The translations under genes were made by a program, and so were the position numbers. Below, one piece after another: positions 1 through 64,000 of a stretch of DNA of 64,000 nt. The stretch is from Nitrosopumilus sp. (lineage in GTDB: Archaea > Thermoproteota > Nitrososphaeria > Nitrososphaerales > Nitrosopumilaceae): the NCBI GenBank assembly GCA_965218695.1, contig OZ244651.1, positions 2,336,001-2,400,000 of the forward strand, given 5' to 3'. Numbering within the stretch: the stretch's first letter is position 1; every line of letters begins with the position of its first letter. The notes beneath the pieces were generated by a model, which worked only from the letters and a program-made list of their open reading frames with translations, searched no databases and was not told the origin of the DNA.

Positions 1-1121
1 GGTTTTTTCCATTTGTCAGGTCCAAGCCAGGACTGCATTCCACCGGCATACCAATACACCATGCCCTGCAATAACATCGCGCCGATAATATTACCCAACG
101 TTACTGGAACAAGGTTTTTGAGCCATGCTTCTCCCCATGTGTAGTCTGCACCAGCCCATACTCCGGCGGACAGAGCAAAGTGGTTTACTATACTGTGCTC
201 AAATCCTGTAGCAAAGAATATTGATACAGGAATTCCGATCAGGATGATCTTGGCGATGACTTCTTGGGTTCTAAATGCGCCCCATACTCCCATGCCAATC
301 ATCCAATTGGCAAAGATGCCTCTGTAGAATAATTGGTCCCATTCAAGTACGTTGACTTTGGTATTGCCAATGCCTGCCAGCATATTCATCAGTGCGGAGC
401 CTGAGGCTCCTGCCTGGTCTGCGCCAATAATTATCATCCACGAGATTGTGAATCCGGCTATCCAATGCCCCGAGTGGGTAATTGTCCATTGCCACAACAC
501 TTCTCGCCATTTGGCTTGACCAGTCATCAGTGATATTCCAGAGGTCATGTAATCTCCGGTTACAAGATTGGATCCGTAAATAACTACAAGAGCCAAGGCG
601 GAGAAACCGAACACCCCAAACATCAGGAATTTTCCGAGTCCAGGAGATAGATCTGGCGCGACTGTAGACATTATCATCCATGCGAAAAACGCCGCAAAGG
701 CAAGATAACTCATTGATTGCCAGCCCATGAGAATTCCTTGTGCAGGATTTACCTTGGTCTTGGCAACCCCGATATTACTTAGCGTCTTTATTGTGTCTGG
801 GACGCCAAACAATCCGGCCATGATACGTGGTGGTGGTGGTGGTACTTCTTCAGAAGGTGCTGTGGATGTCGAAACTCCCGGCGAACTAGAGCCGGCAGAA
901 TTTGTTACGGGTGGTGGTGCCGCTGTACTCTGTGGTGGGGGTGCTACCGTACTCGAAGAGACGGGTGCTACCGTACTCGAAGAGATGGGTGCTCCCATAC
1001 TTGAAGAGAGAGGCGTCACCGTGGCATTTTGCAGTTCAGGATTAGGCAAAGAACTATATGTATCTGCGATATCGTCAGCTATGTTCATTCCTTTAACACC
1101 TGCTCTATAGTAAATAAGCAT
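1..1121 (-). CDS. Formate/nitrite transporter (FNT) family channel, candidate cyanate channel; 3' end runs off the window
   Basis: Not in the ORF track because there is no stop in the window. Manual translation gives FNT motifs GSNLVTGD, GIFANWMIGMGVW and FFATGFEHSIVN, then NLVPVTLGNIIG. Start is ATG 1121 or ATG 1088. Long Pro/Ser/Thr-rich N-terminus. Confidence 0.9.
   Translation of the reverse strand, partial: MLIYYRAGVKGMNIADDIADTYSSLPNPELQNATVTPLSSSMGAPISSSTVAPVSSSTVAPPPQSTAAPPPVTNSAGSSSPGVSTSTAPSEEVPPPPPRIMAGLFGVPDTIKTLSNIGVAKTKVNPAQGILMGWQSMSYLAFAAFFAWMIMSTVAPDLSPGLGKFLMFGVFGFSALALVVIYGSNLVTGDYMTSGISLMTGQAKWREVLWQWTITHSGHWIAGFTISWMIIIGADQAGASGSALMNMLAGIGNTKVNVLEWDQLFYRGIFANWMIGMGVWGAFRTQEVIAKIILIGIPVSIFFATGFEHSIVNHFALSAGVWAGADYTWGEAWLKNLVPVTLGNIIGAMLLQGMVYWYAGGMQSWLGPDKWKK
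939..1010. repeat. Three 24-nt tandem units in the FNT N-terminal extension
   Basis: gggtgctaccgtactcgaagagac-like units at 939, 963 and 987, encoding SSSTVAPV-type octapeptides on the - strand. Confidence 0.85.
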
Positions 1122-1549
1122 TGGATTATTGGATTAACTTATAATAGAACTAACGCATCGGACAAAATGAATACATTTTATTCCCATTCATCTATGCCAG
1201 CGACGAAAAATTCATGTTAATGGCCCATGGCTGCTTAATCTGGAAACTCTTGGGTAAATTATGACGTGCGTCTAATTGCTAGGACGAAAATTCCAAGATA
1301 TTTGATGCCATGGACAAACGAGGTGCTGTGCATGACACACGCTGGATGTGTGCCGGATGTAGCTTGATGTTGTCCTGGACGGTTTGGTACAGGAAATTTC
1401 AACGGCCAGGTTTGATTTTACATAGTGTGTGTCTAGCGAACGCCTAGCGAATCATGCGGGTGTTCCCCAAGGCAGATAACGGCAATCAGACGGACGGACG
1501 GACTGGAGGAGGCATGATGCCCGGAAAGCGTATGCCGTTCTTAGGACGC

Positions 1550-2536
1550 TCAGGTCCGGATTATGCTTTTAAAAAACATCGAGCCGCAGCAGCGATAAAA
1601 GATCAGCGCAGAAAGGACTGAAACCGTGATAATGGCAAAAGAACCCATTGGAAACTCAGGGATCACCTCTGTACCCACAATCTCCACGAGTTTCTCATCT
1701 GCTAGGTCGTTGACTATCAGGCGGGTGTTTGTCTGATTAGATACCACCAGATAGAACGGTTTTTGCTTGCCGTCTGCAAAAACAGTGTACGAGCCGCTCA
1801 GAAGTTCGTTAGGAATGGTCACGTGTATGAATGACGAGCTTGCGCCCAACCGTGGAAAATTCGAAGAATCCAGCAATATCACAATTTTTTTTTCTTCAAG
1901 GACAAAATCCGCCTCCGTGTTGTCTGAGTCATAAAAGGTTTCAATCAAAAACACACGATCGTCTACTGTGATTTGATGCTCATTATGATAAAATACGTCC
2001 AGCGCTCCCCAGCAGAACGGGTCAAGGGTGCATTCTGCCACTACCTGGCCCATGTCGCCGTTGCTTCGTCCCTCGGTGGCTGTCCTAAACGTCCAGTCCC
2101 CGAATGTCCCAGAATCCGTTCCGTCAGGAAACCGCTGCCAAGTTTTGTCATTTGCAAGCCCGTCACCTACTCCCTCGATGACATCCAAACTCTGCACTCC
2201 ATCAAATAATGTAATGGTGATGTTCTGTATGTTGCTAGGATACTGTATGGAATCTTCTTCCATGAACACCACGTGATGATCCCCCGAACCGAGTGCATCG
2301 CCATCTAAAAAGGGGATCAGGATAGTCTGGACAGCGTCACCATCACGGATTTGCAGCTCAAGATTTTCCAAGGATGCCGGAAGGTCGGTCGGATTATACA
2401 GCTCAACCCATTGAGGCTCCCCCACAACCGGTTCAAACTCAATTTCGTTGACAATTATATCTCCGAGAGCCTCGGCTGTTGCCAGTGGCATTAGGAACAA
2501 GACTGATGCCAGTAGCAGAAATTGATTAGCAGCCAA
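1550..2536 (-). CDS. Secreted lamin-tail-domain protein with PEF(G)-CTERM-like sorting signal
   Basis: Signal peptide; LTD motifs IIVNEI..P...QWVELYN and TWQRFPDG; C-terminal VIPEFP followed by a hydrophobic helix and basic residues. Confidence 0.8.
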   Translation of the reverse strand: MAANQFLLLASVLFLMPLATAEALGDIIVNEIEFEPVVGEPQWVELYNPTDLPASLENLELQIRDGDAVQTILIPFLDGDALGSGDHHVVFMEEDSIQYPSNIQNITITLFDGVQSLDVIEGVGDGLANDKTWQRFPDGTDSGTFGDWTFRTATEGRSNGDMGQVVAECTLDPFCWGALDVFYHNEHQITVDDRVFLIETFYDSDNTEADFVLEEKKIVILLDSSNFPRLGASSSFIHVTIPNELLSGSYTVFADGKQKPFYLVVSNQTNTRLIVNDLADEKLVEIVGTEVIPEFPMGSFAIITVSVLSALIFYRCCGSMFFKSIIRT

Positions 2537-2956
2537 CTGTTCTTGAATGCATCATGCTGGTTAATTGCTTTTTCGGAGGCAATGCCAGGAAAGCATGAGT
2601 CATGCTTTGAGATTACCCGACGTCGGGTAATTTTCTCCAGCCGGAATGTCATGCCCAGCCGTCTCTGCAGAATGCTCAAACCAATCATGATCAAAGCCAT
2701 GCGCGTGGTCACCTGCAAGCCAGCACCCCAGACTCGGCGTCATTATCCGGGTTCACAGGCGCAATCCGGTCATTTATGCGGTTTCTGATACCAAGCAGCC
2801 GGATGTCCCGAAACGCTGTCAGGCATACGGAATTACTGAATCAGCAGGGGCTCCAGGGTTATGCGGACAGCAGTATAACAGGCGACTGCAAAAAACAATA
2901 TTTAAGGATTCATGGTTATTGAACAGATATGAAAGCTGTCTGTTATGATCCGTATA

Positions 2957-3514
2957 ATGACTGACTTCAAAGTATCAGATGAAACAATAACGGCCGCAAA
3001 GCTGGCCATGAGAGAGAAAGGATTTTCATACACGGGAACGGCTCCAGGGACTACGTCGCTGTCGGCGCTGATAAGCAAAAATCCGGTATTCGTTGCCGGG
3101 TTTATCAACGGGACACACTACCCAAGTGCAGCCGATAGGCAAACACTTTGTGATGCCCTTGGCCTGTCGGCAGAGCAAAAAGCCGAGTATGACCGTCCAC
3201 CAGTAAGAAAATTCACGACAATGCCAAATGATCCCTTCAACTATAGACTGGTAGAGGTGCTTGCAAACTATGCAGACCCTGTGAGGGAGATTATTGCTGA
3301 ACTCTTCGCAACGTTCTCACTGCCAGGCGATGCGCCAGGACGCGGAACGGACGGAATCATGAGTGCGATAGACTTTAGCTACCACATCATGAGGCGCTCA
3401 GAAGGCAACACACTACCGGAAATTACTCTCCAAGAGGCAACTCCACAGATCAATGAAAGAGTCACAATCATCATGGATGGTAAGTGGCTTAACTTCAAGG
3501 CATTCGTAGAGTAG
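2957..3514 (+). CDS. cynS: Cyanase (cyanate lyase), divergent
   Basis: DPFNYRLVEV, DGIMSAIDF and ERVTIIMDGKWL match the CynS catalytic domain with Arg/Glu/Ser intact. HTH-like N-terminus. Start ATG 2957 or 2945. Confidence 0.9.
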   Translation: MTDFKVSDETITAAKLAMREKGFSYTGTAPGTTSLSALISKNPVFVAGFINGTHYPSAADRQTLCDALGLSAEQKAEYDRPPVRKFTTMPNDPFNYRLVEVLANYADPVREIIAELFATFSLPGDAPGRGTDGIMSAIDFSYHIMRRSEGNTLPEITLQEATPQINERVTIIMDGKWLNFKAFVE

Positions 3515-3521
3515 CATCCAC

Positions 3522-3538
3522 TTTTTTTTTATTTTTGT
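3522..3538 (+). terminator. Archaeal oligo-T terminator after cynS
   Basis: T9-A-T5 run starting 8 nt after the stop codon. Confidence 0.6.
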
Positions 3539-3617
3539 ATCCAGTCAAGAGACTCGCGTGATCTTATCCAGAATGCAGAAAATCAGGTCTTCTGGCACGC
3601 ATGGCCGGCTTTAAGAA

Positions 3618-5411
3618 TCAATCCTTCTCGTCCTCTAGAGCCGCGGCCCCCCGATCATACGCATTCATGATATTTGACACGGACACTGTTCCCACTACAA
3701 TATTCTTCTTTCCTGTAACAGGCAATTCCGTTGTTTCCAAGTCCGATATTTTCTTAATTGCATCGTACAACGTGGCCTCGACCCCGACTGTCGGCATGGC
3801 TTCGGTTGCAGGGATCACCTCTGAGAGGCTTGCATCGCGTCTGTCCAGTTTCGTCAGGCTGTCCGAGTCCATAAAACCGACGTATCTGCTATCAGCACCG
3901 AGTATTACGATGCCTGCAGATTTGGAGTTCTTTAGAATATCAATCGCCTCATCTACAGTCCCGTCATGACGTATCTGGCTGAAATCGTGATTTATTGCAT
4001 CCATGACTGAGAGTTTCTTTAGCAGGGCACGGTATTCATTCATATGTGCCGGAGATTCTGCTCTGTCCCTTACCTGGCTTGCGTATAGGGTGGTCTTCAG
4101 ACCGATCAGGCCGTAAGAGATTACAGAGGCAAGAATCATGGCCGGCAGCAGCACATAGCCTCCCGTCATTTCGCTGCCCATTATTATAGTCGAGATCGGA
4201 GCCTTGGAGACGGCCCCAAAGAATGCAACCATACCGACAATGGCTATCGCCGAAACTTGGAGGTCTGTAAACAGGGAAAGCGAGTGAAATATCTCTCCCA
4301 CTACGGCACCCACAAACCCCCCTATCACCAGGCTAGGTCCAAAGACACCCGCACTCCCGCCGGTTCCTATCGTCAAGGAGGTGGCCAGAATCTTAAGAAA
4401 CAAGATGGCCAGCAGAATCCAGATTGGGAAGAGCCTTACGTCATCAAACACTCCTACCTGCAGCCACCCGTATCCTCCACCCAGAATCTGGGGAAGAAAC
4501 ATGCCAATAATTCCGACCAGCACCCCCCCTATGGCGGGTTTAACGAACTTTGGAATGCTCCATTGTTGGAAGATGTGCTGAATTTTATAAAAAATGAACA
4601 CGTACATCCTGCCTATTCCCGCACAGCAGACTCCAAGGATAGCATACAGTATGAAATGCACGGGCTGGTTAACGTCGGGGGCGGATTCAGATACTTCAAA
4701 AATTGGGGACCATCCAAAGATGGAGCCAAATATTAGAAACCCGGTTACAGATGCAATCAGCGCCGGAAGCAGGGCCTTGACTTCAAAGTCCCGGCGGTAA
4801 AAAATCTCCGTGCTCAAGATGGCCGCACCCAGCGGAGCCTTGAACATGCTTCCGACTCCAGCTCCAAGCCCTGCGGCCACTGCAATTCTTTGATCATCGG
4901 TGCGCAGTTTGAGCAGCCTGCCAAGGATTGAGCCAAAGCCAGCTCCAATTTGGGCGGCCGGCCCCTCGCGCCCCCCGCTCCCGCCGGTGCCTATGGTTAT
5001 CGAGGCAGTAATGGTCTTTAGCAACGGGATTCTGGAACGGATCGTCCCCTTTTTGTTGTGGAAGGCATCTATTACAGCCTCAGTCCCGTGTCCGGCAGAC
5101 TCCGGGGCAAACCTGCTTGTGAGCAGTCCCACTATAAGACCGCCGCCCCCGGTGATCAGGGGAATCATCCACGGCCTCTCAGCGACGGCCGTGTATGATG
5201 TGCTAATCACCTCAAAATTTGGATGTACATAGCCTGCTCCAAATCCCAGAAAAAACAATGTCGAGACTTGAAGCATGAGAAAAAACGCCACGGAGCCAAA
5301 GCCTGCAACAACTCCTATCAGCGTCCCTATGACTATCCATTTTTGCAGATAGGAAAATCCAAAAAAATCCAGACTTTTTGCATGATGCAGACTTGGAAAA
5401 AAATCTTTCAT
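3618..5411 (-). CDS. CLC-family chloride channel/transporter with C-terminal CBS domains
   Basis: Signatures GHGTE, GREGP and GVFGP; many TM helices; CBS pair at the C-terminus. Confidence 0.93.
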   Translation of the reverse strand: MKDFFPSLHHAKSLDFFGFSYLQKWIVIGTLIGVVAGFGSVAFFLMLQVSTLFFLGFGAGYVHPNFEVISTSYTAVAERPWMIPLITGGGGLIVGLLTSRFAPESAGHGTEAVIDAFHNKKGTIRSRIPLLKTITASITIGTGGSGGREGPAAQIGAGFGSILGRLLKLRTDDQRIAVAAGLGAGVGSMFKAPLGAAILSTEIFYRRDFEVKALLPALIASVTGFLIFGSIFGWSPIFEVSESAPDVNQPVHFILYAILGVCCAGIGRMYVFIFYKIQHIFQQWSIPKFVKPAIGGVLVGIIGMFLPQILGGGYGWLQVGVFDDVRLFPIWILLAILFLKILATSLTIGTGGSAGVFGPSLVIGGFVGAVVGEIFHSLSLFTDLQVSAIAIVGMVAFFGAVSKAPISTIIMGSEMTGGYVLLPAMILASVISYGLIGLKTTLYASQVRDRAESPAHMNEYRALLKKLSVMDAINHDFSQIRHDGTVDEAIDILKNSKSAGIVILGADSRYVGFMDSDSLTKLDRRDASLSEVIPATEAMPTVGVEATLYDAIKKISDLETTELPVTGKKNIVVGTVSVSNIMNAYDRGAAALEDEKD

Positions 5412-5704
5412 GGCTAACGATACATGAGAACCTTTTTCCTTAAAAATGGTTAGTGCAGAAACGCAGTTATCTACATTTAAGATTTATCTACACGTGCGAT
5501 TTTGAGTGGGCCTTGCGCAGTCCGAAGAAAGGTTCCGGCCAGGTTGCGTATCCATAAAGAACCAAAAGGCACAGTTTCGGCCGAGCCCTCTCCATGCAGT
5601 ATCATTCGGATGCGGTGCGTGGTTGTCACCGCGACAGTCCTTCAGGAAGGGGTTGTGACGCCACAAGACGCTTGGGCTTGCCACTTACGTACCGGTTACC
5701 AAAA

Positions 5705-6586
5705 TTACATCCTTCTTTTTAGTTCATTGGATGATTTAAGACACTCGTCAATCATGGAATGAATTTGAATCCTGTACGTCATCAGGGCACTTACAAGATG
5801 GACTCGCTCCTTATTGCTCAAGGTGGTGTTTGCCTCGTCAATCAGGCCATCTATATTTGCCAGTGACATTCTAAAAACAATCAGGGATTTTTTGAACAGT
5901 TTTATCTTTTTTGCGATAGCCTTGTTTGCAGGAGATGGCACATAATCAACCGGTTCCTGTACCTGTCGGTATTTCTTAGAGATGGCCATGTCCCTGACGT
6001 CTCGTACAGTCAGGCCCTCGTTAATGATCGCATCCTTCATAATCTTCTGATCCTCCTCATTCAGATTGACTAGTTCCATCGCATGGGAGAGGCCCAGGTT
6101 CTTTTGCGAGATCTCGTCTATGATCTCTTTGGGCAGCCGGAGCATCTGAATTCTGCCTGAGACGTACTGTTCGCTTTTTGAGATGACCGTGGCTAAGTGG
6201 CTGACTCCGCCCCAGCCGTAATCCAGGATGTATTTTTTAAACGATTCTGCCTCTTCGACGGGATCTAGCCTCTCCCTTTGTATGTTCTCCACCAGCTGAA
6301 TCTCAAATGCGACCTTGTCAGACAGTATTCGTATTATGCATGGGATCTTTTTCCATCGAAGAATCTTGCATGCCCGCAATCTTCTGTGCCCGGCCACAAC
6401 TTCAAAACCGGAATTTACCGGCCTGACTGTTATCGGCTGAATAAGCCCGTATTCCTTGACGCTCAGGACAAGTTCCCGCATCGACTGGTTCTGTTGTGAA
6501 GACAAACCCTCAGTACGGACCGGTAGCGGTGTACAGCATATGCTTCGTACATCAATCTGCTCAGCTATCCCCTCCTCCGTAATCAT
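5705..6586 (-). CDS. ParB/RepB/Spo0J-like protein
   Basis: GLIQPITVR, VVAGHRRLRA, ENIQRERLDPVEEA and a following HTH region. Confidence 0.9.
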   Translation of the reverse strand: MITEEGIAEQIDVRSICCTPLPVRTEGLSSQQNQSMRELVLSVKEYGLIQPITVRPVNSGFEVVAGHRRLRACKILRWKKIPCIIRILSDKVAFEIQLVENIQRERLDPVEEAESFKKYILDYGWGGVSHLATVISKSEQYVSGRIQMLRLPKEIIDEISQKNLGLSHAMELVNLNEEDQKIMKDAIINEGLTVRDVRDMAISKKYRQVQEPVDYVPSPANKAIAKKIKLFKKSLIVFRMSLANIDGLIDEANTTLSNKERVHLVSALMTYRIQIHSMIDECLKSSNELKRRM

Positions 6587-6610
6587 AGCACATACACTGA
6601 TTTCTATTAT

Positions 6611-6976
6611 TTAACCGTGATCGGGAAGGCATAAATCCGAGAAGTAGTCCAGAACGCTCAGGACATCCTTCCAGGCTGCCTTTTCATCCATTCCTATCAT
6701 GATGCTGGTTTCACCGGCATTGATGAGGATGGTTTTCATGTAGTCTTGCTCCATCAGAATGAACTTTATGTTCTCAAACGTTAGCATGCTGATGGACGAG
6801 GACAGCCGTCTGAACTGCTCCCGAGTTTCGGCACTGGCAACCCCTACGGATTTGTGCGCATTATGATAGACCAGATCCCCGAACAGGTTGATCACTGCAA
6901 CGGTGCGTATGTGGCCATTCAGAGAGACAGCCTCATTGAACATCTGCGAATAAAAAACTGTCCTCTGAGACGGCAT
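6611..6976 (-). CDS. Hypothetical protein, roadblock/LC7-like (thaumarchaeal type)
   Basis: 121 aa with IRTVAVINLFGDLV pattern; co-oriented 24 bp upstream of the ParB-like gene. Confidence 0.55.
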   Translation of the reverse strand: MPSQRTVFYSQMFNEAVSLNGHIRTVAVINLFGDLVYHNAHKSVGVASAETREQFRRLSSSISMLTFENIKFILMEQDYMKTILINAGETSIMIGMDEKAAWKDVLSVLDYFSDLCLPDHG

Positions 6977-7349
6977 TGTTATTGTAACGTCGTACTACCA
7001 TATATAGCATTTTCCGAATTAGTATGATATCTAGTAATATTTGAATTAATTTGTTTCTGGATTGCCATTTAAGAAACATTTATTTCTTTTAGGTGCACTT
7101 TTTAAGGGAATTCCTTCGTGTATAGAGATGTTTTTTGTGCATCTATTACGGATTCAAAGTTTTCCTGTCGTGTGATTTGTGGCATGAACAGAATCAGGCC
7201 CATTGACCAGGGTCAGGTCAAATGCCACATACTTGTCTATGGCGTCTCCAGACAGAGTTCGGAAAGGGTCGCTCTCCATGTCTGCCACCCTTGTCGGGAA
7301 AAATCTTGACGCTGAACCAGGCATGCGGCGTATTCTCATGCAGACGCCT

Positions 7350-8543
7350 CTACAGCGCCTGGAACTCTTCGCTCCACTTGTGGTATGCCCGAATCATCTC
7401 TACTGATACGCTGGGTTTTCTTCTTCCCATTAGCTCCCTAAAGTCGGCGGTGGTCAGGGCCCTAGGCTGAGCCGGTTCCTCCCCGTCTACGGGTTCGTGA
7501 TAGCCAGGGGCGTTGAATATCTCATGCACCGTCTTTATCTGAGCAGACTGGCAGATATCCTTGATGTCGCTTGCGCTGTATCCGTCAAAGAGTTTTGAGA
7601 GATCGCCAGGACGCACATCTATGTTCTTTTTTAATGGGGCAGTGTACTGCTCGAAGAGCTTCTTTCTTGCCTCGTGTGTGGGAAGTGATACGTAGATCCT
7701 CTTTTGGAATCTTCTCAGAAACGGCCAGTCAAGGCTCCATGGCTTGTTTGTGGCACCAATCACATACAGCATCAGGTTCTTTCCCTTCCCGTTGACGCCG
7801 TCCATCTCGGTCAGGAACTGGTTCTTGGTTCTTACCTCCCCGCCAACCTCGCTGTTTCTTGACCCTAGCAGAGAGTCCACCTCGTCTACAAACAAGATGA
7901 CAGGCTTGCCCTTCTTTTCGGCATAGTGCCTTGCCATGTTAAAGAGTTTTGAGACGTTCTTTTCTGCTTCGCCCAGCCACTTGCTCATCATAGAGGAGGC
8001 ATCCACGTTGATAAAGTAGCCGTCCATCTCGTTTGCAGTAGCAGCTGCCAGCATGGTCTTTCCCGTCCCCGGAGGTCCGTAAAGCAGCATGCCCTTGGGC
8101 CATCCAAGAGGGAACAGATCGGGCCTCTTGGTGGGGTATACGATGGACTCGCGCAGTGCGCTCTTTGCATCCTCCAGCCCTATCACCTGTTTCCAGGATA
8201 CGTCAGGCTTCTCTTTCATCACGAGATTCTCAAAGTCGTTTTCAGTCTCCTGCCTCTGCACGGACTTTTTCTGCTCCTCGGCAGATGCCTTGGGATCCAC
8301 TGCAGGCTCCACCCCGCGTGCCTGCTGCAGTACGGTAATTCGGTGATGGTATGACTGGCACCTCTCCTTGTAGATCTGGTTCAGCTTGCTGGTGGGATAC
8401 AGGTGCAGCAGCTTTACCAGCGCGTCTATTGCGTGCTGGTAGTGGGTGATTGCCATGCCACGGGCCCCCTGGGAGTCAAACTTGATCGCCTCAGAGGCAT
8501 ACTTGCTTGCCGTATTCTCCAGTTCTTGCGGTGCCATGCTCAT
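7350..8543 (-). CDS. cdvC: Vps4/CdvC AAA+ ATPase with N-terminal MIT domain
   Basis: MIT helices; Walker A GPPGTGKT, Walker B LFVDEVD, IGATNKPW and RRFQKRIY. Confidence 0.95.
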   Translation of the reverse strand: MSMAPQELENTASKYASEAIKFDSQGARGMAITHYQHAIDALVKLLHLYPTSKLNQIYKERCQSYHHRITVLQQARGVEPAVDPKASAEEQKKSVQRQETENDFENLVMKEKPDVSWKQVIGLEDAKSALRESIVYPTKRPDLFPLGWPKGMLLYGPPGTGKTMLAAATANEMDGYFINVDASSMMSKWLGEAEKNVSKLFNMARHYAEKKGKPVILFVDEVDSLLGSRNSEVGGEVRTKNQFLTEMDGVNGKGKNLMLYVIGATNKPWSLDWPFLRRFQKRIYVSLPTHEARKKLFEQYTAPLKKNIDVRPGDLSKLFDGYSASDIKDICQSAQIKTVHEIFNAPGYHEPVDGEEPAQPRALTTADFRELMGRRKPSVSVEMIRAYHKWSEEFQAL

Positions 8544-8616
8544 CTCTTTTATCTACCGATCATTCTTGGAAAATTTGGTTGGTATTTTAATGTGTTAATC
8601 TATGCAACAAAGTTGG

Positions 8617-9093
8617 TTAAATTAATTCCACTTGTTTTGCAGGCTCGGAGACACGATCAGGTTCGGCAGCCGATGTCAGGCTGGTCTCCTCAACGGTATA
8701 GTCAGGACCGTAGCCGTACTTGGGATCAAAATCAGAACCGCCTGAGATTCTGGCACGCATGTCAGTTATCCTGTCAACCGAGTCGTCTGCAGACAGCATC
8801 AGTTCTGAGATCTCATCGTCGATCTGCTCAAGGGAGTCGGCCGTCTTGGCAACGATTGATGCAAACTCCTTGAATACAGAGTACGCATCCTTCTTGTTGG
8901 CGTACTTGCAGAGCAAAAAGTCTGCAATGGCTGCAAGCTTGTTCAGGTCCTGCAGCTCCTCTGTTGAGAGTTTTACGATGGCATCATCCCGGGGGGAGTC
9001 AAGCGCGGACAGCCTTTTGTGGATTCCAGATGAGATGGATCTCACGCGTCGGATCTCCCCGTCATGGCCCCGCAGAGGGTTCAGTATAGTCAA
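8617..9093 (-). CDS. Helical/coiled-coil hypothetical protein between ESCRT-III-like gene and cdvC
   Basis: 158-aa ORF; start overlaps the upstream stop by 4 nt. Confidence 0.7.
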   Translation of the reverse strand: MTILNPLRGHDGEIRRVRSISSGIHKRLSALDSPRDDAIVKLSTEELQDLNKLAAIADFLLCKYANKKDAYSVFKEFASIVAKTADSLEQIDDEISELMLSADDSVDRITDMRARISGGSDFDPKYGYGPDYTVEETSLTSAAEPDRVSEPAKQVELI

Positions 9094-9722
9094 GCAGTAT
9101 ACGGTACGGAAGGATCAACATTAGGGTACTGCTTACTTATTTTAGAGTCTGCCATCAACTTTACTTTATCAAGCAGGACAGAGGACTCCCTGCCGGACTG
9201 CTCAAAGTCAAACCTTACCCTTGTGAGGGCAGCAGAATCAAGTATGATGCTGCCCATGTAGATTGAGAGTTTGGAGAGGTTCTGGCTGCAGTCAGGGGCC
9301 ATCCTGTGCAGTCCCGCGCTGACTGTACGGATTACAGGGACAAGCGGCGAGAGGATTCCGGGAATCATGCCCACATCAGATGCCCTCTGCATCCTCATCC
9401 TGACCAGAAGCAATGCCTCCAGAGAGAATACGGCAGTCCGTTCCCGCTCAACAGAGTCTGCATGGCTCCAGTTAAAGTCGTCAGGATCGCATGCGATGTT
9501 CCGGTTTGAACTTCTGATTTCTGCCGTCCTCTGCTCCAGAATACAAACAGTCTCATCCAAGAGGCCGGCACAGTATTCCAGCCTTGGGACAAGCGTTACA
9601 GAGTGTGGTGTTGCATCAGAGAGGGGCGGCCTGCCGGGTGTATCTTTTATCAGCATACAACTAGATGACGTAGATTTTGTATTTGAGGGGCCTGTATCAG
9701 AGAGCATAGTAACCATGGTCAC
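9090..9722 (-). CDS. Divergent ESCRT-III/CdvB-like (Snf7) paralogue
   Basis: LEALLLVRMRMQRASDVG..LSPLVPVIRTV..MAPD..LSKLS..MGSIILDS and C-terminal LLDKVKLMADSKISKQYP follow the CdvB pattern; lies two genes from cdvC. Confidence 0.6.
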   Translation of the reverse strand: MTMVTMLSDTGPSNTKSTSSSCMLIKDTPGRPPLSDATPHSVTLVPRLEYCAGLLDETVCILEQRTAEIRSSNRNIACDPDDFNWSHADSVERERTAVFSLEALLLVRMRMQRASDVGMIPGILSPLVPVIRTVSAGLHRMAPDCSQNLSKLSIYMGSIILDSAALTRVRFDFEQSGRESSVLLDKVKLMADSKISKQYPNVDPSVPYTA

Positions 9723-9815
9723 ACCACGCCGCAGGTACAGTTTTAAATTTTTTTAAGCACATGTGTAAAGGAATTTAGCTTTTGATCTTACCTAATAACA
9801 AGTCCATGATGGTAT

Positions 9816-10976
9816 ATGACAAACGAGCACGCGCTGACCATAAGCCTAGAGGAGTTCGGGCTGAGCAAGTATGAGGCCCAGGCATATGTCACCCTGATCA
9901 CCAAGGGGACGATCGCTGCAAGCGAGCTTGCATACTATTCTGAGATTCCAAGGACGAAGATCTACCCGACCCTGCTCAAGCTGGAAAAGAAAAAGCTCGT
10001 AATCGTCTCACAGACAAAACCCATCACGTGCACGCCGATAGCACCTGAGGACGCCTTTGATGAGATCATTCATGAGCAGATCAACAAGGTAAACGCGATG
10101 AACTCGCTCATATTCAACCTGAAAAAGGCAAGCGAGGAGAGCAGAAGATCAAGGGGTTCCGAGGAGAGAAGGTACGTGCAGCTCAGCTCAGGCAACGTAC
10201 TGGTGCAGCTCCAGAACATGATCGACGGCGCAAAGTCATCGATCAGGATAATGGCAGACCAGTGCGGCCTGGAGTTTCTTGCCGAGTGCAGGGACAGGAT
10301 GCTGTCGGCACTGCGGAGGAACGTCGGGATCAGCGTCATAATCCCCCCCACGCACATAGGCTCAAAACCATTCAAGGTAATACCTGACGGGGTGGACATA
10401 AGAGCCTCTGAGATCACCCAGAACTGCTTCATCTTTGACGGCACCCAGCTGCTGGTAGTGGACAATACCAATGGGAGCGGTGCAATATTTTCATCGGCGG
10501 GCATTCTTGGAGGTAACCAGGAGAGAATGTTTGCAGGCGTCTGGAAGGGCGCCATACGGACCAGGGCCATGGCCGACATGACAAAGTCAGAGGCATACGA
10601 GATCTACAGGATAATCAAGATGACAAGCGATGCCGGACTGGAGTACATGCTGGACTCGGTAATGGTCTCAAAGAGACAGGACTTTGACATGCTTGAGTTT
10701 TTGGAAGAGAACGGGATACCCCTGGGATCAAGATCGATTGATGAGGTTGTGGAGATGATGGATGTGATAGTGCAGATCACATGTTCCGGACGCGTAGTCC
10801 TTGAGCCAAACGGCATGGGTGTTACAGTCGAGTCAAGGTTGAACAGCGGCCATTCCCTGCCGTGGGTCTCGGTGCTTGACAAGTGCCTGCAAAGGCAGGG
10901 TTACGGGACAAGGACCGTATTCCAGAACACTCCCCACAAGGGCGAAAGCGCCCACATCAGGATAAGCAAAAACTAA
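9816..10976 (+). CDS. TrmB-family transcriptional regulator
   Basis: LEEFGLSKYEAQAYVTL and IPRTKIYPTLLKLEKK wHTH motifs. Confidence 0.9.
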   Translation: MTNEHALTISLEEFGLSKYEAQAYVTLITKGTIAASELAYYSEIPRTKIYPTLLKLEKKKLVIVSQTKPITCTPIAPEDAFDEIIHEQINKVNAMNSLIFNLKKASEESRRSRGSEERRYVQLSSGNVLVQLQNMIDGAKSSIRIMADQCGLEFLAECRDRMLSALRRNVGISVIIPPTHIGSKPFKVIPDGVDIRASEITQNCFIFDGTQLLVVDNTNGSGAIFSSAGILGGNQERMFAGVWKGAIRTRAMADMTKSEAYEIYRIIKMTSDAGLEYMLDSVMVSKRQDFDMLEFLEENGIPLGSRSIDEVVEMMDVIVQITCSGRVVLEPNGMGVTVESRLNSGHSLPWVSVLDKCLQRQGYGTRTVFQNTPHKGESAHIRISKN

Positions 10977-11002
10977 AATCCGTCAGGGGATCCCCCACCA
11001 TC

Positions 11003-11473
11003 ATGTTGATCGAGGAGAGAATCAGGTCGCTTGGAATAGTTCTTCCCGAGCCTCCGGCGCCTGCAGGATCATACGTTCCCGCAGTCAGGACAGGGGGAGG
11101 AGACCTGCTGTACGTATCAGGGCAGATCCCAATAAAGGACGGCAGGGTACTCTTTACAGGAAAGGTTACGGACAGAAACCTCGAGGAGGCGCAGAGATCT
11201 GCAAGGATGTGCGCAGTCAGCATCCTGGCGCAGGCCAAGAGGGAGCTGGGGGATCTGGAGAAGGTATCCAGAATCGTGAGGCTTTCAGGATTCGTAAACT
11301 CGTCCCCCGAATTCTCACAGCATCCAAAGGTGATCAATCCCGCCTCGGATCTCATGGTGGAGGTATTCGGGGAGAAGAGGGGGACGCACTCAAGGATCGC
11401 AGTCGGCGTGGCAGGGCTTCCCCTGGATGCAATGACTGAGATCGATGCGATAATAGAGGTTGCAAGAGGGTAG
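11003..11473 (+). CDS. RidA/YjgF family protein
   Basis: PAPAGSYVP, LYVSGQIP, HSRIAVGV and LPLDAMTEID; probable start ATG 11003. Confidence 0.9.
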   Translation: MLIEERIRSLGIVLPEPPAPAGSYVPAVRTGGGDLLYVSGQIPIKDGRVLFTGKVTDRNLEEAQRSARMCAVSILAQAKRELGDLEKVSRIVRLSGFVNSSPEFSQHPKVINPASDLMVEVFGEKRGTHSRIAVGVAGLPLDAMTEIDAIIEVARG

Positions 11474-11723
11474 TCTCAGACAAAGCGACGGGAATCACAG
11501 GCGCATCCTGGCTGCGCCTGAATCGGGATGCGCAGATCCCAGCAGGAATGGGTCGCGGGAGGACGGTTGTGCCCCATCTGATACTTGGCCATCAGGGACA
11601 TCTGGCGTGGTTTGAGGTGGGGGCAGGAAACCCTGTGCGATACTTGACGATACAGGGGGATCGTGGCGGCATCAGAATTGAATTTGGATGTTTTTTTAAA
11701 TACATTTTGTAATTCAATAGGAC

Positions 11724-11921
11724 ATGGCTCAGGTATGCAGGGGAGTGTGCGAGCAGTTGAGGGTCACGACGTTCACAGACAAGCTGCACTACGAGAGAGG
11801 CCAGAAATGGTGCTCACGTTGTGCAAGGTTCTTTCTTGTAGACAACATCGTGTGTCCGTGTTGCAAGACAAGGCTAAGAACAAAGCCTAGGAACAAAAAG
11901 CATGATCTGCCAAGAATGTAA
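11724..11921 (+). CDS. Small Cys-rich zinc-ribbon protein
   Basis: CRGVC, CSRC, CPCC and RLRTKPR; TATA-like tttttaaata upstream. Confidence 0.8.
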   Translation: MAQVCRGVCEQLRVTTFTDKLHYERGQKWCSRCARFFLVDNIVCPCCKTRLRTKPRNKKHDLPRM

Positions 11922-12169
11922 TCATCAAAGTGGCAAATGCCAGTGCCTGTGCTGCTGTTCTGTGACGCAGATAGGGTGCCCTTGGTGCGTACTTCCTGTC
12001 CTTGGCTACAGGCAGGTCAAGAGGATAATCAGGGCGTACAGATCCAACCGGCAGGACATTCCACGGTAGGGCAATCAGTCCTGGGGGGCTGGGTCGGCAG
12101 TGCGTGTCTTGGCATGCAGTCTCCGTACACGGCGTTATCAGTTTTATACAGATGCAGCCCAAGTAGAAC

Positions 12170-12535
12170 ATGATTCCGGACTGGCTAAGTGCTGAAAAGT
12201 ACGTCTCGCTTGAGACATACAGAAAGAACGGAGAGTCTGTAAGGACGCCGGTGTGGTTCGTTTTAACAGACGAGGGCGTCCTGATCGTGACAAGGGATCA
12301 GACAGGCAAGGTAAAGCGCCTCAGGGGCAACTGCCGGGTAAGAATCGCAGCATGCACCATCAAGGGCGTGGTAACCGGGGAGTGGGTTTCAGGCACGGCT
12401 GCAATACTGGACAGTTCCCGGACAGAGGAGGCAGTAAGGCTCAGGGGGAAGAGGTATGGGTTCAGGGCAAGGATTGCAAAGTTTCTCAGCAGGGGCAGGG
12501 GGGATCCCGTGGCACTGCTAGTCAGACTGGGCTAG
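12170..12535 (+). CDS. PPOX-class F420-dependent oxidoreductase
   Basis: KYVSLETYRKNG..VRTPVWF, GKVKRLR and VRIAAC. Confidence 0.88.
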   Translation: MIPDWLSAEKYVSLETYRKNGESVRTPVWFVLTDEGVLIVTRDQTGKVKRLRGNCRVRIAACTIKGVVTGEWVSGTAAILDSSRTEEAVRLRGKRYGFRARIAKFLSRGRGDPVALLVRLG

Positions 12536-13006
12536 ACTGCGCATCATGCGCTCCCTCCTCAGCCGGTATGCTGCAAGTCCTACAAACCCATAGATGACCC
12601 CGAGTCCCGCATACGCCAGCGTCTGGCTGTGCTCTATCAGGACAGCTGAGGCGCCGGTACCCACCACGCCCGGAAGCAGCGACAGCAGGTAGAGCCACCA
12701 GCCGCAGCACCCCAGCGGAACCAGGGAAAAGAACGAGAAGAACGACGTGGCAGCCGTACTGCCGGAGTTTCCCCCAAGTGTCCTTCTTGGTTTGCCAATC
12801 CGGCATCCCATCAGCCTGCCCCATTCAGAGAGGAACACCTGAAGTCCTATTCCAACTCCCATCCCCAGTATCACAACAGAGTTTAGCTGAAAGGCTGCAC
12901 TGACTGCATCCAGTGGATCCAGTGCGGGAGTGGTGAGTATGACCACCAGAAGATAAACGGTAATGGTTGCAGCGCCGGCAAGGACTGCCTTTCTGGAAGG
13001 GCTCAG
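12518..13006 (-). CDS. Membrane protein with GCCG motif, coupled to the DUF3179 gene
   Basis: Several hydrophobic helices and PLGCCGWW. The frame stays open upstream of the listed GTG (12946) to a CTG at 13006 that overlaps the upstream TGA. Confidence 0.7.
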   Translation of the reverse strand: MSPSRKAVLAGAATITVYLLVVILTTPALDPLDAVSAAFQLNSVVILGMGVGIGLQVFLSEWGRLMGCRIGKPRRTLGGNSGSTAATSFFSFFSLVPLGCCGWWLYLLSLLPGVVGTGASAVLIEHSQTLAYAGLGVIYGFVGLAAYRLRRERMMRSLAQSD

Positions 13007-14175
13007 CTGCCATCACCATAAAGCAGGGTCTGTGGGTGAAACGCAAACCACTCAAACCAGAATCCGGGCTCTATCGACAGCCTCTGCAACTGTTCACCTT
13101 GAAGGGCACCAGATACTGCCAGCCCGTCATAGTTCCACACGGAGCCGGAGACGGTATCGGTTATGCTGCCATCTTCATGCTCAAAGTCCAGAACCCGGTC
13201 CCCCACCGTCCTTTCAAACGCGCGGGCGTTCTCCGGGAACAGAGAGACGAGCAGGACGGGGGTGCTTCCGATGGCATCATTAATGAGCGTCTCTGACTCC
13301 ACGATGCTCTGCTGATATGCCTTGGAGACATCACCCATGCTGAATCCCAAGATTATCTCCTTGGGGTGCAGCCGGTCGTCCCTGTTGTCTATGGGAAACA
13401 TCACGCGGCGATCCGTATAGTAGCTGCCATAGGGATCGACATTGTATGCGCGGCTGTGTCCCGTGTCGGTGGTAAGTACCAGGGTGTCAGGATGAAGGCC
13501 CTTCCAGTCCCCCCACGTAATCACATCAAACGGCACAGTCTCCAGCACGCGTCCGCTCAGCGGACCCTTTACTGCCATGCCGATTGCCTGGCTCCAGTAG
13601 GATTCAGTCAGCCGGTCATACATCAGAAGGTTGCTGTTGTACAATTTTCCAGAGGTGCCAAACTCCACGGTCTGTCCGTCAATGATCCTCTCAAAGACCT
13701 GGTTGGTATAGCATAACGGGCAATAGGTAACAGATACCGGGGTGCCTCCCACCTCGTCGTTTACTATCTCATGCCACACCAGGATAAAGAGCGGATACGC
13801 CCTTGCCTGGCCGTTGATCTCAAGGCCTATTACCGTGTCAGAATCTGACATGAATGCAGAGTCTGCAACCTCTGCAAACATGGGATTGTCAATGGATGGA
13901 ATGCCGTCTTTGGGAGGGCCGCCGCCTCTGATCTCCTCAAGAGGTATGGTATGCAGGACGCCGTCAGTCTCCATTATGGTTATGGCATTTTTGGCGTCGG
14001 TAGGATCCGTATCGTCTGGTGCGACTGTAGGCACAGTCTCGTCTGGTGCGACTGCAGGCACAGCATCAGGGGAGGATGCCGGGTTGCTAGCGGTAGTTTG
14101 GCTCTGAATCACGCCTGCCAGGATTACAAGTACGACGCCTGCAACAACTGCAGCTGCAACAATCTTTAGATTCAA
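13003..14175 (-). CDS. DUF3179 domain protein, membrane-anchored
   Basis: GGPPKDGIPSID, WHEIVND, TYCPLC, FGTSGKLYNSNLLMYDR and FWFEWFAFHP; 27-nt duplication in the linker (about 14012-14065). Confidence 0.9.
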   Translation of the reverse strand: MNLKIVAAAVVAGVVLVILAGVIQSQTTASNPASSPDAVPAVAPDETVPTVAPDDTDPTDAKNAITIMETDGVLHTIPLEEIRGGGPPKDGIPSIDNPMFAEVADSAFMSDSDTVIGLEINGQARAYPLFILVWHEIVNDEVGGTPVSVTYCPLCYTNQVFERIIDGQTVEFGTSGKLYNSNLLMYDRLTESYWSQAIGMAVKGPLSGRVLETVPFDVITWGDWKGLHPDTLVLTTDTGHSRAYNVDPYGSYYTDRRVMFPIDNRDDRLHPKEIILGFSMGDVSKAYQQSIVESETLINDAIGSTPVLLVSLFPENARAFERTVGDRVLDFEHEDGSITDTVSGSVWNYDGLAVSGALQGEQLQRLSIEPGFWFEWFAFHPQTLLYGDGS

Positions 14176-14256
14176 CTGATCTGTATTTGGTTCCGAATTA
14201 TTAAAAAATTATCCCAATTATGTCATCATGCACGTGACGGCAGTTCTGACAGAAAG

Positions 14257-15330
14257 TCACGCAGAATCTGCCAATCTCTTGTTCAGTTCGGTAATGAAGT
14301 TTTTTATCTTTGGTTTTGGAATGACTGCGCCGCATGCCTTGCCGTGTCCCCCTCCAGAGCCTCCAAGATCGGTGGCCAGTATGTTTACTATCTTGCCAAG
14401 ATGAAACTTGCATGACTTGGAACCGCGTACGGACACGGCGTAGATTCCATGGTCTATGCGTTCCTTGTATGCAACCCCTACGCTCTTTCCAGACAGGCCA
14501 AGCACGAAGTTGACCGCACCGCTTGCGCCTGCATCATGTATCTCCATGTATCCAAGGTTCTTCTTGGTCTTCATCTCGTCTTTTACCAGGGCAATCATAG
14601 AGGCAAGCTTCTCCACCTGAATCTGCGCAAACTCAAACGCGTTTGGTATCTGGTGCGGAAACTTGGATTCTGCCAGTTCGTCTACAAGGTACAGCAGATA
14701 GTCGGGATCCTTTTGGTGTCCCACGATATTGTACGTCAGCACTGTAGCATTAATCAGTGCAAACTGCCTGTCATAGATTTGAAGCAGGCTTGAGCCTATT
14801 GGCTTGTCCTCCATGTAGTCTGTAATTGCAGCGCATGCTGCAACAAAGGAGGCATGATCATCAAGTTTGGACTTGAATGCAGAATAAACCTGGACTGCCG
14901 TGCATTCGTCGATGTCATGGATCATCTTGACTTTGATCTTCTGCAGGGCAGCAACAACGCCCGGATCTATGTCATGATGGTCAATGTATGTCACTGATAC
15001 CCTGCGCTTTCGAAGAGTGGTCATGATTTCGACGAATTCGTCCTGCGTCTTCTTGCTGAGGCCCAGATCACAGATGTACAGCGACTTGAGCTCCTTGTCT
15101 TGGACAATCTGCTGCAGTGCCTCCATCTGTCCCGGATAGTCAACCAGAATGGAGTCGCCGCCAAAGGCCTGCCTTATCAGCGCAGCAGAACTGATGCCGT
15201 CGGCATCCTCCTTGTGGGAGATACATACTATTCTGGTCTTTTGGACGGCAGACCTCTTCTTTACGGTGGCAATATCAGCAGTTGCTACGTTGGTTGAATT
15301 TCGGGCAGTCTTCTTAGAAGTGCTAGACAT
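14257..15330 (-). CDS. DHH/DHHA1 family phosphoesterase
   Basis: SHKEDADG, ICDLG, YIDHH and C-terminal GGSGGGH..ACGA. Confidence 0.9.
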   Translation of the reverse strand: MSSTSKKTARNSTNVATADIATVKKRSAVQKTRIVCISHKEDADGISSAALIRQAFGGDSILVDYPGQMEALQQIVQDKELKSLYICDLGLSKKTQDEFVEIMTTLRKRRVSVTYIDHHDIDPGVVAALQKIKVKMIHDIDECTAVQVYSAFKSKLDDHASFVAACAAITDYMEDKPIGSSLLQIYDRQFALINATVLTYNIVGHQKDPDYLLYLVDELAESKFPHQIPNAFEFAQIQVEKLASMIALVKDEMKTKKNLGYMEIHDAGASGAVNFVLGLSGKSVGVAYKERIDHGIYAVSVRGSKSCKFHLGKIVNILATDLGGSGGGHGKACGAVIPKPKIKNFITELNKRLADSA

Positions 15331-15683
15331 GGTCTATCCACCGTAACGGAATTTACGCCCTCATTTAAATGAAGGAAGGATGGCATGGTAGAGTGCAATC
15401 GGGGTGGTTTAAAAAAGCCAAACTTGCACGATGCCTGCGGTCAGGGCGAATTACGCGTGGGACTGTTTTGACGGGATCAGTATTATCGGCGAGGCACGGT
15501 GGCAGCCAACAGGATGTGATCATCTCATGCAAGAATCGCCTGAATAATTGAATTTTATTGGTTTCTAAATCCACAGTCGCCACCGGACATTTTATCTTCA
15601 GGCCAGACAATTACTGTAAATTAGATTCTGCTGCCACATACATGAGTACGACGCAGAAAGTCCGTCTCTCCCATGCATGTCTG

Positions 15684-15872
15684 CTATTTTCCAAATGATT
15701 CTTTGATGTTGTGGCTGATCAGCGAATCAGAGTCAACATATATGCCATAAAGGGATATGCCATCCATCTGTGTTTGGTAGTCGACCCTCTGAATCCTTTT
15801 CAGTTCGTCAGGAGACGCCTTTAATATCAGATCGTCAAGGGTTTGCAAGCGTCGCCGTTCTATTGGTGTCAT
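15684..15872 (-). CDS. Small hypothetical protein
   Basis: 62-aa ORF with a TATA-like ttataa about 20-25 bp upstream; protein-like composition. Confidence 0.6.
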   Translation of the reverse strand: MTPIERRRLQTLDDLILKASPDELKRIQRVDYQTQMDGISLYGIYVDSDSLISHNIKESFGK

Positions 15873-16338
15873 TTAATTTTTGATCAAAAGTTATAATTTA
15901 TGATTAAAGATTGTCATGTTAGACTAAATACTAAATTTATATGCATAATTCTCACGAAAAATACACGCCTGGATTGTATGTTTGGAGCATGTCACTAGGC
16001 AGAAAAAATCCTGGTAAAATCGAACCGGGCAGTTTGGGAGGAACGCAGGCAGGTAGTGAAATGCCCTTGCACGCATGGCTTGTAAAATAGATGCTGGCGG
16101 CGTCTGCCTGGAATCAGGCATGCTTTCAGATATGCCGGCATGAGAAGGGATGCCTCCAAGAGGCAGCAGGCTGCAGGATTCCACGCAATACAGCCCCGGC
16201 CTCCTTCAAAATCACGCATCATCTTGTGCAGAATCCATCATTCCATGCCTAGACACGGCCGGACACATGCTACCGACCAAAACTGGTACCGGCACGCATC
16301 GGTGAAGGTATAATAAGCATTTTGTCCACTTTTCTGGT

Positions 16339-17502
16339 ATGGAGACTAAGAACATAGGGCTGCGTGGAATCGAGGTTGCAGACACTAGGATCTCAAACAT
16401 CGACGGGGAGAACGGCAGGCTCATCTACAGGGGATACGACATTGTGGAGCTTACAAAAAAATCGACATTTGAGGAGACAGCATACCTTCTTCTTTATGAC
16501 GAGCTGCCAACAAGGCAGCAGTTGGAAAAATTTAGCAGAAAGCTGGTTGATGCCAGGTACATCCCAAAACAGATGCAAAAGAACATGGGGAACTGGAGAA
16601 AGGACGCAGACCCCATGGATATGCTTCAGGCGTTTGTGGCAGCACTTGCAGGATACTATGACGAGGAGTTTTCAAACAAGAGTGCAAGCTATGACAGGGC
16701 AATCAACCTCATTGCAAAGGTGCCTACCATCATAGCAAGCTGGCAGAGAATCAGGAACAGCTTGAGCATTGTGGATCCGGACCCGAAGCTTGGCCATGCT
16801 GCAAACTTTTTGTACATGATGTCAGGTAAAAAGCCAGATCCAGACGTCGAGAAGATCTTTGACGTGTGTCTGATTCTTCATGCAGACCACACGTTCAATG
16901 CATCCACGTTTACGGCAAGGCAGGTTGCATCAACAAGGGCGCACATGTATTCTGCGTCAAGCTCGGCAATAGGGGCACTAAGCGGCGAGCTTCATGGAGG
17001 GGCAAACACGGAGGTCATGAAGATGCTGATGGATATTGGCAGCATAGAAAAGGCAGAAGGCTGGATCAAAGAAGAGATGGGCAAGGGCAACAGAATCATG
17101 GGAATGGGGCATGCGGTGTACAGGACGTATGATCCCAGGGCGCAGATTCTAAAGGAACTCTCAAGAAGCCTTGCAAAGAAGACAGGCCAGCCATGGTTTG
17201 ACATTACTGAAAAAGTCGAGACGACTACCATATCCGAGATGAAGTCAAGTAAGGGCAGGGACATCTACCCCAATGTGGATTTGTACAGTGCATCAGTCTA
17301 CTATATGCTGAACATTCCAGTAGACATGAACACTCCAATCTTTGCAATCTCCAGGGTTGTAGGATGGGCCGCGCATATAATCGAGGAAAAATTTGCAGAG
17401 GCGGCTCCAAGGCCTGCATTGTACAGGCCAAAGGCAACGTATGTCGGAAAGTATTGCGGACCAGATGGCTGCGAATACAAGACATTGGATTTGAGAAGAT
17501 GA
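16339..17502 (+). CDS. gltA: Citrate synthase
   Basis: LIYRGYDI, LHADHTFNAST, LHGGAN, MGMGHAVY and YPNVDLYS. Confidence 0.96.
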   Translation: METKNIGLRGIEVADTRISNIDGENGRLIYRGYDIVELTKKSTFEETAYLLLYDELPTRQQLEKFSRKLVDARYIPKQMQKNMGNWRKDADPMDMLQAFVAALAGYYDEEFSNKSASYDRAINLIAKVPTIIASWQRIRNSLSIVDPDPKLGHAANFLYMMSGKKPDPDVEKIFDVCLILHADHTFNASTFTARQVASTRAHMYSASSSAIGALSGELHGGANTEVMKMLMDIGSIEKAEGWIKEEMGKGNRIMGMGHAVYRTYDPRAQILKELSRSLAKKTGQPWFDITEKVETTTISEMKSSKGRDIYPNVDLYSASVYYMLNIPVDMNTPIFAISRVVGWAAHIIEEKFAEAAPRPALYRPKATYVGKYCGPDGCEYKTLDLRR

Positions 17503-17956
17503 TTCCCCGGCGGATCTTGTGTTCTGACACCACGCACACGTGCCTGCAGAGTTGACCGGCGATATTTGGAGACGCCCGATGGGCAGACATGTCTGTGGAG
17601 GGATTTTTCCCGGGTGTGATGAGATCATTTCTGCTGCAGCATCCCGGATTTCAGGCACGGCTGCTTTGGATCCATTCTGCAGACCGGGCACGCAGCAGAC
17701 ATGAAAAACGAATGATATTTTGCCGCCAAAACCAATCCAAATCAGCTGAAATTTGTCAAATATCGTGGAAGTGATGCAGCTGGCAGGGCACCACGGTCAC
17801 AAATTTAATCATTTTATCAGGATTTGTGCGCGGCATAGTGCTGGACATATTGCTTTACTCATTTGATAGTGAGGATTTGTGGGCAAACGTGACCAAAAAA
17901 CTTTGATCCTAGAACATGCTGAAAATCGGTGTGATATTTTCAAAGGGGCTGTGCAA

Positions 17957-19051
17957 TAGTGACGCGCAAAAGTTTTGACAAATTCTGCCCGAAAACTATG
18001 TAGATCCGTGGTCCTTGAACGCAGCATGGACGAAACAAAACAGGAAGAACTCGAAAAGGCGTACAAAAAGGAAAAAGACGGCAGGGTGCGTGTCAGAATG
18101 CTTGCAGTGCACATGGTACACGTGCGCAAGATGAGCATAAGCGATGCCGCAGACATTCTCTTGCAGGCTGACCGGTGGGTATACCGCTGGATGCGCAGAT
18201 ACGAGGAAGGAGGCCTCGAAGGCCTCCGGGATCTTCCCAGATCCGGCAGGCCGCCCAAGATTTCGCCGGAAGCGATGGACGGCATACTGGACAAGGTAGT
18301 GGACCGGTTCAAGACCACTCCTGCCGAACTGCAGCAGGTCATACACAGGGAAACGGGAACAAAGATGCACAGAACGAATATCAGGAAAATCATGCAAAAA
18401 TACGGCCTGTCTCCCAAGGGGTCGCAAAGGATCCACATCAACAGGGCCACCAAAACGGCCGTAAAAAGCTGGCAATATCGCCTCAAAAAGAGAATTTCAC
18501 GCCTAGAAAAGGACGATTTTGTCCCAGTCGTGGAAGACGAGGCGTTCTTCATACACGACGTAAAATCGGGTCGCAAGTATTGGTCGCCTGTGGGGGTGCC
18601 AATAACCGTGCCATATACGGGAAGCCACAAAAGAATCGCCGTGTACGGTTCAGTCACGACCGATGGCAGGCAGTTCTTCAGGACTGCCAGCGGGTTCAAC
18701 GCGCCCACATTTGTTGCGTACCTCAAGGCCCTGCAGAGGCATTTTGGGAAGGTGGCCGTCATGGTGGACAGGGCGTCCCCGCACCGCGCAAAAGCCGTCC
18801 GGACGCTGCTGCGCGAGAACAAGAACATCAAGATCATATACCTGCCAAAAGGCTCGCCGTATCTCAACGCCGTGGAAGAATGCTGGCACCAAGGAAAACG
18901 GAACCTGCTTGTCTCAGAATACTACAAAACCTTCTTGGACATGCACAGTGCCGTCTCCCAGTATTATCGAACTGCAAGATTCAATCTGGATTTGTTCAAA
19001 TTCCTTAACAGAAAAGCCGAATTATTTTGCAGGAACTTTTGATCGCCACTA
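17957..19051 (+). mobile_element. IS630-family element 1
   Basis: Imperfect TIRs TAGTGACGCGCAAAAGTT and (revcomp) TAGTGGCGATCAAAAGTT, with TA at both ends. Confidence 0.88.
18026..19042 (+). CDS. IS630 transposase
   Basis: HTH with DLPRSGRPPK; DDE motifs EDEAFF, VDRASPH and SPYLNAVEECW. Confidence 0.93.
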   Translation: MDETKQEELEKAYKKEKDGRVRVRMLAVHMVHVRKMSISDAADILLQADRWVYRWMRRYEEGGLEGLRDLPRSGRPPKISPEAMDGILDKVVDRFKTTPAELQQVIHRETGTKMHRTNIRKIMQKYGLSPKGSQRIHINRATKTAVKSWQYRLKKRISRLEKDDFVPVVEDEAFFIHDVKSGRKYWSPVGVPITVPYTGSHKRIAVYGSVTTDGRQFFRTASGFNAPTFVAYLKALQRHFGKVAVMVDRASPHRAKAVRTLLRENKNIKIIYLPKGSPYLNAVEECWHQGKRNLLVSEYYKTFLDMHSAVSQYYRTARFNLDLFKFLNRKAELFCRNF

Positions 19052-19168
19052 AAGAATGACAGGCTGCCCAAGGGCGACGGGTTCCTGCAGGATACGAGCC
19101 AAGGGGAGATCCTCCAGACGATCGGCCAGACGCAATCCGGCAAGGCGCGAGACATGCTGTCTGCGTGT

Positions 19169-20260
19169 TATAGTGTCAATCAAAAGTCTTCTACGTCAGT
19201 CTGAGCGTAACATTTTTTGATCACTCCGCACTACCGCCCACATGGATGAAAAAAGCAAAAAGCTGTTAATCCAGGCCTACAAGAAAGAGAAGAGGGGAAC
19301 CATAAAGGACAGGATCCACGCCGTCTGCATGGTCAAGATCAGGGGGCTGGGCGTATCCGAGGTGGCATCACTGTGCTTTTGCGACCCGCACACTGTCACA
19401 AGCTGGGTCCGGCATTTTGATAGCGAGGGTCTTGCAGGCCTGGAAGACAGGCCCCGCCCGGGCAGGCCGCCCAAGGTCGGGCTTGAGAAGATTGCGGGGC
19501 TTGCAGCAAGGACTGGCAGCATCACAACTCCAAAGCAGCTCAAAGAAAACATACGCAAAGAATTCAAGGTGACATACCACATTTCAAACGTCACAAAGAT
19601 AATGCACAGGCTTGGCCTGTCTGCCAAGACGGTCCAGCGCATCCACGTCAACAGGCCAGAGATCAAAAAGATCAGGCAGTGGCAGCGCAACGCCAAAAGG
19701 CGGATTTCACGCCTGCAAGAGAAGGGTTTTCTCCCAGTCGTCTTTGACGAGGCCATATTTGTAGACGATCCGGCATCGGGCGTAAAGTATTGGTCGCCAG
19801 AAGGCGAGCCGATTGTCACGACATACAAGGGACGGCACGGAAAGGTGGTGGCATACGGTTCCATTGTAACAGACGGCAGGCAGTTCTTCAGGACGCATGA
19901 AAAATTTGACAAGGAGACGGTCCTGCAGTATCTCAAGGATCTGGTCAGGCATTTTGGAAAGGTGGTCGTAATCATGGATAATGCGCCACAACACAAGTCA
20001 AGGATCGTGATGAAATTTCTAAAGGAAAATCCCGACATCAAGGTCATGTGGCTTCCAGCTGCAACGCCCGAGCTTAGCGGCGTGGAGGAGTACTGGCACC
20101 AGGCAAAACGTAACGTGCTGGTGTCCGAGTACTATGCCACGATAGTGCAGATGCGCAACGCGATGTCGGAGTATTTCAGGACCGCGCGTCCAAGGATTGA
20201 CGTAATGGAGTTTATCTGTAGAAAGTCCCTAAATGTAAAAAACTTTTGATCGACACTATA
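19169..20260 (+). mobile_element. IS630-family element 2
   Basis: TIRs TATAGTGTCAATCAAAAGT and (revcomp) TATAGTGTCGATCAAAAGT; TA duplication. Confidence 0.92.
19242..20249 (+). CDS. IS630 transposase
   Basis: DRPRPGRPPK, FDEAIF, MDNAPQH and PELSGVEEYW. Confidence 0.93.
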   Translation: MDEKSKKLLIQAYKKEKRGTIKDRIHAVCMVKIRGLGVSEVASLCFCDPHTVTSWVRHFDSEGLAGLEDRPRPGRPPKVGLEKIAGLAARTGSITTPKQLKENIRKEFKVTYHISNVTKIMHRLGLSAKTVQRIHVNRPEIKKIRQWQRNAKRRISRLQEKGFLPVVFDEAIFVDDPASGVKYWSPEGEPIVTTYKGRHGKVVAYGSIVTDGRQFFRTHEKFDKETVLQYLKDLVRHFGKVVVIMDNAPQHKSRIVMKFLKENPDIKVMWLPAATPELSGVEEYWHQAKRNVLVSEYYATIVQMRNAMSEYFRTARPRIDVMEFICRKSLNVKNF

Positions 20261-20407
20261 CAAGAGAAAACCGGATGAGCCTGCGCGCCATATCCGAGGC
20301 GATGGTAGATCTGTATTCCACCGTACGCGGCTGGCTGGTGCGGATCACCAGGCGCGGGCTGGCAGGGTGACATAATATCTATATTGGATATATAGATTTA
20401 TTCCTGT

Positions 20408-21149
20408 ATGCGTTGGTGGGAGACATTCGGCAATAAACGATACGGTTCGACTGTCATCACAGACACAAGTATAATTCTTGCTGGCGTGGTATCTTTTATC
20501 GTTACATTGGTGATCGTTTGGGACATTGGTGGGAACGAGTTGCTTACGATTAATGTTGTGATTTCTTTATTCCTAGGTTTTCTGGCATTTTTTACTACAT
20601 TGTTTTTTATCAATCGGGGACGTGTACTGGAGATAAAAGAAACGTATTATCAGATGCCAGGATTTGGGCATGCATTTAGACTGATGGCTATTTTACTAAG
20701 AAATGTCAAAGAAAATTTGGATAATGCCTCAAAGAAAAAATCGTATGTGTTCACGTCGTGCCTAGAAAAACAGGGAATGTTACCAAAGCACACCAAATTC
20801 GTGTCTGAATTAAGCAATTTTCTCAAACCACGTGAACACTTACAAAAAATCTAACACAATCGAAGAAACTGACAAACGGGTGAGGGAAAATCATGCATCA
20901 ACGTACCGTTACTTGCGGAATCAACTTGATCCGGTTCTGATCAAGTTGAGTATAAAGGGTAAAATTTCGTTTGGTAGGCATACATGGCGGAATTTGGATT
21001 TTTTATTCCATCTTTATGAGAAGGAGGGCGCTAATGAACTACAAACACGAGTGTGTCTTAATACGGGTGTACGTGATTTAATGAAAATACATGGCTCAGA
21101 GTGGTACACCATAGAAGCCATGCGTAATCCCTCCATTTCGTTGGGTTAA
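20408..21149 (+). pseudogene. AT-rich membrane protein gene, apparently frameshifted and 3'-interrupted by ISs
   Basis: Two overlapping ORFs (20408-20854 with 2 TM helices; 20832-21149) meet at an A6 run. The last 12 codons of the second ORF come from the IS end at 21113. Confidence 0.5.
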
Positions 21150-22596
21150 ACCAGAAAAACCAGAAAATATTAAAAATTCTAATTTAATTATCGCCATGTT
21201 AGCCATGTGGGGATCCTGTCCTGCCAGAAATACAAAATAACGTGCGCAGCCTTGCAGCACCGCGATGTGCACGGAATTAATTGTTTGAAACGGCGCTGCC
21301 GGGGACGTTTGCCTGTTCCCAGTTTATTACCGGCCCCAGATTGCCGCCTGAAGGGGGTCCCTTCTCCAGGTAGTTCCACACGAGGTCCAGGTTTACAAGC
21401 CCTGTTATTATGTTAAATTCCCTGTTAAAGTCGCCAATCTTTCCCTTGTATGGCGCGGTAAGCCGGCCGTACCGCTTCAGCCTGCCAATGGAGTGCTCTA
21501 CCTTTACCCGGGCGGAATTGATTTTGTGGTTGTGTTCTTCTTCCTCCTTTGTAAAGCGCTTGTGGTTCTTGGTCTTCTTGTGCGGCTGCAGGGTGTTTGT
21601 ACCGGGCATATCCTTTGCGATTCCCTTGTAACCGCGGTCAGTAAGGGTGTGGACCCTGTCCTCTTCGGGGGTGTTCTCGTCGCACATGCGGTCCCACCAC
21701 TTTCCAAATGGCAGCGGGCTCTCCCTGAGAAGCGTGATGTCGTGGACGGATCCCACGGTGCTGTCGGATATGGCGACTATCACCCCGTTTTCGTTTATGC
21801 ACACGGTGGTATTGAGGGTGAACTTTTTCTTCTTGCCAGAATACATCATGCTTCTCATCTGTTTTTCGTCCGGCCTCTGTATGGGGCAGTGCGTGCCGTC
21901 GATCATCATGATGCCCCCGTCAGGTCCGGAAATTATTTTTTTGAGATCCTCTTTTGTCTCCGTGTCTGCCATCTCCTTTGAGATGTTGGCAGCAGTGGGC
22001 AGCGCCACGTCAAGCACCTCGTCTAGTACATCGATATACCGGGACACGGTTGCCTGGTCTATTCCAAAGAATGCCGCAAGCACGCCCTGCGTGGGGTTGC
22101 CCTTTTTGTACATCAGTGACATGAGCAGCGCGTGCCTTGGGTACAGCTTGCAGCGGTTCCCGGGATCCGATGCCCTCGTCTCGTCATTCCTGAAGAGTGG
22201 GGATTTGCCGCTTTGCCTTATCCACGCCTCGGCCCTGTCAAGTATGTACTGGAACTGTTCCCTGCACTTCAGCGTCGCGTCATGAAGCTTCTTCCCGACT
22301 CTGATGATGTCGTCAAGCACCTCCACGCGGTGCAACAGGGCGGGCTCTCCTGCGGCTCCGGATTCGGAACCGTCCCGTGTGCGCCACAGGCTTTGCTCGT
22401 GCCTGGCAGCTGCGTCCTGGCGCTTGATTATGTCTCTGAGAGCCTTATTCTCTTTTTGCAGGTCGCTTGTTTTCTGATTCGACAACAGTATGAACCGGCA
22501 TATTTTGGTTTTAATTGGATGGATCATAAATTTTTGACAGCAGGGCTAACATGTCAACGCGGAGTTTGAAAAAATTCTGGATTACGCATATTTTCT
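21113..22596 (-). mobile_element. IS5-type (DDE_Tnp_4/ISL2-like) element, copy 1
   Basis: TIRs AGAAGCCATGCGTAATCC and (revcomp) AGAAAATATGCGTAATCC; flanks CAT/TAT; near-identical second copy starts at 50594. Confidence 0.88.
21277..22527 (-). CDS. IS5-type transposase (HTH + DDE_Tnp_4)
   Basis: FGIDQATVSRY, IDGTHCPIQRP, YSGKKK, GSVHD, DRGYKG and RVKVEHSIGRLK. Confidence 0.93.
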   Translation of the reverse strand: MIHPIKTKICRFILLSNQKTSDLQKENKALRDIIKRQDAAARHEQSLWRTRDGSESGAAGEPALLHRVEVLDDIIRVGKKLHDATLKCREQFQYILDRAEAWIRQSGKSPLFRNDETRASDPGNRCKLYPRHALLMSLMYKKGNPTQGVLAAFFGIDQATVSRYIDVLDEVLDVALPTAANISKEMADTETKEDLKKIISGPDGGIMMIDGTHCPIQRPDEKQMRSMMYSGKKKKFTLNTTVCINENGVIVAISDSTVGSVHDITLLRESPLPFGKWWDRMCDENTPEEDRVHTLTDRGYKGIAKDMPGTNTLQPHKKTKNHKRFTKEEEEHNHKINSARVKVEHSIGRLKRYGRLTAPYKGKIGDFNREFNIITGLVNLDLVWNYLEKGPPSGGNLGPVINWEQANVPGSAVSNN

Positions 22597-22617
22597 TATG
22601 CATTACGAACAATATGT

Positions 22618-24299
22618 AGATCTCATGCAGAATGTGCCTGATTTAAAAAACTGAATTAAATTGAGTTATTCCCACGTGCGGCACCACATGCGGCCGAATA
22701 TCCACAGAATCGTAAAGCATGCCAATCCAAGAAGGATAACCGAAACGTTAAGATCGGTGATTTTTACGCCACACCGTGATGGCAATGCTAGTCGATCCAA
22801 CGGTGCAGAGATTACAGCAGGAAAACGAGGCGCTCAGGGAGTCGGATGAATTCCGCCGGCAGAGGATCAGGGCCCTCAGGGAGGCGCGCAGGACAGACCG
22901 GCAGAGGAGCGAGGCCCTCGAGGAATGCCTGACTGATCACTGGACCGTCACGTCTAGGTATCTTGACGACATCATAAAATATCCTGAATTCCTGCACGCC
23001 ATGACGCTGCGCACCCCGGAAAGGTTTGACCACGCGCTGCACCGCCTCGAGGATCTTTTGGAGCGGAACGGGGAGACTGCGCTCTTTTCTGAAATCAAGA
23101 GCAGATCGAAAAACTCCGGGAGCAGGCGCATCCTGCCCCTGAGGCACGCGTACCTGCTGTGGCTGTTTCGGGCAAGGCTGAGCATACCGCAGGAAGCCCT
23201 TGCCGCGATGTTTGGCGTCGACCAGGCCACAGTCTCCAGGTACCTTCCGCTGATGACCAGGCTGCTAGGCGAGACAGGCACGGCGCCGCGCAAAATCAGC
23301 GAGGCTGCACAAAAGGCCAGGACGCTTGAGGAGAGCAAGAAGATAATACCCGGCAGGAGGGGAGGAGAACTGATGGTGGACGGCACGCACAACCGGGTCA
23401 GAAGGTCCGCGGACAAGGAGAGGCGCAAAAAGACGTACTCTGGCAAGAAGAAGGCACACACGTACAACACCAACATCGTGATCAACAAGCGCCGCGTGAT
23501 AGTGGCGATAAGCAAGACCGTTCCGGGCAGCGTCCACGACAAGACCCTGCTCAACGAGGATCCGCCAAACCTTGGAATCATTACGGCAAGGATGGGCCAG
23601 AAGGACGTGCCCGAAGAGGAAAAGCCTGACGTCCTGATGGACAAGGGCTACCAAGGGGCAAGAGAGGAATATCCCGGATGGCACATCAGGCACCCGCACA
23701 AGAAAAAGCGTGGAGCCGACAAAAAGACCGGCGGCCTGACAAAGAAGCAACGCGCCTACAACAAGAGGGTAAACAGCTCCCGTGTGGCCATAGAGCACGT
23801 TATCGGAAGCCTGAAACAGTACAAGAGGCTGACTGACCCGTACGACGGCACCGAGGAGGAGTACAACGACGAGCTCAACGCGATTGCGGGAATGGTAAAC
23901 CAGGATCTGATGTGGGACGAAATAAAACTCAGGGACGCGGACCTTCTCAAAAGGCTGGCCGAGAAAAGGGCGCGCCTCTGAGGCAGGGCGGCACGAGCCG
24001 CCTGACGGAGTGAAAGACAGGTGGCATCAGGCAGTGCAGGAATGTCGCGCACGGCATCCAATATTTGTGCAAATTCCCCCACCATTCCCCATGAAACAAC
24101 CTGCCGCCCCGGGGACGGATGCCGCACATCCACAGGACGTGCCTTATTTTCCAATACTGGAAACTGGATTTTTCACATGGACGTGCAAGACAAATTTGTA
24201 AAATATACGGCAGACGAGATTTTCAAATATGGCCACGCCTAGCGCAGTTCTGACATGATTTTATGATTTGCCACGTCAGGCACATTCTGCATAGGATCT
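22618..24299 (+). mobile_element. IS5-type (DDE_Tnp_4) element
   Basis: 24-bp TIRs AGATCTCATGCAGAATGTGCCTGA and (revcomp) AGATCCTATGCAGAATGTGCCTGA; TGT target duplication. Confidence 0.92.
22776..23981 (+). CDS. IS5-type transposase
   Basis: FGVDQATVSRY, VDGTH, YSGKKKAH, GSVHD, DKGYQG and RVAIEHVIGSLK. Confidence 0.92.
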   Translation: MMAMLVDPTVQRLQQENEALRESDEFRRQRIRALREARRTDRQRSEALEECLTDHWTVTSRYLDDIIKYPEFLHAMTLRTPERFDHALHRLEDLLERNGETALFSEIKSRSKNSGSRRILPLRHAYLLWLFRARLSIPQEALAAMFGVDQATVSRYLPLMTRLLGETGTAPRKISEAAQKARTLEESKKIIPGRRGGELMVDGTHNRVRRSADKERRKKTYSGKKKAHTYNTNIVINKRRVIVAISKTVPGSVHDKTLLNEDPPNLGIITARMGQKDVPEEEKPDVLMDKGYQGAREEYPGWHIRHPHKKKRGADKKTGGLTKKQRAYNKRVNSSRVAIEHVIGSLKQYKRLTDPYDGTEEEYNDELNAIAGMVNQDLMWDEIKLRDADLLKRLAEKRARL

Positions 24300-24407
24300 T
24301 GTGTATTAAAATCCGATTCTATACAATGAATTTTAAAATCAGGTACATGTCCTGTGGCCGGCTGGCAAGCCTGTTTTAAATTCAGGATGTGTGTAATTTT
24401 CAAAGAT

Positions 24408-24596
24408 TCATAATTCAGGGCTCTGATTATGCAGATACAGCACTTCAAAGACCATGTCGTAAAACGAGATGTGCTTTTGTCGTGCCTGTTCGTCAAGCCA
24501 CCGTATTTCTTTGAGCAGTTCCGGATCATCCCCGGAGAATTCCACCAGTCCGTCGACCAGATTTGTAAAGGCGGTGCATGACTCTGCCATGAGCAT
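24408..24596 (-). CDS. Small hypothetical protein
   Basis: DPELLKEIRWLDEQARQKHISFYDMVFEVLY; start uncertain. Confidence 0.6.
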   Translation of the reverse strand: MLMAESCTAFTNLVDGLVEFSGDDPELLKEIRWLDEQARQKHISFYDMVFEVLYLHNQSPEL

Positions 24597-24679
24597 TCTT
24601 TCTAATACATGATCATAAACGTTGCATTCAAAAGATATAGACAATATGGATTAATTATTCCACCATCACGGGTGTTTTT

Positions 24680-26266
24680 TTATTTAATTTGGTTTTTTCT
24701 GATGGCCCTGTTGTAGGCAACCCCGAACCTGTGGGTCTCGTCACGCGCATGCTGCAGTATCTTCAGCGAGGGCTTCTCCCGGGGTATTACTACGGGGTCG
24801 GGCCGCCTTGGAACATAGACCTCCTCGTTTTCCTTTGCAAGCGATATGCACGGCAGCTTGAGTCCCAGAGACGTCAGCGATTTTAAGGCCGCGTTAAGCT
24901 GGCCCCTGCCGCCGTCAATCACCACGAGATCCGGCAGATCAGAGTCCTCCTTGAGCAGCCGGTAGTATCTTCTCTTGACTACTTCTGCAATCATCGCAAA
25001 GTCGTCCCTGCCTGAGACTGTCCTGATTCGAAACTTCCTGTACCCGGACTTGTTTGGCTTGCCGCCTACAAAGCTTGACATGGAGCCCACCGCAAAGTCC
25101 GTGCCGTGGTTTGATATGTCAAAGCATTCAATCACTTGGGGTATGGTGGGAAGACCAAGAATCTCCTTTAGATCTGCAAGCCCCGGCTCGCCGCTTTTTG
25201 ACTGGATGAGCCGGATGTTCCTCAGAATCAGGTCTATTATCTCCCTACGCTTTCCTTTTGCCGGAACCAGTATCTGTACCCGGAACCCTGCCTGTCCAGA
25301 CAGCAGGGACTCCATCAGGTCGCGGTTCTGCAGGGGTTCGCTGAGCAGTACGAACCGGGGTATCTTGTGAGTGGAGTAGTACTGGTAAAGAAAGTTTGAA
25401 AGGGAGTTGTCGCCCACCATGTCAAAGAAGAACTTGTCGCTGTCCCGGATGACGCCGTTGATCATCCTAAAGTTCATGACGGTGGCAGCATCGTCCTCGA
25501 TTCCCATGCCAAAGTACTCCTCGTCTGAGTTCTTGACGTACTCCATCTTCTGCCCTGTCTGCAGGCTTCCAAGCCTGATCAGGGTGTCGCGTATCTCCTT
25601 TGCGCGCTCAAAGTGCTCCTGCTCTGCGGCCTGGAGCATCTCAGTCTGCATCCTCTCCATGAATATTCTGGTCTGATCCTTTCCCTTGAGGACCTCCTCG
25701 AGTGCGGCCACGTGCCCCAGATACCTCTCCTGGGCGCCTTCAAACTCGCACGGCCCCTCGCAGTTTCCCAGATGGTACTCCAGGCACACCTTCTTGGGAA
25801 GCGTCTTGCAGATTCGGATCTGGAACGCCTTGCGCAGCGCGCCGATGGTCAGCAGCTTGGAGCTACCCTGCGTAAACGGGCCAAACGTCTTGCCCTTGCC
25901 CAGGAAATTTCCATCCCGGGTGCGCCTTGCGACCAGCAGCCGGGGGTATTTTTCATCAGATACCCGAAGGTACGTGTACCTCTGCTGGTCCTTTAGCTCT
26001 ATGTTGAAGCGCGGGCGGTGCCGCTTTATCATGTTGGATTCGAGCAGGAACGCCTCGCTTTCATTGTCAGTCAGGACAAACTCGATTGCAGATATGTTTT
26101 GGACCAGCTTTTGCGTCTTGTAGTTCTGGTTCTTAACAAAGTAGGATTTCACGCGGTTTCGGAGGTTCTTTGCCTTGCCGATGTAGATTATCGTCCCGTC
26201 TGAATCCTTCATCAGGTAGATTCCCGGATCCGCGGGTACTGCAACGCCAGATATGTCAAAGGGCAT
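24680..26266 (-). CDS. uvrC: Excinuclease ABC subunit C
   Basis: GIY-YIG (PGIYLM, IYIGKAKNLR), IECFDISN, DGGRGQL and RDETHRFG. Confidence 0.97.
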   Translation of the reverse strand: MPFDISGVAVPADPGIYLMKDSDGTIIYIGKAKNLRNRVKSYFVKNQNYKTQKLVQNISAIEFVLTDNESEAFLLESNMIKRHRPRFNIELKDQQRYTYLRVSDEKYPRLLVARRTRDGNFLGKGKTFGPFTQGSSKLLTIGALRKAFQIRICKTLPKKVCLEYHLGNCEGPCEFEGAQERYLGHVAALEEVLKGKDQTRIFMERMQTEMLQAAEQEHFERAKEIRDTLIRLGSLQTGQKMEYVKNSDEEYFGMGIEDDAATVMNFRMINGVIRDSDKFFFDMVGDNSLSNFLYQYYSTHKIPRFVLLSEPLQNRDLMESLLSGQAGFRVQILVPAKGKRREIIDLILRNIRLIQSKSGEPGLADLKEILGLPTIPQVIECFDISNHGTDFAVGSMSSFVGGKPNKSGYRKFRIRTVSGRDDFAMIAEVVKRRYYRLLKEDSDLPDLVVIDGGRGQLNAALKSLTSLGLKLPCISLAKENEEVYVPRRPDPVVIPREKPSLKILQHARDETHRFGVAYNRAIRKNQIK

Positions 26267-29099
26267 TTTTTAGCATCTTCTTGAGGTACTGGCCGGTGTA
26301 GCTTCCAGGGGCCCGTGCGACGTCGTCTGGCGTCCCGGTGCAGACTACCTGCCCTCCCTCGTCGCCGCCTTCGGGTCCCAGATCGATTATCCAGTCGGAG
26401 TTTCGAATAACGTCCATGTTGTGCTCTATCACCACTGCCGTATTGCCCATATTTACCAGCCTGTTGAGCACGTCGAGCAGGTTTTGGACGTCTGCAAAGT
26501 GCAGTCCGGTCGTGGGCTCGTCGAGTATGTACAGGGTCCTGCCGGTGTTGGTCTTGGATAGTTCCGATGCCAGCTTTACCCTCTGAGCCTCGCCGCCGGA
26601 CAGGGTAGTCGAGGACTGGCCCAGCTTGATGTATCCCAGGCCGACGTCGTATATGGTCTGGAGCTTCTTCCTGATTGGAGGCACGTTTTCAAAGAACTGC
26701 AGCGCCTCGTATACGGTCATGTCCAGCACGTCTGATATGTTCTTGCCCTTGTACAGCACCGACAGCGTCTCGGAGCTGTACCGCTTTCCCATGCACTCGT
26801 TGCACCGCACAAAGACGTCGGAGAGGAACTGCATCTCGATCTGCTTTACGCCGTTTCCGCTGCAGGCAAAGCACCGTCCGGCATGCACGTTAAACGAAAA
26901 CTGGCCAGGCGCGTATCCGCGCCGCCTTGAGAGTTCGGTGCGCGCGTAGAGATCCCTTATCGGGGTAAACGCGCCGATGTATGTCACCGGGTTTGAGCGC
27001 GGCGTTCGGCCGATTGGGGACTGGTCAATTGCAATCACCTTGTCGATGTTGTACAGGCCTGTTATCTCGTCATGCTTGCCCGGCCGGGGGTTTGACTTGT
27101 AGAAATGCTTCATCAGGGACTTTAGCAGGATGCCGTTTACCAGGCTGGACTTTCCGGAGCCTGAGACGCCCGTAACTGAGACAAACAGCCCCAGCGGAAT
27201 CTCGACGTCCACTCCCTTGAGGTTGTTCTCGGATGCGTTCTTGATTACCAGTGAGCCTGACCGGTTGCGAATTCTGTCATTTAGGGTTATGGAGGATCTG
27301 CCGTCAAGATACCTGCCGGTCACAGACGTGTCGTTGTCAAGTATCTGCTCGAGCTTGCCCTCAAACACGACGCTTCCCCCGTGCACCCCGGCTCCAGGCC
27401 CCAGATCCACTATCCAGTCCGAGCTTCGTATGACCTCCTCGTCGTGTTCCACTATGATTACCGTGTTTCCCAGGTTTCGCAGCTTGCTGAGCGTCTTTAT
27501 CAGGCGCCGGTTGTCGCGCTGGTGCAGCCCGATGGTCGGCTCGTCAAGCACGTACAGCACGCCGGTAAGATTTGAGCCGATCTGCGTTGCCAGTCGTATC
27601 CGCTGGGACTCGCCGCCAGAGAGCGTGGCACTTGACCGGTTTAGCGTAAGGTAGTTAAGCCCCACGTTGAGCAGAAACTCGAGGCGCTCGCGTATCTCCT
27701 TGAGGATGTCGCGCGCAATGTACGCCTCGGTGTCGGTAAGTTTTATGGTGCCGAAAAAGTCAAGACACTGATCGATTGACAGGTCGCAGACGTCCATGAT
27801 TCCCTTGCCGTTGATCCTGACGTTGAGGGACTCGGGGTTGAGCTTGCGCCCGTGGCAGGAATCGCACAGCGTCTCCATCATGAACTGTTTGAGCCAGAGG
27901 CGCTTTGCCTCAGAGTCGGTTCCTGCAAAACTCCTCTTGAGGTGGGAGAGCACGCCGTCAGACATGCTGGGGTACCACCCGCCGGTTTCGCTGCCGTCCC
28001 CGTAACCCCCATCGTCCCCATGGCCGTTCCCATTCCCTAGCCGGTTATTCGAGCCGTAAAGGATTATCCCAAGGCTTTCAGAGTCCAGCTGTCCTATCGG
28101 GGCCCTAATTGAGATGCCGTGCCTGCTAGCCAGGTGCCCCACTGCGTTCATGTAGTGCGACGAGTATCTCGTGTTCCACGGGGCAATCGCCCCCGTGGCA
28201 AGGGAGAGTGTCTTGTCCGGGATCACCAGGTCAGGATCAAACTCCATCTTCACTCCCAGCCCGCTGCAGGTCTTGCACATGCCAAACGGCGAGTTGAACG
28301 AAAAGTTTCTCGGCTCCAATTCCCCAATGGTCACGCCGCAATGGGGACAGGCGTTTCGTTGTGAAAATATCGCCTCGGAGCCGCCTGAGGTAATGATGAC
28401 GTCGCCCTTGGATGCGTTTATCGCAGTCTGGACTGCCTCAAACAGTCTGGAGCGCTCGGGGCGCGTCACTTTGATCCTGTCCACCACGATCTCAATACTG
28501 TGCCACTTTTGCCGCTCCAGCGAGACTTGCTCGTCAAGCCCGAGCACCTCCCCATCCACCCGCATGCGCGAGTAGCCGTCGCGTTTGATCTGCTCGAAGA
28601 GTTTTTCGTGCGTTCCCTTCTTTCTCTGGATTAGCGGCGCAAGGACGAGGATCTTCTTATTTGCAAAGCCCCGCAAAATGGAGTCGCATATGGTCTCGAC
28701 TGACTGGCTGGATATCTGCCGATCACAGTTTGTGCAGTGTGGGATGCCGATTCGTGCAAAGAGCAGCCTCATGTAGTCGTAAATCTCAGTGGTGGTACCC
28801 ACAGTAGAGCGCGGGTTCTTGCTGGTGGTCTTTTGCTGGATGGATATTGCAGGCGAGAGGCCCTCGATGGAATCGACGTCAGGCTTGTCCATCATCTCCA
28901 GGAACTGCCTGGCGTAGGCAGAAAGGGACTCGACGTAGCGCCTCTGCCCCTCGGCATATATGGTGTCAAATGCAAGCGTCGACTTGCCGGAGCCGGAAAG
29001 CCCGCTGATCACGACCAGGTTGTTTTTGGGAATCTCGACGTCCAGGTTTTTCAGGTTGTGGTGTCTTGCCCCGCGAACCTTCAGCTTATTTTCTGTCAT
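26256..29099 (-). CDS. uvrA: Excinuclease ABC subunit A
   Basis: Two ABC cassettes ([21 protein letters not shown]) and Zn fingers; start probably ATG 29099. Confidence 0.97.
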
Positions 29100-31041
29100 C
29101 TCGGTTTTGAAGTTCCTTTTCAAGTCTTTTTAGTCTATCCCGGCATTCGATGGCGTTTTCATAGTTCCGTTCATCAGCGTATGCCCGCATCTGCTCCTTG
29201 AGTAATTTGATGTCGGCTTCGATGTCGTGCGATGTCTTTAGCTTAAAGTCGTCAATGTCTACAACCTTTTCAGGTATCGGCTTTGTGATGGTTGCAGGTA
29301 TGATGCCGTGCTGCAGGTTGTACTGAACCTGCTTGTCCCGGCGCCTGTCAGTCTCGTCGATTGCCTTTTGCATCGACTGCGTGATGGTGTCGGCATACAT
29401 GATGACGGCACCGTTGAGGTTTCTTGCCGCGCGGCCAAACGTCTGAATCAGGCTAATAGAGCCCCGCAGGAATCCCTCCTTGTCAGCGTCAAGTATTGCA
29501 ACCAGAGATACCTCGGGTATGTCCAGCCCCTCCCGAAGGAGGTTGATTCCCACCAGTGCATCAAACTCTCCAAGGCGCAGTTGCCTTATGATCTCGGTCC
29601 TCTCCAGTCCCTTTATCTCCGAATGCAGGTATCTTACGCGGATGTCCCTCATTGAGAGGTGCTCTGCCAGATCCTCTGCCATCCTCTTGGTCAGAGTAGT
29701 GATGAGTACGCGTTCTGAGACGGCGGCCCTTTTCTTGATCTCTGATATGAGGTCGTCTATCTGGCCGTCCTTGGGCCTGACCTCCACGTGCGGGTCGACA
29801 AGGCCCGTCGGCCGCACCAGCTGCTCGACTATTTGTGATGACTTGCCCCTCTCGTACACTGATGGGGTGGCCGATACAAAGATGGTGTTTTTGATGTATG
29901 ATTCAAACTCTTCGAACTTTAGCGGGCGGTTGTCATACGCACTTGGAAGCCTGAACCCGTATGTGACAAGCTCCTTCTTTCTGGAATAGTCTCCCTTGTA
30001 CATCCCGTGGACCTGCGGCAACGTGGCGTGAGACTCGTCGATCACCAGAAGGTAGTCGTCTTCGAAAAAGTCCAGCAGGCAAAACGCCTTCTCCCCGGGC
30101 GCTCTGCCGTCAAAGTGCCGGGAGTAGTTTTCTATTCCAGAGCAGAACCCCAGCTCCTCTATCATCTCGAGATCATATTTGGTCCTCATCTCAAGCCGCT
30201 GCCGCTCCAGCTCGCGCAGCTCCGGCAGCCTACCCTCCAGCTCATCTCGAATCGTCTTGATTGCCCCGTCCCGGACGTGGTCGGGTATGATGTAGTGCCG
30301 CGCCGGAAAGATGGTCACGGACGGAATCCGCCTCTTTTCTGCAAGGGAGACATGGTCAAGGAGCGTGAGCCTCTCTATCTGGTCGCCAAACATCGACACC
30401 CGCACGATATCTGTATGGTATGCAGGGACAATATCGATGGTGTCGCCCTTTACCCGAAAGTTTCCAGGGGCAATCTCGGTGTCGTTGCGCTCGTATCCGG
30501 CGTCGATGAGCTTCTTGATCAGGTCGTCTCGGCGTATCTCTTCGTCGGATCCCGCCCGGACTGCCATACCGTCCCAGTCACGAGGGTTTCCAAGGGAGTA
30601 GATGCACGATACGGTGGATATGACGACTGTCGGCTCTCCTGAGCGCAGCATTGCCGTGGCCTCGAGACGCAGCCTTTCGATCTCGTCGTTGATCTGGGTG
30701 TCCTTTTCAATGTAGGTGTCAGTCTGCGGAAGGTAGCTTTCGGGCTGGTAGTAGTCATAGTATGATACAAAGTACCCCACGTTGTTCTTTGGGAAGAACT
30801 GCTTGAGTTCCGAGTACAGCTGCGCGGCAAGCGTCTTGTTGTGGGATATTATGAGGGTGTTTTTTCCTGTCCTAGCAATCACGTTGGCAATAGAAAACGT
30901 CTTGCCGCTGCCGGTCACGCCAAGCAGCGTCTGGACTGCTTTCTTTTTCACTCCCCGGACAAGCGAGTCTATGGCATCTGACTGATCGCCTGCGGGAGCA
31001 AACTTTGATACCAGTTCAAATCTGGTGGCGCGGCTCAACAC
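29086..31041 (-). CDS. uvrB: Excinuclease ABC subunit B
   Basis: [20 protein letters not shown] and [14 protein letters not shown]. Confidence 0.97.
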
Positions 31042-31106
31042 AGATGTTACAGGGGATACAAAACTTATCTCTAACTATACCATGCCGCAGGCCGGCCAAT
31101 CCACCT

Positions 31107-31739
31107 CTACCATTTAGGCTCGCTGGCCATCACGGGCTCGCCATCCACTACCTCAAAGCCCATTATCTCCAGGGTCTTGAGCGCAGTTGGCGACCCCCTT
31201 TGGAGTATCTTCTGCGCCAGCTCAAGGCGCCTGCCGGGGCGCAGTTGCTGGCCGATCTTGTACTTGCCGTGCAGCGTGCGCGGGGATACGCGGATTACGC
31301 TTACCGCATCCAGCACCCCCATCTCCGGCCGGATCGGCTCGTACCGGCCCTCGGGCTGGTACTTTTCCATCAGGCCGTTGAGGGCAAGCGTCTTTTCCTC
31401 CCGGTCAGTGACGATCGACGCCATTCCCTTGATTACCACGCTGACGTACAGGGTGTCGGCAAGGGAGGCATCATGCGGATCCTCAAAGTATGACGGAAGA
31501 AACTCCAGCTCCCGGTCCACCTCGAATCCGGCCCTGCCGTTCCTGGATATGTTGTCCAGTTTCTCCCCCCTCACGTGGGAGTGCATGTAGACGGCGCCAT
31601 TCAGGTACACAAAGTTCATCGGGATCGTCTGCGGGAATCCGTCCGGGTCGATGGTGGAGATCCTTCCCACGTGCTCGGCGTTGAGAAACTCCCTTATCTT
31701 CTCCTTCGAGCGCATCTGCAAGACCCCCTTTAGCTGCAA
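31107..31739 (-). CDS. Pyridoxamine 5'-phosphate oxidase-like flavin-binding protein (NimA-like)
   Basis: VGRISTID..P..IPMNFVY, YMHSH..GEKLDNI and YVSVVIKG. Confidence 0.85.
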   Translation of the reverse strand: MQLKGVLQMRSKEKIREFLNAEHVGRISTIDPDGFPQTIPMNFVYLNGAVYMHSHVRGEKLDNISRNGRAGFEVDRELEFLPSYFEDPHDASLADTLYVSVVIKGMASIVTDREEKTLALNGLMEKYQPEGRYEPIRPEMGVLDAVSVIRVSPRTLHGKYKIGQQLRPGRRLELAQKILQRGSPTALKTLEIMGFEVVDGEPVMASEPKW

Positions 31740-32512
31740 CGAGCATCATGGGGAGGGCTTGGTTAATAAATTCAGTCAGGTCACCAGTTAACGCAGAAGT
31801 AAGGCTTGCAGAATCCATGGCAGCCAGTAATCATGACCTTGAATGACTCTGCTGGTGTTCCTGCACGGTATCGTACGCAATCTGAATGTCCAAATTACAT
31901 ACGTTCACTGCAGCATCTGCAGGATGGGAAAGACATCCTTCTCAGGGACAGATATCAGACGGTCCGACAGAATCTGTCCGGAAGACAGAACCGTTACGGT
32001 ACGCGAGGACGCGGCAGGATTAATCCTGTTGGTTTCTAAAAAACCTGCACGGCCCCCGGATGATCATTGTGGTGTCCCGTCACGCAGCTACGGCGCACAT
32101 CAGGCGGCGGCTTTTGCCTGACCAGGTACCACGGAATGTTGTTTATCAGCCTGACCACCAGCACGTCGGTTTGCGTGACTGCCTGGTATACACGATCAGA
32201 TTTCTGCAAATCCGAGGTCAGCCTGGCATTTGCGATTACCCACGTGTTGTACAGGATCAGGGTGTACAGGAAGCAAAGCGCCCGGACCGTCTCGTTCTTG
32301 CTGCGGGTTCTCGCCCTTTGCTTTTCTGCCATCCTGTAGCCTGTCTCTATCATCCACCTCCGGGCATAATAATCGACGTTGATCCCCGGCATGTTCGTGG
32401 CAAAGGCAATGTATTTCTCCTCCGGCTTTTCGGGACTGCCCGTCTTTTTCTTTCTTTTGCGTTTTGTTATGATCATGGTGTACTCGGCATGATCATGTTT
32501 GGATTTTGCTAT

Positions 32513-34056
32513 AGATCATATGAGTAATCGACCACTTTCAACATAACAAAAATACGCCGCAATAGATCCTATGATTAACCCCCCATCACATCGATAAATT
32601 TAGATCAGGCACGATCGCGTTTCACATCAAATGCCAGACTCACCTGATCAGATCATACGCAAGTTAGAACAGGAAAACAAAAAGCTAAAAAAGATTCTAA
32701 ATCAGAAAGACAAAAAGCTGGAGCAGAAAGACAAAAAGCTGGAGCAGAAAGACAAAAAGCTGGAGCAGAAAGACGAGGAGCTGAGCCTTGAGCGCAGCCT
32801 GTGGAAGCGCAGGGACGGCGCGTTGAGCAAGGATGCCGGCAAGAGTGAAATGCTGCACCGGATCGAGGTTTTTGACGAAATAATCGGCAGCAAGACCAAG
32901 ATTTACCGGGCCACGCTAAAAGACAAGGAAAAGTTCCAGTTCATGCTGGTGTATGCCAAGGAATACATGAAGCATTCTGGCCAGATGCCGTTGTTTCGCG
33001 ACGACGATTCCAGAAAGTCCGATCCCGGAAACCGGTGCAAGCTGCACCTGAGGCACGCCCTGCTCATGGCGTTGATGCACAAAAAGGACAACATCACCCA
33101 GGGCGTACTTGGCGCAGTCTTCGGGATAGACCAGGCCGCCGTGTCGCGGTACCTCAAGGTAATCGACGAGATGCTGGAAGGAACGCTTCCCACGGCAAAC
33201 AGTGTGTCAGGGGAGATATCTGCAGCACCCACCAAAGAAGAGTTCAAGAAGATCGTGCCCGGCCCTGACGGGGGCAAGATATTTGCAGACGGCACGCACT
33301 GCCCCGTGCAGCGCCCGTCCGAAAGGACGGTCAGGCGCATGAAATACTCTGGCAAGAAAAAGAAATTCACCAATAACACCAATGTGTACGCCAACGAAAA
33401 CGGGGTGATAATCGGCATATCAAAGAGCACCGTCGGGTCAGTCGGCGACATCACGCTTCTCAAGGAACGCCCCATGCCGTTTGGAAGATGGGAGGAGGTG
33501 ATGCACGACCCGGATCTGCCCGAGGCACAACGGTGCCACGTCTTTGTCGACCGCGGCTACCAGGGGATCGAAAAACACCTGCCCGGCACAATCCCGGAGA
33601 TCCCGTACAAGAAGAGCAAGAAGGCGCCCCTGACGCCGGAGCAAAGGGAGCACAACCACAGGATCCACTCCGAGCGCGTGCTAGTCGAGCACACCATAGG
33701 CAGGCTCAAGCGCTACGCGCGTCTTTCCGACCCGTACGACGGCAACGCGGCGCAGTTCAACCGGGAGTTCAACGTGCTCACCGGGCTGGTGAACCTGGAC
33801 CTCTTGTGGGATTATGTGCAAAAGGGCCCGCCGCCACCGGGCCGGTGGAAGATGCAGGTAGACTGGGACAAAGCCTGCTCCCGGGAACCTGTCAAGTAGA
33901 ATTCAGGGCACATCGAGGTGCTACAGGACTGCGCACGCCATCTTGGATTTTGTAATAAATTAATTCGCCACGCACTCGGCATAGTTGGCATTTAGTCGTA
34001 TTTTTCTGATTTTATGGCCCAAACCGGCAAGATGGGAGGGATTACTCATGAGTTCT
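32513..34056 (+). mobile_element. IS5-type (DDE_Tnp_4) element nested in the ISH3-type transposase
   Basis: TIRs AGATCATATGAGTAATC and (revcomp) AGAACTCATGAGTAATC; TAT target duplication. Confidence 0.9.
32631..33899 (+). CDS. IS5-type transposase with N-terminal QKDKKLE heptad repeats
   Basis: ADGTHCPVQRP, YSGKKKK, DRGYQG and RVLVEHTIGRLK; paralogue of the 21277 and 50759 genes. Confidence 0.93.
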   Translation: MPDSPDQIIRKLEQENKKLKKILNQKDKKLEQKDKKLEQKDKKLEQKDEELSLERSLWKRRDGALSKDAGKSEMLHRIEVFDEIIGSKTKIYRATLKDKEKFQFMLVYAKEYMKHSGQMPLFRDDDSRKSDPGNRCKLHLRHALLMALMHKKDNITQGVLGAVFGIDQAAVSRYLKVIDEMLEGTLPTANSVSGEISAAPTKEEFKKIVPGPDGGKIFADGTHCPVQRPSERTVRRMKYSGKKKKFTNNTNVYANENGVIIGISKSTVGSVGDITLLKERPMPFGRWEEVMHDPDLPEAQRCHVFVDRGYQGIEKHLPGTIPEIPYKKSKKAPLTPEQREHNHRIHSERVLVEHTIGRLKRYARLSDPYDGNAAQFNREFNVLTGLVNLDLLWDYVQKGPPPPGRWKMQVDWDKACSREPVK

Positions 34057-35119
34057 TATGCGAAATCCCGATACTGCAAGGCGTCTCCCGCATGCAAACT
34101 CTTCGATGGCGCGCGTCACATTGGGAGTGTTGATGCAGGGCATGAGATACCTTATGCCCATTCCGTCAAGGGTCCGGATCACGTCTGTTGAAAAGAACTC
34201 GCGATCAAGCATGGCGATGCCTATTCTGACCTTCTTTTCCAGGCACGAGTCGACGGCCTTGCGCACGAAATCGGCAGTATCAGTCAGGGCAGGCATGGGA
34301 AACGCCCCCAGGGTCAGCTGGATCCTCCGGGTCACGCACTGTACCGTAATGTATCGCTCAAAGAGATGCGTTCCCCTTTTGGCCTTTGATCTTACGAGCT
34401 CTGCGCCGTGTTTGTGGTCCCAGCGCGGTATCAGGTGCATGTCAATGGCAACATTCATCCTCCTGTGGCCAAGCATGCCCAGATCCTCAAGCTGGCTTAC
34501 CTGTGAGGATACCATTTCATTAAATGACTGCATCAGGCTTTTCGAATCAATCCGGGAGCAAATGTCGCGCATCCACTCGCTGCACGGGGAGCGCCTGTGG
34601 GATCTGCCCAGTCCCCGCACGGCAGTCACCATCCTGCGCACGGCCGCAGCGTACCCCCCGATCGATATCCCGAGCACGGCTGCCATTACCATGATTCTGT
34701 GAAAATCATCTGTCCCGTACGCTGCGTTGGGCCTTTTGGAGACTGGAAGGCTTGAATCAAACACGCGGGCCGCATCAGACGTCGTATCTTGGCGAACCCG
34801 GGGGTTGTTTTGCAGGGAGCGCTGCAGGTGGCCTGCCATGTCAGTCACTACAGATACCACCCGGCAGGCACCGTGAAATGCCAATGTGCGTTCAAATGCT
34901 TAAATTCCAATTCCGCAAAGGTATGCTGATGCGTGAGTCTGTCCATGCTGGTACATTGACAGATTTTCACCATCAATTCTTTTAAGCAGCAGACTCCCCG
35001 TATGTTGACAACTGCCTAAGCCTTGTCTGGGTGAGTTTATTTTCATATTTGCTGTAACGTGCCGCAAGACACTCCCAGATCATTGTATCTTAGTCAGGTC
35101 TTACTTCTGCGTTAACTGG

Positions 35120-35341
35120 TCACAGGGATTCCTCTGCCTGCCGCCTGCCAAGCATAAACTCTGCACGCTCAAGCCTTGCCGATTCTGCGACATCCTCTGC
35201 CATGTCGTACAGGTCGTGCAGGCCCACGTCGGCAGTCAGCTCGTCTTTCTGCTCGTCTCTTAATTCCAGCTCGAGGTCTGCAAGAAAGTCCACAGTGTCA
35301 TCAAGCATGTCAAGGCATTTCTTTAGATCCTCGTCGTTCAC
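35120..35341 (-). CDS. Small acidic hypothetical protein
   Basis: 73-aa helical, acidic ORF downstream of the LLM gene. Confidence 0.55.
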   Translation of the reverse strand: MNDEDLKKCLDMLDDTVDFLADLELELRDEQKDELTADVGLHDLYDMAEDVAESARLERAEFMLGRRQAEESL

Positions 35342-35386
35342 GGTACCATTAATGCAGACAAGAGATAAAATAGGTTTTCTGTTCTG

Positions 35387-36493
35387 TCAGCATCTTGCCT
35401 TTTCACGCAGGGCAGGCATCACGTGGCTTGCAAACTTGTCGATGGAGCCAAAGTAGTTTGAGCCCCAGAACCTGATTACAAAGTGGTTCACGCCTGCATC
35501 CATGAACCTCTCAAACGTCGGGAGGATGTCGTCAGGCGTTCCAACGGCAGTCGAGGAACGTGCAATCGGGTCAGGTATCTTCGTTGCAGCCTCCCTCATC
35601 TTGACTATCCAGTCCTGGTTGGACATGGAGTATTCTGTAAAGTATTTTCTAAAGTCAAATCCTGCAATGTCCTTTATTCCGTGGACCCTCAGAATCTCGG
35701 GCTTGAAGAGGCTTACCTTTACTGCCTCCTTCATCCTTGCCCAGGACGCCTCTGCGTCGTCTGAAAAGTACACGTCGATGTCAAGTGCGTATTCAAAGTT
35801 GCCCCGGTCCTCCTGGGTCCTGTTGTTTTCATCCATGGATTTTCTGATCAGGCCTACGTGATCCTCAAAGAGTTCCGGCGTGTATCCGATGGGCAACCAG
35901 CCGTTGCCAAGCTTTCCTGTAAGGGCAAGCGTTCGTTTGCCGCCGGCTGCCATGTATGTGGGTGGGCGGGGTTTTCGGATTGGCGGTGCCTGCAGGCATG
36001 CGCCCTCTAGATTGTAGTAGGCTCCCTCATAATCGACTGTGTTGTCAGGGGTTGACTCGTACAGTATGTGGATAAGCTCGATCTGTTCTGCCCACTTTGA
36101 GACGGGCTTTTCAAACGGAATGCAAAACTCCTTGAGGTTCTGGGCCTCGCCTGCACCGATTCCGAGGATGGCCCTGCCCTTTGATATCCTGTCAAGCGTG
36201 ATTGCCGCCAGCGCTATGTTGGACGGGTGCCTCCGCAGCGCGTCAGTGACACACGTTCCCAGCTCCACGTTGTTGGTGACGGCTGCAATTGCAGACAGCA
36301 TCACCCAGGGGTCCAGAACGATTGCCCTCTTCCATTGCGGAACGTTGGTGTGGTCCATGTAAAAGATGGAGTCGTACCCGGTCTTGTCGGCAAGCATGCA
36401 TGCAGTCAGGATTTGATCCTCGGTGTAGCCTGCCCGCGCAACATTGAGCCCGTTTTGAATACCAAATTTCAGCTTGTTTCCTGCCAAGTACAA
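35387..36493 (-). CDS. LLM-class (luciferase-like) flavin/F420-dependent oxidoreductase
   Basis: GYDSIFYMDH, LDPWVMLSAIAA, LGTCVT, TLDRISKGRAILGIGAG and GNGWLP. Confidence 0.9.
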   Translation of the reverse strand: MYLAGNKLKFGIQNGLNVARAGYTEDQILTACMLADKTGYDSIFYMDHTNVPQWKRAIVLDPWVMLSAIAAVTNNVELGTCVTDALRRHPSNIALAAITLDRISKGRAILGIGAGEAQNLKEFCIPFEKPVSKWAEQIELIHILYESTPDNTVDYEGAYYNLEGACLQAPPIRKPRPPTYMAAGGKRTLALTGKLGNGWLPIGYTPELFEDHVGLIRKSMDENNRTQEDRGNFEYALDIDVYFSDDAEASWARMKEAVKVSLFKPEILRVHGIKDIAGFDFRKYFTEYSMSNQDWIVKMREAATKIPDPIARSSTAVGTPDDILPTFERFMDAGVNHFVIRFWGSNYFGSIDKFASHVMPALREKARC

Positions 36494-36675
36494 GGGGGTT
36501 TGAGGCGTGAGGATAAATAAGTTTGCTCAGGGACATGATCCAGAATACGTCTCCAATGGCACCAAAAAGCCAGACACGCCGCCCCTGCAAACCGCCAACT
36601 GCCATGCGTTTGGGACAGATCCGTGGCAGTTTGGCAAAAGGACGGGGCAGACTCTTATTTCTAGAGGGGTGGCGC

Positions 36676-37620
36676 CTACAGGTTGCCTGCCTTGATGTCC
36701 TCAAGACAGTTTACGACGATCTCCTTGGATATCGGTATCGGGTTGGGATCCAGATGGCCCTTGTCAGTCATGACAATGTCGGCAGCCTCTGAGACGTCTG
36801 CCTTGAGATCCAGCCTGTCAAAGCCAAGCTTGTCCATGACCTCCTTGAACCGGTCATAAAAGATGGAATTGTTGTATTTGTGGGCAACGGTGGTGCATGA
36901 GGAGAGGGAGTAGCCGTGCGGTACGCCCTCGTTTGAGAATACGTAGGACAGGGCATGTCCAAGCGTAGTGGAGCAGTTGCCAAATCCCATTCCAGAGAGC
37001 ATCGAGCCGTACGGATAGTTTTGGGGTTTGTCGTTCATGATTGCATCGTAGAGTATGTCAAATGCCTGCCTGCACAGGGTTCTGGTAAGATCATTGCCAA
37101 GCTTGCTGTCGTACCCCTCTGTGGCCTGGGCGCATGCATCGCATACGGAGTTTTTGATGATCTGCTCCGGGGTGCCGTTCATAAAATACGAGTCAACCAC
37201 GGCCATATCTGCCAGAAACCTGCTGTCATGCAAAAGCTTCTTCTTGCCGTCAAACTTGAGTACGCAGTAGGTAGTCATCTCTGCCCCCGTTCCGAACGTC
37301 GTGGGAATCAGGATCTTCTGCTTCTTCATCTCGGGTGCGGCATACTTTACCACATCCATGGAGCTGCCTCCGCCAAGCCCTATCAGGACAGACGGATCTC
37401 TATCCTTGAACTGCGAGATGACGGCATTGACGTTGTCAATCGAGGGTTCGGGCGTTACCTGATCATACAGCATGTAGTCCTGGATTCCCATTCTTGCCAG
37501 CCACTTGTCGGAGAGTTCAGGGGGAGCGGTCGTGACTACGAGGGCGTTTTTTGGATATTCGGTCTCAGAAAGCGCATTATCGCCAAAGTTGATTACATTG
37601 GGAACAAGCACAGTATGCAT
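36676..37620 (-). CDS. Iron-containing alcohol dehydrogenase; probable malonic semialdehyde reductase of the thaumarchaeal 3HP/4HB cycle
   Basis: GLGGGSSMDVVK, IPTTFGTGAE and GHALSY..PHG. Resembles N. maritimus Nmar_1110 (from recall, not a search). Confidence 0.85.
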   Translation of the reverse strand: MHTVLVPNVINFGDNALSETEYPKNALVVTTAPPELSDKWLARMGIQDYMLYDQVTPEPSIDNVNAVISQFKDRDPSVLIGLGGGSSMDVVKYAAPEMKKQKILIPTTFGTGAEMTTYCVLKFDGKKKLLHDSRFLADMAVVDSYFMNGTPEQIIKNSVCDACAQATEGYDSKLGNDLTRTLCRQAFDILYDAIMNDKPQNYPYGSMLSGMGFGNCSTTLGHALSYVFSNEGVPHGYSLSSCTTVAHKYNNSIFYDRFKEVMDKLGFDRLDLKADVSEAADIVMTDKGHLDPNPIPISKEIVVNCLEDIKAGNL

Positions 37621-37665
37621 GAAACATTGGGATTGCTTATTATTATTATACCTTCCACTTGTGGC

Positions 37666-39018
37666 ATGATTCAGAATAGGGATGATCTTGCAACCTCCAG
37701 GGGAAAGGAGGACTGCCTGAGGATTCTGGAGGCGGGCCTGCAGGCCGCGCAGCCTGAAGGGATCATCCCAAGGTATGCTGGTCCCGGCATAATCAGGGCA
37801 GGCGGGGAGGCAGTCATGACAGGGGACTACTCTGATGTCTACGTGGTTGCGTTTGGCAAGGCGGCTGATGCCATGACCAAGGCGTTTAATGCAATAATTC
37901 CAGTAAAGAGCGGAATCGTGGTGATTCCCAAGGGCTCCAGATCAAGGGTACGCGGCAAAAAGTTTCAAATCTTCAATGCCAGGCATCCCAGACCGGACAA
38001 GACAAGCGTCAAGGCCGCAAAGGAGATCATAAAGTTTCTCCAGAACAGGCGCAGCGACGAGCTGGTGGTCTTTCTTGTGTCAGGCGGGGGATCCTCGCTC
38101 CTTGCCATTCCCGACCGGATTACCCTTGATGACAAGATCCGCGCCACGGACCTGCTCCTCAAGTCGGGCGCGACGATCCAGGAGATCAACTGCGTCAGAA
38201 AGCACCTGTCAAGAATCAAGGGCGGCAGGATGGTGGAGAATCTGCGATGCCACGGAATCGGCCTCATAATGTCAGACGTACAGGATGACGACATCTCGTC
38301 GATCGCATCCGGCATGACGCATCCGGACGAGACCACGCCTGCAGACGCCATGGATGTCCTTGAGAGGTACAGACTCAGGGGAAGGATGCCAGACGAGGTG
38401 CTGCAGGTGCTAGGATGCGGCAGCGGTGGTAGTAGTAGCAGTAGCAGCAGCAGTAGTAGTAGCAGCAGCAGCAGTAGTAGTAGTAGTAGTAGTAGCAGTA
38501 GCAGCAGCAGGAAGCCTGCAGGAGTACCCAAGGGGACTGTGAAAAACCACGTAATTGCAAACAACATGGACTGCCTGAAGGCCATGGAGCGCGCGGCAAG
38601 GAGCATGGGATACGAGACCTCCGTGCTTCAGGCGTTTGGGGATATCAAGGAGGCAGTAAAAGAAATCCTTGAAAGGATTCCTGACAGACCAAAGACGTGC
38701 CTTGTCTTTGGAGGGGAGACGACAGTGAAGGTGCTAGGCAGGGGAACCGGCGGAAGAGCCCAGGAGATCGTCTTGAGGATACTAAAGAACACCCAGGGCA
38801 AAAAGAGGATCGTCATCTCGTCGATCGGGACAGACGGCATAGACGGAAACTCGCCTTATGCAGGAGCCATCATCGAAAACATCAGGACAGACACGGACGT
38901 TATCAAGGGGTATCTCAAAAACAGCGACTCTGGGGGGTTCTTGCAAAGGAACAACGGATGCATAATGACAGGCATCACCCACACAAACCTTATGGATGTG
39001 GGGGTTATCCTGTCCTGA
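37666..39018 (+). CDS. Glycerate 2-kinase (MOFRL/DUF4147 family) with a poly-Ser insertion
   Basis: AFGKAA, SGGGSSL, EINCVRKHLSRIKGG, GGETTV and GTDGIDG. True start is ATG 37666, not 36955. Confidence 0.9.
   Translation: MIQNRDDLATSRGKEDCLRILEAGLQAAQPEGIIPRYAGPGIIRAGGEAVMTGDYSDVYVVAFGKAADAMTKAFNAIIPVKSGIVVIPKGSRSRVRGKKFQIFNARHPRPDKTSVKAAKEIIKFLQNRRSDELVVFLVSGGGSSLLAIPDRITLDDKIRATDLLLKSGATIQEINCVRKHLSRIKGGRMVENLRCHGIGLIMSDVQDDDISSIASGMTHPDETTPADAMDVLERYRLRGRMPDEVLQVLGCGSGGSSSSSSSSSSSSSSSSSSSSSSSSSSRKPAGVPKGTVKNHVIANNMDCLKAMERAARSMGYETSVLQAFGDIKEAVKEILERIPDRPKTCLVFGGETTVKVLGRGTGGRAQEIVLRILKNTQGKKRIVISSIGTDGIDGNSPYAGAIIENIRTDTDVIKGYLKNSDSGGFLQRNNGCIMTGITHTNLMDVGVILS
38431..38508 (+). repeat. 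(AGY)26 microsatellite encoding 26 serines
   Basis: 78 nt of mixed AGT/AGC codons, in frame. Confidence 0.95.
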
Positions 39019-39125
39019 TGGTCTGCCGCCTCCGCCCCGCAGGAGCGCCACGCTGCAGCCCAAAAAAGAGAGCACTTGAAATAGCACGACTGCGCACATG
39101 TGGTGATGAGTAACAGTACGACGTT

Positions 39126-39434
39126 GTGCAGCGGGGAGTCCTGCAGTTGCATCTGCCATGCCGAGTCCAGGTTCCGGAGGGGGAACAGGAGGAAGTGTTG
39201 CTAGAGAAACCGTTCAGGCCGGACATGCTGTACAACAGGGTGGTCCACTACTACATGGACAAGAGGGGATACCCAAAGGAGAAGGCAAACGATATTGCAA
39301 GGAGGGTGGTGCAAAGGGAGGCCGCCCGCCGAATATGCAAGAACAGCAAATGCATGCATTTTTTGCACGATCACGTCAGAAACTCAGAGACATGCCTGGT
39401 TGCAGACTGCAGCTGTGGCAGGTTCACAAGGTGA
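39126..39434 (+). CDS. Small protein with C-terminal Cys/His metal-binding motif
   Basis: C-x4-C-x-H-x4-H...C-x4-C-x-C; start uncertain. Confidence 0.7.
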   Translation: MQRGVLQLHLPCRVQVPEGEQEEVLLEKPFRPDMLYNRVVHYYMDKRGYPKEKANDIARRVVQREAARRICKNSKCMHFLHDHVRNSETCLVADCSCGRFTR

Positions 39435-40479
39435 GATCGTCTAGCGTTCCTGCCTTCAGCGCCTTTGCGTCGATTCCCATGCCCCTCAGATGCCCTGCAA
39501 ACTCGTCTACAAACCCGTGAACGGTGTAGACCTTTTCTGCCCCGGACCTTACCACCATCTCCACGAGGTCGCCAAAGTCACAGTGGTCGCTCATGGGCAT
39601 GGAATAGTCTGTCCGCCTTCCAAAAGAGAACCTTGCAGACTTTGCCCACCCGCTGAATCCTATCGTGACTGCCCCGTATCTTGACTTCATGTCCTGGATG
39701 AACCCGTTCTTGCCGGACATCATCGGTGTCACCATCACCCAGGGCTTCTTTTCAAGCAGCCCCCGCCTTTCAGCCTCAGAGTGGCCCATTCCGTCCTTGA
39801 GCGGGATGCCGAACTTCTGGTGCAGCAGGTTCATCTCCCGGACAGAGTCATGAAGGTATAGCGGCTCCCAGTGTCCAAAGAGATCGGTGATGGTCTGGGC
39901 CTTTCCAAGCTGGTACCCCATCAGAATTACGGGTATCCCCTTGCCATACAGTTCGGATATTGTCTGGTTGACCTGCCTTTGAACCTCGTCGACCCTTGGA
40001 AACTCAAACTCCGGCAGCCCGAACGTGCATTCTGTGATTAGCGTTTTGCATCTTGGCACCTTGGCGCCACGAAGAAAGCCGCGGCTCCGGGTGCAGATGT
40101 CCCCGGTGTAAAAGACATCATCATCAAAGAGGACCCCCCTTGAGCCGAGAACGTGCCCGCTGTCGATCATCGAAAAGCCCTCAAGGGAATCCACGTTGTT
40201 CTCCATTACAAACCCCCTGAGACTGGCTATCTGGCTTGTCTCGTCTGAGGCAAGGATGGCCCCGCCGTTCCGGGACGGAAGGTGGTCAGAATGGGCATGG
40301 GAGACAAAATTGATGCCCGAGGGATCGGCAGCCTTTGGATCCAGCAGGATGCGCCTCTGGCCGATGCTGCACAGGATCCCGTTCTTGGTCATGGCTATCT
40401 GTCCGGACAACGAGGAGGGTGGCAATTGGATTTGATATAAATGACAGGTTTGTGACTCTGACCTGAGGATTTCAGGCAC
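39424..40479 (-). CDS. Metallo-beta-lactamase-fold (beta-CASP-like) nuclease
   Basis: SHAHSDH, SGHVLGS, YTGD, ITECTFG, SDHCDF and TVHGF; start may be near 40392. Confidence 0.88.
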   Translation of the reverse strand: MPEILRSESQTCHLYQIQLPPSSLSGQIAMTKNGILCSIGQRRILLDPKAADPSGINFVSHAHSDHLPSRNGGAILASDETSQIASLRGFVMENNVDSLEGFSMIDSGHVLGSRGVLFDDDVFYTGDICTRSRGFLRGAKVPRCKTLITECTFGLPEFEFPRVDEVQRQVNQTISELYGKGIPVILMGYQLGKAQTITDLFGHWEPLYLHDSVREMNLLHQKFGIPLKDGMGHSEAERRGLLEKKPWVMVTPMMSGKNGFIQDMKSRYGAVTIGFSGWAKSARFSFGRRTDYSMPMSDHCDFGDLVEMVVRSGAEKVYTVHGFVDEFAGHLRGMGIDAKALKAGTLDDLTL

Positions 40480-40586
40480 GCAGATCCCGATTTATGGCGA
40501 TGGTTGCGGTGCAGTCTTCGTCCAGGAGTTGTTTTGGGCGTGACTGCCTTGGGCGTCTCGGTAGCAGCAGCAGCAGCAGCAATACG

Positions 40587-40907
40587 TCAGGAATCAGGGC
40601 CGCCGCCAAAAAAGTACAGGACACTGAGATCGGAGGTGTTTCCATGGAAATGGTGCGGCGTGTTCCTTGGTACAAAAAAGATCGCATCCTTTGAGACCTT
40701 GTGGTCCCGGTTCCCGATTCTCAGGAACCCGTCGCCGGAGAGCACCAGGTACACCTCGTCGCTGTCATGCGGTTCCTGTGTGTCTTGCTGTCCGGGTTCG
40801 AGAACCAGAACCCCGGCTGCCAGGCCAGGCCTGCTGATAAAGGTGTAAAAATAAGAGTCGCTGCCTGTCTTCCCGAGGCATTCTGACAGGTCGTATCTGT
40901 ACTTCAA
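40587..40907 (-). CDS. Cupin domain protein
   Basis: QEPHDSDEVYLVLSG and FVPRNTPHHF. Confidence 0.88.
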   Translation of the reverse strand: MKYRYDLSECLGKTGSDSYFYTFISRPGLAAGVLVLEPGQQDTQEPHDSDEVYLVLSGDGFLRIGNRDHKVSKDAIFFVPRNTPHHFHGNTSDLSVLYFFGGGPDS

Positions 40908-40908
40908 C

Positions 40909-41199
40909 TCACTTGGCTACCACTACTGAAAACATCTCCCGCACCGGGTCTGAGGTCATAAAGGATCTTCCAACGGGGTGAACCTTTTGGTGTTCTGGGC
41001 TCCCGTGCATGTGGATAAAGGATTCCCTGGTCTCATGCTCCACGATTACACGGTAGGAGTTGTTGTTGCCGGATTTCAAAAGGCGCCGCGAGATGAATCC
41101 GGGAAACTTTGAGAGGGCCTGGTTTGATTCTGAAAACCACGCCTTAAAGTCATCCTCGATGCCATTCCTGAGTTGAATGTCGGCCATCACTACAAACAT
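40909..41199 (-). CDS. Antibiotic biosynthesis monooxygenase (ABM) family protein
   Basis: FPGFISRRLL, EHETRESF and HGSPEH; start ATG 41199 (the longer ORF runs into IS66). Confidence 0.82.
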   Translation of the reverse strand: MFVVMADIQLRNGIEDDFKAWFSESNQALSKFPGFISRRLLKSGNNNSYRVIVEHETRESFIHMHGSPEHQKVHPVGRSFMTSDPVREMFSVVVAK

Positions 41200-41237
41200 G
41201 GCATGGGTTGTATGATTCAGCTTAATGTGCTTTCGTG

Positions 41238-42836
41238 GTAACTGTGTAGTTTTTTGATCAAATGCTGAATTCCATGTCTCCAAGAAACTATGTATTTTTT
41301 TGACATAGGACCAGACCCTCGCGCAGGACCGTGCCAAGATCATCTCCCCTTGCCTTGCATGTCTGCTTGATGCTCATCAGCGTGGCAATGGCGTCTGCGC
41401 CCTTCTTTGACCTGCTCCCGTTGCTGTTCTTGCGCAGGATGACGCACGGCCTGATGGCCCGCTCTGCCCGGTTGTTGTGGTATTCGACATCGTCTGTCTC
41501 CAGAAACGCAAACAGGTGATCCCTTTCCCGCACCAGCCTCTTGCGCATCCTGTTGCAGTGCTTGCAGTCGCGGTTCTTCTCGAGCCTGCCTATCATGGAC
41601 GCGATGCGACGATCCAGCCTCTTCTTTGCGGCAAGCGCGTCTGCCCCTCCCGGAACGGCGCCGTCGACGTGCGAGTCCCGCAGTATCGCGCGCAGCGTCC
41701 TTGCGTGCCGACGGTAGTCCTGGCCGGGATTCTTGTATCTCAGGGTGGCCTTGACGTCCCGGACGTAATGCAGGTGGCACTTTTGGTGCATGGCTCCTAT
41801 GACGTTCCACGCTCCCCACGAGTCAGACGTCACGCATCCCGGGTAGTCCTTGCCGAGCATCTTTTTTGGAACCTTCGAGTTCCTGCGGCGGTGCACCTCG
41901 TAGATTACGGCGTACCTTGTTACCACCGCCCACAGCCAGTAGTTCGTGCCGTCGACGCGCCAGACGGACTCGTCCCCGTTTATCGCAGGCGAGTTTCTTA
42001 CCTCCTCCTTGATCTTCTCGTACAGCGGCCCGAGCTCCCGGGCCATCCTGCACACCATACGGTTTATCGCAGATTCCGTGATTCTTGCCGAGTACATCAT
42101 CATGACAATATTGCATATTCTGAGGTCTGACATGCCGTGCAGCCTGAGGATGACCATCATTATCATAAAGTTGATCCCGTACCTGGAGTTTGGCAGTGCC
42201 AGCGGAGTCCTGCCGGACACGGTCTTCTTGCAGTTCCTGCAACGTCTTCTCTTTACTGTCACCTTGATGTGCTTTAGTTCCGTCTTGGCAGCCTCCCTTA
42301 CCACCTTTGTGTACGTGGATACGCACTCGGAGAGGTCGGAGCTGCCGCAGTTGTCGCACGTGTGGGGATCTGCCGTCTCCTCTGCGTCTATTCTTTCAGG
42401 ACGCGCAAGGCCCGTGCGCCTGTGGACGCTTGGCTTGCCCTTGGCCTTTGTGCGGCGTCTGGCACTGCCCGTCTTTTTGTCAGGTTTTGCGCCGATGCTC
42501 CTTGCAACGGCAGCCGATATGGTGCCCCTTGCTTCCTGCAACTCTGCCGTGAGGTCCTGGATCTGCCTGAGGGCGGCAGCGTAAAGATCAGTGAGTTTGG
42601 CTATCTGCTGGTCCTTTTTGGCCAGCTGCCCTGCCATCATCTCCACTTTTTCCTCCAGTTCTGCAATCCTTGACTCGGAATTATCATCAGACATAATGCA
42701 AACCGTGGGAACTGATGATCTAAAAATTGGAATGGAGAGAAAAACTCGATCAAGTGATTAAAAATAGTTTCAAAAAAACTACACAGACGTTTGTAGGCAT
42801 GGAATTCAACATTTGATCAAAAAACTACACAGTTAC
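41238..42836 (-). mobile_element. IS66-family element (single-ORF, ISBst12-like), copy 1
   Basis: GTAA...TTAC termini; about 39-bp TIR GTAACTGTGTAGTTTTTTGATCAAATG; 8-bp TSD CTTTCGTG. Confidence 0.95.
41288..42694 (-). CDS. IS66 transposase
   Basis: Coiled coil, CDNC..CRNC Zn finger, NGDES, QKCHLH and NNRAERAIRP. Confidence 0.95.
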   Translation of the reverse strand: MSDDNSESRIAELEEKVEMMAGQLAKKDQQIAKLTDLYAAALRQIQDLTAELQEARGTISAAVARSIGAKPDKKTGSARRRTKAKGKPSVHRRTGLARPERIDAEETADPHTCDNCGSSDLSECVSTYTKVVREAAKTELKHIKVTVKRRRCRNCKKTVSGRTPLALPNSRYGINFMIMMVILRLHGMSDLRICNIVMMMYSARITESAINRMVCRMARELGPLYEKIKEEVRNSPAINGDESVWRVDGTNYWLWAVVTRYAVIYEVHRRRNSKVPKKMLGKDYPGCVTSDSWGAWNVIGAMHQKCHLHYVRDVKATLRYKNPGQDYRRHARTLRAILRDSHVDGAVPGGADALAAKKRLDRRIASMIGRLEKNRDCKHCNRMRKRLVRERDHLFAFLETDDVEYHNNRAERAIRPCVILRKNSNGSRSKKGADAIATLMSIKQTCKARGDDLGTVLREGLVLCQKNT

Positions 42837-42851
42837 CTTTCGTGTTGTTTC

Positions 42852-44064
42852 GGGTGTGTCCTAGTAATAAAAAATGCCATCCCATGTACCAGAATGCCAA
42901 AGACACGATTGGTGCCAGAACCCGTCGACGCCAACAGTGCCGCACCATCGATCCTCCACAACCCATAAAATCCCCCAAATCCAAGACACTGTGCGGAGGC
43001 TCCGCTAGGAGGCGCGTGTCAAGACGCGCCGGTTACGCTGCAAGTGTCGCGATTTGATCCTGTGTGAGCCTGCCGTCTTTTGCCTGCAATCTGGCCACGA
43101 GCTCGATGTTGTAGCACATGACACGGATCGCAGTCTCCCTTGTCCGGTTCTCGTGTTTTCGGCACCTGGTGCTGTCCCCGTACATCTTCTTGAGGGCGGC
43201 AAAGACTGCCTCGATGATGCTGCGCTGGTGGTATTCCGAGTCAAACCTGTCCCGTTCATCCATGTACAGGCTTACCATCTCGCGCCACGACTGGCTTCCC
43301 CTGGCGTTGCGTATGGTGTTGGATTTTGGCTTGATGCGGGGTACCATTCCCATCGCAGATATCATGTTGCACATTAGCCTTGCCAGGTATGCAGAATCCA
43401 GGCAAAAGTCGCCGGTGCCCCGGCCTAACCTGCCGAGCATCGCGTACAGCCCGTTTATGTCTGCCACTGCGCTGTCAGTCACCATGCAGTCGATTATCAC
43501 CCTGGTGCGTATGTCCACGATTGCGTGCAGTTTGACCCATCCCTTTCTGGTACGAAAACTGTCGGTCCTGACGTCAAACCACCTGACAAACCGCAGGTAC
43601 GAGTATCCGGTACCGTCTGCTGCCAGGGAGCCTGCCTCCACCTCCCTGATGGCAATCCGGTGTGCCTCTGCCAGGTACCATTCCGGGATCAGGCCGTAGG
43701 CGCGTGCTATCGTGCTCTTGGAGGGAATTTTCTCTAGGCCCATCTTGGCTGCCATGGCGCTATTGTTTCGGAGGATGCCGACCATCTTACGGTAGGTCGT
43801 GCGCTGTGCCTCAAGCATGATGCAGACAGCTGCCATGGCGCCAGGCGGGTATGCCGTCATGCCGCCCAGACCGGGCCTGACGGCGTACGGATCCCCAAGA
43901 TTCTTGATTATTCCCAGCACGGTATTCAGCATGAGGCCCGACAGGTACTGCTGAACCAAATCGTACTGTCGTTGGTCGCGTTTCTTTGTAGTCATTAGGC
44001 GATGCCGTGATCCGCCGATCCATATCTTTTGTCATCCGGGGGTATATGCCTCTAGGACACACCC
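42852..44064 (-). mobile_element. IS5-family (IS903/ISH1-like) element
   Basis: Perfect 13-bp TIR GGGTGTGTCCTAG; 9-bp TSD TGTTGTTTC. Confidence 0.93.
43033..43995 (-). CDS. IS5-family transposase (DDE_Tnp_1)
   Basis: AADGTG, WVKLHAIVD, LDSAY and YHQRSIIEAVFAALK. Confidence 0.92.
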   Translation of the reverse strand: MTTKKRDQRQYDLVQQYLSGLMLNTVLGIIKNLGDPYAVRPGLGGMTAYPPGAMAAVCIMLEAQRTTYRKMVGILRNNSAMAAKMGLEKIPSKSTIARAYGLIPEWYLAEAHRIAIREVEAGSLAADGTGYSYLRFVRWFDVRTDSFRTRKGWVKLHAIVDIRTRVIIDCMVTDSAVADINGLYAMLGRLGRGTGDFCLDSAYLARLMCNMISAMGMVPRIKPKSNTIRNARGSQSWREMVSLYMDERDRFDSEYHQRSIIEAVFAALKKMYGDSTRCRKHENRTRETAIRVMCYNIELVARLQAKDGRLTQDQIATLAA

Positions 44065-44149
44065 TGTTGTTTCTGTGTAGGGTTTGGATGCAGGTCAGTT
44101 GTTATGCCGGACCATATCGATGCCACAGGTCCACGCCGCGCCGCGCCAG

Positions 44150-45040
44150 TCATATCCCAAGCTGGGCATCGATGACCCTCTTGAAGTTCTCAAACGGCTG
44201 GGCTCCGGATATCGTCACGTATCCCAGATCGTCGTTTCCTATGAAGAATCCCGGGGTTCCAGAGATGCCGTAGATTCTTCCGTCCTCCAGATCCATTCTG
44301 ATCTCGTTTACGTACTTGCCGGTAGTAAGGCACGTGTCAAAGGTTTCCTGGTCCAGTTGGAGCTGTGCAGCATACTGGCTGAATATCGAGATTGCCTGGA
44401 CAGTCTCCTGCGGGCTCCATTGGGCCTGGTTCTCAAAGAGCAGGTCATGCATCGGTTTGAACTGTCCCTGCTCGTGTGCGCACTCTGCTGCCACGGCTGC
44501 AGGTACCGCGTTTGGATGACTGTTCTGGAGCGGAAAGTCCCTGTAGACCAGTTTTACATCGCCTCTGTCTATGTACTCCTCCAAAAGCAGCGGCAGCGTC
44601 TGAGAGCTGAATCTGGCGCAGAACGGGCACTGAAAGTCTGAAAACTCGATTATCGTGATTGGCGCATTCGGATCGCCCAGCACTGGATCGTCGTCTGCAG
44701 ATATCTGCACCGGCGGTTCGGGCTGCTGCTGGCCTGCAGGCATCATGTTCTGCATCATCCTAAGTTCCAGTTTGGAGAGTGCGTCGTTGAGATCATCTTG
44801 TGTGATTGTATTGGAGCCGGCATCAGAGACATAGTATCCTGCAAAGAATGCAGCTATCCCCACTGCCACTACCATCCCCATGACCAGTCCGCCGGAAAGG
44901 GGATTTTTGGCAGGCGTATGCTGTGCGGCCCTTCCGGTGCCTGCGCCCTTGCCATCAGACGATGATACATCCGGAACGGTTTCCTTGGAGTTATCATCAG
45001 GATCTGTGGCACTCACAGTCACCTGTTCAATCCACTGCAT
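44150..45040 (-). CDS. Membrane-anchored DsbA-family thioredoxin-fold protein
   Basis: EFSDFQCPFC, YRDFPL and GISGTPGFFI. Confidence 0.92.
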   Translation of the reverse strand: MQWIEQVTVSATDPDDNSKETVPDVSSSDGKGAGTGRAAQHTPAKNPLSGGLVMGMVVAVGIAAFFAGYYVSDAGSNTITQDDLNDALSKLELRMMQNMMPAGQQQPEPPVQISADDDPVLGDPNAPITIIEFSDFQCPFCARFSSQTLPLLLEEYIDRGDVKLVYRDFPLQNSHPNAVPAAVAAECAHEQGQFKPMHDLLFENQAQWSPQETVQAISIFSQYAAQLQLDQETFDTCLTTGKYVNEIRMDLEDGRIYGISGTPGFFIGNDDLGYVTISGAQPFENFKRVIDAQLGI

Positions 45041-45200
45041 AATTAATCGTATTGGACCGGGGCAGTCGGATTCAGGCGAGAGCCGATGAGCCGGCAGGCA
45101 GTGATCCCGGACACGAATACGTCACGGTTCCGGCCTTGCGTGCAGGGCATCGGGTTTCCCAAAAGCACGGCAGGCTGCAAAGCGAGTCAGAATATCTAAA

Positions 45201-45275
45201 AGCCAATGGCGGGATCCGAACCCACGACCTTTCGCTTACAAGGCGAATGCTCTAGCCAGGCTGAGCTACATTGGC
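45201..45275 (-). tRNA. tRNA-Thr(UGU)
   Basis: Revcomp GCCAATGTAGCTCAGCCTGGCTAGAGCATTCGCC-TTGTAA-GCGAAAGGTCGTGGGTTCGGATCCCGCCATTGGCT folds as a cloverleaf with anticodon TGT; no encoded CCA. Confidence 0.95.
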
Positions 45276-45455
45276 ACGATGTAAAATGAAATTTTTGACG
45301 GTTTAAAGTGTTGGGAAAGTACGGTTTTGCTCGATCCCCCCCCCTCCATGACAGGCCTAGCGCAGCTCCCGGTCACGGGCGGCACCTGCCGGCCATGTAT
45401 TTTCATCGGGCGCACCATCGCCAATTTATAATAGTAATGTGACGGGATATTTGCT

Positions 45456-45680
45456 ATGAGATACATCGAGCCAAGAAGGGTCAAGATTTTGATGCTGATG
45501 TTCTTTGGAACCGGCGCATTGGGCATGATCGTCGGGCTGATGGTGGCGCCTCCGTCCACAACCCTGATCATTACGTTTATGGGCGTCGTCAACTTTGGGC
45601 TGGGTGCATTCTTTGCATACCTCTTTTTGACGCAGGAGAAAAAGGCGCCTGACAAAAGGAAGAAGAAGAAACGCGACTAG
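45456..45680 (+). CDS. Small 2-TM membrane protein with basic tail
   Basis: Two hydrophobic helices, DKRKKKKRD tail and a TATA (tttataa) upstream. Confidence 0.8.
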   Translation: MRYIEPRRVKILMLMFFGTGALGMIVGLMVAPPSTTLIITFMGVVNFGLGAFFAYLFLTQEKKAPDKRKKKKRD

Positions 45681-45938
45681 CCAAGTACGCCGTGTGCAGC
45701 GGGGCGGCGGCGTGTGCGGGATTATCCACAGGCATTCGGCGGTATGGTTTGGGCTCCTGACACGGCGCGTACATGCTTGCCGCCGCCGCCGTCGCTGTCG
45801 CTGTCGCTGTCGCATCCTCCGGAATCTGGCATGATGGCCGCCATCTGCACAATTCATTTCTGGACAGGATTCGCACCTGGATGCGACGGCGGTGCACTTG
45901 GTTGAAATATAAATAATGACGAGTCACACCAAACAGCA

Positions 45939-46487
45939 ATGTTGGATCTTGTTGCCAAGAATCTGTTTCTTACTAGAGGCAAGGGCGTTCACGAGGATCG
46001 GCTTACAAGCTTCGAGTATGCCCTAAGGGACGCAGGCATCGCAGGAACCAACCTGGTGCTGATCTCAAGCATATTCCCGCCAAAGGCCAAACTCATCCCG
46101 AGAAAGGACGGGCTCAAGCTCATCAAGCCGGGCCAGATACTCTTTACGATATACTCCAAGAACCAGACCAACGAGCCGCACAGAATGTGCGCGGCATCCG
46201 TGGGACTGGCACAGCCAAAAGACAGCAGCAGGTATGGCTACCTCTCCGAGTACGAATCGTTTGGGCAAAACGAGGTCCAGGCAGGCGACTATGCAGAGGA
46301 CGTCGCAGCCCAGATGCTTGCATCGTCTTTGGGAATTCCCTTTGACGTGGACAAGGACTGGGACGAAAAGAGGCAACAGTGGTCCATCTCGGGGCAGATA
46401 TACAACACGCACAACATCACCCAGTCTGCAAGGGGAGACAAGGACGGAAGGTGGACCACAGTCTTTGCAGCCGCAGTCCTTCTCTAG
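45939..46487 (+). CDS. pdaD: Pyruvoyl-dependent arginine decarboxylase
   Basis: SFEYALRDAGI, NLVLISSIFP (Ser-Ser cleavage site), YGYLSEY and WTTVFAAAV. Confidence 0.92.
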   Translation: MLDLVAKNLFLTRGKGVHEDRLTSFEYALRDAGIAGTNLVLISSIFPPKAKLIPRKDGLKLIKPGQILFTIYSKNQTNEPHRMCAASVGLAQPKDSSRYGYLSEYESFGQNEVQAGDYAEDVAAQMLASSLGIPFDVDKDWDEKRQQWSISGQIYNTHNITQSARGDKDGRWTTVFAAAVLL

Positions 46488-47711
46488 TCATTTCTTGCGC
46501 CGGCCGATGAGATAAAACACTACGATGCCAACGACGGCAGCAACAGCAACAGCGGCCATCAGGGCATAGTATGATTCGCCGGAATCGTCTTCGGGCAGCT
46601 CGGGAATCTCCGGTTCGGGAACATCCATGTCAGGAGTCATGTCCTGTCCTGTTCCGAGTGAAAACACCAGCTCGTCGGATCCTATGGAGGTCTTGTTGCC
46701 AAAGAGGTACTTTCCCTGTATCGTGTCACCCTCGGATGGATCAAAGACCCAGCCGTTCACGGTGATATCCGTAGGGATCTGCTGGCCGTCAATCAGCAGT
46801 GTCGGGGTCACGCTGCCCATGACGTCAGATACGACGGCGGCATCATCCACATCCGACAAGACCACCACCTGGACCAGTGAGTTCAGCGGGTAGAATCCGG
46901 ATGTCAGGTAGTCTGACCTTCTGATCTCCTCTGTCTGGAGATAGTCCAGCGGACTGATCCGTTCGGGGGACTCCCCGGAATACGTTGTCGAGAGCCTCAG
47001 CTGGAAGAGAAGATTCGAATCCAGGGGGATTATGGAAAATGCCACCTTGGCATTTTCGTGGGACGACATATCCCGGGCGATGCCGTAAAATCCCCGGCCG
47101 TCTCGAATCTCCTCGGAGACAAGCATCGTTGATATCCTCTCATACATCGAGTGCGTCTCCTCCATTGGCATGGTGTATACTGCAGATACCGTGCCTCTGC
47201 CGGACACTGCGCCGGAGGTATCGAGGATTCGGTTTGCCGCATCATCAGTGTGAATGTATATGGAATGGAATGCAGCCCCGGTATCGAACAGCCGGTTAAA
47301 CCCGTCAATGTACGCATCCCCTACCGCTCTTGTGGAGTCCCGGATGGTGGCGATTCCGTTGCTCTCCGGATCCCTTGCTACGTTTATCAGGATGCACGAC
47401 GTGTCGCTTACGCCCGCTATGCACGGATCATGATTCGTAAGCACCATGGCATCTATCCGGGGGTCGCCTGCTAGCTGCCGTGCCAGCTCCTCGGGAATAA
47501 TGATCTCTCCAATGTCGGTGCTCTGCAGCGTCACTGATGCAGTCACGCTCTGCGATATGCGCTTGTCGATGATTACCTGGGCAGTCTCTTGAAATGTGGC
47601 AAGGCCCGGTCCCTGGGAGTAGGCGGTTGTTCCAGACGAGGCCACTGCTACCGCCATTACCGCCAGTACTGCCATTACTGCCAGCAACATCCAAGACATG
47701 CATGTCTCCAC
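46488..47711 (-). CDS. Secreted, C-terminally membrane-anchored hypothetical protein
   Basis: Signal peptide, acidic Pro-rich linker, C-terminal TM helix followed by RRKK. Confidence 0.8.
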   Translation of the reverse strand: METCMSWMLLAVMAVLAVMAVAVASSGTTAYSQGPGLATFQETAQVIIDKRISQSVTASVTLQSTDIGEIIIPEELARQLAGDPRIDAMVLTNHDPCIAGVSDTSCILINVARDPESNGIATIRDSTRAVGDAYIDGFNRLFDTGAAFHSIYIHTDDAANRILDTSGAVSGRGTVSAVYTMPMEETHSMYERISTMLVSEEIRDGRGFYGIARDMSSHENAKVAFSIIPLDSNLLFQLRLSTTYSGESPERISPLDYLQTEEIRRSDYLTSGFYPLNSLVQVVVLSDVDDAAVVSDVMGSVTPTLLIDGQQIPTDITVNGWVFDPSEGDTIQGKYLFGNKTSIGSDELVFSLGTGQDMTPDMDVPEPEIPELPEDDSGESYYALMAAVAVAAVVGIVVFYLIGRRKK

Positions 47712-47997
47712 ACTGCAATGAAATTAGAATCTTGTCCCTGCGATGCAGTGTTTAGGCGTCGGCGTGCAGTGGGAATCAACACGCGTATCCTGCAGACATG
47801 CAGCAGCAACGCATGCCGGGATTCCACTCATGCAGGCGCAGATGCCGGGATGGCGTCATTGCCCGTACTCGGACAGAACGAACCCCCTGCATAATCTCAA
47901 ACGTTTAAATCGTCGGAACCACGCGGTACCATGACATCGAATTCAAACCGTTCGGGGAACAAGCTGGCAGTCGATGCGTTAGACTGCCAGCCCCAAA

Positions 47998-49767
47998 TTA
48001 ATTCAATGAAGAGAGTTCTCTTACCTGCCTGTTCACGTAGTCAAACCCCTCCTGCCAGAATCTTGGGGAGTGGATGTCAAACCCGTATTCGGCAAGCAGC
48101 CCCTCGGGCTTTCGGGAGCCGCCTGCTGCAAGTATGCTGATGTATGCGGGGACAAAGTCCTTGCCCTCCTTTTTGTACCTCTGGAACAGCGACAGTGCAA
48201 GCAGGTTTCCAAAAGAGTATGCATAGCAGTAGAACGGCGAGTGGTAAAAGTGCGGTATGCAGAGCCACTCGTCTGAAAAGTCCTCAGAGATATTCACGGA
48301 GTCACCAAACTGCTCTTGGAGGTTCTGCAGGTACGTCTTTGAGACCTCCTCTGTCGTGGCCCCCTGTCCTATCTGCTTGTGGGCATCCACCTCAAAGACT
48401 GTAAAAAACGACTGCCGGAGTATGGTGGCATACAGATCGTCGATCTTTTCAGAGAGCATCGCCCTCTTTTCGTCATCAGCGATACTCTCAGACAGGCTGT
48501 CATAGAGCAGCAGCTCAGAGAACGTCGATGCAGTCTCTGCCAGTGGGAGCGGTGGATCCTGGACCAGTATCGATCTGTCTCCGGCAGCCTGGCTGTGCGC
48601 TGCATGGCCAAGCTCGTGGGCCAGGGTAAAGACGTCCCTTGACTTTCCGGTAAAGTTTACCATCACGTACGGGGTAATGTCAGGCGTCAGCGTGCTGCAA
48701 AACGCCCCGTCCCTTTTTCCGGGCCGTATCGCAGAGTCGATGTGGTTCTCCTCAAAGACGCGCCTTGCGTATCCTGCAAGGGTGCTGCTGAACCTCTCCA
48801 GCGAATCAAACACCATCCTGACTGATTTGTCATACGAGTATCTCTTTTCGGTGCGCGCAGTGGTAGGCGCATACAGGTCGTACCGCCTGAGTGCGTCCAT
48901 GTCAAGCATTTTCGCCTTTTGAACAAAGAACCTCTGAAAGACGGGCGCGTTTCTCCTGCATGCCAGAAGGAGCGATTCCACGGTTCTGTCGTCTATGTTG
49001 TTTACGATGTTTCTAATAGAGATGGGCGTCTTGTGCCCCCTAATCTCGATTCCCTCGTCCCTCCAGTTAAGTACGATATTCTGGTATATCTCGCCTGCCA
49101 CCCCCCTGTCCTGGGCATACCTTGAGAGGATGGTCTGGTAGGCGTTCTGGCGGAGATCGGGGTTTGAATTCTTGACGTAGCCGGTGATCTCCTCGCGCGT
49201 CATTGTTCTGGTTCTGCGCCCGACTTTCATCTTGTACTGGTACGCGCCGGTTATCTTGTCGTACAGCTTTGTCAGGGCCGATGCCCCCGTGACATCCAGC
49301 GTGTTGATTATCTTCTCCTCGGGCTCGCTGAGGGAGTATCGTGCAAGCAGCCTCTTGTGCAGCAGGTACTCGGCAAGCTCGCCTGCCCCGCCTGCCAGCC
49401 TTTTGGCGTCTGCCTCGCCGACGTCCTTCTTCCACCACAAATCAAAGAATAGGATGCGGTTGGATACCTCAGAACTCAGTTTGAGCATCCGCGTCATCAG
49501 CGATGTTGCCTCATCTGACTGGGTGTCTGCTGCGTACGACAGGGACGCGTATCCCACGACCTTGTGCGTCTCCTCTGAGATCTCCTCTATGGCCCCCAGC
49601 ATCCCCATGAACCTCGCAGGAGAGATTTGGGGGGCCAGCTCGGACTTTGCCTTTTCAAACTTTTTTGCCTTTCGTTCCAGTCTGCGTACCTGTCTCTGGA
49701 AGACCTTGCCCTTTGGATCATCTGCCAGTTCCGACAGGCTCCATTCCCCCAGGGCGTATTGGATCAT
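47998..49767 (-). CDS. pepF: Oligoendopeptidase F (M3B)
   Basis: GKRDGAFC, TLAHELGH, LAETASTFSE and IPHFY..FYCYAY. Confidence 0.93.
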   Translation of the reverse strand: MIQYALGEWSLSELADDPKGKVFQRQVRRLERKAKKFEKAKSELAPQISPARFMGMLGAIEEISEETHKVVGYASLSYAADTQSDEATSLMTRMLKLSSEVSNRILFFDLWWKKDVGEADAKRLAGGAGELAEYLLHKRLLARYSLSEPEEKIINTLDVTGASALTKLYDKITGAYQYKMKVGRRTRTMTREEITGYVKNSNPDLRQNAYQTILSRYAQDRGVAGEIYQNIVLNWRDEGIEIRGHKTPISIRNIVNNIDDRTVESLLLACRRNAPVFQRFFVQKAKMLDMDALRRYDLYAPTTARTEKRYSYDKSVRMVFDSLERFSSTLAGYARRVFEENHIDSAIRPGKRDGAFCSTLTPDITPYVMVNFTGKSRDVFTLAHELGHAAHSQAAGDRSILVQDPPLPLAETASTFSELLLYDSLSESIADDEKRAMLSEKIDDLYATILRQSFFTVFEVDAHKQIGQGATTEEVSKTYLQNLQEQFGDSVNISEDFSDEWLCIPHFYHSPFYCYAYSFGNLLALSLFQRYKKEGKDFVPAYISILAAGGSRKPEGLLAEYGFDIHSPRFWQEGFDYVNRQVRELSSLN

Positions 49768-49838
49768 GGGTCTTGCTCTCTTGCGACCATTAAAAAATCA
49801 ATGGTATGTATCTGCACGTGCAGGATTCTGGCAGTGCC

Positions 49839-50378
49839 TCAGTATTTTTGGAGGGTGTCCTTGTAGCGCTTTATGGAGCCGATGATGACAGACTTTGCAT
49901 CATCAGACGGCTTCCACCCCATTATCTCGACTTTCTTTCCCTCCAGATCCTTGTAGACCTGGAAAAAGTGGGCAATCTCGGAGCGGTAGTGATCCTCGAT
50001 GTCTGTGATGTCTGCGGCGTGAAGGTACCGCGGGTCGTTGGTGGAGACGCAGATTATCTTGTCATCGAGCTTTCCGTCATCCATCATCTGCAGCAGCCCG
50101 ATGGGTCTTGCCTCTATGAGGATGCCAGGATACGTGGGGTTGGTGACCAGCACCAGGGCGTCAAGCGGGTCTCCGTCCTCAGAAAGTGTCTGGGGGACGA
50201 GTCCGTAGTCCCCCGGGTAGTGGAACGGCGAGAACAGGACCCTGTCAAGCTTTATCAGGTTGTGTTTTTTGTCGTACTCGTACTTGTTCATCGAGCCCTT
50301 TGGAATCTCCACGATCACGTTGATTATCTCCGGGATGTCGATTCCCGGTTCGATGTCGTGCCAGAAGTTCTTGGTCAT
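49839..50378 (-). CDS. ppa: Inorganic pyrophosphatase
   Basis: VEIPKGSMNKYE, YPGDYG, DGDPLD and DDKII; start ATG 50378 or 50405. Confidence 0.96.
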   Translation of the reverse strand: MTKNFWHDIEPGIDIPEIINVIVEIPKGSMNKYEYDKKHNLIKLDRVLFSPFHYPGDYGLVPQTLSEDGDPLDALVLVTNPTYPGILIEARPIGLLQMMDDGKLDDKIICVSTNDPRYLHAADITDIEDHYRSEIAHFFQVYKDLEGKKVEIMGWKPSDDAKSVIIGSIKRYKDTLQKY

Positions 50379-50563
50379 CTGGCTACAGGCGGCACGGTTT
50401 GACATATGAATTATGGTTCTGTTAACTTATCAAGATCTGCTGGTGGCTGTTAACAGTCGTGATCTGGCTCTGGCAAATTTTTGTGATTTTCTTCCCAACG
50501 TTTACCAAAATCATTGCCAGCACATGTATTATATTTTTAATAAAAAATACAAAATTCGAAAGC

Positions 50564-50573
50564 ATTTAAATAA
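50564..50573 (+). promoter_or_regulatory. Probable original TATA box of tnpB, now displaced by the nested ISs
   Basis: ATTTAAATAA lies about 22-31 bp before the tnpB ATG once the inserted ISs are removed. Confidence 0.55.
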
Positions 50574-50758
50574 AAAATGTGCTTTATTGTAATAGAAGCC
50601 ATGCGTAATCCCTCCATTTCGTTGGGTTAAACCAGAAAAACCCAGAAAATATTAAAAATTCTGATTTAATTCTCGCCATGTTAGCCATGTGGGGATCCTG
50701 TCCTGCCAGAAATACAAAATAACGTGCGCAACCTTGCAGCACCACGATGTGCACGGAA

Positions 50759-52072
50759 TTAATTGTTTGAAACGGCGCTGCCGGGGACGTTTGCCTCTTC
50801 CCAGTTTATTACCGGCCCCAGCGTGCTACCTGAAGGAGGTCCTTTCTTCATCTGGTTCCACAGGAGGTCCAGGTTTACGAGTCCGGTTATTATGTTAAAT
50901 TCCCTGTTAAAGTCGCCAATCTTTCCCTTGTATGGCGCGGTAAGCCGGCCGTACCGCTTCAGCCTGCCGATGGAGTGCTCCACCTTTACCCTGGCCGAGT
51001 TGACGGCGTGGTTGTGCTCCTTTTCCTCCTTTGTAAAGCGCTTGTGGTTCTTGGTCTTCTTGTGCGGCTGCAGGGTGTTTGTGCCGGGCAGATCCTTTGC
51101 GATTCCCTTGTAGCCGCGGTCAGTAAGGGTGTGGATCCTGTCCTCTTCGGGGGTGTTCTCGTCGCACATGCGGTCCCACCATTTTCCAAACGGCAGCGGG
51201 CTCTCCCTGAGCAGCGTGATGTCGTGGACGGATCCCACGGTGCTGCCGGATATGGCGACTATCACCCCGTTTTCATTTATGCAGACTGTGGTGTTGAGCG
51301 TGAATTTCTTCTTCTTGCCCGAATACATCATGCTCCTCATCTGTTTTTCGTCCGGCCTCTGTATGGGGCAGTGCGTGCCGTCGATCATCATGATGCCCCC
51401 GTCAGGCCCGGAAATTATTTTTTTGAGATCCTCTTTTGTCTCCGTGCCTGCTATCTCCTTTGATATGTTGGCAGCAGTGGGCAGCGCCGCCTCGAGTACC
51501 GCGTCCATGACGTCGATGTACCTGGACACGGTCGCCTGGTCTATTCCAAAGAATGCCGCAAGCGCGCCCTGCGTGGGGTTGCCCTTTTTGTACATCAGTG
51601 ACATGAGTAGCGCGTGCCTTGGGTACAGCTTGCAGCGGTTCCCGGGATCCGACGCCCTCGTCTCGTCGTTCCTGAAGAGCGGGGATTTGCCGCTTTGTCT
51701 TATCCATGCCTCGGCCCTGTCAAGTATGTACTGGAATTGCCCCCTGCCCTTCAGCGTCGCGTCATGAAGCTTCTTCCCGACGCCGATGACGTCGTCAAGC
51801 ACCTCCACGCGGTGCAGCAGGGCGGGCTCCCCTGCGGCTCCGGACTCGGAGCCGTCCCGCGTGCTCCACAGGCTTTGCTCGTGCTTGGCGGCTGCCTCCA
51901 AGCGCTTGATGTCAGCGTCCTGGCGCTTGATGTCAGCGTCCTGGCGCTTGATGTCAGCGTCCTGGCGCTTGATCATGTATCTGAGAGCCTTGTTCTCTTT
52001 TTGCAGGTCACTTGTTTCCTGATTCGACAACAGTATGAACCGGCATATTCTGGTTTTAATTGGATGGATCAT
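50759..52072 (-). CDS. IS5-type transposase, copy 2, with KRQDADI heptad expansion
   Basis: Near-identical to 21277-22527, plus 21 aa. Confidence 0.93.
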   Translation of the reverse strand: MIHPIKTRICRFILLSNQETSDLQKENKALRYMIKRQDADIKRQDADIKRQDADIKRLEAAAKHEQSLWSTRDGSESGAAGEPALLHRVEVLDDVIGVGKKLHDATLKGRGQFQYILDRAEAWIRQSGKSPLFRNDETRASDPGNRCKLYPRHALLMSLMYKKGNPTQGALAAFFGIDQATVSRYIDVMDAVLEAALPTAANISKEIAGTETKEDLKKIISGPDGGIMMIDGTHCPIQRPDEKQMRSMMYSGKKKKFTLNTTVCINENGVIVAISGSTVGSVHDITLLRESPLPFGKWWDRMCDENTPEEDRIHTLTDRGYKGIAKDLPGTNTLQPHKKTKNHKRFTKEEKEHNHAVNSARVKVEHSIGRLKRYGRLTAPYKGKIGDFNREFNIITGLVNLDLLWNQMKKGPPSGSTLGPVINWEEANVPGSAVSNN

Positions 52073-52140
52073 AAATTTTTGACAGCAGGGCTAACATGTC
52101 AGCGCGGAGTTTGAAAAAGTTCCGGATTACGCATATTTTC

Positions 52141-53781
52141 GTAACTGCATAGTTTTTTGATCAAATGTTGAACTCCATGCCTACGCGCGTCTATGCAGTT
52201 TTTTGACGTGGAGCCAGGCCCTCGCGCAGGATCGTGCCAAGATCATCTCCCCTTGCCTTGCATGTCTGCTTGATGCTCATCAGCGTGGCAATGGCATCTG
52301 CACCCTTCTTTGACCTGCTCCCGTTGCTGTTCTTGCGCAGGATGACGCACGGCCTGATGGCCCGCTCTGCCCGGTTGTTGTGGTATTCGACGCCGTCTGT
52401 CTCCAGAAACGCAAACAGGTGGCCTTTTTCCCGCACCAGCCTCTTGCGCATCCTGTTGCAGTGCTTGCAGTCGCGGTCCTTTTCGAGCCTGCCGATAAGT
52501 GACGCAATACGACGATCCAGCCTCTTCTTTGCGGCAAGCGCGTCTGCCCCTCCCGGAACGGCGCCGTCGATGTGCGAGTCCCACAGTATCGCGCGCAGCG
52601 TCCTTGCGTGACGCTTGTAGTCGTAGCCGGGATTCTTGTATTTCAGGGTGTCCTTGATGTCCCGGGCGTAATGAAGGTGGCACTTTTGGTGTTCGGATCC
52701 GATGACGTTCCACGCGGCCCACGAGTCAGACGTGACGCATCCCGGGTAGTCCTTGCCGAGCATCTTTTTTGGAACCTTCGAGTTCCTGTGGCGGTGCACC
52801 TCGTAGATTACGGCGTACCTGGCTACAGCCACCCACAGCCAGTAGTTCGTGCCGTCGACGCGCCAGATTGTCTCGTCCCCGTTTATCGCAGGCGAGTTTC
52901 TTACCTCCTCCTTGATCTTCTCGTACAGCGGCCCGAGCTCCCGGGCCATCCTGCACACCATGCGGTTTATCGCAGATTCCGTGATTCTTGCCGAGTACAT
53001 CATCATGACAATATTGCATATTCTGAGGTCTGACATGCCGTGCAGCCTGAGGATGACCATCATTATCATAAAGTTGATCCCGTACCTGGAGTTTGGCAGT
53101 GCCAGCGGGGTCCTGCCGGACACGGTCCTCTTGCAGTTCCTGCAACGCCTTCTCTTTACTGTCACCTTGATGTGCTTTAGTTCCGTCTTGGCAGCCTCCC
53201 TTACCACCTTTGTGTACGTGGATACGCACTCGGAGAGGTCGGAGCTGCCGCAGTTGTCGCACGTGTGGGGATCTGCCGTCTCCTCTGCGTCTATTCTTTC
53301 AGGACGCGCAAGGCCCGTGCGTTTGTGGTCACTTGGCTTGCCCTTGGCCTTGCCCTTGCCCTTTGCGCGGCGCCGGGTACTGCCGGTCTTTTTGTCCGGT
53401 TTTGCGCCGATGCTCCTTGCAACGGCAGCCGATATGATGCCCTTTGCCTCCTGCAACTCTGCCGTGAGATCCTGGATCTGTTTGAGGGCGGCAGCGTAAA
53501 GATCAGCGAGTTTGGCCATCTGCCGGTCTTTTTCGGCCATCTGCCGGTCTTTTTCGGCCATCTGCTCTGCCATCACACCCACTTTTTCCTCCAGTTCTGC
53601 AATCCTTGACTCGGAATTATCATCAGACATATGCAAACCGTGGGCAACAATGATCTAAAAATTAGGACGGAGAGAAAAACTCGATCAAGTGATCAAAAAT
53701 AGTTTTAAAAAATTAGACAGACGCGGATTTTCTGATTGTAGATATGGAGTTCAACATTTGATCAAAAAACTACACAGATAC
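52141..53781 (-). mobile_element. IS66-family element, copy 2
   Basis: TIRs as in copy 1 (one end reads ATAC instead of TTAC); 8-bp TSD ATATTTTC. Confidence 0.93.
52191..53630 (-). CDS. IS66 transposase, copy 2
   Basis: Near-identical to 41288-42694; NGDET, NNRAERAIRP. Confidence 0.94.
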   Translation of the reverse strand: MSDDNSESRIAELEEKVGVMAEQMAEKDRQMAEKDRQMAKLADLYAAALKQIQDLTAELQEAKGIISAAVARSIGAKPDKKTGSTRRRAKGKGKAKGKPSDHKRTGLARPERIDAEETADPHTCDNCGSSDLSECVSTYTKVVREAAKTELKHIKVTVKRRRCRNCKRTVSGRTPLALPNSRYGINFMIMMVILRLHGMSDLRICNIVMMMYSARITESAINRMVCRMARELGPLYEKIKEEVRNSPAINGDETIWRVDGTNYWLWVAVARYAVIYEVHRHRNSKVPKKMLGKDYPGCVTSDSWAAWNVIGSEHQKCHLHYARDIKDTLKYKNPGYDYKRHARTLRAILWDSHIDGAVPGGADALAAKKRLDRRIASLIGRLEKDRDCKHCNRMRKRLVREKGHLFAFLETDGVEYHNNRAERAIRPCVILRKNSNGSRSKKGADAIATLMSIKQTCKARGDDLGTILREGLAPRQKTA

Positions 53782-53794
53782 ATATTTTCTAATA

Positions 53795-54982
53795 ATGAAA
53801 GTAACAAAATCAGTCTGGCAGTTCCACGACAAGAATGATGAACTGGTCGGTTATTTTGAGGAATTCAGGCGCATCACAAACGAGTCTGTCCGTCTTGGAT
53901 TGGAACGCGGGCTGACTTCAAGAAAATCTTTCCACGAGTCAATATATCCAGAACTAAAAAGTGACTTGTACGCATCTGTCAAACAGTGCGCGATCTATTC
54001 GGCAAAATCCATGTTGAAAGCAATGCGCACGAACAGGAGAAAAGGCAGGAAAGCCGGAACTCCTTACGTCACTGGAAGGGTGTTGAAATTCAACAACCAG
54101 GCATGCAAGATTGCAGGCGGATGCGTGGAGCTGTCGATAAAGGTCGAGACAAGGATAAAAATCAAGCTGTCGTCATACGTGCTAGAAAAAATAGACGGAA
54201 TGAACCTGGGAGGAATCACTGTCACTCCGAATAAGATAATATTATCGTATTCTAAAAAAATCGAAGAAAAAACTCCCACAGGATACATTGGAATAGACAT
54301 GAATTTTGACAACGTGACTACGTGCAACACTGACGACAGGATAACCAAGCACGACCTGTCAAACGTTGGCAAGATAAAACATAGATGCAGGGAAACAGTC
54401 TCGCATTTCAAGCGAAATGACTACAGGATAAGAAAAAAGATAGCCGGCAAGTACGGCAGGATTGGAAAAAACAGGACGAATGACATCCTGCACAAGACCA
54501 GCAAGAGAATAATCGAAGCCGGACACGTTCCGGTTAGGGAAGATTTGGAAGGAATTTCAAAACTGTGGAACAAGAAAAACAAGAGGGGAAAGAATGTCAA
54601 CTTCCGGGGCAAGAACTGGAGATATTACGAACTTGGAAGACAGCTGGACTACAAAGCCAGATGGAACGGAATCGTTCCAATAAAGATAAATCCAAAAGGC
54701 ACAAGCTCGAAATGCGCGGGATGTGGTGGAAAGATGTCAAACGCCGAAGAGCGCAGAATGGTGCGATGCCCTGTAGGAAACATCACGGTAGACCGTGACA
54801 AGCACGCAAGTATCAACATACTTGCACGAGGCCTGAAGGTCGGGCCCGTAGGATCCGCAAGTGAAGCGATGGGGATGGATAGCCACGAGAGGATAAGTCT
54901 CATGGTGAAGAATTCAGTCGATGCGGATCAGTTGGCAAATTGCAGATCACGGCGGTTAACAGCCGTCAGCAGATCTCGATGA
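53795..54982 (+). CDS. tnpB: TnpB (Cas12f-like) RNA-guided endonuclease
   Basis: RuvC-I GIDMN, LHKTSKRII, RuvC-II REDL, QLDYKA, TSSKCAGCG and RuvC-III DRDKHASINIL. The second Zn knuckle reads CPVG. Confidence 0.93.
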   Translation: MKVTKSVWQFHDKNDELVGYFEEFRRITNESVRLGLERGLTSRKSFHESIYPELKSDLYASVKQCAIYSAKSMLKAMRTNRRKGRKAGTPYVTGRVLKFNNQACKIAGGCVELSIKVETRIKIKLSSYVLEKIDGMNLGGITVTPNKIILSYSKKIEEKTPTGYIGIDMNFDNVTTCNTDDRITKHDLSNVGKIKHRCRETVSHFKRNDYRIRKKIAGKYGRIGKNRTNDILHKTSKRIIEAGHVPVREDLEGISKLWNKKNKRGKNVNFRGKNWRYYELGRQLDYKARWNGIVPIKINPKGTSSKCAGCGGKMSNAEERRMVRCPVGNITVDRDKHASINILARGLKVGPVGSASEAMGMDSHERISLMVKNSVDADQLANCRSRRLTAVSRSR

Positions 54983-54994
54983 GTTAACAGAACC
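54830..54994 (+). ncRNA. Putative omega/reRNA scaffold overlapping the tnpB 3' end and right TIR
   Basis: Stems GGCCTGA/TCGGGCC, GATCCGCA/TGCGGATC, CCACGAGA/TCTCATGG, ACGGC/GCCGT and AGATC/GATCT at the position expected for TnpB guide RNAs. Boundaries inferred. Confidence 0.6.
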
Positions 54995-55045
54995 TGAATT
55001 ATCAGAAATGGGTCAGGGTGTTGTGGCTGGCAAGACACGGTTCTG

Positions 55046-55480
55046 TTAGGCCAGCAGATTGGTGTTTGGCACAACCCTGAAGATGTGCACGGAGTAGTCC
55101 CCCGAGAAGAGGTTTACGTACTCCCCAGTCAGGGCGTCAAGGTTTCTGACTCGGAATATGTACTCGTACGAGCCGTCATCGAGCGGATCGACTTGCGCGG
55201 TGTGGACTAGATCCACATTTTGATAAAACTGGATTACTACCGCATAGCCGTCAACATGTTCGGACGGTTCCCCGCTGACTGCCCCCCAGGGATGCGTGTT
55301 GGTCAGGGGGATGTTCATTGGTATGACAGTCTTTTCCATGCTGATCTCCTCGTTTAGCGGAACGACTGTGACAGTCCCGACATTTGGTTCTGCAGACACG
55401 ATTGCCGGAATGCCGATCATGCCAAGTACGGCCATTGCAGAGACAGTCATGAGAAGACCCGATGTTATCATTGTTAGCAT
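55046..55480 (-). CDS. Secreted hypothetical protein
   Basis: Signal peptide and a beta-rich domain; TATA (atttatttaa) upstream. Confidence 0.75.
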   Translation of the reverse strand: MLTMITSGLLMTVSAMAVLGMIGIPAIVSAEPNVGTVTVVPLNEEISMEKTVIPMNIPLTNTHPWGAVSGEPSEHVDGYAVVIQFYQNVDLVHTAQVDPLDDGSYEYIFRVRNLDALTGEYVNLFSGDYSVHIFRVVPNTNLLA

Positions 55481-55524
55481 GGATTGTACCGTTGAGGCTT
55501 AAATAAATTTCTGCAAATCAATCA

Positions 55525-55656
55525 TCATGGAATCTCGTCTTCAATATCAGAGCATGCCTTGTGAACCCATTGGTTCTTGGAGTTCTTTGCTATCTCCCTG
55601 CCGGTCTTTATCGCATCCCCGCATTCTATGCATTTTCCGTTGAACCGCGCCTTCAT
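55525..55656 (-). CDS. Small zinc-finger protein
   Basis: MKARFNGKCIECG...WVHKAC; start ATG 55656. Confidence 0.75.
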   Translation of the reverse strand: MKARFNGKCIECGDAIKTGREIAKNSKNQWVHKACSDIEDEIP

Positions 55657-55835
55657 CAGAATTCCATGAAACGTCTCTGCTTTTAAAGTTGGCTTATCCC
55701 AAATGCATGCCTGCAAAGACAGCCAATGGTGTGCAGTTGGGACACGGACGCTAATGCTGCTGCTGTTGCTGTTGCTGCTGCCACAGGCTACCCCACGTAA
55801 CGAGTCTTTTTATAGCACTCTTCAAGCAAAACACC

Positions 55836-56378
55836 GTGCAACAAACACATTACAACAAACTCAGCCTTGTAATGCTGGGCCTTGTCGTGTTTTGCTCGGT
55901 CGTCGCATCCTTGGTCGTGGTCTTCTTTTTAGCTCCGATGGTGATTTATGGCGGCGGGCCGTTCGGAATGGGCGCACCCCCGGATATTCCGGATGATGTG
56001 CTGCAGGATCTAAAGGATGAGATTTACGCACTAGAGTCCGTAACCACGTTCAAAGAGACGCATCCAAGTTACAGGGAGCACCTTGAGGAGCACTATGGTG
56101 TGGAATATGTCATACAGGCCAGAAATTCAAACACGGGCAACATATTATCGCTAATGATCAACTATCATCCCCTGGGGCCTCCCGGAAGCACCGACGAATT
56201 CCAAAGCAACTCCCACCTGGAATGCATTCCGGGAGAAGGAATTTTGGGACCCGAAAGCATGATGATGCAAAGCATGTTCAGGGGCATGGGCGGGGAGGAT
56301 CTGTTCATTCACGAGACAATCAAGGCTACAAACTGCCTTGATGACGATTGGGAGCCGGTCATGGTCACCGACAGGTAG
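55836..56378 (+). CDS. Membrane-anchored hypothetical protein
   Basis: N-terminal TM helix and an acidic external domain with two Cys. Confidence 0.7.
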   Translation: MQQTHYNKLSLVMLGLVVFCSVVASLVVVFFLAPMVIYGGGPFGMGAPPDIPDDVLQDLKDEIYALESVTTFKETHPSYREHLEEHYGVEYVIQARNSNTGNILSLMINYHPLGPPGSTDEFQSNSHLECIPGEGILGPESMMMQSMFRGMGGEDLFIHETIKATNCLDDDWEPVMVTDR

Positions 56379-56664
56379 TCACGAGGGCGCCGATCTAATT
56401 CCCCAAATCCCGCTTACGCATTTCCAGCCGATGATCAGAACGCATACTGTTAGGACAAATTACGGGATCAACAAATGGGGAAAGACACTTTGATCAGAAC
56501 AAACCGCTCCATCTATGAACCAAAAAAGGTTACTTGGACTAGTCTGTTGCCAACCTGTTGAACATGTGATGGCCCTGCCCGCCCACCACGTGTGACGGGT
56601 TATCATGTGGTCAACAAACTAACAGGCGGCATCACTTTAAATCATATCTGCGTGTAACGGTATC

Positions 56665-57066
56665 ATGAATTACCCGGTACTGATTTATGACAATCTGTGC
56701 TCTCCCTGTACGGATTATGCCAGGTTGGTCAACAGCATTCTCAACGGCAGGATCACGATGATTGGGCACTACACCAAGCAGGGAACAGAGTTCAAGCAGG
56801 AAATATTTCCCAATGGGTATGACGGCCTGGAGATGTCGTGGTTTGTGACTGAGGCCAAGGCATACGGGGGAAGCAGGGGGCTGTGGCAGTTAATCATGTA
56901 TGTGTTTTCGGCAAAGCATGATGATGATGAAAGGTTTCCGGAGAATGTCTTTGATCTCGGCGCATGCTCTGCAGAGTGCAGCAGCATCAGGGGGATGGCA
57001 GTCAGGACACGCAGCATCATCGTTGATGGCGCAGTCATAGAGAGAAGGGATCGCCTGCAGAAATAA
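56665..57066 (+). CDS. DCC-family (DUF393-like) thiol-disulfide oxidoreductase-like protein
   Basis: N-terminal LIYDNLCSPC (DxxCxxC). Confidence 0.65.
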   Translation: MNYPVLIYDNLCSPCTDYARLVNSILNGRITMIGHYTKQGTEFKQEIFPNGYDGLEMSWFVTEAKAYGGSRGLWQLIMYVFSAKHDDDERFPENVFDLGACSAECSSIRGMAVRTRSIIVDGAVIERRDRLQK

Positions 57067-57158
57067 TGCCGGACATTAGTCACCCTTGGCAGCAGGCGTC
57101 AAATTCGGATGGTATGGGTTCCATTGAACAAGATGTTTTGGCCGCCACGCACGCACCC

Positions 57159-58802
57159 TCAGGAGGCGCGGCGCGTCTTGCCGGCTGCCTGCCTGCGCAT
57201 CTGCATTGCCGCTGCTACCGGTGCTGCCACATAGATGCCTGCATTCAAAAGTATTACAGATACCCCCAGGGCAAGTATTTCTGCATCCGTGCCTCCGTCG
57301 GCTGCACCCATTATTGGGAGCGTTAGGATCATTGGCAGGATGAGTGCCCTTACAGCTTCGCGCACCGCCGGATGCTCCCGTACCATGTCTGCCACTGCCG
57401 GTGAGAATGAGTAATAGGCCGAGTTGAAGGCGGCCATGAACGCGGCTCCCGATTCTGTGTTCAGCAGGTGTTCGTCCCTTATCTCGCGCAGCATCTGAAT
57501 CTGCGGCGCAAGCTCAGTGCCGTACACCGCGGTAGCCACAAGGCATCCGCCTCCGTCCTTGGGTACTGCGGGTTCTGCAAAGGCTGCAGAGCCCTTGGGG
57601 CCTATCCGATATATTGTGTTCTCCACATGGCTTATCATATACAAGAGGCCGTCAGAGCCCATCTCCATGTCTGTAATGCATCCAAACCCCGTACCGATGA
57701 TTATCTCATCTTGGGAGTCCTCTAGGCCTGCCACCGTATCCTGCAGATCAGGGCTGGAGAAGACAAACCCGTCGCGTTCCGGGTTCAGTTGGAACCTGTA
57801 GAGGTGGCTGTTGTTGCAGTCCCCCACAAAGATTGAATCGTTGTACGCATCAGTATCTGCAAAATCTGCAAACTCGATGGCGGCAGGCGCCACAGTCCTT
57901 ACCCAGCTGAACTTTGGATCCTGATACCTGTAATCCTCGTACCCTATGAATTCTGCCAACTCCTCATCGGTTGCAGGACCCATTATTGCATTCCATCCAC
58001 TGTTAAATCCGTCAGGCACCATGTTTACCTCGTCAAAGTCATCATCGCCATTCTCCGTGGCCCACATCATGCCCGTGACCGGGTCTATGGCAAGGCCAAA
58101 GCTATTCCTTATGCCAACTGCGTAATACGGTCCTTCAGGCTCCACCCGCAGTATCACGCTCGTGTCCAGATAGTCGGTGATTCCGGGAGGGAAAAGATAC
58201 TCCAGAGGCTTGTTCTGCAGCGGTCCGTACCTTCCAGTGTCCCCTATGACTGCATACACCTGATCGTCGGGGCCGGTGAGCATCACCCCGCTGTTGTGAT
58301 ACAGGTTTGCGGGAAGCTCCTTTACCAGAACCGGGTCTTTGAGGCGTTCCCCGTCCCACACATAGCTGTATATCCTGTTCACCCTCTCGACTTCGCTGTC
58401 CACGGTTGCAGTATAGTAGATGTATACGGTGGAGCCGACTGATGTGATCCCAAGCAGGCCAGATTCCCGGATCGGTTGAGTTTCCACAAACAGGACCGGT
58501 TCCTTTTGTAACACCCCGTCTCGTATCAGTCTGACCTTCCCGCCCTTTTGCAGAACCAGCAGCTCGTCGTCACTGACGAATTCCATACTAGTCACCCCGC
58601 AACAGAGATCAGACACAAAGACATCAAATTCCAGCCCGGGATCGTTGATGGCCGGTTCGGCATACGCGATTCCCCCTACGCCTACTGCAAAGGCCGCCGG
58701 CAGCAACAGCAGCAGAAGAAGGAGAACATGCATGACAATCCTTTGTGTGTGATTATAAAAAGATCCACAATCCAAGACGGGTGCCCGTGCAGGGCCCGTC
58801 AT
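57159..58802 (-). CDS. PQQ-dependent glucose/sorbosone dehydrogenase-like protein with CFI-box-CTERM domain
   Basis: ESGLLGIT, HNSG, YAVGIRNSFGL, ENGDDDFDEVN and NSGW; C-terminal GGGCLVATAVYG..LREIRD. Start is probably the Met near 58733. Confidence 0.88.
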   Translation of the reverse strand: MTGPARAPVLDCGSFYNHTQRIVMHVLLLLLLLLPAAFAVGVGGIAYAEPAINDPGLEFDVFVSDLCCGVTSMEFVSDDELLVLQKGGKVRLIRDGVLQKEPVLFVETQPIRESGLLGITSVGSTVYIYYTATVDSEVERVNRIYSYVWDGERLKDPVLVKELPANLYHNSGVMLTGPDDQVYAVIGDTGRYGPLQNKPLEYLFPPGITDYLDTSVILRVEPEGPYYAVGIRNSFGLAIDPVTGMMWATENGDDDFDEVNMVPDGFNSGWNAIMGPATDEELAEFIGYEDYRYQDPKFSWVRTVAPAAIEFADFADTDAYNDSIFVGDCNNSHLYRFQLNPERDGFVFSSPDLQDTVAGLEDSQDEIIIGTGFGCITDMEMGSDGLLYMISHVENTIYRIGPKGSAAFAEPAVPKDGGGCLVATAVYGTELAPQIQMLREIRDEHLLNTESGAAFMAAFNSAYYSFSPAVADMVREHPAVREAVRALILPMILTLPIMGAADGGTDAEILALGVSVILLNAGIYVAAPVAAAMQMRRQAAGKTRRAS

Positions 58803-59845
58803 TCAAGTGCAGGACGGTTATAGGTGAGTGGACTTGAATTCAAAGCGGACCCTAGGCCAATCACCTGAACATCCAACATACGCTAGTTGTTCGTGCCGAA
58901 GATGTCTTCGGTGGCAGTTACGTTGACGACGTATGATGGCTGGCTTGGCGGCATCATTATTTTCAGGACGGTGCCATCCATCTCAAAGAAACCAGAGTCC
59001 CCGCCGGAGCCTATGCCGTATGTGGGGTTCTGCCGGTCAAGGAATGTATTCTGTGCGGCAATGTTGCCGACGATTCCAGTGGGGTCATCATGATTGATAG
59101 CAGAATCATCAAGTGTGATGTACCAGCTCCCCAGGTTTTGGTTGAAGGAGAATGCATTATGGAACATTGAGGATATGTCAGATACAGACAAGGCATCCTG
59201 GGATGTTTTCCACACTCGAGACGTCCCACGATGAGACGTCGCCGTTGAAGGGAGTATTACTGAACATCGCACCCATGTTTTCCACGCTCGAGGCGTCCCA
59301 CGATGAGGCGTCGCCGTTGAAGGGAGATCCTTCGAACATGTGTTCCATGCCTCTCACGTTCGAGACGTCCCATCCAGAGACATCGCCATTAAAGGCAGAC
59401 CATTGAAACATGGCACTCATGTCAGTCACCCCGGATAGATCCGGAGCGTCTGTCGCGTGATACGTGAACGTTGTCCACCTGAACGCAGATGCCATCGACT
59501 CCCATCAGACGTCACCCCACTGGTCAATTGATATCAGTTTGCCGGCGTTGTCCTGGTCTTCGCCAAGCAGGATACTCGTAAAGTTGCCCGATATGCGGAC
59601 GGCGTATTCTCCGGCATTTTCGTACGTGTGGCTCTGGTCTCCCGTGACGTCAGCAGACACGCTGCCGTCGCCCCAATCCACCGTGTAGGCACCTGTCGCG
59701 CCCCCCACCGGGATGGCTATGGACTCGTTTGGCGAGATGGTCCTCCACGTGGTGACAAACGGCATGTCGCCGGGGTTTTCTGTGTCGGTACTGCCAACCT
59801 CCGGTTTCCCTGATGCCTCTGTCTGTTTGGCAAGGGGCGTGTCAC
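58799..59845 (-). pseudogene. Degraded PKD + DUF285/BspA-type surface protein
   Basis: FVTTW, TVDWGDG and FNGDVSSWDVSSV repeats. In-frame TGA at 59505-59507, frameshift near 59200, TAG at 58883-58885. Confidence 0.85.
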
Positions 59846-61119
59846 TCAACCTCAGGCAGTAGCACGAACCCGCGCTGTTCCAGTGCCGCCGTTGATCCTG
59901 CAAAGACACACGCAGGCAACCCGGACGGCGATGCCATCAAGACGCGCCCGTCGTCGCCGCAGACGATCTCGTTTAACGGTACTCCGTCGCGCGCCTGCCG
60001 GAGGGGCGCGGGGATTGGATCTGCATTCGCTTCAAACCCTGCGGCAACGGCGCCGAACCCGGGAACCGCGTTGGCAAGCACCACATTCTCACCCACCGGG
60101 CCTCCCAGCGGCTCTTCAGACCCGTACCCGCCAAACGTGATGGAGACATCGACAGGGTCGTCAGGGTACAACGGTGTCGTCGCGTGCGTTTCCTTCCCGC
60201 CTGCGATGTGCCCGCCGTCTTCTTCCAAGACGATCCTGTCGTTTTGTGTCACCGTGATCGAATAGTTGGCAAACGGGTCGTCAAACGAGACACCGATTCC
60301 CATCCTCTTGCCCTCCTGCGGTTGGGTGGTCCATACGTCTACTGTGGTGCCGTCGCTAAGCACTCCGGTTGCAGACAGATGGTTTGTCGGCATGTCTTGG
60401 TAGAGTCTCGGGGAGCGGTCTATGGCGTTTATGCTTGCGGCGATGTAGGCAGCATCGTCTGTCTTGGTGTCTCGTAGTTCCATATCGATATCTATGGCCA
60501 GAAATATGCCCGAATCATGATCGTAATAGTAAGACTCTGACAAGTCAAGACTCATATCATCGGTAACGAAGATATCAGATCCCTCAAAATAATTCATCAT
60601 CTCGAGATCAGGGGTGACATGCACCCCGACAAACGTCATTTTTGTCACAAGCCGCCCTTCGAACTCGCTGCCCACCTCGAGGCCAGCAGGCATTACAAGG
60701 CTGCCGGGGCTAAACGCTCCAAGATCAACTGATTCGGGATTGCGGCTTATCTCACGCCCATCTGCCATTATGCTGACCTCAAGCGTGACTGCGCTGCCGG
60801 ATATGTCAGATACCGCGTATTTGATCCACTCAGTATTGGCAATGTCATATCCAATCAGGCCAAACGGAGACTGTCCAAGTATGTCTACCCCATCTCTTGC
60901 GATATCCCCTACTCTCCCGTCTCCGTCCGCATGGATCAACACTTGGTACTTTATCCAGTCTCCTACCATCAGGGGCGTTGAGGCGGATTCCGCAGCAGCC
61001 TCGAATCCTGCAATGGACAACGCAGATATCGCTACTGCCAGTGCCAACATCGCAACCGTTCTCACGGGGGTTGTTTGAATTGGACGATACTTAAGTTTCA
61101 GACAGAACGCATGCTGCAT
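59842..61119 (-). CDS. Secreted hypothetical protein ending in the shared Cys module; possibly the N-part of the DUF285 pseudogene
   Basis: Signal peptide (start probably MLALAV near 61050); C-terminal PLRQARDGVPLNEIVC..SPSGLPACVF. Confidence 0.7.
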   Translation of the reverse strand: MQHAFCLKLKYRPIQTTPVRTVAMLALAVAISALSIAGFEAAAESASTPLMVGDWIKYQVLIHADGDGRVGDIARDGVDILGQSPFGLIGYDIANTEWIKYAVSDISGSAVTLEVSIMADGREISRNPESVDLGAFSPGSLVMPAGLEVGSEFEGRLVTKMTFVGVHVTPDLEMMNYFEGSDIFVTDDMSLDLSESYYYDHDSGIFLAIDIDMELRDTKTDDAAYIAASINAIDRSPRLYQDMPTNHLSATGVLSDGTTVDVWTTQPQEGKRMGIGVSFDDPFANYSITVTQNDRIVLEEDGGHIAGGKETHATTPLYPDDPVDVSITFGGYGSEEPLGGPVGENVVLANAVPGFGAVAAGFEANADPIPAPLRQARDGVPLNEIVCGDDGRVLMASPSGLPACVFAGSTAALEQRGFVLLPEVE

Positions 61120-61129
61120 ATCCCGCCGC

Positions 61130-62563
61130 CTACTTTGTCGGATCCGCGATCTTCCCCATGAAGAGTATCGCGCCGCTCTCGTTGTCCTGTATGAAGAACA
61201 GGAACGGGTGGTCTGCCACGAACGATGGGGGTGGGGGCGGTGCGGATGCTGTAGCTACGACTACCGTGGTGACTGCCGCAGCTTCGGTGCCCTCTTCGTT
61301 GACTTTCAGGTACCCGTCGTGCAGCACGGAGCTTACAAATGCCTTGGGGGAGATATCTGGCAGTGAGCCGACATCAAAAATCTCGGTGGCTCCAAGATCC
61401 TTCAGGGGCCCGTTGAGGGAATATTTGGTGCGTGTCTCGAACTTTGGAAACTCAACTTCGACGTTCGTGTGGCGTAACGCGCCTTCCCATTCCTCCAAAA
61501 GGCTGGCCGACAGGCGTTCCTCCAAGGCGTCGATTCCGTCGCGCTCGCGCGGCAGTGCCACCAGCATCGACAGCCGGTCGCCCTCGTACGGCATGCGGAG
61601 CACCTGTTCGCTGCCGACATTCGCATATTCGAATCCCCCGTATACGGACATCGTGTCTGCCGTTACGGTTCCGCTGCCCGTGTAAAAGTCACCAGGCCTG
61701 GTATCATCGGAGTCGAACTGCACCACCCACGTTCCCTTGAAGTATATCGCGTTTGTGAGGATCATTATGGTGTCAGGCCCCAGATCTTCCAGGATTTTTT
61801 TTATTTTTCCGTTTGTGTTGTCAGAGGCCCACTTGTTTATCTGTTCGACGTCGTTTACCGGCGACACGTCTGCACGGTAGACGTCGCGGATCGTCTCAAC
61901 GTACTCGCGGCTGGGTTCGCCGGAGACTAGCCACAGCGCGTTTGCCATGGACAGCTCCGCGTGCGGATCCTCGCGGTTCAGCGAGGACAGCGCGCGGGCG
62001 GTGTCTTCGTAGCGCGCCTGCAAGTCGGGATCGAAGCCAAACGCGTCATGCAGCTGCTCTGCTGCAGAAGGGCTGGTCGCCTCGTACAGCATGGACACTG
62101 CCATGTATATGCTGAGAGGGGAGAAGAACGCGTTGCTGCCATCGGGCAGCTGCCTGTACATGTCGATCGCAAATGCGTTGTTGGCAGAAGACACCTTGCT
62201 TGGTATTGCAGACGGCTCTCCGTCAAGTATCGTAACTGCAATTGAGGCGGCAGCGGCTCTTTCAGCCTGCGTCTCGGACGTGGGATCTTCGGGATGTCCT
62301 GCGGGTGCCGCACCAAGTGGTATAAATCCCCTGGCCTCCAAGTCCCCCACCGATGATGCAAAGACGCACGCAGGCGACCCGGACGGCGTTGCCATCAGCA
62401 CGCGACTGTCTGAGCACATGATTTCAGTGAATGGCACACCATCGCGCACCTGCTGGAGGGGCGGCTTTGCGTCGGCCTGCGCAAAAGCCACATCACCAAA
62501 CAGCAGAATCATTGCGACAATCAGGGAGCCAAACAGGACTGTCTTGAACGCTTTTGGTACCAT
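61130..62563 (-). CDS. Secreted serpin (serine protease inhibitor)
   Basis: FFSPLSI, INKWASDNTNGKI, NAIYFKGTW, hinge EEGTEAAAVT and FVADHPFLFFI...LFMGKI. Confidence 0.95.
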   Translation of the reverse strand: MVPKAFKTVLFGSLIVAMILLFGDVAFAQADAKPPLQQVRDGVPFTEIMCSDSRVLMATPSGSPACVFASSVGDLEARGFIPLGAAPAGHPEDPTSETQAERAAAASIAVTILDGEPSAIPSKVSSANNAFAIDMYRQLPDGSNAFFSPLSIYMAVSMLYEATSPSAAEQLHDAFGFDPDLQARYEDTARALSSLNREDPHAELSMANALWLVSGEPSREYVETIRDVYRADVSPVNDVEQINKWASDNTNGKIKKILEDLGPDTIMILTNAIYFKGTWVVQFDSDDTRPGDFYTGSGTVTADTMSVYGGFEYANVGSEQVLRMPYEGDRLSMLVALPRERDGIDALEERLSASLLEEWEGALRHTNVEVEFPKFETRTKYSLNGPLKDLGATEIFDVGSLPDISPKAFVSSVLHDGYLKVNEEGTEAAAVTTVVVATASAPPPPPSFVADHPFLFFIQDNESGAILFMGKIADPTK

Positions 62564-63929
62564 ACCAAATAGCAAGTCATTGGGGCTATAACGTTTGATG
62601 AAAGGCGTTTTTTACCAAAAATCCCATGCTCGTAAGGAATTTGTCAATGTGGCGCCCGTCACAGGACAATGGCCATGATCGCCATGTGAAACAAGCGCGA
62701 ATCAGTCATCAGTCAAGTCCTCTCATGTATATGGCATACGCGTATTCGCCGGTCCACCCATCGACGATTATTCGTGGAATATTAGAATGGCCCGCAGCAT
62801 ATTCGTAGTCGCAATAACCTGGGCTCACAACATAGGCAGGGACTCCAAAGATTACTTTGATGCTTGCCCGTTTGGAGAGATCCGCGCCCCCAACATCGGC
62901 CAGCGTGTACTCGCAGTCGCCGCCTTCCTCTGCGGGACGATTCAGATCTGGATCCATGCCTGCATATTTACTGGCAGCTTCGTACGCCCCCGTCCGGCTC
63001 AGGGTAGGAACGACCAGTTCCGGATCGTTGGTCCACCCCCCAAAAATGATCATCAGCTGGACGTATCCGGAGACGTCAAAGTCAGGAATCTGGGCTGCCA
63101 GTGTTGCTGCGGATCCCGGGACATGTTTGGTCAATACCATCGGAACATTCTCTGCATGATAGTCGGCAAAAAGGAACCGTACGTAACTATGCTCTTCAAG
63201 GATAGTGTAGGAACGAGCGTCGTAGTAAGAAAGTCTAAAGTCGGATTGCTCAAAGGCCTCCCTGTCGTATTCAAAACCCATCTCATCCATGAAATGCTTG
63301 ACGAACTCCTTTTCGGCCGCGTAATCGTCGCGTCCTATGTCGGTCCTCAGCGTGTAGTCTGCCTCGTTGTCAAGATAGAGTTGGGATGTAATGGTGTGAT
63401 CCCGCAGGCGGATCTTGCCTTGCTCCGTCTCGAACACAGTCCCGAAGCCGTTGACTGTGTCCTTGTTCAGCACGGCGTCTCCGGTGGCCTCTGCCAGGCG
63501 CGACGCGAACCCGTCCGTGTCTATGATAGGCACCCAGTAGCCTGAGGGATTCTGGATCGTCTCCAGGCTCCAGTGCGGGGAGCCGGGGTCAAGCGCCATC
63601 CAAGTGGCATGCTTGTCCACCACGCGCGCAAACCCCCTGTCTTGCAGGATTTCCACGGATGCAGGAAACACGCACGCAGGCGATCCTGATGGTGATGCCA
63701 TCAGCACGCGGCCATCAGAGCACATGATCTCGTTTAACGGCACCCCGTCGCGCGCCTGCTGGAGGGGGGACGGCTTTGCGTCAGCCTGCGCAAAATCCAC
63801 GTTACCAAACAGGAAAATTACTGCGGCAGCCAGGGAACCAAACAGGACTGTCTTTGATGCCATTACCAAATAGCAGGGAATTGAGACTATAACGTTTGAT
63901 GAAAGGCGTTTTTTAGCAAAAATCCCATG
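62349..63929 (-). repeat. Duplicated promoter + signal peptide + Cys-module cassette (about 62349-62628 and about 63650-63929)
   Basis: 29 identical upstream nt (ctataacgtttgatgaaaggcgtttttta at 62586 and 63887), then closely similar coding sequence. Confidence 0.88.
62709..63863 (-). CDS. Secreted hypothetical protein with the shared N-terminal cassette
   Basis: Signal peptide and Cys module near-identical to the serpin N-terminus; unrelated C-terminal domain; start ATG 63863. Confidence 0.78.
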   Translation of the reverse strand: MASKTVLFGSLAAAVIFLFGNVDFAQADAKPSPLQQARDGVPLNEIMCSDGRVLMASPSGSPACVFPASVEILQDRGFARVVDKHATWMALDPGSPHWSLETIQNPSGYWVPIIDTDGFASRLAEATGDAVLNKDTVNGFGTVFETEQGKIRLRDHTITSQLYLDNEADYTLRTDIGRDDYAAEKEFVKHFMDEMGFEYDREAFEQSDFRLSYYDARSYTILEEHSYVRFLFADYHAENVPMVLTKHVPGSAATLAAQIPDFDVSGYVQLMIIFGGWTNDPELVVPTLSRTGAYEAASKYAGMDPDLNRPAEEGGDCEYTLADVGGADLSKRASIKVIFGVPAYVVSPGYCDYEYAAGHSNIPRIIVDGWTGEYAYAIYMRGLD

Positions 63930-64000
63930 TCGGTTTGCCGCAGTTCCACGTTCGGGGCTGCTGCGCGGACGCTGCAAAATTCAGTTCATGGGACCGCCCA

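Follow-up and report, generated by a model that had tools for sequence, protein, structure and literature searches.

A tnpB gene in the genome of a Nitrosopumilus archaeon is carried by an element with terminal inverted repeats (TIRs) and an 8-bp target-site duplication (TSD). The unit is arranged as TIR, short leader, tnpB, omegaRNA and TIR, typically measures 1.2-1.4 kb, contains no transposase and is bounded by 8-bp TSDs at many unrelated sites. We consider it probable that this is a non-autonomous mobile element from a large clade of archaeal TnpBs, found in Nitrososphaerales and related sediment archaea, with IS6-like DDE ends, mobilisation in trans, and an omegaRNA that serves homing.

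Structure of the TnpB element

The window (the whole 64,000-nucleotide stretch of DNA that was analysed) contains the following features.

50407..50414, no strand: left TSD TGAATTAT, from direct reading and repeat comparison; one copy only at the empty site in genome G018 (locus L186)
50415..50466, + strand: left TIR, 52 bp, two CTGTTAAC..GATCTG units; the GG start and G at position 7 match the IS6 consensus in the available sections of PMC6807381
50467..50594, + strand: 5' non-coding region of the TnpB element, from direct reading
50595..52140, - strand: nested IS5-like element with a DDE_Tnp_4 transposase (50759-52072); 21 genome hits longer than 1,200 bp at >90% identity
52141..53781, - strand: nested IS66 element with its transposase (52191-53636); 20 genome hits
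53795..54982, + strand: tnpB, 395 aa, with the stop codon within the right TIR
54943..54994, - strand: right TIR, 52 bp, from repeat comparison
54995..55002, + strand: right TSD TGAATTAT, from direct reading; predicted to be the first 8 nt of the guide

As the original prediction had described, 50415-50466 and the reverse complement of 54943-54994 are identical at 46/52 positions, two CTGTTAAC..GATCTG units can be read in each TIR, and an exact TGAATTAT (8/8) directly flanks both TIRs. In a chance estimate, a match of at least 7/8 to the left TSD occurred at 8 of 13,568 decoy offsets. Contigs of run X2 span both junctions (49900-50619 and 53753-55500). Without its nested insertions, IS5-like and IS66, the element is left with a core of 1,380 bp that has tnpB as its sole gene, and the repeats of 49500-56000 include no CRISPR or other repeat array; the predicted core size of about 1380 bp and the predicted lack of tnpA, a serine recombinase and a CRISPR array were thus both borne out. 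A TATA-like TTTAAATA at 50565-50572, which lies 22 nt 5' of the tnpB ATG after removal of the nested elements, resembles the archaeal TATA consensus and is a putative promoter of tnpB; a sigma-70 scan, whose model is ill-suited to archaea, gave no match.

The IS66 element sits within the right end of the IS5-like element and is flanked by duplicated ATATTTTC (52133-52140 and 53782-53789), while TAATA is repeated around the nested insertions (50590-50594 and 53790-53794). The IS66 gene of the window is part of its own nested element, not of the TnpB element. Because the nested insertions (3.2 kb) part tnpB from its leader, the window copy is probably silenced.

The insertion site is empty in G018, where a single TGAATTAT stands, so that the expected empty site in relatives was recovered. 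Reciprocally, G002 carries an 81%-identical copy elsewhere, flanked by a TSD of its own, at a position that is empty in the window genome (G000). Both empty alleles lack the entire unit and retain one TSD copy each. The closest two copies, those of the window and G002, are both interrupted by nested ISs, and they share the doubled long TIR that marks this lineage; most relatives have one unit of ~18-25 bp.

The TnpB protein passes the NCBIfam model guided_TnpB (NF040570; 121 bits, cut-off 100), and its nearest solved structure is the 408-aa TnpB 8bf8 (E 2.5e-9). The RuvC residues D168/E249/D335 are intact and the zinc finger reads C-C-C-G, confirming the intact triad and the lost last cysteine of the original prediction. 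Among 37 aligned proteins with TIR and TSD, RuvC D-E-D is kept in 35. Three other identities were rejected: Cas12f (type V-F), with 60.7 bits for NF049972 against a cut-off of 450 and no array in 49500-56000; IS607, with 33.9 bits for NF038280 against a cut-off of 350, no serine recombinase ORF, and a TIR and TSD present; and IS200/IS605 including IS1341, given the 46/52 TIR, the 8/8 TSD and a core without Y1 TnpA. A crude motif scan for Y1 gave 0 hits among 1,093 upstream ORFs.

The layout recurs across an archaeal TnpB clade

A TIR and TSD pair was scored at 39 of 221 related TnpB loci (25/141 from genomes and 14/80 from metagenomes), and the same scorer found 0/46 among distant viral TnpB loci; viral contigs yielded distant TnpBs only and served as controls. 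The other 182 of the 221 loci had no scored pair, and many of them keep the right end alone. Copies in other surroundings, each with an 8-bp TSD of its own, which the original prediction had anticipated, include the G002 copy and two paralogues with exact duplications in the window genome (C1:765674-767011 and 825049-826376). The same layout is seen at 37 distinct sites, spread over deep branches of the TnpB tree. Of the distinct TSD-bearing elements, 35/37 span 1,217-1,451 bp, so that a transposase would not fit, and the remaining two hold nested ISs. Uninterrupted members include L017, L027 and L028. In a FastTree tree, L013 and L150 sit on long branches through mis-extraction. In a second tree, computed without L013, 35 TIR- and TSD-bearing proteins together with 11 further homologues are separated from 31 viral TnpBs by a branch with SH-aLRT 98.

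Wherever the clade was seen, it was chromosomal. Some TIR pairs have no matching TSD, which is compatible with replicative, cointegrate-forming movement and also with mis-assembly.

A predicted omegaRNA ends at the right TIR

54830..54994, + strand: predicted omegaRNA scaffold overlapping the tnpB 3' end, from covariation among 44 homologues
54830-54846, + strand: scaffold hairpin, from the covariation model
54852-54859 pairing with 54922-54929, + strand: long stem of the scaffold, enclosing an inner stem

The scaffold was aligned from 44 of 57 sequences after near-duplicates were dropped, with 12 further loci lacking the anchor motif left out. In this alignment, 91% of scaffold cells are paired, compared with 73.5% in shuffled and 28-42% in slid controls, and two-sided changes occur at 19/31 scaffold pairs, demonstrating covariation of the omegaRNA; its transcript would extend from the tnpB 3' end across the right TIR and on into the flank. 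The terminal stem lies inside the right TIR, and sequence conservation ends at the TIR terminus with no other boundary between scaffold and TIR. An Rfam search of 54600-55100 with E up to 1 returned no match. Since the scaffold ends at the right TIR, the guide would begin with the TSD: by analogy with OMEGA architecture, the right TSD would supply the guide's first 8 nt, with the host flank providing the remainder. Searching the window genome for this guide with up to 3 mismatches recovered only the flank of the element itself and two 3-mismatch sites.

A pseudoknot is predicted between the loop 54835-54841 and the last five bases of the right TIR (54990-54994), and the terminal GAACC of this TIR probably closes it. 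GGTTC is found at the right end of 33/37 elements and at the left end of 21/37, and the discordant cases favour the right end in 12/12. The pseudoknot is fully paired in 135/163, a count that is partly circular because the consensus seeded both finders; the 44-row alignment contains no two-sided change in it, and A-U replaces G-C in L297 and L079. The window copy pairs at 3/5 positions only.

A putative TAM outside the TSD and a homing model

50404..50406, + strand: putative TAM position, ATA in the window copy, directly 5' of the left TSD

The family favours T-(T/A)-N at this position: T-(T/A) stands at -3/-2 of the left TSD at 27/37 sites and at the mirror position at 7/37, compared with 8/24 and 4/24 for the same positions in the TnpB-free transposase elements described below, in a comparison for which the motif was picked post hoc, kin are not independent, and two duplicate sites were dropped from each set. 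The ATA of the window copy does not match this TAM-like T-(T/A). T-(T/A)-N outside the left TSD is thus a putative TAM. Promoter-adjacent insertion may confound this signal, as suggested by an AT-rich patch between -13 and -7.

With such a TAM, TnpB would cut the element-free allele, which consists of the TAM, one TSD copy and the right flank. Filled sites would be spared, because in them the TIR follows the left TSD, and the TIR, not the TAM, precedes the right TSD. Repair templated by the filled copy would then restore or spread the element, that is, homing. The source of empty alleles would be precise loss mediated by the TSDs, or else incoming or sister chromosomes; transposase excision would not supply them because IS6-type movement is replicative. 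We tentatively propose that the deep-branching archaeal TnpB clade consists of transposase-less parasites of IS6-like replicative transposons in which the OMEGA layout has been rebuilt, with the right TIR closing the pseudoknot, the 8-bp TSD as guide seed, the TAM outside the TSD, and copies enriched by homing into empty alleles, a possible undescribed pairing distinct from DDE-1 to DDE-6 and Fanzor. As the transposase would have little sequence preference, this proposal attributes the enrichment of TAM-adjacent copies to later homing rather than to post-excision repair.

On the same chassis, TnpB might instead be passive cargo that gains nothing from homing, the TSD-side bias arising from promoter-adjacent insertion or transposase preference. 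Varied cargo in related transposase elements of 2.0-6.5 kb would be in keeping with this, as would the nested ISs that break the window and G002 copies and the preference of both element types for A/T at the third base outwards on both sides, with AT-rich patches further upstream; the available part of PMC13565253 (section 6.2) also argues that OMEGA systems bring DDE transposons little benefit. We nevertheless regard passive carriage as unlikely: the RuvC triad persists over protein identities of 29-100%, the covarying scaffold stops exactly at the TIR, conservation is higher at the right end than at the left, and the T-(T/A) bias follows the orientation of tnpB and is less marked in transposase elements.

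An IS6-like transposase is the candidate mover

Four transposase queries from the window genome were used at the 221 loci, of which 139 had at least 3 kb of upstream sequence. They detected no IS6-like transposase between the ends of TIR-bounded TnpB elements, none within 1,000 bp of tnpB, and no element that holds transposase and tnpB together. The nearest IS6-like transposases (L175 and L297) are more than 1.3 kb off, beyond the ends of the TnpB element, and the one close by at L084 is likewise outside it.

Most loci retrieved by PF13610 with flanks of 1.5 kb did not reach both ends, and 40 loci with frames of ~370-415 aa on long contigs were hand-picked and refetched at 14 kb. TnpB-free IS6-like transposase elements with the same ends and an 8-bp TSD were present at 23/40, and tnpB at none; they measure 2.0-6.5 kb in total and hold assorted cargo. 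One intact element of this kind resides in the window genome (G000:C1:1109206-1111904), with its transposase gene at 1109864-1111000, and its TIR departs from that of the TnpB element after base 8. A 19-base end consensus is common to both element types, including the majority bases at positions 8, 10, 11, 13, 17, 18 and 19, which were free in the search pattern.

The candidate transposase (~380 aa) has a zinc-binding N-terminus and a DDE core. The partner is best called IS6-like: Pfam PF13610 is passed (51 bits, cut-off 27), but the partner transposases remain just under the cut-off of NCBIfam IS6 (NF033587), their best model, at 116 and 110 bits against 125. The available sections of PMC6807381 argue that 'IS6' elements of archaea, and long ones with zinc fingers, may form families of their own. 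The ends and 8-bp TSDs shared with the TnpB-free transposase elements strongly suggest that the TnpB element is moved in trans by this transposase, supporting the earlier view of a non-autonomous DDE-type element; the autonomous IS6/IS1/IS1595-type transposase looked for with the same ends is an IS6-like one, present in the window genome and relatives.

Several transposon families share GG-start ends and 8-9-bp TSDs, and the mover could in principle be another DDE family of this kind, such as IS1595, IS1 or a multi-copy IS with GGTTCTCC ends. The candidate transposase does match IS1 and IS1/IS1595 zinc-domain models weakly, and the window genome contains six copies of a related 1,695-bp IS with GGTTCTCC ends. 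However, PF12762 (IS1595) found no match in this 99.99%-complete genome, the GGTTCTCC ends part from those of the element at base 7, and the 19-base consensus agrees with the IS6-like transposase elements, making a different mover quite improbable. Least credible is an IS200/IS605 (IS1341-type) tnpB element that landed inside a MITE or between stray ends and so acquired foreign TIRs, since the same layout at 37 distinct sites in deep branches, the entry of the omegaRNA scaffold into the TIR without another boundary, and the reciprocal empty sites missing the whole unit contradict it, even though the window genome is rich in MITE-like ends and has one such motif behind the left TIR, at 50466.

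Significance

What keeps TnpB associated with DDE transposons has yet to be settled, and the restorative-homing model in the accessible text of PMC13565253 (section 6.2) expects a gain only for cleanly excising elements. A clade that rides on a family known to move replicatively, and for which sister genomes offer natural filled and empty alleles, makes the question directly testable. The layout also predicts the positions of TAM, guide and pseudoknot for many compact archaeal TnpBs, with relevance for mining archaeal TnpBs as editors and for the adaptation of omegaRNAs to new transposon ends, a step thought to come before Fanzor diversification. Databases name such archaeal TnpBs plain 'transposase' or 'InsQ/TnpB'.

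Comparison with known systems

Whether the association had been catalogued was left undecided at first. A general DDE-TnpB association is in print: in the accessible part of Altae-Tran et al. 2023 (PMC10691335), inverted ends are given for six branches of DDE-associated TnpBs (DDE-1 to DDE-6) and also for solo TnpBs; IS6 is not among the partners named there (IS630) or in the accessible part of the review PMC13565253 (ISL2, IS630 and IS1031). The elements described here share with those branches and solo TnpBs the inverted repeats, a tnpB 3' end near the transposon end and the proposed trans mobilisation. In that text a DDE gene no more than 1,000 bp away defines DDE-1 to DDE-6, whereas no IS6-like transposase was found inside the elements described here. 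DDE-5 is listed there among plasmid-borne branches with rearranged catalytic sites, whereas the window clade is archaeal with D-E-D; the clade may still be the published DDE-5 branch.

With the OMEGA-TnpBs of IS200/IS605, IS1341-type (e.g. ISDra2) and IS607 elements, the window element shares the RuvC D-E-D and a predicted omegaRNA over the tnpB 3' end up to the right end; a flank-derived guide and a T-rich motif 5' of the insertion, as in IS200/IS605 and IS607, are predicted here. Those two families have no TIR, no TSD, and Y1 or serine transposases, as the available text of PMC13565253 describes, whereas the window element has TIRs, an 8-bp TSD and a TAM position 8 bp from the element end.

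The IS6/IS26 family, in the portions available of PMC7986276 and PMC6807381, has a TIR with GG start and G at position 7 and an 8-bp TSD, as here, and the partner transposase passes PF13610 and has, like the long members, a zinc-binding N-terminal extension; unlike IS6, the window element has no transposase of its own. The accessible part of the IS6 review lists a single passenger-carrying member and two MITEs, whereas the partner elements here reach 2.0-6.5 kb with cargo. TnpB cargo is not mentioned in those portions of the two IS6 papers, and a literature search with most subscription journals outside its scope found no published TnpB-IS6 pairing. The borrowing of transposon ends is known in outline, and the IS6-like partner and the guide layout appear to be undescribed.

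Fanzor in eukaryotic TIR transposons is likewise a TnpB-like nuclease on DDE transposons with TIRs and TSDs. In Fanzor, according to the available text of section 6.2 of PMC13565253, the 5' TSD lies within the TAM and the 3' TSD within the scaffold, and Fanzor1 has lost its pseudoknot. In the window family, by contrast, the data suggest that the TAM lies outside the TSD, that the TSD serves as guide seed, and that a pseudoknot is formed with the TIR.

A genuine insertion of a mobile tnpB element

The window spans C1:2336001-2400000 of genome G000. The element at 50407-55002 is a real, well-supported insertion. As the original prediction had stated, its inverted ends (50415-50466 and 54943-54994) are identical at 46/52 positions and TGAATTAT flanks both; the two element-host junctions are spanned by contigs of sequencing run X2. 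The orthologous site upstream of ppa in the related genome G018 carries one TGAATTAT and no element. Reciprocally, the related genome G002 harbors an element that is 81% identical, with the same long TIRs and the TSD TGAACAGC, at another site, which is unoccupied in the present genome (G000) and retains a single TSD copy. Two further complete paralogues in G000 (C1:765674-767011 and C1:825049-826376; 40-42% identity) have exact 8-bp TSDs, a third (C1:917932-919268) has a damaged left end, and several right-end remnants lie elsewhere in this genome. Ends of this TIR family, and short MITE-like units belonging to it, also occur without tnpB at C1:452491, 747074 and 1558402-1558802 and at C6:6434-6677.

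The window copy contains two nested insertion sequences, each with its own duplication and ~20 genome copies, and taking them out leaves the expected tnpB-only core of 1,380 bp. The features are as follows.

50595-52140, nested IS5-like element
52141-53781, nested IS66
53795-54982, tnpB (NF040570, above the cut-off)

The RuvC triad (D168/E249/D335) is intact and the last zinc-finger Cys is lost, both as first read; the CCCG finger is common to the two closest homologues. This copy is probably silenced, because the nested elements separate a TATA-like box from the ATG. The G002 copy is also interrupted, by the same IS5-like family, and its leader is shorter and different. A contig of run X4 connects 50466 directly to 53798. 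The IS5-like::IS66 pair (50827-53781) recurs at G000:C1:2434874-2437828 with 99.97% identity over 2,955 bp, indicating that this composite was copied as a unit. Both nested transposase genes contain 21-bp tandem repeats (51899-51967 and 53511-53565), which encode heptad-like N-terminal stretches and differ in copy number among other samples. Just inside the left TIR, a motif at 50466-50490 resembles the termini of an abundant family of MITE-like units, of which the genome has 27 ends.

An IS6-like transposase as the candidate mover

PF13610 matches 16 places in G000. One of them, C1:1109206-1111904 (L002), supplies the anticipated transposase with shared ends, which begin GGTTCTGT and are flanked by an exact 8-bp TSD. 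Its 379-aa open frame, in which inspection suggests intact D, D and E motifs, scores above the PF13610 cut-off, and the best NCBIfam model is IS6, just below cut-off. Among 40 IS6-like transposase loci hand-picked from the order, 23 were bounded by the same TIR type with a TSD of at least 7/8, and none of these 23 contained tnpB. The majority bases at end positions 8, 10, 11, 13 and 17-19, which were not fixed by the search pattern, were identical in the transposase and TnpB elements. Since the ends are shared but no IS6-like transposase was present within any TnpB element searched, we infer that the TnpB elements are mobilised in trans by an IS6-like transposase. IS1595 was looked for in G000 and not found. 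We use "IS6-like" because PMC6807381 warns that the "IS6" elements of archaea, and the long ones with a zinc finger, may merit separate families.

The L002 element carries a tRNA-Leu(TAA) gene and small cargo ORFs, and position 1109599 holds an additional internal end. Often, an IS6-like transposase element is separated by precisely 8 bp from an end of a second family member (L234, L254, L265, L267, L269, L250), and three genomes of the same genus (L234, L235, L240) share one TSD. These arrangements suggest that IS6-like transposase elements target sites beside existing ends, or form tandem arrays.

A conserved scaffold at the 3' end

In an alignment of 44 3' ends, a hairpin is accompanied by three stems (long, inner and terminal), and conservation stops at the TIR. 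In this structure, drawn from the same alignment, 91% of cells were paired, versus 73.5% in shuffles and 28-42% with slid partners, and two-sided changes were found in 19/31 scaffold pairs. An Rfam search of 54600-55100 gave no match. The loop of the hairpin, GGTTC, complements the terminal GAACC of the TIR (94.5% paired, nearly invariant). The predicted pseudoknot has indirect support. GGTTC is kept at the right end in 33/37 elements and at the left end in 21/37, the right end being favoured in 12/12 discordant cases. A-U replaces G-C in one related locus pair (L297, L079), and the TIR base facing a loop with G as its third base is freer (8/13 vs 142/147). The window copy has such a variant loop, and its pseudoknot pairs 3/5 in register.

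Distribution and decay of the family

Homologues at E up to 1e-25 occur in 79/401 genomes (G000 plus 400 drawn from the order). The 141 genome loci scored comprised 25 with TIR+TSD, 25 with TIR only, 50 with the right end only and 41 with none, and the 80 metagenome loci 14, 16, 31 and 19, respectively; part of the "TIR only" class consists of chance pairs, later relabelled. An unbiased rescan added four loci with 8/8 TSDs and decayed ends, and inspection showed the RNA scaffold to persist in most loci of the "none" class. As controls, a 7/8 TSD match was reached at 8/13,568 decoy offsets, and TIR+TSD was found in 0/46 distant viral TnpB loci. Nearly all distinct TSD-bearing elements (35/37) are 1,217-1,451 bp long. 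In a quick IQ-TREE run, rooted only at the midpoint with a distant outgroup, a branch with SH-aLRT 98 separates the 35 TIR+TSD proteins and 11 further homologues from 31 viral TnpBs. As TIR+TSD copies are scattered across the larger tree, their distribution fits an old TnpB-TIR association with repeated decay.

In three pairs of copies that keep the right end alone (L075/L081, L176/L180, L072/L083), the sequence downstream, where the guide would lie, is identical or similar from one genome to another, and the third RuvC Asp is missing from L081. These TnpBs may have been immobilised or domesticated, or may just be old insertions inherited as orthologues. Other members of the same clade have different 3' ends (L032 at G000:C1:926094-927168; L084/L123; L086/L096/L108/L133/L167; L021), with the scaffold kept in all except L021, and may represent further chassis changes or domestication. 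Between its left TIR and tnpB, L020 (genome G040) has an extra 250 bp resembling the 3'-terminal part of a TnpB of the L021 type.

A putative TAM and a possible homing cycle

At 27/37 TnpB sites, T-(T/A) occupies positions -3 and -2 outside the left TSD, versus 7/37 at the mirror position. The motif was picked after the fact from sites that include kin and so lack independence; insertion beside promoters is a confounding factor for this bias, and sub-lineages differ. At transposase elements the counts on the two sides were 8/24 and 4/24. TA immediately precedes the TSD in the window and G002 copies.

The anatomy and mobility of the element, its shared ends, and the conservation of both scaffold and catalytic triad are shown by these comparisons. 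If the predicted RNA is expressed and guides cleavage and homing, the simplest reading is that the target would be the empty allele, comprising the TAM, a single TSD copy and the right flank, and both filled junctions would escape TnpB cutting. IS6 elements transpose replicatively, according to PMC7986276. Were the partner also replicative, the alleles available to TnpB would be those emptied by TSD-TSD recombination or arriving on another chromosome, and excision scars would not be its substrate.

Comparison with known systems

The original prediction proposed that TnpB had been captured by a DDE-type chassis. The element is real, but the general class is already published: PMC10691335 describes six DDE-associated TnpB branches with inverted ends, along with solo TnpBs that are moved in trans. 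According to a review from 2026 (PMC13565253), the DDE partners of TnpB are ISL2, IS630 and IS1031. A TnpB-IS6 pairing was not found in the literature searched, and such elements go unmentioned in the sections seen of a Thaumarchaeota mobilome paper (PMC6563490). What appears to be unpublished is the IS6-like partner, together with the transposase-less clade and the layout of TAM, TSD and pseudoknot. The supplement of PMC10691335 notes for DDE-5 a TA motif located 8 bp upstream from the end, similar to the window copy, but lists that branch with the plasmid-borne ones whose catalytic sites are rearranged. The DDE branches are defined there by a transposase within 1 kb. On the transposase side, the relatives of L002 are cargo transposons of 2.0-6.5 kb, unlike classical IS6.
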